Below, piece after piece: positions 1-34,508 of a stretch of 34,508 nucleotides of DNA (within the stretch, counting starts at the first letter, position 1; the number at the start of each line of letters is the position of its first letter). The notes below the pieces were generated by a model. The model had not been told where the DNA came from and did no database searches. It saw only the letters and a list, made by a program, of their open reading frames with translations. The DNA comes from Octopus bimaculoides (Eukaryota): assembly GCF_001194135.2 (NCBI RefSeq), contig NC_068997.1:43337840-43372347 (forward strand), read 5' to 3'. The position numbers and the translations under genes were made by a program.

Positions 1-42
<42 letters not shown>
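1..42. repeat. (TA)n microsatellite
   Basis: Perfect TA dinucleotide run at the window start. Confidence 0.98.
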
Positions 43-46
<4 letters not shown>

Positions 47-159
47 CAATGTATCATATATCTGAATAAGAAGCAGTGAATAAGGCAACCAACTAACTGT
101 AGCGTTTCTCTGCCATCTGTCTCTGTATAGAGTCTGAAGAGCTGTCCACAAGGCTATAT

Positions 160-492
160 TCTCTCAAGAAGACCTGTCTGCCACAGCACAGTTGATACCG
201 GTACTGGTTCCACATAAAAAGCACTGGTGCTGGTGCCACATAAAAAGAATCCAGTACACTCTGTGGAGTGGTTGGCATTAAGAAGGACATCTAGCCAGAG
301 AAACCACACCAGAACAGACAATTGAGCCTGGTGCAGCCCTTCATTTGGTTTAGTTTTTCATGCTCTTGTCTCCGTACATAATTGGCAATATAGACATAAC
401 TGTGAGTTCAAATACCTTCCTGGTTTCAAACCATCCAACCCATGACAGCATGAAAAAGAACATTAAATGATGATGATGATGATGATGATATA
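160..492 (+). mobile_element. 3' end of RTE-type LINE (family C), 5'-truncated, interrupted by an 89-bp templated insert
   Basis: ORF-end remnant LYSLKKTCLPQHS*, then ggttggcattaagaaggacatctagc...ccatccaacccatgacagcatg and a (GAT)n tail, matching the copies at 9669 and 20690. Confidence 0.8.
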
Positions 493-904
493 TGTTATGT
501 ATTCTGAGCATCTGTAAGCTGATCAATAATTAGATTGTAACAAAAGATAATATTCGAAAAAGACAATAATGGAGTAAGAATAGAGGAGTGAGGGGAAACA
601 ATGTATCTAAGATTAAATAAATGAAAAAAAAATCTTGTACAATACCAGAGAACTGATCCAATAAGATGCAGTGAATAAGGCAACCAATTATGTATGTATA
701 AATATATTCTTTGTGTGCTCTTTCCACTCCAAGGATGTTTACCAGTATTACTCAGTACATATTTCTACATTGATTGTTATTATTACTGTGCAGACCCTTT
801 TGTAATCCACATTCCCTAGAGTTTTCAATGTTATTGCTTCTTAGTCTGTTTTGTGCATGTGTGTAGTGTAAGCATGTATATACATACACATACATGCATA
901 CACA

Positions 905-905
905 A

Positions 906-974
<69 letters not shown>

Positions 975-978
975 TATA
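905..978. repeat. compound (CA)n(TA)n(CA)n microsatellite
   Basis: Direct inspection. Confidence 0.97.
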
Positions 979-1239
979 TTCAAAAACTATCTCTTTCAAC
1001 ATAGACAATATGTTAAGTTAAGAAATAAATTTTTTTTTTTTATATCGAGTTACCTATGACACTTGGGATTCCTCAAGGCAATGTAATTGAACTATTCCAT
1101 TGCTTTAAGTATAAATAACATATTGATAAATATATAAAAGAAGGGAAATTTAAGCTTTTATGTTGATGATATTAAAATGCAAATGAATTGATGAATTGTA
1201 AACATATTTTGGATGTAGACTTGTTTAAAAACAATTTTA

Positions 1240-1600
1240 GCTCACTTGAACTTTGGTCTACTTACTTGTTTAAAGCTCTTTCTCAACAAATGTTTCTATT
1301 GTTTTCGGGTTCTAAATATATTTTTACGTAATATCATTGCTTCTTCATTTAGGCTCATTGCCCTTGAGGGGAATACAGGGGTGGGGGTTATTGTTGACTT
1401 AAGCATATTTCTGACATTGTTAATTAAGTGTAGTTATATAAGTATTACCTTTCAAACACTCAAGAACAGAGATATTCAGTTTGTATGAAACATTATGATA
1501 CATTTTTCCTCATTTGGTTTAGTTTTTCATGCCCTTGTCTCCGTACATAATTGGCAATATAGACATACATGTGAGTTCAAATACCTTCCTGGTTTCAACA
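1240..1600 (-). pseudogene. highly decayed RTE-like RT C-terminal fragment
   Basis: The minus strand reads RKVFELTCMSILPIMYG, resembling the RTE motif RKVFNQCILPVLTYG. Further weak similarity to the RTE C-terminus follows. Many stops. Confidence 0.35.
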
Positions 1601-1689
1601 TTCTCACTTATAAACAACACTTAGAAAGCTGGATTATGTTTCTTTTTCCAACTGCTTTTCTTTTGTCAAATAGCAATCACCTTCTGCAA

Positions 1690-2265
1690 CCATGGCCGTG
1701 TGGTTAAGAAGCTTGCTTTACAACCACATGATTTCAGGTTCAGTCCTGCTCCTTGACACCTTGGACAAGTGTCTTTTACTATAGCGCTGGGCTGACCAAT
1801 GCCATTTGAGTGAATTTGGGAGATGGAAACTGTTCAGAAGCCTATTGTGTGTGTGTGTGTGTATATATGGGTGTGTATGTGTATATATATATATATATGT
1901 GTGTGTGTTTAAAAATAAACACTAAGGATTGGTTTGTTCAACTAAGCCAGTGGTTCTCAACCATTTTTTGCCTATGAACCCCTTTGATTCTTATTTCATT
2001 CAGATGGACCCTCATAGCCATTTGATGTTATAAAAACCCTATTATATTTTTACTATTAAATATCATTAGGAATTATATAAAAAAAGTTGTTAAATATTTT
2101 GTGTATTGTAGAAATATAACGAATTTATTGCACATAAATTTTAACAGCAAAATCTAATATGAGTCCTCAATGGCTGCATGGCCCCCCAGTTGAGAACCAC
2201 TGAACCTTCAAGACGGTACCCCAGCATGGCCACAGTCTAATAACTGAAACAAGTAAAAGATAAAA
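1690..2265 (+). mobile_element. tRNA-derived CORE-like SINE (family A), interrupted by a MITE
   Basis: Head tggccgtgtggttaag...caggttcagtcc, CORE-like accttggacaagtgtctt, tail ccccagcatggccacagtctaataactgaaacaagtaaaag. Confidence 0.85.
1948..2202. mobile_element. hAT (Charlie-type) MITE
   Basis: Perfect 14-bp TIRs CAGTGGTTCTCAAC (1948-1961) and GTTGAGAACCACTG (2189-2202), typical of hAT-Charlie ends. Non-coding interior, nested in SINE A. The 8-bp TSD is not recognisable. Confidence 0.85.
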
Positions 2266-2691
2266 ATTTAAATTGGTATGTTCACTCACCACAAACCAAT
2301 CCTTCTTATGTCATAAATCTATGGAACTTGCTTTTTGGTTGATGAAATTTTAGATAACAGAAATAACCAAAGTTAATAATTCATTAAGGCAAATAAATGT
2401 GAATACTTAGATTTAATGGTATGTTGAAGCATTTTATCAATTCACATTTGCACCTGTCCTGTGCTATTTTCATGCAAATTTTCTGATACATATATTCATT
2501 TACTTTAGGTTGTTTTTTTATCTTTTGGTGTGGGTTTTATTTTTACTGTTATATTTTGTGTTTTTTCATTATTTTATTTGAATATTTCAATTCATTATTG
2601 ATGGTGTTATTAGAAACCATTAATATTTGCCTGCCACTTCCCTGAGTTTCTGTTTATATTTTTTTCTCTCTTTCTCTTATCATCAATTCAG

Positions 2692-2867
2692 TTTGGCTGT
2701 GTGGTTTAAGAAGTTTATTTCCCAACAATGCGATTTCGGGTTCACTCCCACTATGTGGCACTTTGGACAAGTGTCTTCAGCCCCAGGTCAACCAGAGACT
2801 TTGTGAGTGGATTTGGTAGACAGAAACTGAAAGATGTTTGCCGTGTGTGTGTGTGTGTGTGTGTGTG
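2692..2867 (+). mobile_element. SINE family A, 5' half
   Basis: tggctgtgtggtttaag...gggttcactcccactatgtggcactttggacaagtgtctt...gagtggatttggtagacagaaactgaaag followed by (TG)n. Confidence 0.85.
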
Positions 2868-3084
2868 TTTACATTAATCTCATTTATGTTTGTGTTCACT
2901 TGTTGATTGCAGACAATGGCTTCACGAATGGTGTAGTTTGCTTGCATGCAGTCCATTGAGAAAGCATGTCTTGGCTTTTTGACATGACTTCAAAACGTTG
3001 TGCAGTCTTTGTAAGCAAAGGACTTTCATACAGTGTTTGGGTTGTTTGTTGTTTAATTAACAGAGAGATTGTTACTTCACTTGT

Positions 3085-3195
3085 TTCCAAGTGAGGGTTG
3101 GTAACAGGAAGGGCATCCAGCTTTAGAATACTCTTCCCCAATCTACTCTCATTAGACCTATGCAAGCATGGAAAAGTAGACCTTAAAATATTAAT
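3085..3195 (+). mobile_element. family C (RTE tail) fragment
   Basis: gggttggtaacaggaagggcatccagc...gcaagcatggaaaagtagac. Confidence 0.7.
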
Positions 3196-3357
3196 GCAGT
3201 TAGCAATAAATGTGTGTGTGTGTTGTCTTGAGAGTTCAGACCATGAGTTCTAAAGAGGACAAATTTGGTTCCAAGTCAAATAAAATTACCCTCCCTAATT
3301 AAAGACAACGATTTAAGGTGGAATTTATTAAACTTATATAAAAATGTGAAGTTTAAT

Positions 3358-3790
3358 ATTGATTTCAAATTTTGTCACAAGGCCAGCAATTTTGGGGTTG
3401 GGGGTAAATTGATTACATTGATCCCAGTGTCCAACTGGTACTTATTTTATTGGCCCCAAAGTCAACCTTGGTGGAATTTGAACACACAATGTAAAGGCAG
3501 ATGAAAAGCTGCTAAGCATTTTGCCCAACATGCTAATGATTCTGCCAGCGTGCCACCTTAGATGTGAAGTTTAATATTGATTTCAAATTTTGGCGCAGGT
3601 CCAGAAAGTTTGGGAGGGGATAAATGGATTGCATTGATTCCAGTGCTCAATTGGTGCTTATTTTATCGACTTTGAAAGGATGAAAGATAAAGTCAACTTT
3701 GGCGGAATTTCAACTCAGAACGTAAAGACAGACGAAATGCCACTAAGCATTTTTCCCAGCATGCTAACAATTCTACCAGCTCACCCCCTT
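3358..3790 (-). mobile_element. two tandem copies of SINE family B
   Basis: Two units (about 3358-3560 and 3575-3790), each with ttcaaattttg..caagg, gattacattgat.ccagtg, ggtacttattttat, aagtcaac.ttgg.ggaattt and ctaagcatttt.ccca.catgctaa. Confidence 0.85.
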
Positions 3791-3795
3791 AGATG

Positions 3796-4230
3796 TCATC
3801 ATCATCATCATCATCGTTTAACGTCTGCTTTCCATGCTAGCATGGGTTGGACGATTTGACTGAGGGCTGGTGAACCAGGTGGCTACACCAGGCTCCAGTC
3901 TGATTTGGCAGAGTTTCTACAGCTGGATGCCCTTCCTAACGCCAACCACTCCGAGAGTGTAGTGGGTGCTTTTACATGCCNNNNNNNNNNCTCCAGTCTG
4001 ATTTGGCAGAGTTTCTACAGCTGGATGCCCTTCCTAACGCCAACCACTCCGAGAGTGTAGTGGGTGCTTTTACATGCCACCGGCACGAAGGCCAGTCAGG
4101 TGGTACTGGCAACGGCCACGCCCAAAATGGTGTATTTTACATGCCACCTGCACAGGAGCCAGTCTAGTGGCACTGGCACGATCTCGCTCGAATGTCTTTA
4201 CACATACCACCGGCACAAGTGCCAGGAAGG
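3796..4230 (-). mobile_element. family C (RTE 3' end), young copy spanning an assembly gap
   Basis: (CAT)n tail, gtttaacgtctgctttccatgctagcatgggttggacg, ctggatgcccttcctaacgccaacc; CpGs retained. Confidence 0.88.
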
Positions 4231-4933
4231 CGACGCTGGGCTAAAACCAATAGTTTTCAGAATGAATTAAAAGAATACCTACACTCCTTCCATTAACTTT
4301 TTCATGAAAGAAGGCAAAACAAAAAAGCCATATATGAAACTAATGGACTTATCAAATTGTTATTAAACAATATAAGAAAACTAGTCCTGGAACTAGTCCT
4401 ACCTCAACTAATGCAAACTGCACTTGACAGTTAACAATCACAAAGAAAATTAGTGGAGCCCACAGGCTGAACAACTGAGGTATGTCTTATATCCTATGAA
4501 CGCTTAAGTATTGATATAGATTCTGGTTATTTACAGTTAAATCTTCATTACTAAGTACTTTTTTCTTCCATTCGTTACTACTAATGTGTGTGTAAAATTA
4601 CTTCAGAAAACCCATCCCACCCATGCCAGCATTGGAAAAGCAGACGTAAAGCAGGTTTTTACGACTGGATGCGCTTCGTGTCACCAACCCTCTTACTTCT
4701 CACACTGCAGGGGTGCAGTGTGCCTATTCTTAGACTTTTTAAACTGGGGGACACAAAGTGTGTGTGTGTGTGTGTGTGGCTTTTTCTCACTTTTATATAA
4801 TAGAACTTGTAATGTGCTCTATCAACTCACGCGTTGAGTCAGTGAGGAACCCTATATGAGGAACAGTTCAACGTGTTAGAAATAGTAACCAAATGTCCTT
4901 TGACTCACATGCTATCACTCACGTTGGGTATTA

Positions 4934-5256
4934 TCCTTTCATCTTTTACTTGTTTCACTCACAAGACTGTTGCCATGATGGGATACCGCCTCGAAGGGTT
5001 CACCCCCATTGTGTAGCACTTCGGGCAACTACCCCGGTACTTAGTCTATCGGTTTTTTTTAGCCGAAGTGTTAAGTTACGAGGATGTAAACAAATTAACA
5101 CCGGTTGTTAAGCGGTGCGGACACACACACAATGGACTTTCACAGATTCCGTCTACTAATTTCACTCAAGACAATCGTTGGCTGAGAGCTTTAGTAGAAG
5201 ACACTTACCCGAAGTAATGCGCAGTGGGACTGAACCTGAAAACCACATGCACAGCC
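4934..5256 (-). mobile_element. SINE family A, diverged but CpG-retaining copy
   Basis: The reverse complement matches the 19486 copy from head (ggctgtgcatgtgg...ggttcagtcccactgcg) to tail (gaaacaagtaaaag). Confidence 0.85.
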
Positions 5257-5325
5257 AGCTTCGTCCTTGGTCAGAAGTCAAATCGATCGGATTGACCTGA
5301 GTTGCTATTACTATTAATACTAACC

Positions 5326-5510
5326 TGTATGTAGTTGAGCGACCTGCTAGAAATAGCAGCCAAAACACCATCAAATCTCACTCTGCTGACTTCGGAAAGA
5401 AAGGGTACATTGGATTATGTGGTCTTTCATATTCCTTAAAAGAGATGATATTCATGGCTGGAATCCCTTTAACCATAGGTCTGCTAAATCAGAGCTGACC
5501 TGCTCTTACA
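5326..5510 (+). repeat. interspersed repeat family F (SINE- or LINE-tail-like)
   Basis: cctgctagaaatagcagccaaa...catggctggaatccctttaaccataggtctgctaaatcagagctgacc. Related pieces lie near 6465, 7130, 7560-7890, 11500, 16095, 20360, 22030 and 28905. Confidence 0.65.
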
Positions 5511-5599
5511 CACACACACACCTGGCTAAAAAATTACTAGAGCAATATATTTACTGGAACAGTATCTGGTGTTAGAGAGGAAAACGTGTGAATATTTGA

Positions 5600-6400
5600 A
5601 TGGTGCATATATATGTAGAAAGAGAAAAAGGTGGGTGGAGGCCAGGCGGAATAGATTTTTCAGTTTGTGAAACAGTTCATATTGTTATCGATTTTGACAG
5701 TCGATGAATGTGAAAGGTTTGTTAGTTTTTCTTTGCTTTTGTTCTGTTGTAACCCAGACAAGCCGTTAAACTGGCAGTCAAACTCAATTAAGCTACAGAC
5801 ACGTTCTCCTCTTTTTACTCAGGTCTCACTTGATGTGAGGCTAAACGCTACATCGAATTCTTGAATGTAGTGCTATGGGTGGCAACTCCCGCTATTTCCC
5901 CTTTCCGTGTATTCTAGAAAATAATAATAACAATAATGCGACCGAGATTAAAACTGCGCGCGAGTGTGTGTTCGATCGTGTGTGCGGGAGTGTGTGTGTG
6001 TGTGTTCAACGGTTGGGTCAGTTCTGGTGATCAATTTTTGGTTTGCTTCTTCAACAACTTCATTATTATCATTATTGTCTTCGTAGTCGTCGCCTTCCTA
6101 TTCATGGCAGATTGATCGATCTGTTGATTGATTGCATTACACAACTTTTTTTACACACTCACACATACACGTGTGCGCTCTCTCTCTCTCTCATCGAATC
6201 TCTGACATCCACTCATACAGTTCTCCCTCTCTCCCCATATTCTATATCTTCCTATAGGTATTACCTAGTAGCTGTAGTAGCACTGGTTGGTTGTAGTGAG
6301 GGTGTTATTCATAGTAGGCTTGTTGGTGGTTATAACGGTTTGTTACTGCTTTGTTAATGTTATAAGATCGAGTAAAATCTATGATTAAAAGACATCACAT
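5600..6400 (+). promoter_or_regulatory. CpG-retaining promoter-like region with a candidate Inr (TCAGTT at 6018-6023)
   Basis: 17 CpG counted in 5881-6180 versus 1 in 10321-10620. Non-repeat sequence followed by a UTR-like low-complexity stretch. The strand rests only on the Inr match. Confidence 0.45.
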
Positions 6401-6996
6401 ATATGACTATCCTGTCATTTTTTTTTTCAACTACACAGTACCTAAGACTATTCATGGCTGTGATTTTATGGAGATTTGGCTGCTATTCTGCTAGGCTGTG
6501 ATCAACAACCTGTGATCCCATCGTTGTTATTTAGCCTCAGGTATGCCTTGACCGACCACAATTTCTTTGGCTCAAACCGAAGAACCTTTAAAATTTAGGT
6601 ATCAAACCGGGATAACTTTCAAATGAATAAAGGGGGTGGATTTCAAATTAAAGGTATTATAGGTACAGATATTTCTATATAAAATAAAAACTTTTATAAT
6701 CGACTTCGCAGATACACACCATTTTTAAGTGTGTTATTTAAGATTTTATGTAATTATACGATTAATTTCATCGAAAATTTCGATTTCATCTTGAAAACCT
6801 TTTGTGTGCATATATATGTTTTGCATTTATGCGTTCGTGGTAAGATGTGTACACGTACACAGCTTTGAGAGAATATTGTTGACTATACCATGTAAAAAGC
6901 CGTTACATAGACACAAGCTTTCAGCTATATAAGATTGATAGGGAGGTGAACGCGATTATACACACACCCATCTACAGATTCTCTTTCTCTCTCTCG

Positions 6997-7070
6997 CTCC
7001 CCCTCTCTCTTCTCCCCCTCTCTCTTCTCCCCCTCTCTCTTCTCCCCCTCTCTCTTCTCCCCCTCTCTCT
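6997..7070. repeat. 15-bp polypyrimidine minisatellite (CCCCCTCTCTCTTCT), about 5 copies
   Basis: C5 tracts start at 6999, 7014, 7029, 7044 and 7059. Confidence 0.95.
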
Positions 7071-8089
7071 CTCTATCTATCTCTATGGTATCAGAGTGAT
7101 TGTTACTAGCCTGGATGTCTATGTACTTTTCAAAGAAAGATGGAAGCAACATGACCGGATTTCTTTTGATCATAGGTTTGCTCGGCTAGGCCAACAACAA
7201 GCAAATTTTTGCGCATATCTTCAGCAAAAATATTACACGGAACACTAGTGTTCAGTTCAGCTATTTCCCTGCATCTTTCACTCTTTGACTATTATTAGAT
7301 ATGCTACGCAATGAACTACTCTCGCAAGGTCTAACTTACAACCTTTGTTGTGACAATAGTCTACTTGTGATGTCTTCCTTGCAGGTGGAACCAATTCGTA
7401 CCAAAATCTTCTACGGCTTCAATATTATGCTTGTCAGTAATTAAATGTATCTTACACACAAAATCATCAAGTGGCGTTTAGCAGATTGGAAGTAAATTCT
7501 CACCTGGATAGGATGCTACTCTGTCACAATACTCCTATAAAATCTCAAACCTATTTATAACAACTATTACAGGCCAATCTGACTGAGCAAATCAAAAACA
7601 TTCCCTTCCATTTTTCTTCTAGATAGTGTATCGAGGACCACACTGTTTACTGTGCACCTTTTTTAAAGCAGTAATGTGGAAATAGAAGGCAATTTGGCTG
7701 CTCTTTCTAGTAAGGCAGTTGGTTACATAAGAGCTTTCTCATTGTAATCATTAAGATGGTTGTTTGTCTTCCGTTCTGATTGAGTGCCTAGTCATGACTA
7801 CCCATTCTTTTTAAGGTTCCTTAGGACTACATCATTCTATATATCCTTTGTTGAAGATGCTTTGTTGTGATTTAAGGGAGATTTCTGTATCAATTGTATG
7901 TTCATACAATTAAGAAATTTGCCTTGCAATTGTGGTATTCTGGGTTTGGTCCTACAACACAGAACCTTGTTCAAGTTTCTTCTACTTTAACCTTGGGTTG
8001 GTCAAAACCTCTAAGTAAAATTATGGGAACTACAAAAGCCCACATTACACATGCACACATACTCATATGAGTGGGTGTGTGGTAGAATC

Positions 8090-8260
8090 AGTAGTGTTGT
8101 ACAGAATACTTTGTGACAGTTATAATCCTATATATTCTGAATTTAAATTGTGCTCGGGTCACCTTTGTGTTTCCTCTTTTGAAGTTAACGTAGTTATTGG
8201 AGAAAGTGCTGGGGTGGTGGAAGGGAAGTCACTGTAATTGATTAAAATTTTTGTGTTTCC
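8090..8260 (+). mobile_element. SINE family B, degenerate
   Basis: ggtagaatcagtag...ttctgaatttaaatt.tgctcgggtcacctttgtgtttcctc. Confidence 0.6.
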
Positions 8261-8345
8261 CCAGCATGATTGCAGTCCAATAATTGAAACTAATAAAAAG
8301 AACAAAATATGTTCCATGAAATATGTGTACCATTGTGGCTTGAAA

Positions 8346-8565
8346 TATTGGTTTCAAATTTTGGCTCAAGGCCAGCACCTTCAAGGGAAGGGGTAAATCG
8401 ATTACATTGATCCTAGCACTTAACTGGTATTCATTTTACCAACTTTGAAAGGATGAAAGGTAAAGTCGACCTCAGCAGAATTTGAATTTGGAACGTAAAG
8501 ATGGACGAAATGCCACTTAGCATTTTGCCCAGTGTGCTTACGATTCTGCCAGCTCGCCACCTTAA
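8346..8565 (-). mobile_element. SINE family B, near full length
   Basis: ttggtttcaaattttggctcaaggccagc...ggatgaaaggtaaagtcgacctc...gattctgccagctcgccacctt. Confidence 0.88.
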
Positions 8566-8676
8566 TTTGCGGCTTGAAATATTGGTAATACTAAGGATGT
8601 GGCAGAATTGGTATATTGCAAAGAAACTGCTTTGCAGTATATAGTAAAAGGTTTTAACATTTGTGGTCAAATTCTA

Positions 8677-8694
8677 CCCTAACCCTAACCCTAA
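8677..8694. repeat. (CCCTAA)3 telomere-like triplet, interstitial
   Basis: ccctaaccctaaccctaa seen directly. Confidence 0.8.
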
Positions 8695-9477
8695 TAAAAT
8701 AAAGTGCCAGGGTCAATTTATTCAGCATTACCATTACTCCCAAATTAGAGGCCTTGTACAAACGTCATAAATCAATATTAAGCTCATTAATATGATGTGC
8801 ACAGTTGTATTTAACGAAGTGTAAAGGTTGCTTCTGAATCACATCCACCTACGCAGACACCCACCCCTAATGGCTCTATCTATTCGTTATTTTTTTTTCT
8901 TTTTGCATTTTTGTTTAATATTGATATCTCAGTGGTATTTGTTTTGTATTACATACAGAAATAGATTCTATATCTTTGTGTTCCTGTGTGTGTATTTCTG
9001 TTTGTTTCTTTGTGGAAACTACATATGTCAGTAAGGATTCTAAAAATAGTCGGCTTTTGATAATTTATTTATTGACTTAGTTGCTTTCTCTTTTATTTTA
9101 TATTTTGCTGGAAAGCAAAAGTTTGTTTAGATTAGTAAATATAAACATGTTTTGTAAACAAAGTTTATTTAAAGGTTTGGGAGACAGGATTTTTAATTTG
9201 TCATTTACTGTTAGTGTTGTTGTTGCTGTCATTTGAAACGGGATTCTTAGATTTAATTATGCCACATTCCTGCCAATAAATACAGTTAATTTCATTCCAC
9301 TGGTAGCTCCCATATCATAAAATAGCTAAACTACATTGCAGAGACTAGCCTTCCTCTTCAGGACCAGGAAATACTTAAGCACTGATGTGTTTCTAATGTC
9401 TACAAAAGCTCCTGTGAAACCCACAAAGGAATATCACTTCTATGTCACTACTGTCAATATTCTTATGTACTAATAGG

Positions 9478-9665
9478 TGCTGGAGTGACTGTGTGGTTAA
9501 GATGTTTGCTTCCCAATTGTCATGGTTCCAGGTTCACCCCCTCCCCTTGTGGCAACTTGGTCAAGTATTTTCTGCTATAGCCCTAAGCCAACCAAGACCT
9601 TTGCAAGTAGATTTGGTTGATGAAAATTATATGAAGTCTGTTGTGTGTATATATATATATATATA
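9478..9665 (+). mobile_element. SINE family A, 5' half
   Basis: ggagtgactgtgtggttaag...caggttcaccc...aacttggtcaagtattttctgctatagcc, then (TA)n. Confidence 0.8.
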
Positions 9666-9668
9666 TAC

Positions 9669-9957
9669 GTTACCAGTGCCCCTGGACTGGCTCTTGTGCG
9701 GGTGGCACATAAAATACACCATTTTGAGCGTGGCCGTTGCCAGTACCGCCTGACTGGCCTTCGTGCTGGTGGCACATAAAAGCACCCACTACACTCTCTG
9801 AGTGGTTGGCGCTAGGAAGGGCATCCAGCTGTAGAAACTCTGCTAAATCAGATTGGAGCCTGGTGTAGTCATCTGATTTCACCAGTCCTCAGTCAAATCG
9901 TCCAACCCATGCTAGCATGGAAAGTGGACGTTAAACGACGATGATGATGATGATGAT
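9669..9957 (+). mobile_element. family C (RTE 3' end)
   Basis: Internal ggtggcacataaaa subrepeats, ggttggcgctaggaagggcatccagctgtagaaac, (GAT)n tail. Confidence 0.88.
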
Positions 9958-10499
9958 ATACACACATATACATATATGTATTATTTATTCACCGTTACAC
10001 ATGTTTCATTTGCTAATAGGAATTACAAAGTTTTACATGTTAGAGAGACATGTAAGGAATTTATATATATTTGTTTATATGTATGTCTGTGTGTGTATGT
10101 TTGTGTCTCCTTGTTTTGACATAGTAATAGTTGTAAATGAATGTCACTGTCATACAAGCAATGTCATTTATTTCTTGTGTTCTGCAAAAGCATGTCCAGC
10201 CATAGGGAAATATTATTTTGCTTAGCAACATGTAGAGCATCCAACCACAGAAAGTATATCCCAATCAGTTCCATCCAACCCATGAAAGTATGAAAAAGCG
10301 GATGTTAAAATAACGAGGACTTGAGACTGAATCCAAAACAAAAACCACCTGACTAATTGGTAAAAACCCACTAACACACCACATTCTCTTGTCTACAGGC
10401 CATGTCTCTTAATTTTACCAATTCTATCACTACTAAAATGTCCTCATTTTTGATCTTGCTTGTTGTATAACACAACATGCTTATTACTGATCCTCACAT

Positions 10500-10650
10500 C
10501 ACTCCTATGTTTCATCCACCCCACCACCCTTCCAAGCCACTGCATCCAATCTTTCTCCCTCAGCATGCCAACCTGCTGGAATTCTCTTCCTGTTTATGTT
10601 TTTCCTGCACGCATCAACTTTACACTTGTTCTCACTGTACATAAGTTGTA
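10500..10650 (+). pseudogene. CR1-like LINE ORF2 C-terminal remnant
   Basis: Translates HCIQSFSLSMPTCWNSLPVYVFPARIN, resembling the CR1-group terminal motif SFFPRT..LWNSLP..VFP. Confidence 0.55.
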
Positions 10651-11499
10651 AGGGCAGGTGGGGTAACATTTGAAGTCATGGCATTTCTTTGGATGAAATG
10701 ATGAAAGAAATCCCTATTAACTTCAGTTAGGGGTCATGTAGCATTGCTGCTGATATTAAAAAATATGTGTAAGGGAACTAAAATCCCCACCACCCCAGTT
10801 CTACCATTTCTGCCCCCTTTTTGTTGTACAGTCTTTATATTTGTACCAACGCAGTTTCAGTGTAAACATGTCTGAATAAAAATATTTTTTTTAACAGTGG
10901 AGGTCTGCTAGAATTTGAAGGTATTCTGAATTGGAAGTGACAATCATCTTGGCTAATTGAATTTCTATAGAATATTGCTTAATCTAATTTCATGATTACT
11001 TACTGTCCTATTAGAAATATTTGTAGGCTTCAAGTCATCCCATACTTTGTGATTGAAATCATGTTGACAGAAACTGTACAGAAACTTGTCAGATGGACCG
11101 TTCTTGTAATTCAAAGGTATAGCCTTGTCACAAGCTGGCTGAGCAATCTGTGGATTGCTCAACCACTTACATGCTAACTTAAGTGAGCAGGAAATTTAGT
11201 TCATTGAACTGCTGAATATTCAGCTTTGAAACCAATGGTAATCAACATACAATCTTACCTGGACATGATCAACCACCTTTGCTTTGTGTGTGGGTGTGTG
11301 TGAGAGAGAGATCTAGAGGGAGATGAGTGTTATTTGATGTTTGTAGAGAGAAACAAGCTTACCTATTATTGAAAGTGTGAAAACAAATTACATAGTTTGT
11401 ATTCTCCTCCACCCCACTATAAAATTAATCCCTTTCAGGTCACCACACCCACATCTCCCTCTCCTCGCTCCTGTTCAAAACATTGATTTTACAAGTCAA

Positions 11500-11675
11500 C
11501 AAGGGAGTCTTTATGTGGTTGCACAACCTGCAAGAAACAGCAACCAAATCTCCCTTAAATCACACCCTTTTGTCTTAAATAAGAAAAGGACACATTATAT
11601 AACATAGTCTAACCAGAATACCTTCGAGCATAGGTTTGGTCAGTCAAAACTGAGCTGGAACTAAGCAACAACTTA
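11500..11675 (+). repeat. repeat family F
   Basis: caacctgcaagaaacagcaaccaaatctccc...ccttcgagcataggtttggtcagtc...ctaagcaacaac. Confidence 0.65.
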
Positions 11676-12201
11676 CATTTACACAAGCAATAATTGCTTC
11701 AATCTCTTCTTCCAAACAGCTAGCAAAAACACATAAAATTACTGCCCCACTTACTGCTTGCTTAATAGAATCAGTTGTTAATTTTGCCTACAGCAGTTAC
11801 AAATTCTAGTGATTGAAGCCCTACCTACAGTGAAAATCATTATATGGATATGTTTCTTTTTACCTTTTTGATTTTTACTTTATTATTCCTTTTTTTTTTA
11901 TATTTATTTATTTCTAGCATATTCTCTGTAGAATTACTATCCACAGATTTATCATGTTAGCTTTTAATTGAAATAAGCATGGTGGTAGAATGATTTTTGA
12001 GCTAGTCCAAAAGAATTTCAATAATAAATCATTACTATGGACAAAAATGAGTTATTATTTTAGACTGCCAATATTTACTTGTGCTCAATTAGGTTTTCAA
12101 TTTGAAAATCATGCTAAAGTTGATTTTGGTTTTAATCCTTCTACAGGATTCTTAGAATAGATGGTGCATAGACAGTGCATACATTAAAATGCTTAGGGTT
12201 C

Positions 12202-12203
<2 letters not shown>

Positions 12204-12233
<30 letters not shown>

Positions 12234-12452
12234 GTTTAATGTCTGCTTTTCATGCTGGCATGGGTTGGACAGTTTGACTGAGGACTGGCTGCACCAGGTT
12301 CCAATCTGATCTAGTAAGCTTTGTACAACTGGATGCCCTTCCTAACGCCAACCACTCTGAGAGTGCAGTGGGTGCTTTTTATGTGACACCGGCATGGGGA
12401 CCAGTCAGGTGGTACTGGCATCGACCACATTCAGATGGTGCTTTTTACATGC
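12204..12452 (-). mobile_element. family C (RTE 3' end)
   Basis: (CAT)n tail, gtttaatgtctgcttttcatgctggcatgggttggac, ctggatgcccttcctaacgccaacc. Confidence 0.88.
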
Positions 12453-12660
12453 CATAGAAGTCAATTATTAGAATCAACAATTCAAATATATTCTTCTCAC
12501 AAATTTGTGGCTCTGTGCCTATGTTAGAAAACATTGTAATATTTATAAAATCACATGACAACTATAAATATTAAGTACCAGTCTTGTACTGAGATTGATC
12601 TAATCAATTATATCTTTTATCAATGGGCAATCATAATCCATCATTCTTATTACTGGTTCA

Positions 12661-13525
12661 AAGGTAGTGAGCAGGTAGAATTGTTAGCATGCAGGACAAA
12701 ATGCTTAGCTGCATTTCATCCACCTTTATGTTCCAAGTTCAAATTCTACCGAGGTCGACTTTACCTTTCATCTTTTCAAGTTTGATGAAATATGAGTACC
12801 AGTTGAGCACTGGAGTCAATGTAATCAACCCACCCCTTCCTCAAAAATTTCAGGCCTTGTGCCTATAGTAGAAAGAATTATCATTGCTAGTTCAAAGGCA
12901 GCAAGCTGACAGAATCTTTTGCACATCAGACCAAATGCTTGGTGGCATTTCTTCCTGCTCTTTATGTTCTGAGTTCACATTCTCTCAAGGTTAGCTTGGT
13001 CTTTCATCCTCTCAGGGTCAATAAAATAAGTACCAGTTAAGCAATGGGATCAATGTAATCAACTTACCCCTCCTTCTAGAAACAAAAATTGCTGGTCTGG
13101 TGCCAAAATTTGAAACCACTTTTATTACCAGTTTGGTGGTGTGGTAAAATATTGGACTAGGTGTATTTTAGTGTTTAACTTCCTGAGTTCAATTTTTGCT
13201 GAAGTGAACTTTGCCTTTTACCTTTCACCAGTACAGTGGAGTTGGTGTAATCATTTAACCCTGCTCACCTCAAAAGGTGCTGGTCTTGTAAGTAACTATA
13301 TTTGAAACAATATTAAGGGTAGTGAACTGGCAGACTCATTAGAACATCATACAAAATACTTTGCAGCAATGTTTTTCTGGCTCTTTACATTCTGAGTTCA
13401 GATCCCACCATGATCAAATTGAGTTTCATCCTTTCAGAGGTGATGATATCAATTACTCCTCACTCCACTTAAAATAACTGGCTTTGTGCTGCCATTTCTT
13501 CTAGCTCTTTATGTTCTGAGTTCAA
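12661..13525 (+). mobile_element. head-to-tail array of four SINE family B copies plus a fragment
   Basis: Units start near 12661, 12890, 13130, 13313 and 13491. Each carries the ttc..agttca B-box region; the full units add a ctttc(atc) core and a gctgg.c(t)tgtg tail. Confidence 0.8.
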
Positions 13526-14414
13526 CACGTGGGTGTGTGTGTGTGTGGGTGTGTGCGTGCGTGCGCACACACCATGTGCTGTGTTAAAACAACACCAAAA
13601 ATGAAACCTGTATACCCATGCATTGACTCTTCATATAGCTTGGTGTAGCTGATAAATTGTTAATGAATGGTTCAAAAATACAATTAATCTAATTATCACA
13701 TTAACCAATTTATATGTTTACCATTCAGCCAATCAGAATATTTCCCTCCAAAATATCAACATAGCCCTCCAAAATATCGACATTGCCCTTTAGAAGTTCT
13801 ACTACTAGCGCCTTTACTTTTATTTATTTGTTTGTTTAATTGTTTACTTATTGATTTATTCTATTTTATTTTTACTTGTTTGGAATGGGATAATTATTTG
13901 GTGGTAAAACATCGCTCAGAGATTTGGTACTTCTACAGCTTTTCATGTACATTTATATTATTACCACCCAACAAGCAGTTGAGGTTATTTTGATCTATTT
14001 ATAATGATCATCAATCGATTGCTACATCTCACAATTGTTTGTGTGTAGATAAACAATGGTATGTTTCCACAACACAAAAAAACATTAACTTATATTTAGG
14101 AAACAGTCTTTTGCCTCACCCTCTCTCCTCTTGGACAACAACCAACTGAAACTTTGTAGGAGATAACAAAAAAACTTGTTCATAGAGATGAAAATATCAA
14201 TGGCTCATTTGTAATTTTTTCTTGCAGAAGATAAATCTCTTCTGATCTTGTATTGGATTGCCCATCATCATACAGATGTGAAATTTATTCAAATTTCAAA
14301 AATGATAAACAAAAGTTGTAGAGGAAGAAAATACTATGATGAAAATATTTTTTGTGTTAATTCAATTAACACTGGAAAGGGTACATGCTAAAAAAATGAA
14401 CATATTTGTAGGTA

Positions 14415-14810
14415 CTGGCATGGCCTTGTGGTAAGAAGTTTTCTTCTCAACCACACAATTCCAGGTTCAGTCCCACTGGTAGTACCTTTGGCAAGTGCCT
14501 TCTACTATGGCCTCAAGCTGGCCAGAGCCTGATGAAAACTGTAAGAAGCCCGTTGTACGTGTGTGTGTGAGAGAGAGAGTCTCTTTGTGTCTGTGTTTGT
14601 CCCCCATCACTGCTAGACAACTGGTGTTGGTGTATTTACATCCCTGTAACATAGTAGTTCAATATAGAAACAGCTAGAATAAGTACCAGGCTTGAGAAAA
14701 AGAAAATATGTACTGGGGTTGATTAGTTCAACTAAAACTCCTCAAGGCAGTGCCCCAGCATGGCCACAATCTAATGACTGAAACAAGTAAAAGGTAAAAG
14801 ATAAAAGATG
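14415..14810 (+). mobile_element. SINE family A, full length, CpG-decayed
   Basis: Collinear with the 19486 copy; consensus CpGs converted to TG or CA. Confidence 0.88.
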
Positions 14811-15308
14811 AATATATCTGACAACCCAACAATTCACTGCACTGTACTTGGTTTGTAAGTAGAGGTTAAAAACAGAACTAAATTTAACAGATCTTAATTT
14901 ACGAAATCAAACAAGGCAAAGTTTTGATAAAATTATTTCTAAAGATGTACACAAGTTGATTGCATAATTTGTGTTGTAGGAATATGATACCAGGCAGCTT
15001 ACTTATGGTTGTTGATGAAGAGCTTACGAGAGAATTAGAGCCAGACATTGAATTTTACTTCTGTTTAAATAACCAAAAACGACTCATAAACTACTAATTT
15101 CTAATTGTTAAAATTTTTTGATTGGCTAAAATATTAGCATGTGACTATGGTGAAGTTGAAATGTCACCTGCAAGAAATCACTGCTTATGCTAGACTTTAT
15201 AATCTTTTATATCCTTCATTGTTATCCCACATGCATAACTAAAAAATGTATCCCAAAGACTGCCTTTCTTCTTCAGTGTCAAAAGATATTTCAGTGTTGA
15301 TCATTTAA

Positions 15309-15528
15309 CCCCTTAGTATTCAGATTATCCTGTCAAATGTAACGCTTATTTATTCATATTCGTTTGAATTAGTCATGCATTATCTTGCAGCTTTGCAGAT
15401 TTCAATAATGTAATTGTTATTTTTAGAATAATATCGTAAGGTACATGTGAGAGACCAGATCTAGCCAGTTTGAACATAACACTGGTAGAATATTTTGGGT
15501 GGATAAGGCCAATTTAAATGCTAAAGGG
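15309..15528. mobile_element. piggyBac-type MITE
   Basis: TTAA on both sides (15305-15308, 15529-15532). Ends CCCCTTAGTATTCA and TAAATGCTAAAGGG are imperfect TIRs starting with CCC, as in piggyBac. 220 bp, non-coding. A second copy lies at 27857. Confidence 0.8.
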
Positions 15529-15679
15529 TTAATAGTATTCTATAAATCTTAAGTAAAACCCACAAAGGAGTACTGCTCCCATACACATCCAAAAGAAAAT
15601 CATTTAAGTGATTGACAAATACTCATCAACACACTACAACCTCCACTCTACAGATATGTCTCTTTACTCTGCCTTTTCT

Positions 15680-15835
15680 AATCACATCTTCTGCTACTCT
15701 TAACTAGGTGATTGCAAACTACTTCTACCCATCTCTCTTCCTCTCATCACTACAATGTCAACCCTCTGGAATTTCCTTTCAACCCATGTTTTGATGTTAA
15801 ACTTGCAGACTTTCAAGCTAAATATAAACTGTATT
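15680..15835 (+). pseudogene. CR1-like LINE 3' remnant
   Basis: Reads TTMSTLWNFLSTHVLMLNLQTFKLNINCIK, the same family as the 10500 fragment. Confidence 0.5.
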
Positions 15836-16214
15836 AAAGGACTTGCAAATTTTATGGCCATAGTCTGTTCTCTTATCTAAGTCATAGAATAAAAAAGAAT
15901 GTAGAACTGACAGTGATACAAAGTCCTACAATTGAAATTTTATTTTCCCTCAAATAAATCTTTACAATTGCTGGAAGTTGTACATCTCTACAAAAAGACA
16001 AACATACTGACTGAGATTTGCAGGGTGTGCCGTCAATCTATGTAATTCACAACAAAGTATGCCATGCTACTGGTACCAAATATTTCCAAGGAAGATTCTG
16101 TATGGTCATTCAACCTGCAAGAAATAGTAATCAAATCACCCTCATATCGCACCCTGCTATCTTAAAAAGGGGAAGTAATCAGATGTATTCAGGACAGTGT
16201 AACGGATACATCAT

Positions 16215-16602
16215 TGTTGATGTCACTCCGTCGCTTACGACTTCGAGGGTTCCAGTTGATCCAATCAACGGAACAGCCTACTCGTGAAATTAACGTGCAA
16301 GTGGCTGAACACTCCATAGACACGTGTACCCTTAACGTAGTTCTCAGGGAGATGCAGCATGACACAGTGTGACAAGGCTGACCCTTTGAATTACAGGCAC
16401 AACAGAAACAGGAAGTAAGAGTGAGAGAAAGTTGTGGTGGAAGAGTACAGCAGGGTTCGCCACCATCCCCTGCCGGAGCCTCGTGGAGCTTTAGGTGTTT
16501 TCGCTCAATAAACACACACAACGCCTGCTCTGGGAATCGAAACTGCGATCCTATGACCACGAATCTGCTGCCCTAACCACTGGGCCATTGCGCCTCCACA
16601 AA
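16215..16602 (-). mobile_element. tRNA(Arg)-like SINE family D, full length with 11-bp TSD
   Basis: Minus-strand head ggaggcgcaatggcccagtggttagggcagcag...gtttcgattccc carries A and B boxes. TSD GGATACATCAT at 16204-16214 and 16603-16613. Possibly one of the described octopus tRNA-Arg-derived SINEs (not verified). Confidence 0.92.
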
Positions 16603-17122
16603 GGATACATCATACCTTTAAGGAAACTTGGGATAGTTGCAGTTGGAATGTCTATAATCATAATTCTAATCACTTGAGGCAGACCTAGGACAAAGCAGCA
16701 GCATGTTTCCCTATAATTCTCACTATGCCAGTCGACTTTGTTGTAAATGAATATCATAGGAATGTATAGCTATTTACTATAGACAAATGATATGGGATGT
16801 TATGTACATATGAAGTGATTTGGTATTTTGCAGTGATAAAATAAAACCTTTCCATGGGTTACTCAGATGGTTTAATATACCACCAGCATGTTATTGATAT
16901 GCAACCCATAAAAGTGGTGGATTATCAGAATTAGGTGAAGTGGCTGACAAAATACCTTGTGGCATTCAGTTATAAACCATTATATTCTGAGTTCAAACCG
17001 TACCAGTGCTGAATTTATTTTTCTTTCTGGGGTTGATAAAATAGTTATTAAACAAGTATTACTGTCAGTATAACTAACAAATAAAAGTTATTTTTTTATT
17101 TAATTGATAAAAAATTTTTATA

Positions 17123-17495
17123 GGTGCAGGCAAGGCTGTATGGTAAGAAACTTGCTTTCCAACCACTTGGTTCCAGGTTCAGTCCCACAGTGTGTGTCAC
17201 CTTGGGCAAGTGTCTTCTACTATTGCCTTGAGCCAACCAAAACCTTGTGAGTGGATTTGGAAAACAGAAACTGAAAGAATCCTGTCGTGTGTGTGTGTGT
17301 GTGTGTTTGTTCCCCTATCACCACTTGACAACCAGTGTTGGTGTGTTTATGTCCTCATAACTTAGTGGTTCGGCAAAAGAGATTGGTAGAATAAGTACTA
17401 GGCCTACAAAGAATATGTCCTGGGGTCAATTTGTTCGACTAAAAAGGTAGTGCGCCAACATGGCTGCAGTGAAATGACTGAAACAAGTAAAAGAA
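17123..17495 (+). mobile_element. SINE family A, full length
   Basis: Collinear with the 19486 copy from ggtgcaggcaaggctgtatggtaag to gactgaaacaagtaaaag. Confidence 0.88.
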
Positions 17496-18190
17496 TTATG
17501 ATTATACAGCACTTAACAAAATTGTTACCCTGACAATCTCCTCTTAGAGTTATTTGCAAGGTTGGGAGTGTGACCTAAACAAGAGCAATGAGTTCTTTGA
17601 TTTTTCTCTTGTGTTGACACAAATGTACAACTAATTCCATCACCTGGAATATTACCAAACTGTGTCACCTGGAATATTACCAAAAAATTTACAATTTATC
17701 ATCTACTCTGATGCATCATTCATTGCACAAATAAATCAAACGTGGTGGGGAAGAAGGGATAATTATCATGTAACAACAGACCACTAATAAAATATTAAAT
17801 ATTTATTATGAGAAGTAGTACACATTCATTAGCCAGTCTACAAAACTAGTTAAAATCATGGAACAATATTGAACAATTTTGTTTTTTAATCTTTGTTCTC
17901 TAGGTTTTCTTTTCAATAATTAATTATCTGATTAAATGTCTAAATGTCTGAGATGAGTGGTTGTTTGTCTGAAAAATTATCAACTTATTAGTAATTTCAT
18001 CTTTAGAGATGAAAATTGATTATATATGAGTGTGTGTGTGTGTGCATGCATGTACATATATGTATATATGTGTGTGCATGAATATATATATATGTGTGTG
18101 TGTGTATATTAATGTTTGTTTTTTGTTCTGGTATAATAAATCAATTTTACATTATTCTGATGGGTTACTCTATACTTGTGTAGAGTACAA

Positions 18191-18335
18191 ATTTATTAGT
18201 CTTAAACAAGACTGTTATTGACAGTAACTTTGAAGTTTCAGCTAGCTAAGCCATCATCAAACTTTCCAATAATGGTTTAGCTGCCTAAAACTCTGAAGTC
18301 ACTGTCAACAACATTCTTGTTTAATAATAATAAAT
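18191..18335. other. long gap-free inverted repeat (65-bp arms, 15-nt spacer)
   Basis: 18191-18255 pairs with 18271-18335: 52 Watson-Crick pairs, 4 G.U and 9 mismatches on the + strand, no indels (paired by hand). Confidence 0.9.
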
Positions 18336-18439
18336 ACATATATGTATAAATGTGTGTATATATGAATGTCTATATACATGTATATATGTGTGTGTGTGTA
18401 TAGATATATGTGTGACTGTGTATATTATTGTGTGTGTGT

Positions 18440-18823
18440 GTTGTTGTTGGCACTCCGTCGCTTACAATGTCGAGGGTTCCAGTTGATCCGATCAACGGAA
18501 CAGCCTGCTCGTGAAATTAACATGCAAGTGGCTGAGCACTCCACAGACGCGTATACCCATAACGTAGTTCTCGGGGATATTCAGCGTGACACAGTGTGAC
18601 AAGGCTGACCCTTTGAATTACAGGTACAACAGAAACAGGAAGTAAGAGTGAGAGAAAGTTGTGGTGAAAGAGTACAGCAGGGTTCGCCACCATCCCCTGC
18701 CGGAGCCTTGTGCTACTTTAGGTGTTTTCACTTAATAAACACTCACAACGCCGGTCTGGGAATCGAAACCGTGATCCTATGACCGCGAGTCTGCTGCCCT
18801 AACCACTGGGCCATTGTGCTTCC
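18440..18823 (-). mobile_element. SINE family D, full length
   Basis: Closely matches the 16215 copy along its whole length. (CAA)n tail on the minus strand; inserted in a TG/TA tract. Confidence 0.92.
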
Positions 18824-19485
18824 TATGTGTGTGTATATATAAATATAAACACATACACGCACGCATCTTTACTATATACAATTTTTAGTGACCGAGTGAA
18901 CAAGAGTTTTGTTACATGTAGTTTAGAAATAAACTAACCTTTCTAGTTTGAATCCGTTCTGGTACACATTGAAGACTAAGCTACATAAAGACACAAAATT
19001 AATTTATTGAAACTTAGTGTAGATATTAATATTTTTAAAATGATGAATGCACTTAAGTCTGAAAAATAATCTTAATTTATTGGCTTTTTTTTATATTTCT
19101 TTATATCAATGTCATCAGATTGAAAGATAAAGTATATAAATTAGACAAATACAGATTACTGTGTAATACCTGTCTATCATTTTTTTCTTCCTGTACTTAT
19201 TAAAATTGTGCTTGCCCTATCTTTTGAATCTTCCAGTCCATGAAAATAAAAAGTGGATGTGAAATGACTTGTAAATGTGACCTTTCTTCTAACGTTTAAC
19301 TGTTTGTTTACTATAATATTTTTGTCTAACTCCATTAGTATTTTTATGCAATTCTAGTCTATAAAAAGCAGTCTACAATGTTTGTCTCCAAATAATTAAG
19401 ACATAGTGGCGCTTTGGTGTTTGTCATATATATAGAACTAGTATTCAGAAGTTACTATGTGTATATATATATATATATATATATA

Positions 19486-19880
19486 GGCGCAGGAGTGGCT
19501 GTGTGGTAAGTAGCCTGCTTACCAACCACATGGTTCCGGGTTCATTCCCACTGCGTAGCACCTTGGGTAAGTGTCTTCTGCTATAGCCTCGGGCCGACCA
19601 AAGCCTTGTGAGTGGATTTGGTAGACGGAAACTGAAAGAAGCCTGTCGTATATATGTATATGTGTGTATATGTTTGTGTGTCTGTGTTTGTCCCCCTAAC
19701 ATCGCTTGACAACCGATGGTGGTGTGTTTATGTCCCCGTAACTTAGCGGTTCGGCAAAGAGACTGATAGAATAAGTACTAGGCTTATAAAGAATAAGTCC
19801 TGGGGTCGATTTGCTCGACTAAAGGCGGTGCCCCAGCATGGCCGCAGTCAAATGACTGAAACAAGTAAAAGAGTAAAAGG
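19486..19880 (+). mobile_element. SINE family A, young full-length copy
   Basis: A-box-like tggctgtgtggtaa, B-box-like gggttcattccc, CORE-like gcaccttgggtaagtgtctt, internal TA/TG tract, gagtaaaa tail. CpGs intact; sits in (TA)n. Confidence 0.93.
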
Positions 19881-20007
19881 ATATATATAAATATATATAT
19901 AAGTTTGAATGTTTGTACAAGCAACAAAATCAAATGAAATCTTGAAGGCTGTGCCCCAGCATGACCGCATTAAAAACTGAAGCTATAAAAAGATTTTTAA
20001 AATATTG

Positions 20008-20009
<2 letters not shown>

Positions 20010-20057
<48 letters not shown>

Positions 20058-20112
20058 CTCTCTCTCTCTCTCTCTTTCTCTCTCACTCTCTCTCTCTCTC
20101 TCTCTCTCTCTC
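20010..20112. repeat. (CA)n(CT)n compound microsatellite
   Basis: Direct inspection. Confidence 0.97.
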
Positions 20113-20689
20113 ATTGTTGCCATTGCCAGCTGTCCTCATAGAGAACTGAAATCTAGTATATGTGAAAACCTGAATAACATTGTATAAATATGTGATGTTT
20201 GCACTGCATATCTTCAACATCACGTAAGCTTGCCATATATAACTGCCTGTTTGCCTATGTTCTTTATTGGTTCATACTTAGCCCATTCTTTATAATTAGG
20301 TGCACGTACACACACAATCAATCAGTGTGCTGGGCATTAAAGACATTGATTGAGCATTGTTGTTTAGCCCCCGGGTCAACCACATTCAAACAGAACTATA
20401 TAGAAAGGTTTTCCAGGTATACATTTATGTATTTGTTTTGCAAGGTTTCCAGGCATAACCATCCTATAATTAATTCAGACATAGTCTATGTAGGGTTTCA
20501 TTATCTGATGTATCTTCCATTTTTTAAAGACAGAGTTGTCCAAGTGGGATCGATTCTAGGTTTGTGTGTTTGTGAAGCAATCTTTTTAATTACACACATG
20601 CACATATACACACATACACACACATGTATACATGCATACACACACATGCATGATTGTTTATTTCATACACAAATAAATCGTGAAATAAC

Positions 20690-21097
20690 CAGTGCAGTCT
20701 GCAAGAGAGAAGACTGCGCTGGTTTGGTCATGTGATGTGTCAGTTCTATAAAGAAGTACCAATCTCTGTGCAAGTGGGAAACTCAAGAAGACATGGGATG
20801 TAGTACTGAAGAACAACCTCAGGAAGCTGAACCTTTCAGGTGAGATGACAAAGGACTGAAACACCTGGTGCCTGGCCATACTCAAGCAGACCCATACTGC
20901 GCAGCAGAAGTGTTAAGATCAATCCTGTTGGTGGTGTAAAACACTTGTAGCTGTGCCACATAAAAGCACCCAGCACACTGTAAAATGGTTGGCGTTAGGA
21001 AAGGCATCCAGCTGTAGAAACCATGCCAAATCAGACTTGAGTCTGTTGTCCATGCCAGCATCAATAACAGACGTAAATGATGATGATGATGATGATG
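20690..21097 (+). mobile_element. RTE LINE 3' end including the ORF C-terminus (identifies family C as an RTE 3' end)
   Basis: SLQERRLRWFGHVM...KKTWDVVLKNNLRKLNLSGEMTKD*NTW matches the RTE C-terminal RRLRWYGHV...KTW motif. It runs directly into the family C tail and (GAT)n. Confidence 0.8.
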
Positions 21098-23295
21098 TTT
21101 GTATTTTCTGTTTGATTATTTGTAACCTTCATTATCTCTCGTTGTGATATCAGCTGTATTGACTTTAATTCAGAGACGCAGATGGTGCAGTGGTCTTGAG
21201 ATTTGCTTTCCTAAGAGCCTTGCTGCTGTATAAAGAAGTGAAATAGCTAAAGCTAGGAATCAAAATAGATTGAACCAAAGAGAATGCAAGTGTTATACAT
21301 ACAACCCATATACTCAAATAGTTTCAACTATTTCTAACTATATATATATCCCATCCGCTGAATCAAGTAGCTCATTCATTCGATAAGCTTGTAAGTGTGA
21401 AACATATCGTCATCTGTAACAATTACTTATCAGTGTTTCTACTCTTGTAATATGTGTAACACTAGGGTAATACAAATTTTGAGAAAGAAACTCTTGGTTG
21501 TTAAGGTTGTGGTAGTGACAATGGTGTATAGAGAAAGATATATATGAAAGAGAGAGAGAGAGAGGAAAGGATTCTAAGAAGTAAGTTGTGTTATGTCACG
21601 GTGTTTTTAGCTATCTCTTTCTTTCATTCCTTCTGTCTGCCTTTCTTTCTCTCTCTATTTTTCGCCATTCACTATTATGTACCCCAGTGTCTCTACCACC
21701 ACCACTATCATAACAACCAACAGTTTGTATGTATTCATGCATGTGTGTAGTTAGTTACGTTTGCTGTGGTGATTGTTCAAGTTTCTCTTTACAACTTTTT
21801 ATACATGCCATGGGACACAAAGAAAACACAAACAGTGCACACACAAAAATGGGTTGTAGGTACTACTACTTTTAATGTAATGTACTACATAATATCATTT
21901 GTGACAACTTCTCGTTTTGAGTTCTTTGTAGAAGAGCAGCATCTAATTAATTTATAACTAACTTTCTGGAACTAGCACTGAAATCTCTTTCAAATCCTAC
22001 CATATTGTCTTAAAACATGACGCAAAGCATTATCCAGATAACATTACTCCTGAATGTTCTATGTTAAAAAGAAAAATCTCAGAAAATGGACGGCAATATC
22101 TTTGATCATAGTCTGCTCAATCAGAAACAACCAAGAGCTAAATAGCAATGACAACAGAATGATGTAGACAGACATGGCTTGTGAGGAGCTTATTTTCTGT
22201 TGTACATTATCTGTCATGTAATATAGATAAAAATAGATGAATAGATATCTGGAAAGAGAAGAGAAGAAAGACAAAAACAGACTGGGAAATGGCTATAATC
22301 TTTTTATTTTCTGTGTCAGTTTAGTTCAGTAATTATTTTTAACCTTCATATGGTTCCCTTTTTACACAGAAGAGGGAGTCTCCATCTTGGCAATTCTATT
22401 TGTTGAGTCTACAGAAACATTTCTGTTCAAGCAGCTTTTATAATTTTTTTTATTTTTTTTTTATCTATATATAATTTTAGTAATGATTAAGTCATCTCCA
22501 TAATATCTTCAAGTCAAGTCTTTTGCTGCTATTATTTTTTTCTTTCTTTCTTTTTTTTTCATCGCCAATATACAAAAGTATCTGCTCACTTAATTTAATT
22601 CTACTTGTCTATCAGTTGTCAATGACGCCACCAGAGAGAGAGGGTCGGTCTATCTTTCCTTCGTATTCTTTTCTCTCTCCTCTTCTCTATGATGCCTTAA
22701 TATGCAATATGAATGTCATTTTAAGAGCATTCAACATCATTACAACCACTACCACAACATTACTTTGTCTTCGCCTAGTCACTGCTTTTTTTTCCCCTCT
22801 TCTTTTCCTGCAACTTCTCAGCAGACATTTATTGATAAATGCTTATCGTTAAATATTCCTCGTTATTTGCTTCATTCCTTTGTCTACTTTGTAACTTTAA
22901 AAAAAAGCTTTTTTATTTTTTCAATATTTGAATCATCATTTTTACATTGCTTTCAAATTAAGACATGTCTAATCTGCATAGTTTGTCCATTATTCTTCTT
23001 TATGGCAGTCTCTTCCAACATATATATTGTACGTGGAGTATGTGTGTGTGTACATGCACACACACACAAACATATATGTATTTATCATCATCATTTTAAT
23101 GTACATATGTCCATGCTTGCATAAGCCAAATAGAATTTGTTGAGTCAGATTTTCTACTGCCAGATGCGATACTTGTTGCCAGCACCCATTTGTGATATTT
23201 TCCCATAAACAGACTTTTTCCATGGAAGACTAGAATTGGATATCACTTTTATGATGCTGATGTTCATTTGCAGACATTGTGCAGGGCCAAGACAA

Positions 23296-23317
23296 GTGTG
23301 TGTGTGTGTGTGTGTGT

Positions 23318-23401
<84 letters not shown>

Positions 23402-23402
23402 T
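23296..23402. repeat. (GT)12(AC)n(ATT)n compound microsatellite
   Basis: Direct inspection; the GT and AC blocks abut, forming a spacerless palindrome. Confidence 0.97.
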
Positions 23403-23569
23403 AAAACAGTTTGATTCGGCTCCATGTGTCTTAATGTTTCACAAGCTTCTAGCAGATTATTCAGTAAACTAAGCCTGAAAGAGAGGATTCTGCTAGAAGC
23501 TTGCAAATCAAACTGTTTTAAATAATAATAGATGTAAGCCTTACTTTTTTTCTTTTGTTTGTCCTCACT

Positions 23570-25975
23570 TGTATGGTGGTTGTCTACTCCTTATGCAGAG
23601 TTTGACCACCTCCTGTACCTACACCTTAGCACCATCATGGTATCTGATGTGGCTTTTTAAACCAGACAATGCTTTGAAAAGACACCCACATAGATTGCAT
23701 ATCCAACTTGGACCACCAAGAGCTGCAGTTAAGTTCTGATCTTTGTGGATCTTAAAATGTCTTTTGAGGCCTCTGTTAGATTTGCAAACCTTCTGGTATA
23801 CATTGCATTCAAAGGTGTGCACAGACATATAGGTAGAATAGTTGGTGTGGATTCGTTTTCTATGGGTTCACAAATGAGATTTGAGCCCAGCAAAAGAAAG
23901 GCATGGTCTGTCACAAACCTTTTGGTCATTGTGATTCACGTTCTCAATCGAAACATTCTTTTTTAAATCTCTCTTGAGTTTTGCATGTGTTATCCTGGCC
24001 TCTTCAAATGCTTTCACTCCACTCCACACTTTTGTTCACTATCCAGCTCAATCCGAAGCAAGGGTTTCTATGTCCTCTGGATTCATTCCAAGTAACTTCA
24101 TGGTAGTCCTTATGCCATCCTTAAACCTCTTTTTAGGCTTACACTGATAGCGTTTCCCTTCTGCAAGCTCACCATAAAACAGCTGTTTAGGTGTGCATTC
24201 ATCTGCCATTCAAACAATATGGCGACACCATCTCATTTGGTTTTTCAGAATCATTGCTTTAATTGAAGTGATGCCTGCAGACCCAAGGACATCTGTGTTT
24301 GGAGTAAAAGAACTCCATTTAATGTTTAAAATGCGACGAAGGCATTTTTGGTGGAATTGTTCTAACATAACATTCTTTCATAACGTGTCCCTGTTTCAGA
24401 AAAATACAACAGGGATGGTAAAACAAATGTTGTTATTTATATGTCGTTGGTGCCAAACGTATGACTCCAAGCCATCAAATACTTGTGCTGCCCTTTGAAT
24501 TTGCAGATGTATTTCTGTGTCCAGATTTCCATCAATTTGTACAGAGCTTCCAAGGTAGATGAAAGAATCAACAACCTCAAGTAACTTACCCTTAACAAAA
24601 ATTTTAGTGGGATTGCAAACAGCACCACATGCAGGTTGATACATTACAACTGTTTTTTTCAAGTTGATGGTCAAGCCAAAATCATCACAAGCTGAGTCAG
24701 ATGCAGATGCAAGAGATTGCAAACCTGTTTCAAAATGACTGACTAGATCATGATTGTCAGCGTATAAGAGTTTCCTAATGAGTGAAGTAAAAACCTTTGT
24801 TTTCAATTTCAGTCTGGTCAGATTAAAAACATTCCCTGTTGTTTGATATTTTATGTAAATACCCTCCTCAGAGTTTTGAAAAGTATGTGACAGCACAACA
24901 GCAAAGTATATTGCAAAGTGGGTGGGTGCATCAAGGTCTCCTTGCTTTATTCCATTTTCCATGCCAAAAGATTCAGAAAGCCTACCACCAAAATTAACTC
25001 TAGCTTTCATATTTTGATGCAAAGCCCTGATCTTGTTTACAAATTTTTCTGAGCAACTTACTTTCCTTAGAATTAGCCACAGGGCATTTCTATTAACAGC
25101 ATCGACTGCTTCGCTCAAATCAACAAAGTCATGGTATAGGGCAAGATTCTGTTCAATGCACTTTTCCTGAAATTGTCTGGTAGTAAAGATACAATCAATT
25201 GTGCCCCTGGAGGAGTGAAAATCACATTGAGACTCAGACACCATGTTTGGAACTATGAAGGTATTTAAATGTTCTAACAGAATGTGGGCAAGTACCTTTC
25301 CAAACACAGAAAAAAGCAAAATCCCACAAAAATTACCACACAGATCCTTTGGCCTTGATTTATACAAGGAGACTAAAATGGCATCAGTCCAGTCTTCAGG
25401 CACTTTCTCAGTTCTCCAACAATGACAAATTAATATATTTAAGAGTTCAAACATTTTGTCACCCCCATATTTCAAGACTTCTGCACAGATTCCATCAGAC
25501 CCTGGAGACTTATTGTTATTCAGCTTATTCACAGCTAAATAAATGTCATTTAGAGTTGGTTCAAATGCCATCTCCTCTATAACTGGAAGGTGTTCGATTT
25601 TTTTTTTTCTACCATCCTCATGTCAGCAGATGATGGCCTTTTTAAAAGTGCAGAAAAATGTTCTACCCAGCACTTCTGAATAGAAACAGTGTCAGTCAGA
25701 AGCAAACATCTATTTGCTGTTCTCGCTGGAGCTATTGAAGACGATTTTGCACTAAGGTTTGGTGTACAAGTACCTGTGCAGATGAATAATTTTCAGTGAG
25801 TGTAGCTTGCACTGCACTACCCCCACCAAGAAGACGTTCACCAGTGTGACATGAAAATTGACAAAACCAGGAACTTCCAAGGTCTCAGGTTTTATTTTGG
25901 AGATTTCCTTCTAGGTGGATTACCAACCAAGGTGAAAGAGCTTCTACCTGCCCATGAGGCAAGCTATCCTGTTCC
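23570..25975 (-). mobile_element. BovB-like RTE LINE, copy 1 (decayed, endonuclease region missing)
   Basis: RT ORF 24396-25571, linker WVEHFSALLKRPSS near 25650, 3' tail gaggtggtcaaactctg...gagtagacaaccaccataca, and a putative 5' UTR at about 25750-25975. Confidence 0.9.
23619..25571 (-). pseudogene. RTE ORF2 remnant: reverse transcriptase plus three C-terminal C2H2 zinc fingers, one frame with 7 premature stops
   Basis: NNKSPGSDGI, SESQCDF, FVDLSEAVDAV, GIKQGDLDAP, KYQTTGNVFNLTRL (BovB-type), LYADN (degenerate YADD), GLTINLKKT, FIYLGS, FHQKCLRRILNIKW, then three zinc fingers. 25571-23828 is a multiple of 3. Confidence 0.93.
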
Positions 25976-26435
25976 AGACACCAAACTAACACTCCAATGC
26001 TCCATAAAGTGATCAAATATCATTCCTGTGTCCAACATGGAGTAGTTCATTCATACGTAAAAAAAACATTTTTTAAAGTAAAACGTGATTTAAAAATATA
26101 AATAAGATTTAAATATAAATAATATAAAAGTAAAAGATATGTAATTTAAAAATATAAATAAAATAAGATTTGAATGTAAATAATGTATATATATAAAAAA
26201 TGATATATACATATTTACACATATTTATTGGATGGCTGTTGACTACTCATGAGTTCCTCCATCCTTTGACAGGTCTAATTTTTCATCGCACCAGGTGTTC
26301 AACAATCACCTTCCTCACCAAGCAAGCCTGGTGGTGCCAGTTTAGTCACCGTCGACCTGACCATGCAACAGGTTGTACTGGATTATATGTTACCAGTAGC
26401 ACACAAGAGCGATCTCACTTGTATATATGTATGTA

Positions 26436-26467
<32 letters not shown>

Positions 26468-26514
26468 CATATATATACATATATATACATNNNNNNNNNN
26501 ATATATATATATGG

Positions 26515-26670
26515 TATCTTTCAGTCTACAAATCCACTCAGGATTTGGTAGACAGGCTATGATTGGCTCAGGACTATAATAGAAGGTAGTTGCCCAAGGT
26601 GCCATGCAGTGGGACTGAACTTAAAACTATATGGTTAGAAAGTGAAATTCTTAACCACCCAACTATGCTT
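26515..26670 (-). mobile_element. SINE family A, 5' half
   Basis: ctttcagtctacaaatccactcagg...ttgcccaaggtgccatgcagtgggactgaac. Confidence 0.8.
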
Positions 26671-27055
26671 GTGCGTATATGTAAAGGCCATGGACACAAT
26701 CACTACTTGCAAAACTATCTGATAAAAAAAAAGTTGTCTAGGTGTGTAAAAATGCATATGTCTTATATGTATGCATGTGTACTATATATGTGTGTGTGTG
26801 TGTGTATAAATGAGTATGTAAGTATATGCATTAATGTATGTTTATATATGTTTAGTTGTGTGCATATAAGTGACAGCTATGAAAATTATTTACAAAATTA
26901 CTGTAATAAAATAGTAATGCTTTTTTGGTTGTGCTGCTCATTAGTGATTTAATAAGGATGTCTTGTGTTAAGTACAGCTTGTAATAATATTTGTAATGAG
27001 GCTGGTCTTATAAATCATCATTTTCCTTAAATAGAATACCTCCTTTATATATATA

Positions 27056-27835
27056 TATGATAGTTGTCTGCTCAATACAAAGATTGACCGCCTCAGTGTA
27101 CACAATGCTCAGCTCTGGCATGAGATTATATGTGGAATTTTAGACCAAACATACTTTTAAAATGGTGTCCACATAAATTGCATGCTAGATTTAGTACAGC
27201 TTAAACTGCCTATGGTGTCTGATCTTATTGAACCTTGAAATGTTTCTTCAAACTTTCTTGAGATATGAAGATCCTGTGGCATATATAATATTGCAAAGAG
27301 CAAACTGATAGGTATGTTATAATCAGTAGGAATTGTGTGCTCTTATATGAGATTTAAGAGCAGTCTTAGACAGGCAAATTTTGCCATAAAATATACACGT
27401 AGAAAATCTTCCAAGTTCATATTCCCTTATTGGCTGTTTATTTTTCTTATTTTCTTCTTGGTATTTGCCCGTATTAGCCTGTTTTGTCCAAAAGTTCTCA
27501 CACCATCCCATATTTTTGAATGTAAGGTAGAATGATCTGCTGCAAAACTTACCAAGTTTTCTTTAGATCAGTTCCTATATTCTTCAAGTTCTCCTTCAAT
27601 GCACCCTTGAATTTTTTTTCCCTGGCTTATACTGCTTCCTGAACAGGTTTCCCATAAAACAATTCTGTAGGGATATGCTCATCAGCCATGCGGACGATAG
27701 GTCTGGACTGTCGCACATCATTTTTCAAAGTTATTACCTTGATGGAACAAATGCTTGATTCGGCTAGAACATAAAGTGCCAGGAGTGAATGAATTCCATT
27801 TCATTTCCAGAATTTGGTGTAAGCAAAGATGTTAA
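27056..27835 (-). mobile_element. BovB-like RTE LINE, copy 2 (3' fragment with three zinc-finger remnants)
   Basis: LHQILEMKW, IVRMADEHIPTELFYG, KKFKGALKENLK, CIFYGKICLSKTALKSHIRAH, CNI/CHRIFISQESLKKHFKVQ, CNLCGHHFKSMFGLKFHI*SH, and a tail gaggcggtcaatc...gagcagacaactatcata like copy 1. Confidence 0.85.
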
Positions 27836-27856
27836 GTCATTTTTCTTTCACATTAA

Positions 27857-28068
27857 CCCTTTGGCATTTGAACTGGCCATATGCATCCCAAATATTCTAC
27901 TTCCTTTATGTTCAAACTGGTCAGATCTGGCCTCTTACAGCTATCTTATGTTATTCTAAAAATAAACAAGCATATCAAAATTTTGAAGCTATGAGATAAT
28001 GCAGGATTAATTCAAGCCGATGTAAATAAATAAGCATTACATTTGGCAGAATAATCTGAATGCTAAAG
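27857..28068. mobile_element. piggyBac-type MITE, second copy, one end truncated
   Basis: TTAA|CCCTTTGGCATTT start; inverted relative to the 15309 copy; ends at aatgctaaag without the terminal GGTTAA. Confidence 0.75.
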
Positions 28069-28350
28069 AAGTGTATGGTCCATAATCCTCCTCAATAGCA
28101 CCTTTGGATACAACACTTCTCAGAGCTCCTTAACAGGCCCTCTAATATCAAAATAAATATTATTGAATTAATAGAAAATTACCCAGTTGTAGCTGAAATG
28201 GCATCAAAACTAACTGGAAATGACATTATTGCTGCTGTACAAAAATTAAATAACAATAAATCTCCTAGCCTTGATGGTATTAATGCTGAAGTTCTCAAGC
28301 ATGGAGGTGAGAAAATGGTAGAACTTTTACACATAGTAATATCCTATTGT
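28063..28350 (+). pseudogene. BovB-like RTE linker and RT N-terminal fragment
   Basis: LKEVYGP*SSSIAPL...HFSELLNRPS...MASKLTGNDIIAAVQKLNNNKSPSLDGINAEVLKHGGEKMVELL, homologous to the start of the copy 1 RT. Confidence 0.85.
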
Positions 28351-28904
28351 TATGTGTGTATGTGTACAGAGAGAGAGAGAGAGAGAGAGAGAGAAAACTC
28401 TGCTTTACAATTTAAACACATATGCTGGCACAATTCTTTTGATCTGGATTAATTGACAATTAATGTTTTTGGGTGACATTAACTATAGAGACACTTGCTG
28501 ATATTTTTGCAGACGCACATACAAATACATGTACACACACATATATGCACACTTATGCATGTGCATTACACACATACATATCATTTTGTCAGGCCCTCTG
28601 AAACCAGTGAGATTGATGCCATTATTAGGTTCATATGAGATAAAAATACATAAGTGTATTTGGAAGGAATTTGCCGACAGGAATGGAGTATTGTCAAGCT
28701 GATATGGTTACAAGGAAATATTAGGCAAATTAAGTTGTATCAGTAGCTTAGAGAGATAAGACACTTGGTAAGGGGCATATCTACTGACATTTTTGTATGT
28801 CCAAGATTAGCAACTACTGTGAGTGCTCAGGTGTCCACCTCCACCTGTTCTTCTATGTCAATAAAATCTGCTACCTCTTTTGGCATTCGAAGTGTTTTTA
28901 GTTG

Positions 28905-29075
28905 TTGTTATTTAGATCCTGGTCAGCACTGATCCAGCAGACCAACAAGAAAATGTCTTTCTAGCCATAACCATCATGTTTATTTGTTATCCATTGACTT
29001 AATCTTTCCTTAAAGATGGTTGATTGTGGTTTGTGGAACATTCCGCTGCTATTTCTAGCAGATTAAACAATTGTG
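28905..29075 (-). repeat. repeat family F
   Basis: gttgttgttatttagatcctggtcagcactgatccagcagacc...gctgctatttctagcag. Confidence 0.65.
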
Positions 29076-29414
29076 TAGAGAGCAGTTCCCTTGTTGGGGT
29101 CTTTTTGTTGGCACAGGTAAGAATAGACACTGAAAGCAATTTTAATCTTCCGTGTTTGTCTCCGTAGCCCAGTCTGGGAGTTCCAAGACTTACCATTGTA
29201 ATCGATATTATTTGAAGTGTCATTTTATTTTTTTAATTCTTGATGCTTCTGTTTCCAAGACGTTTTTGACTTGGAGGCATGGCTGTGTGGTAAGAAGTGT
29301 GCTTCCCAACCATATGGTTCCAGATTCAGTATTACTACATAGCACTTTAGACAAATGTCTTCTAAGTATATGTCATGAAGTATTTTGTCTGGCATACTAA
29401 CAATTCCGACAGTT

Positions 29415-29945
29415 TAATAATAATAATCCTTTCTACTAAAGGCACAAGGCCTGAAATTTTGGAGGGAACTAGTTGATTACATTGATCCCAGTGTTTCATT
29501 AATACTTACGTTATCGACCCCTAAAAGATGAACGGTAAAACAGATCTTGGTGGAATTTGAATATTACAGCAATAATAATAATAATAATAATAATAATCCT
29601 TTCTACTATAGGCACAAGGCCTTAAATTTTGTGAGTAGGGGGACTAGTTAATTACATCGACCTCCAGAGCTCAACTGGTACTTATTTTATTGACCTCAAA
29701 AGGATGAAAGGCAAAGTTGACCTTGGCAGAATTTAAATATAATAATAATAATAATAATAATTTGGCACAAGGCCAGCAGTTTCAGGGCAGTAAGTCAATT
29801 ACATCAACCCCAGTGCTCAGCTGGTATTTATTTTATTGACCCCAAAATGATGAAAGACTAAGTCAACCTTGGTGGAATTTGAACTCGGATCATAAGGCTA
29901 GACAAAATGCTGCTAAGCATTTTGCCCAGCGTGCTAATAATAATA
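29415..29945 (-). mobile_element. three abutting SINE family B copies separated by (AAT)n tails
   Basis: Units at about 29415-29562, 29571-29738 and 29739-29945; the first two stop at the B box (gaatttgaa, gaatttaaa). Confidence 0.85.
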
Positions 29946-30261
29946 AGGAAGAGAAGAAGAAAAGCATAGAACTGGGAGAGTGTGCTTGCAAATTATTTAG
30001 ATACGGATAGGAACACACTGCTCCTTCATAAGTTATTCAAGTAGTAAATAATGTCTAATCTATTCACTTGTAGGGGCACAACTGAAGACATCTTTTTATA
30101 ATGATTTAAGGGAAGATTACTCTTAGATTGTTTTTACCTTGCCTTCTTCAGGTCTATGTCAAGATTTTTACCTCCTCTCCACAAGCTAACAAAATGCTTG
30201 TCAAGTAGTGAAGTTAGTTTAATTGACATTACCTTCCCTCAGAATTTGTGGCTCTATAAGT

Positions 30262-30705
30262 ATCTTTTATTTTTTACTTACTTCAGTCATTGGATTGTAG
30301 CCAAACTGGGGGCACTGCCTCAAAGTGTTCAGCTGAACAAATTGCCCCCAGCACTTTATTTTTTAAGCCTGATGCTTATTCTGTTGTTTCCTTTTGCTGA
30401 ACCACTAAATTATAGAGGCATAAATGAACCAACACTGGTTGTCAAGTAGTGAAGTTAGTTTAATTGACATTACCTTCCCTCAGAATTTGTGGCTCTATAA
30501 GTNNNNNNNNNNTATTTATATGTATACACAAACACACACTAGGTTTACATGCAGTTTCCATCTCCTAAATTACCAAATTCACTGAAGGCATTGGTTGGTC
30601 CAGGTCTATAGTAGAAGACACCCAAGGTGGTATACAATGGTACTGAACATGAAACTATGTAGTTGCCAAATGAACTTCTTAACCACACAGCTATGACTGT
30701 GCCTA
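30262..30705 (-). mobile_element. SINE family A split by an assembly gap
   Basis: 3' half at about 30262-30452 and 5' half at about 30540-30705. Confidence 0.7.
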
Positions 30706-31048
30706 TGTCAGAAATCCCTTATAGATTAATCCACTGCCTAGAGTGATAAACTGCATTATCCTATGGATCCTATTTACAGCTGAGTGAACTTAGCCATTGA
30801 GAGTTTGGTGTCAAAATATGTAACACTGATCCTTCTGATAAGTTAATACTGTCAACTTGTCAACTTGGTCAACATTCACTTGATATGTAAGAAACGACGA
30901 CTTCTCTCTTTGACATTATACTTAAAATGTGTGAGGGAAAAATATAGTCAAGTAAATATAATCATTAAGTGAATGGTGTTTATTTGATCAAACTGGGTGT
31001 GTTGAAAGGCAAATCCATCCTGGTAGGATTTTAACATTTTATATATAC

Positions 31049-31053
<5 letters not shown>

Positions 31054-31097
<44 letters not shown>
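31054..31097. repeat. (TA)n microsatellite
   Basis: Direct inspection. Confidence 0.97.
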
Positions 31098-31103
<6 letters not shown>

Positions 31104-31309
31104 TTCTCTAGGACATTTAGACTAGAACATTATTATTTCTGTCACTCCTTTATTTACTTTAAAGATTTAAAAAAAAATATTATAGAATCGGGAAGATAAT
31201 TGGTCTTCAAGAACTGAAGTCTGCTCATAAAAAAATATGAAACCAGTGACAGCTTAATTATCCCAGTCCAACTCAGTAGAATAATTAATTTTATTGGAGA
31301 AGAAAAGGC

Positions 31310-31455
31310 AGTGAGCTGGCAGAATCATTAGCACGTTGGATTAAATGCTTAGCAGCATTTCATCCATCTTTATGTTCTGAATTCAAATTACGCCTTTCAT
31401 CCCTTCAGGGTCCCTCCTCCAAATTGCTGGCCTTGTGCCAAAATTTGAAGCTTCA
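31310..31455 (+). mobile_element. SINE family B, internally deleted
   Basis: gagctggcagaatcattagcacg...ttctgaattcaaatt...attgctggccttgtgccaaaatttgaa. Confidence 0.8.
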
Positions 31456-31768
31456 CATTTTTATGTAAGTTGAATAAATTCACCCTTAAATCTTTTCTTG
31501 TCTTTAATTAGAGTGGGTACTTCTATTTGAGTTGTAACCAAATTTGTTCTCTTTGTGCATGACCCTTCCATCTTTTATTAAGACAGTCTATCTAGGACTA
31601 CATTGTCAACTGAACCTTTCCAATCTTAATCTGATTTACTGTGATTTGATTGTTGCTAATGCATGCTTGTTGTCTGATTATTTAGAAGCGTCTCTCATTG
31701 ACTGGTGGAAGATTTATTTATTTAGCTACACTGTTTTGTATTCTAATGGAAGACTTTGTCTTACATTT

Positions 31769-31877
31769 TACCAAGGATCAACTAGGGTCTTGTTCTGGAG
31801 TCTTGTACACTAGTCTTGTACCAAGGATCAATTAGGGTCTTGTACTGGAATCTTGTACACTAGTCTTGTACTGGAAT
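31769..31877. repeat. 50-bp tandem duplication built from TCTTGTAC subunits
   Basis: ccaaggatca at 31771 and 31821; two near-identical units plus a partial third piece. Confidence 0.9.
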
Positions 31878-32059
31878 GAGTAGATTTGTGCCAGTATTAG
31901 GAATCAATATTCATAAAGGGTGGGATAGGTTGAAACAAATGTAAGCATTTGTTCAGTATTGTTATTGCTTCTTATCCTGTGAGCTAATCAGTATCAATCT
32001 ACATTTCATGTTACTCGAGTCAATCAGTTATAAATCTTCTCTATGCTTATATAACTAAC

Positions 32060-32790
32060 AAATAGGCAGCTGCTCTACAAGAATGTTAAGAATGGCTTTG
32101 AATGTTACATGGAGTGCTCAATTAACCAATGAGCAGTTTCATCAAGATCTACCCAAAGTTACTCAGAAGATTCAGCAGAGAAGAATGAGAATTGCTTGTC
32201 ATTGCATCAGGCACCCAGACGAACATGTGTGTCAACTGGTCTTATGCCAGTCAGCTAAAGGAAGAATCAGGAGGGGAAGAAAAATTGTCAGGTGCGGAAG
32301 TGACTGTGTGCTAAGTAGCTTGCTTACCAACCACATAGTTCTGGGTTCATTCCCGCTGCGTGGCACCTTGGGCAAATGTCTCCTACTATAGCCTCAGGCC
32401 GACCAAAGCCTTGTGAGTGGATTTGGTAGACGGAAACTGAAAGAAGCCCATCATATATATGTATATGTATATATATGTATGTGTGTGTTTATGTTTGTGT
32501 GTCTGTGTTTGTCTCCCCAGCATCACTTGACAACTGATGGTGGTGTGTTTACATCCCCGTAACTTAGCGGTTCGGCAAAAGACACTGATAGAATAAGTAC
32601 TAGGCTTCCAAAGAATAAGTCCTGGGGTCGATTTGTTCGACTAAAGGCGGTGCTCCAGCATGGCCGCAGTCAAATGACTGAAACAAGTAAAAGAGTAAAA
32701 GAGAGAGAGTAGTCTTGCTTCAGGACAGTGGAATGGGAAAACATGGATGGCATGCTTTTGTGAAATCATGAAGCATCCAGGAGGCCAAAC
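32060..32790 (+). pseudogene. RTE-X-like LINE C-terminal remnant split by a SINE A insertion
   Basis: TRMLRMALNVTW..LTNEQ...LPKVTQKIQQRRMRIACHCIRHP...GRIRRGRK (32060-32290) resumes after the SINE as VLLQDSGM (about 32710). Confidence 0.7.
32291..32708 (+). mobile_element. SINE family A, young full-length copy
   Basis: Very similar to the 19486 copy, CpGs intact. Confidence 0.93.
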
Positions 32791-33677
32791 TAAAAACTGG
32801 AAACATTTATTCATGCTTATATAACTGTCCTTATATATATTATTACTGCAGTTTTTTTGTTTTTTTTCAGTAGCTTTCAATATTTTCTCTTTGTAGGAGT
32901 AAAGGAGTTTTTGTTTAGAATTGATAATACTTTTTGTGCTGTGTGTATGTATATGCATGTCTATACTTGCAATGTTCCATCTAAGTTGAGTTTATTTCTA
33001 AGCCCTGCTGTCTTTTTTATATCTCTGTCTATGTCTCTATTCTTATTGTTTAATCCCATATCAGCCTTGATCCTGCAAACCTGTGAACAAAAGTGTTCTA
33101 CCTAGAAACATACCCTGTGTACTCTCTGTATTCTGAGTGTATATTTTAATTTCCAAATGCTTATATTTGGATAATGTCTTCGCTTTGCTATATTAACATC
33201 TCTTGCGGAGGTCAATCCGTAATTCTCAAGAACCATCAGCTGAAACACTGTTTTATCTGATTGTTCTTGGAAACACTCTTTTAGCCTTTAATATATGTGA
33301 GATATCCCATAATTTCTCTGTGAGTGAAAAGAACCAGCATGGTCTTTTTTTTTTGTAATTGTTGAATTCAGTAACAATTTTTTTTTTTGTTTTGGATGTT
33401 TTTTGTTCTTGTTTTTTTTTTTTTTTTTTTAACCTTGCTTAAGTTTATCTAACTTAAGGATTTCTACATAACTAGGATTGGAAATTTACCAGTAAATTTA
33501 TTATGAACAGCTTATTATGAATTCTCTAATTCCCACCATTATTTTTAAAAAAACAAATTTTTTAAACATGTCTCAGAACTTCTTATTTCTTCTCAATTAG
33601 ATACTCATTTACAGTTGTTTATAATTTCACTGGCACTAGATTAACAATTTGCATGTTTAGTGCATATACAATATATA

Positions 33678-34470
33678 CAGGGTGCGGTGAATGAATTGTC
33701 TAAATTACACAAAAATGAAAATAACACTGACATCTCATTTTAACAGATATATTTACCAAAATTACATAAAAATATCTTGAAATACTAATGAGTAAATTTA
33801 TTCAATGAAATCTCCATTGACTTCAACCACGGCCTCCAGACTTCTGAATCTCCTGGAAATCTTCTGGATGGTTTCCTTGTTTTAAGTTGGTGAATGCTGC
33901 CATAATCCTTGCCTTCAGTTCATCTTTGGTGTTACAAGGAATTTTGTTGGTCTCTTGCTCAACTGCGCCCCACATACAATAATCAAGGGGATTGCAGTCT
34001 GGGGAGTTAAGTGGCCAGATGTTAGAAGTGATGTGGTCGCAGAAATTGTCTGATAGCCATGACTGGGTTCTCCTGCTTGTGTGGCAGGGTGCAGAGTCCT
34101 GTTGCCTGACATAGGGTCTTCCAGCAACTACCATCTTGATCCAGGGCAGCACTACCTCCTCCAGGCACTTGACGTAGGCTTCTGTGTTGAGTCTGAAGCT
34201 GTGTGAGAAGATGAATGGAGGTATAACGTCACCATCACTAGTGATCACTCCAAACACCATGATATTGACTGGATATTTGATTTTTATCACTCTCAGAACT
34301 TGTTTTGCAGACATGGCAAGCCAACGTTTGTTATATGTGTTCACTACCTGTTCATACTGGAGCTTCTGGCGCAAATGCCAAGCAGTACAGCATGTCATTT
34401 CCAAATTTCTGGTAGAGTGAATTGCGTCATGGTGTTGTTTTTCTCACAGACATTGCCCAACTGACCCTAC
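33678..34470 (-). mobile_element. Tc1/mariner DD37D (maT-type) transposon remnant, internally deleted
   Basis: TA|CAGGGTG terminus at 33676-33684. ORF 33823-34404 has MVFGVI, QQDSAPCH and SPDCNPLDY, with 37 residues between the second and third Asp. N-terminal DNA-binding region and first Asp motif are absent. The other TIR near 34470 is only weakly similar. Confidence 0.85.
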
Positions 34471-34508
34471 TATACTGTGTAGTTGACAAAATCAAAAACA
34501 ATTGATGT

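Follow-up and report, generated by a model that had tools for sequence, protein, structure and literature searches.

The window, a stretch of 34,508 nt from Octopus bimaculoides (contig NC_068997.1), carries what is most probably a dead copy, truncated at its 5' end, of an RTE-clade LINE whose intact protein ends in three spaced C2H2 zinc fingers. The layout of this family, its conservation and its affinity to the RTE clade are shown by its copies and relatives. The intact protein would consist, in this order, of an AP-endonuclease, a reverse transcriptase (RT), a thumb and tail region and three C2H2 fingers in a single ORF of ~1,100-1,200 aa, and the ORF would be followed by a UTR of ~45 nt that ends in a conserved motif and a microsatellite.

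A decayed LINE insertion in the window

The insertion, here called copy A, spans a pre-RT linker, the RT, the thumb and tail, three C2H2 fingers and the 3' UTR (Table 1). A sequence-only reading of the window had described three in-frame C2H2 motifs downstream of an RT, and translation of the window confirmed both the frame continuity and the positions of the ligands. A single minus-strand frame, running from 25571 to the stop at 23619-23621, holds the RT and all three motifs, each with the spacing C-x2-C-x12-H-x3-H. The isolated 69-aa ORF that had been described as covering the last two motifs appears in the ORF list at 23619-23828. The fingers do stand in series, as the word "tandem" in that reading implies; the word is loose, however, because they are 15 and 18 aa apart.

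The RT ORF matches Pfam RVT_1 (E 1e-13, 51.9 bits, cut-off 29.6) and shares 54-58% identity with the intact relatives P0034-P0036. An APE/endonuclease domain was not found in copy A by tblastn with P0036 and L006_EN, because the copy is 5'-truncated near 25741, where the homology begins. The linker remnant and the RT lie in different frames, and a frameshift near 25575 therefore separates them. Downstream of the RT ORF, seven premature in-frame stops (24396, 24378, 24210, 24048, 24039, 24036 and 23868) precede the terminal one, and the conserved tail motif lies at 24051-24209. A 9-nt deletion removed Cys1 of finger 1, while finger 2 is positionally orthologous to the second finger of the relatives (14.1 of 21 residues identical). 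Copy A is dead, with its seven premature stops, no endonuclease and all four ligands complete in finger 3 only, and on its own it is an ordinary dead insertion. Neither a target-site duplication of at least 8 nt around copy A nor a microsatellite directly past its 3' end was found.

Table 1. LINE-derived features of the window, in window coordinates
Feature	Position	Strand	Remarks
Copy A, decayed 5'-truncated RTE-clade LINE	23573..25741	-	tblastn with intact relatives P0036, L006_EN
Pre-RT linker remnant (..CWVEHFSALLKRPS..)	25580..25741	-	frame differs from RT
Reverse transcriptase ORF, 391 aa	24396..25571	-	Pfam RVT_1
RT thumb and conserved tail (..MRWCRHIV*MADECTPKQLFYGELAEGKRYQCKPKKRFKD..)	23925..24395	-	RT frame, six premature stops
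Finger 1 remnant, QKVCDRPCLSFAGLKSHL*TH	23862..23924	-	Cys1 -> Q; TGA between both His
Finger 2 remnant, CNVYQKVCKSNRGLKRHFKIH	23745..23807	-	Cys2 -> Tyr
Finger 3, CNLCGCLFKALSGLKSHIRYH	23637..23699	-	four of four ligands kept
Terminal stop codon of LINE ORF, TAG	23619..23621	-	in the reading frame
Copy A 3' UTR, ~45 nt	23573..23618	-	GGTC, hairpin, GAC, terminal motif, CCAT
Predicted 4-bp hairpin, ACTC-loop-GAGT	23586-23601	-	in copy A 3' UTR
Terminal motif GAGTAGACAACCA	23577-23589	-	CCAT next
Copy B, decayed 3' end from another, related family	27057..27825	-	tail and three finger remnants
Copy B finger remnants	27335-27397, 27228-27287, 27120-27182	-	
Related-LINE fragment, pre-RT and N-terminal RT region	28105..28353	+	opposite orientation

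Other Octopus copies are 81-85% identical to copy A at the nucleotide level. The majority consensus of five Octopus copies has three intact fingers and no stops; neither an interruption between RT and fingers nor a lost ligand is seen in it, and the ligands of fingers 1 and 2 are complete both in this consensus and in 13 relatives. A Pfam zf-C2H2 scan (PF00096, threshold 25.2 bits), as proposed in the sequence-only reading, recognised the finger block of the consensus at 38 bits but did not reach the threshold in copy A, where scores were 17-22 bits and the top value of 22 came from finger 3 only. In all six frames of the window, an exact C2H2 expression matched once, whereas 200 shuffles gave 0.015 matches on average. 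Copy B has the 3' end GAGCAGACAACTATCAT, after which comes (AT)n. In ~174 kb of Octopus sequence, neither a SINE nor any other repeat with the 3' UTR of the LINE turned up.

Intact relatives and placement in the RTE clade

At least 13 intact relatives encode the RT, the tail and three fingers in one ORF, and together with the intact consensus they make the proposed multi-finger C-terminal module genuine. The signatures of the fingers in 13 relatives are C..C.R.lLSKAGlvnHlksH for the first (F1), C..CnKVCKS..GLKRHM.vH for the second (F2) and Ch.C...CkS.AGLkSHlRaH for the third (F3), and the position usually held by Phe in C2H2 fingers is Cys or Leu in these LINE fingers. One of these relatives, P0035, scores 38.1 bits against Pfam zf-C2H2. 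In the near-full-length contigs L006, L007 and L008, an Exo_endo_phos domain lies upstream of the RT (52.7 bits, Pfam); the near-intact L006 codes for ~1,180 aa, with one frameshift between endonuclease and RT. An AlphaFold2 model of P0004 predicts three beta-beta-alpha units with unit pLDDT values of 74-86 (mean 80). Foldseek searches with this model placed C2H2 arrays at the top by probability, and LINE-1 ORF2p for the N-terminal part, with no PDB match at E <= 0.001.

A census of 137 relatives, with tail positions set by phmmer coordinates, found no finger in 33 (mostly truncated), one in 69, two in 18 and at least three in 17. The earlier statement that RTE ORFs usually carry at most one such finger is therefore roughly right, since canonical elements have none, 69 of the 137 relatives have one and 35 have two or more. 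In a neighbour-joining tree built from the thumb and tail only, 13 of 15 three-finger proteins fell within one clade of 24 leaves. The three-finger module also occurs in marine metagenome assemblies, in relatives 46-59% identical, and the cnidarian Clytia carries a two-finger form. Judged by this distribution, the finger block is an old, inherited lineage feature that many marine-animal relatives have too, and not an octopus novelty; sequence comparison likewise indicates that the nearest sub-branch mostly has one C-terminal finger and that a single sub-clade, including the octopus families, has two or three. Novelty of the multi-finger form is not supported, the module being common to a whole sub-clade.

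One-finger relatives, with C..CGR.C.SRIGL.SH.RTH at the C-terminus, are common in coral, marine and insect assemblies. They have the same thumb, tail and 3' layout as the three-finger elements (hairpin, GAC(G)AAC and repeat tail), and their sole finger aligns with F1, but they are at most 47% identical to the three-finger query and most of their tails are (AAC)n.

By RT similarity, the family is an RTE-clade LINE. The RT of the window and those of P0034, P0035 and P0039 had RTE references as all of their best 9-10 BLASTP matches, with BmRTE-d15 on top (105-134 bits) and BovB/BDDF, JAM1 and HmRTE among the others, in agreement with the RTE/BovB-like label given initially; L1, CR1, Jockey, R2 and R4 references scored lower. 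This is a comparison of scores and not a tree, made on motif fragments of ~145 aa (Tay et al., Additional file 7) in a panel without L2, Rex1, I, R1, Proto2 and RTE-X. Identity to BmRTE-d15, represented here by its RT fragment alone, was 42-51% over 145 aa. No protein with a name was among the matches of the RT homologue search, which hence gave no clade label.

Malik and Eickbush, in 1998, are reportedly the source for the canonical RTE clade. This clade comprises C. elegans RTE-1, BovB/BDDF, Rex3 and the lepidopteran BmRTE/HmRTE (Tay et al. 2010, PMC2887409). The octopus-lineage relatives resemble these elements in having an APE endonuclease, a related tail motif (G.R..G.P..R..D ... DR..W) and a very short 3' UTR ending in simple repeats. 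By contrast, canonical full-length RTE, BovB and Rex3 proteins end just past the tail without any C2H2 finger, while the octopus lineage adds one to three.

An octopus RTE element with a C2H2 domain has already been published, namely RTE-2_OV, a brain-expressed RTE LINE of Octopus vulgaris with endonuclease, RT and C2H2 domain in a single ORF (Petrosino et al. 2022, PMC9115989); the published element suspected in the sequence-only reading is this one. Its ORF has 1,109 aa and runs almost directly into a microsatellite (PMC9115989). RTE-2_OV and the window family are alike in host genus and RTE clade, and in domain order, size class and microsatellite RTE-2_OV resembles relatives of the window family, although the comparison is with a published description that gives no finger number, and like architecture does not prove that the families are the same. 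Copy A is a dead, truncated insertion, whereas RTE-2_OV is an expressed full-length element. The literature on C-terminal C2H2 fingers in RTE, RTE-X and Proto2 elements yielded nothing beyond Petrosino et al. 2022.

The 3' end and the probable role of the fingers

The terminal end of copy A recurs in L004, where (TGTA)n comes after it, and in L006, where (AT)n does. Across L004, L006, L009-L022 and copy B, the 3' UTR is 17-80 nt long and gives way to (TGTA/ATGT)n, (AT)n or (AAC)n. In 17 one-finger relatives, the 3' hairpin has 8 pairs, is 98.5% paired and shows compensatory changes in 4 of the 8; its covariation of 0.316, against 0.072, was reached in none of 500 shuffles, and slid controls gave at most 0.075. 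For the window family, the prediction is a consensus structure of only 3+4 bp that has no compensatory changes. Since one-finger and three-finger relatives alike have the 3' hairpin, it can be explained without the additional fingers. A 125-bp palindrome at 23400-23525 was rejected as a LINE 3' stem-loop because the other copies end ~45 nt past the stop, upstream of the palindrome.

Eel UnaL2/L2 elements have a stringent type of 3' recognition, with a stem-loop and a short repeat tail. The relatives resemble them in that a conserved hairpin with compensatory changes lies at the 3' terminus, with a short stretch of conserved single strand and then a repeat tail behind it, but they belong to another clade, any 3' recognition of this type in them is putative, and the hairpin of the window family is short and lacks covariation of its own. 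Among other LINEs, R2 has N-terminal C2H2 fingers and a restriction-like endonuclease, and L1, CR1 and I-type elements have a C-terminal CCHC motif. These are zinc-binding nucleic-acid modules beside an RT, as here, and the role in target-primed reverse transcription is likely to be analogous. However, the C2H2 fingers of the window family are C-terminal, unlike those of R2, and are not CCHC motifs as in L1/CR1, and its RT scores far lower against R2 and L1/CR1 than against RTE.

By analogy with the C-terminal Cys-His domains found in other LINE clades, the fingers most likely grip nucleic acid during target-primed reverse transcription, in which they would act as a zinc-stabilised binding module. 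As a rough estimate, it is plausible, if a little short of probable, that they hold either the primer-template junction or the 3' end of the element's own RNA, with its hairpin, terminal motif and repeat tail. Contact with target DNA may, again roughly, be given a lower likelihood, and whatever remains would fall to a structural or protein-contact role. A narrower version, in which the three fingers together would be specialised for reading the element's own 3' end (covarying hairpin, GAC-AAC-type terminal motif and (TGTA)n tail), is improbable. If it were true, this sub-clade of RTE would possess a module for RNA or DNA recognition that might be re-targeted, and the rise from one finger to three would go along with a switch in the tail or target repeat.

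DNA binding is a classic function of C2H2 fingers, and R2 employs its own on target DNA. The LINE fingers could in the same way read target DNA and steer insertion into simple repeats such as (TGTA)n, and the tails do differ: where the 3' end is visible, three-finger elements end in (ATGT/TGTA)n or (AT)n, and most one-finger relatives in (AAC)n, (AT)n or nothing clearly repetitive. Since the three-finger elements form one clade, however, tail type is confounded with descent, and RTE repeat tails can also come from RT slippage (PMC2887409). The linkers of 11-21 aa are unlike those of contiguous DNA-reading arrays, as are the small residues (S, A and G) at the helix positions that usually contact bases, which are atypical of sequence-specific DNA readers. 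A role in reading target DNA is doubtful.

Origin of the finger module and implications

A further proposal held that the module is an octopus or cephalopod innovation, and that abundant 3' LINE fragments seed or expand host C2H2-ZNF genes. The finger-coding 3' end is the part most often copied because of 5'-truncation, two finger remnants lie 3.5 kb apart in the window, and the predicted 3,486-aa protein P0076 has a LINE tail and a degenerate finger remnant at its N-terminus. That remnant keeps its Cys pair but lacks the His ligands (it scored no finger in the census), and either exonisation or a faulty gene model could account for this N-terminus. When the octopus finger block was compared with 5.8 billion proteins, in a word-indexed search of limited sensitivity, it matched only the transposable element fragment P0002 and no host ZNF protein. 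The fingers thus match no annotated host ZNF gene, and the idea that they spread C2H2 cassettes to the host, raised in the sequence-only reading, is therefore unsupported. Moreover, Krüppel-type host arrays consist of contiguous fingers on ~7-aa TGEKP-type linkers, whereas the linkers here have 11-21 aa and TGEKP occurs in none of the 13 three-finger relatives. Given the module in marine metagenome relatives of such low identity and its two-finger form in Clytia, an octopus origin appears largely refuted on comparative grounds, and the proposal as a whole is very improbable.

That the motifs are foreign to the LINE (an adjacent host exon, another repeat in frame by accident, or chance), as the separate 69-aa ORF and the stops between RT and fingers in copy A might suggest, has a negligible likelihood and is refuted by the Octopus copies, their consensus and the intact relatives, given that the order RT-tail-fingers runs through uninterrupted ORFs in many relatives and recurs in further Octopus copies, that the conserved 3' end of the element comes after the fingers, and that only 0.015 motifs per window are expected by chance.

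With the fingers recognised as part of the LINE, the 69-aa "zinc-finger" ORF and similar octopus fragments are best masked as 3' ends of LINEs and left out of counts of host C2H2-ZNF genes, which matters for claims that ZNFs expanded in cephalopods. To our knowledge, recognition of own RNA is poorly studied outside L1, R2 and L2. In this RTE sub-branch, one to three C2H2 fingers take the place of the missing Cys-His domain and a covariation-supported 3' hairpin is kept; this protein module and cis-element offer a concrete, testable pairing for RTE-type self-RNA recognition.

Decayed copy in the window and the Octopus consensus

The element considered here, copy A, is read in a single minus-strand frame from 25571 to a TAG at 23619-23621, in which the reverse transcriptase (RT) is followed by a thumb and tail region with the motif ..MADECTPKQLFYGELAEGKRYQCKPKKRFKD.. 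and then by three C2H2 motifs, F1 to F3 in N- to C-terminal order. The sequence-only reading had reported three such motifs in the RT frame and an isolated 69-aa ORF; the frame is indeed continuous, the finger peptides and their coordinates proved exact, and the ORF is present. A strict C2H2 pattern matched once in the six-frame translation of the window (0.015 expected from shuffles), while Pfam zf-C2H2 remained below threshold on this decayed copy (22 bits vs 25.2). Seven premature stops lie in the frame downstream of the RT ORF. The copy starts near 25741 and has no endonuclease (EN), which is the usual 5'-truncation of LINEs, and the feature is an ordinary dead LINE insertion.

Four further loci in Octopus vulgaris (L001-L004) hold copies with 81-85% nucleotide identity. 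Alignment with these loci showed that F1 of copy A lacks Cys1 because of a 9-nt deletion private to this copy, and that its premature stops are likewise private. The majority consensus of the Octopus copies, ..NDLFVCTVCDRPCLSFAGLKSHLRTH..FQCNVCHKVCKSNGGLKRHFKVH..ICNLCGCLFKTLSGLKSHIRCHDGAKV*, carries no premature stop and is recognised above threshold by the Pfam models zf-C2H2 (38 bits), zf-C2H2_4 and zf-met. Therefore, neither the stop nor the loss of ligands that would set the fingers apart from the LINE is found in the consensus, and the aligned copies assign the finger block to the element itself.

For clade placement, RT motif fragments of 25 reference elements (Tay et al. 2010, Additional file 7; PMC2887409) were compared by BLASTP with the RT of copy A and those of three intact relatives. 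The 9-10 top matches were all from the RTE clade; the best was BmRTE-d15 (42-51% identity over 145 aa), followed by BmRTE-d14, BmRTE-d05, HmRTE, JAM1 and BovB/BDDF, and the L1, CR1, Jockey, R2 and R4 references scored well under these. As measured on a short fragment and against a panel without L2, Rex1, I, R1, Proto2 and RTE-X, these matches support the RTE-like identity first proposed for the element.

The family of copy A is of a kind already published for octopus. RTE-2_OV, a single-ORF LINE of 1,109 aa from the RTE clade that is expressed in the O. vulgaris brain, was described with an endonuclease, an RT and a C2H2 zinc finger "relatively rare in RTE elements", and with a microsatellite starting where the ORF ends (Petrosino et al. 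2022, PMC9115989). The running text of that paper interchanges the N- and C-terminal labels, and the figure legend gives the order as Endo, RT, C2H2. A brain-expressed octopus RTE of this kind had been named as a caveat in the initial reading. According to a 2026 re-annotation paper, the sequences of that study were not reported (PMC13282606); the family found here may therefore be RTE-2_OV or a sister family.

Positions of the features in the window and of the terminal motif in homologous loci
Feature	Position	Strand	Remarks
RT ORF of copy A, 391 aa	24396-25571	-	Pfam RVT_1, E 1e-13
F1	23862-23924	-	C-x2-C-x12-H-x3-H spacing; Cys1 gone, TGA between His ligands
F2	23745-23807	-	C-x2-C-x12-H-x3-H spacing; Cys2 to Tyr
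F3	23637-23699	-	C-x2-C-x12-H-x3-H; sole intact finger of copy A
Isolated ORF, 69 aa	23619-23828		
Terminal motif GAGTAGACAACCA, copy A	23577-23589	-	identical to L004; ~30 nt past stop
Position homologous to the 3' hairpin	23582-23607	-	4-bp version only
Terminal motif GAGCAGACAACTA, copy B	27061-27073	-	(AT)n next
Terminal motif GAGTAGACAACCA, other loci	L004 10737-10749; L006 4353-4365; L008 4630-4642		just before microsatellite
Copy B, decayed 3' end of a second LINE	27057-27825	-	three finger remnants; 3.5 kb from copy A
Fragment of a related LINE	28105-28353	+	pre-RT and N-terminal RT; 65% identity to first 52 aa of window RT
Palindrome, 125 bp	23400-23525		near-perfect; predicted -44 kcal/mol
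Compound microsatellite	23296-23401		(GT)12 (AC)26 (ATT)10
ORF, 193 aa	33823-34404	-	Tc1/mariner-like DDE signature (..QQDSAPCH..NSPDCNPLDY..)
10-base N runs (three)	3981-3990; 26491-26500; 30503-30512		assembly gaps or masked bases

Among the neighbouring features, copy B is the tail of a second, more divergent three-finger family with its own conserved 3' end and (AT)n, and one of the N runs separates it from copy A; the related LINE fragment lies in the opposite orientation. The palindrome, which is bounded by 17-bp terminal inverted repeats (TTTAAAACAGTTTGATT) and contains a further, internal one, is located between (ATT)n and TAATAATAG, outside the LINE; it looks like a MITE, and no other copies were found in ~174 kb of Octopus loci. 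On their downstream side, the palindrome and the LINE are immediately followed by the compound microsatellite. Pfam DDE_3 gave a weak, sub-threshold match to the 193-aa ORF (18 bits vs 28.6).

Finger number across the RTE clade

Many uninterrupted relatives came from ENA and JGI assemblies when the tail-plus-finger peptide and the RT were used as queries. In thirteen of these, RT and tail are joined by three strict fingers that fit within 130 aa, and F3 is followed by 2-22 further residues up to the C-terminus. Each finger has its own signature (F1, C..C.R.lLSKAGlvnHlksH; F2, C..CnKVCKS..GLKRHM.vH; F3, Ch.C...CkS.AGLkSHlRaH), and Octopus F2 and F3 are best matched by the finger at the same position in the relatives. 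The linkers measure 11-21 aa, and TGEKP was absent from them in all 13 proteins. Three contigs of 4.5-5 kb (L006, L007 and L008) encode an Exo_endo_phos (APE) domain upstream, with one frameshift between EN and RT in L006; these contigs thus give the intact order as EN, RT, tail and three C2H2 fingers, over ~1,100-1,200 aa. The closest intact RT relative of copy A (P0034, 682 aa, 58% identity) ends in a single finger, and finger number thus varies among close relatives.

Full-length proteins of canonical RTE and Rex3 elements stop right past the tail G.RPRGRP..RW.D...DR..W and have zero fingers (PMC2887409). A phmmer search of 1.84 billion representatives with the three-finger relative P0004 gave 23,038 matches at E <= 0.001, of which 643 reached E <= 1e-30. 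In a census of 137 proteins covering the tail, one finger followed it in 69, two in 18 and three or more in 17; the 33 with none were mostly truncated fragments. Most full-length relatives (~1,050 aa) have the single terminal finger C..CGR.C.SRIGL.SH.RTH. Of the 80 loci returned by a metagenome scan, the three-finger loci were nearest to the query (46-59% identity, vs <=47% for one-finger loci). When thumb and tail, without the fingers, were used for a neighbour-joining tree, 13 of 15 three-finger proteins fell in one clade of 24 leaves, the remainder of which is mostly two-finger or truncated proteins. The multi-finger state therefore marks one sub-clade, as would be expected of a single expansion from one finger in the ancestor. 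The cnidarian Clytia hemisphaerica has a two-finger form and the moth Dendrolimus a one-finger form; the multi-finger state is not octopus-specific, and the idea of a wholly new octopus trait was not borne out.

Conserved 3' end and repeat tail

The element in L004 ends in ..GAGTAGACAACCAC followed by (TGTA)n, and the terminal motif GAGTAGACAACCA is unchanged in L006 and L008 despite an RT only ~54% identical to that of the window. Across 60-odd loci, the 3' UTR is 17-80 nt long, is ordered as GGTC(A), stem, loop, stem and GAC(G)AAC.. or ..GCAATCAWC, and runs straight into (ATGT)n, (AAC)n or (AT)n; hairpin-bearing UTRs were seen in L024-L083. The 8-bp hairpin was assessed in 17 distinct one-finger relatives: pairing reaches 98.5%, 4 of the 8 pairs carry compensatory changes, and the covariation score is 0.316, compared to 0.072 in shuffles (0/500 as high) and <=0.075 in slid controls. 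The predicted consensus hairpin of octopus-type sequences has just 3+4 bp and showed no compensatory change.

In four loci (L014, L016, L018 and L022) the ORF runs through the 3' element and ends ..MALV*, and the same nucleotides (..ATGGCC.TCTT.TCTGACAAGA.G..GCAATCA..) are untranslated in L007 and L011. Translation in some relatives and UTR status in others therefore suggest that selection acts on the nucleotide sequence, not on the peptide. Three-finger relatives (L013-L022, L004 and L009-L012) have (ATGT/TGTA)n or (AT)n tails, and many one-finger relatives (such as L028, L031, L043 and L080) have (AAC)n; tail type goes with sub-clade, and phylogeny is a confounder.

Possible roles of the fingers

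The AlphaFold2 model of P0004 (20-sequence alignment, mean pLDDT 80) predicts a helical thumb and tail and, after these, three beta-hairpin-plus-helix units with low-confidence linkers between them. Foldseek against the PDB returned no match at E <= 0.001; below that level, the C-terminal part had its highest-probability matches in the C2H2 arrays of CTCF, Helios, ZBTB10 and TFIIIA, and the N-terminal ~200 residues in human LINE-1 ORF2p.

CCHC domains serve in LINE clades such as L1 and CR1 and are absent from canonical RTE elements. The three-module extension described here is zinc-ligand-complete, conserved and under purifying selection, in a lineage that also keeps a structured 3' end and a repeat tail. 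The fingers probably bind nucleic acid while target-primed reverse transcription proceeds and would thereby fill the role of such CCHC domains. With linkers this long and residues this small at the recognition positions, reading of target DNA is the less likely alternative, and phylogeny confounds the link between three fingers and (TGTA)n tails. Because of the same two features, the favoured ligand is the 3' end of the element's own RNA or the primer-template junction, tentatively and at slightly less than an even chance. The hairpin is shared by one- and three-finger elements and thus does not explain the extra fingers.

The initial interpretation, which also proposed that the family could spread C2H2 cassettes through the genome, is partly supported. 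Spreading found no support: a word-indexed search of limited sensitivity, with the 106-aa Octopus finger consensus alone against 5.8 billion proteins, matched only P0002, annotated as a 'hypothetical protein' of O. vulgaris and itself a piece of this LINE. With its long linkers and no TGEKP, the finger block is distinct from Kruppel-type host arrays. Spreading keeps a small probability, through the limited sensitivity of that search and through a 3,486-aa gene model (P0076) whose residues 151-408 correspond to LINE thumb, tail and a degenerate finger remnant, CPTCGRTFRARLDF.., in which the Cys pair is kept and the His ligands are gone (0 fingers in the census); cadherin-like sequence follows this LINE-derived N-terminus, and the protein reflects either exonisation of a LINE fragment or a gene model that is chimeric.

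The architecture is widespread in public sequence data, and it is the comparative picture, a range in the RTE clade from zero through one to three fingers together with a covariation-backed hairpin, that gives the family modest interest.
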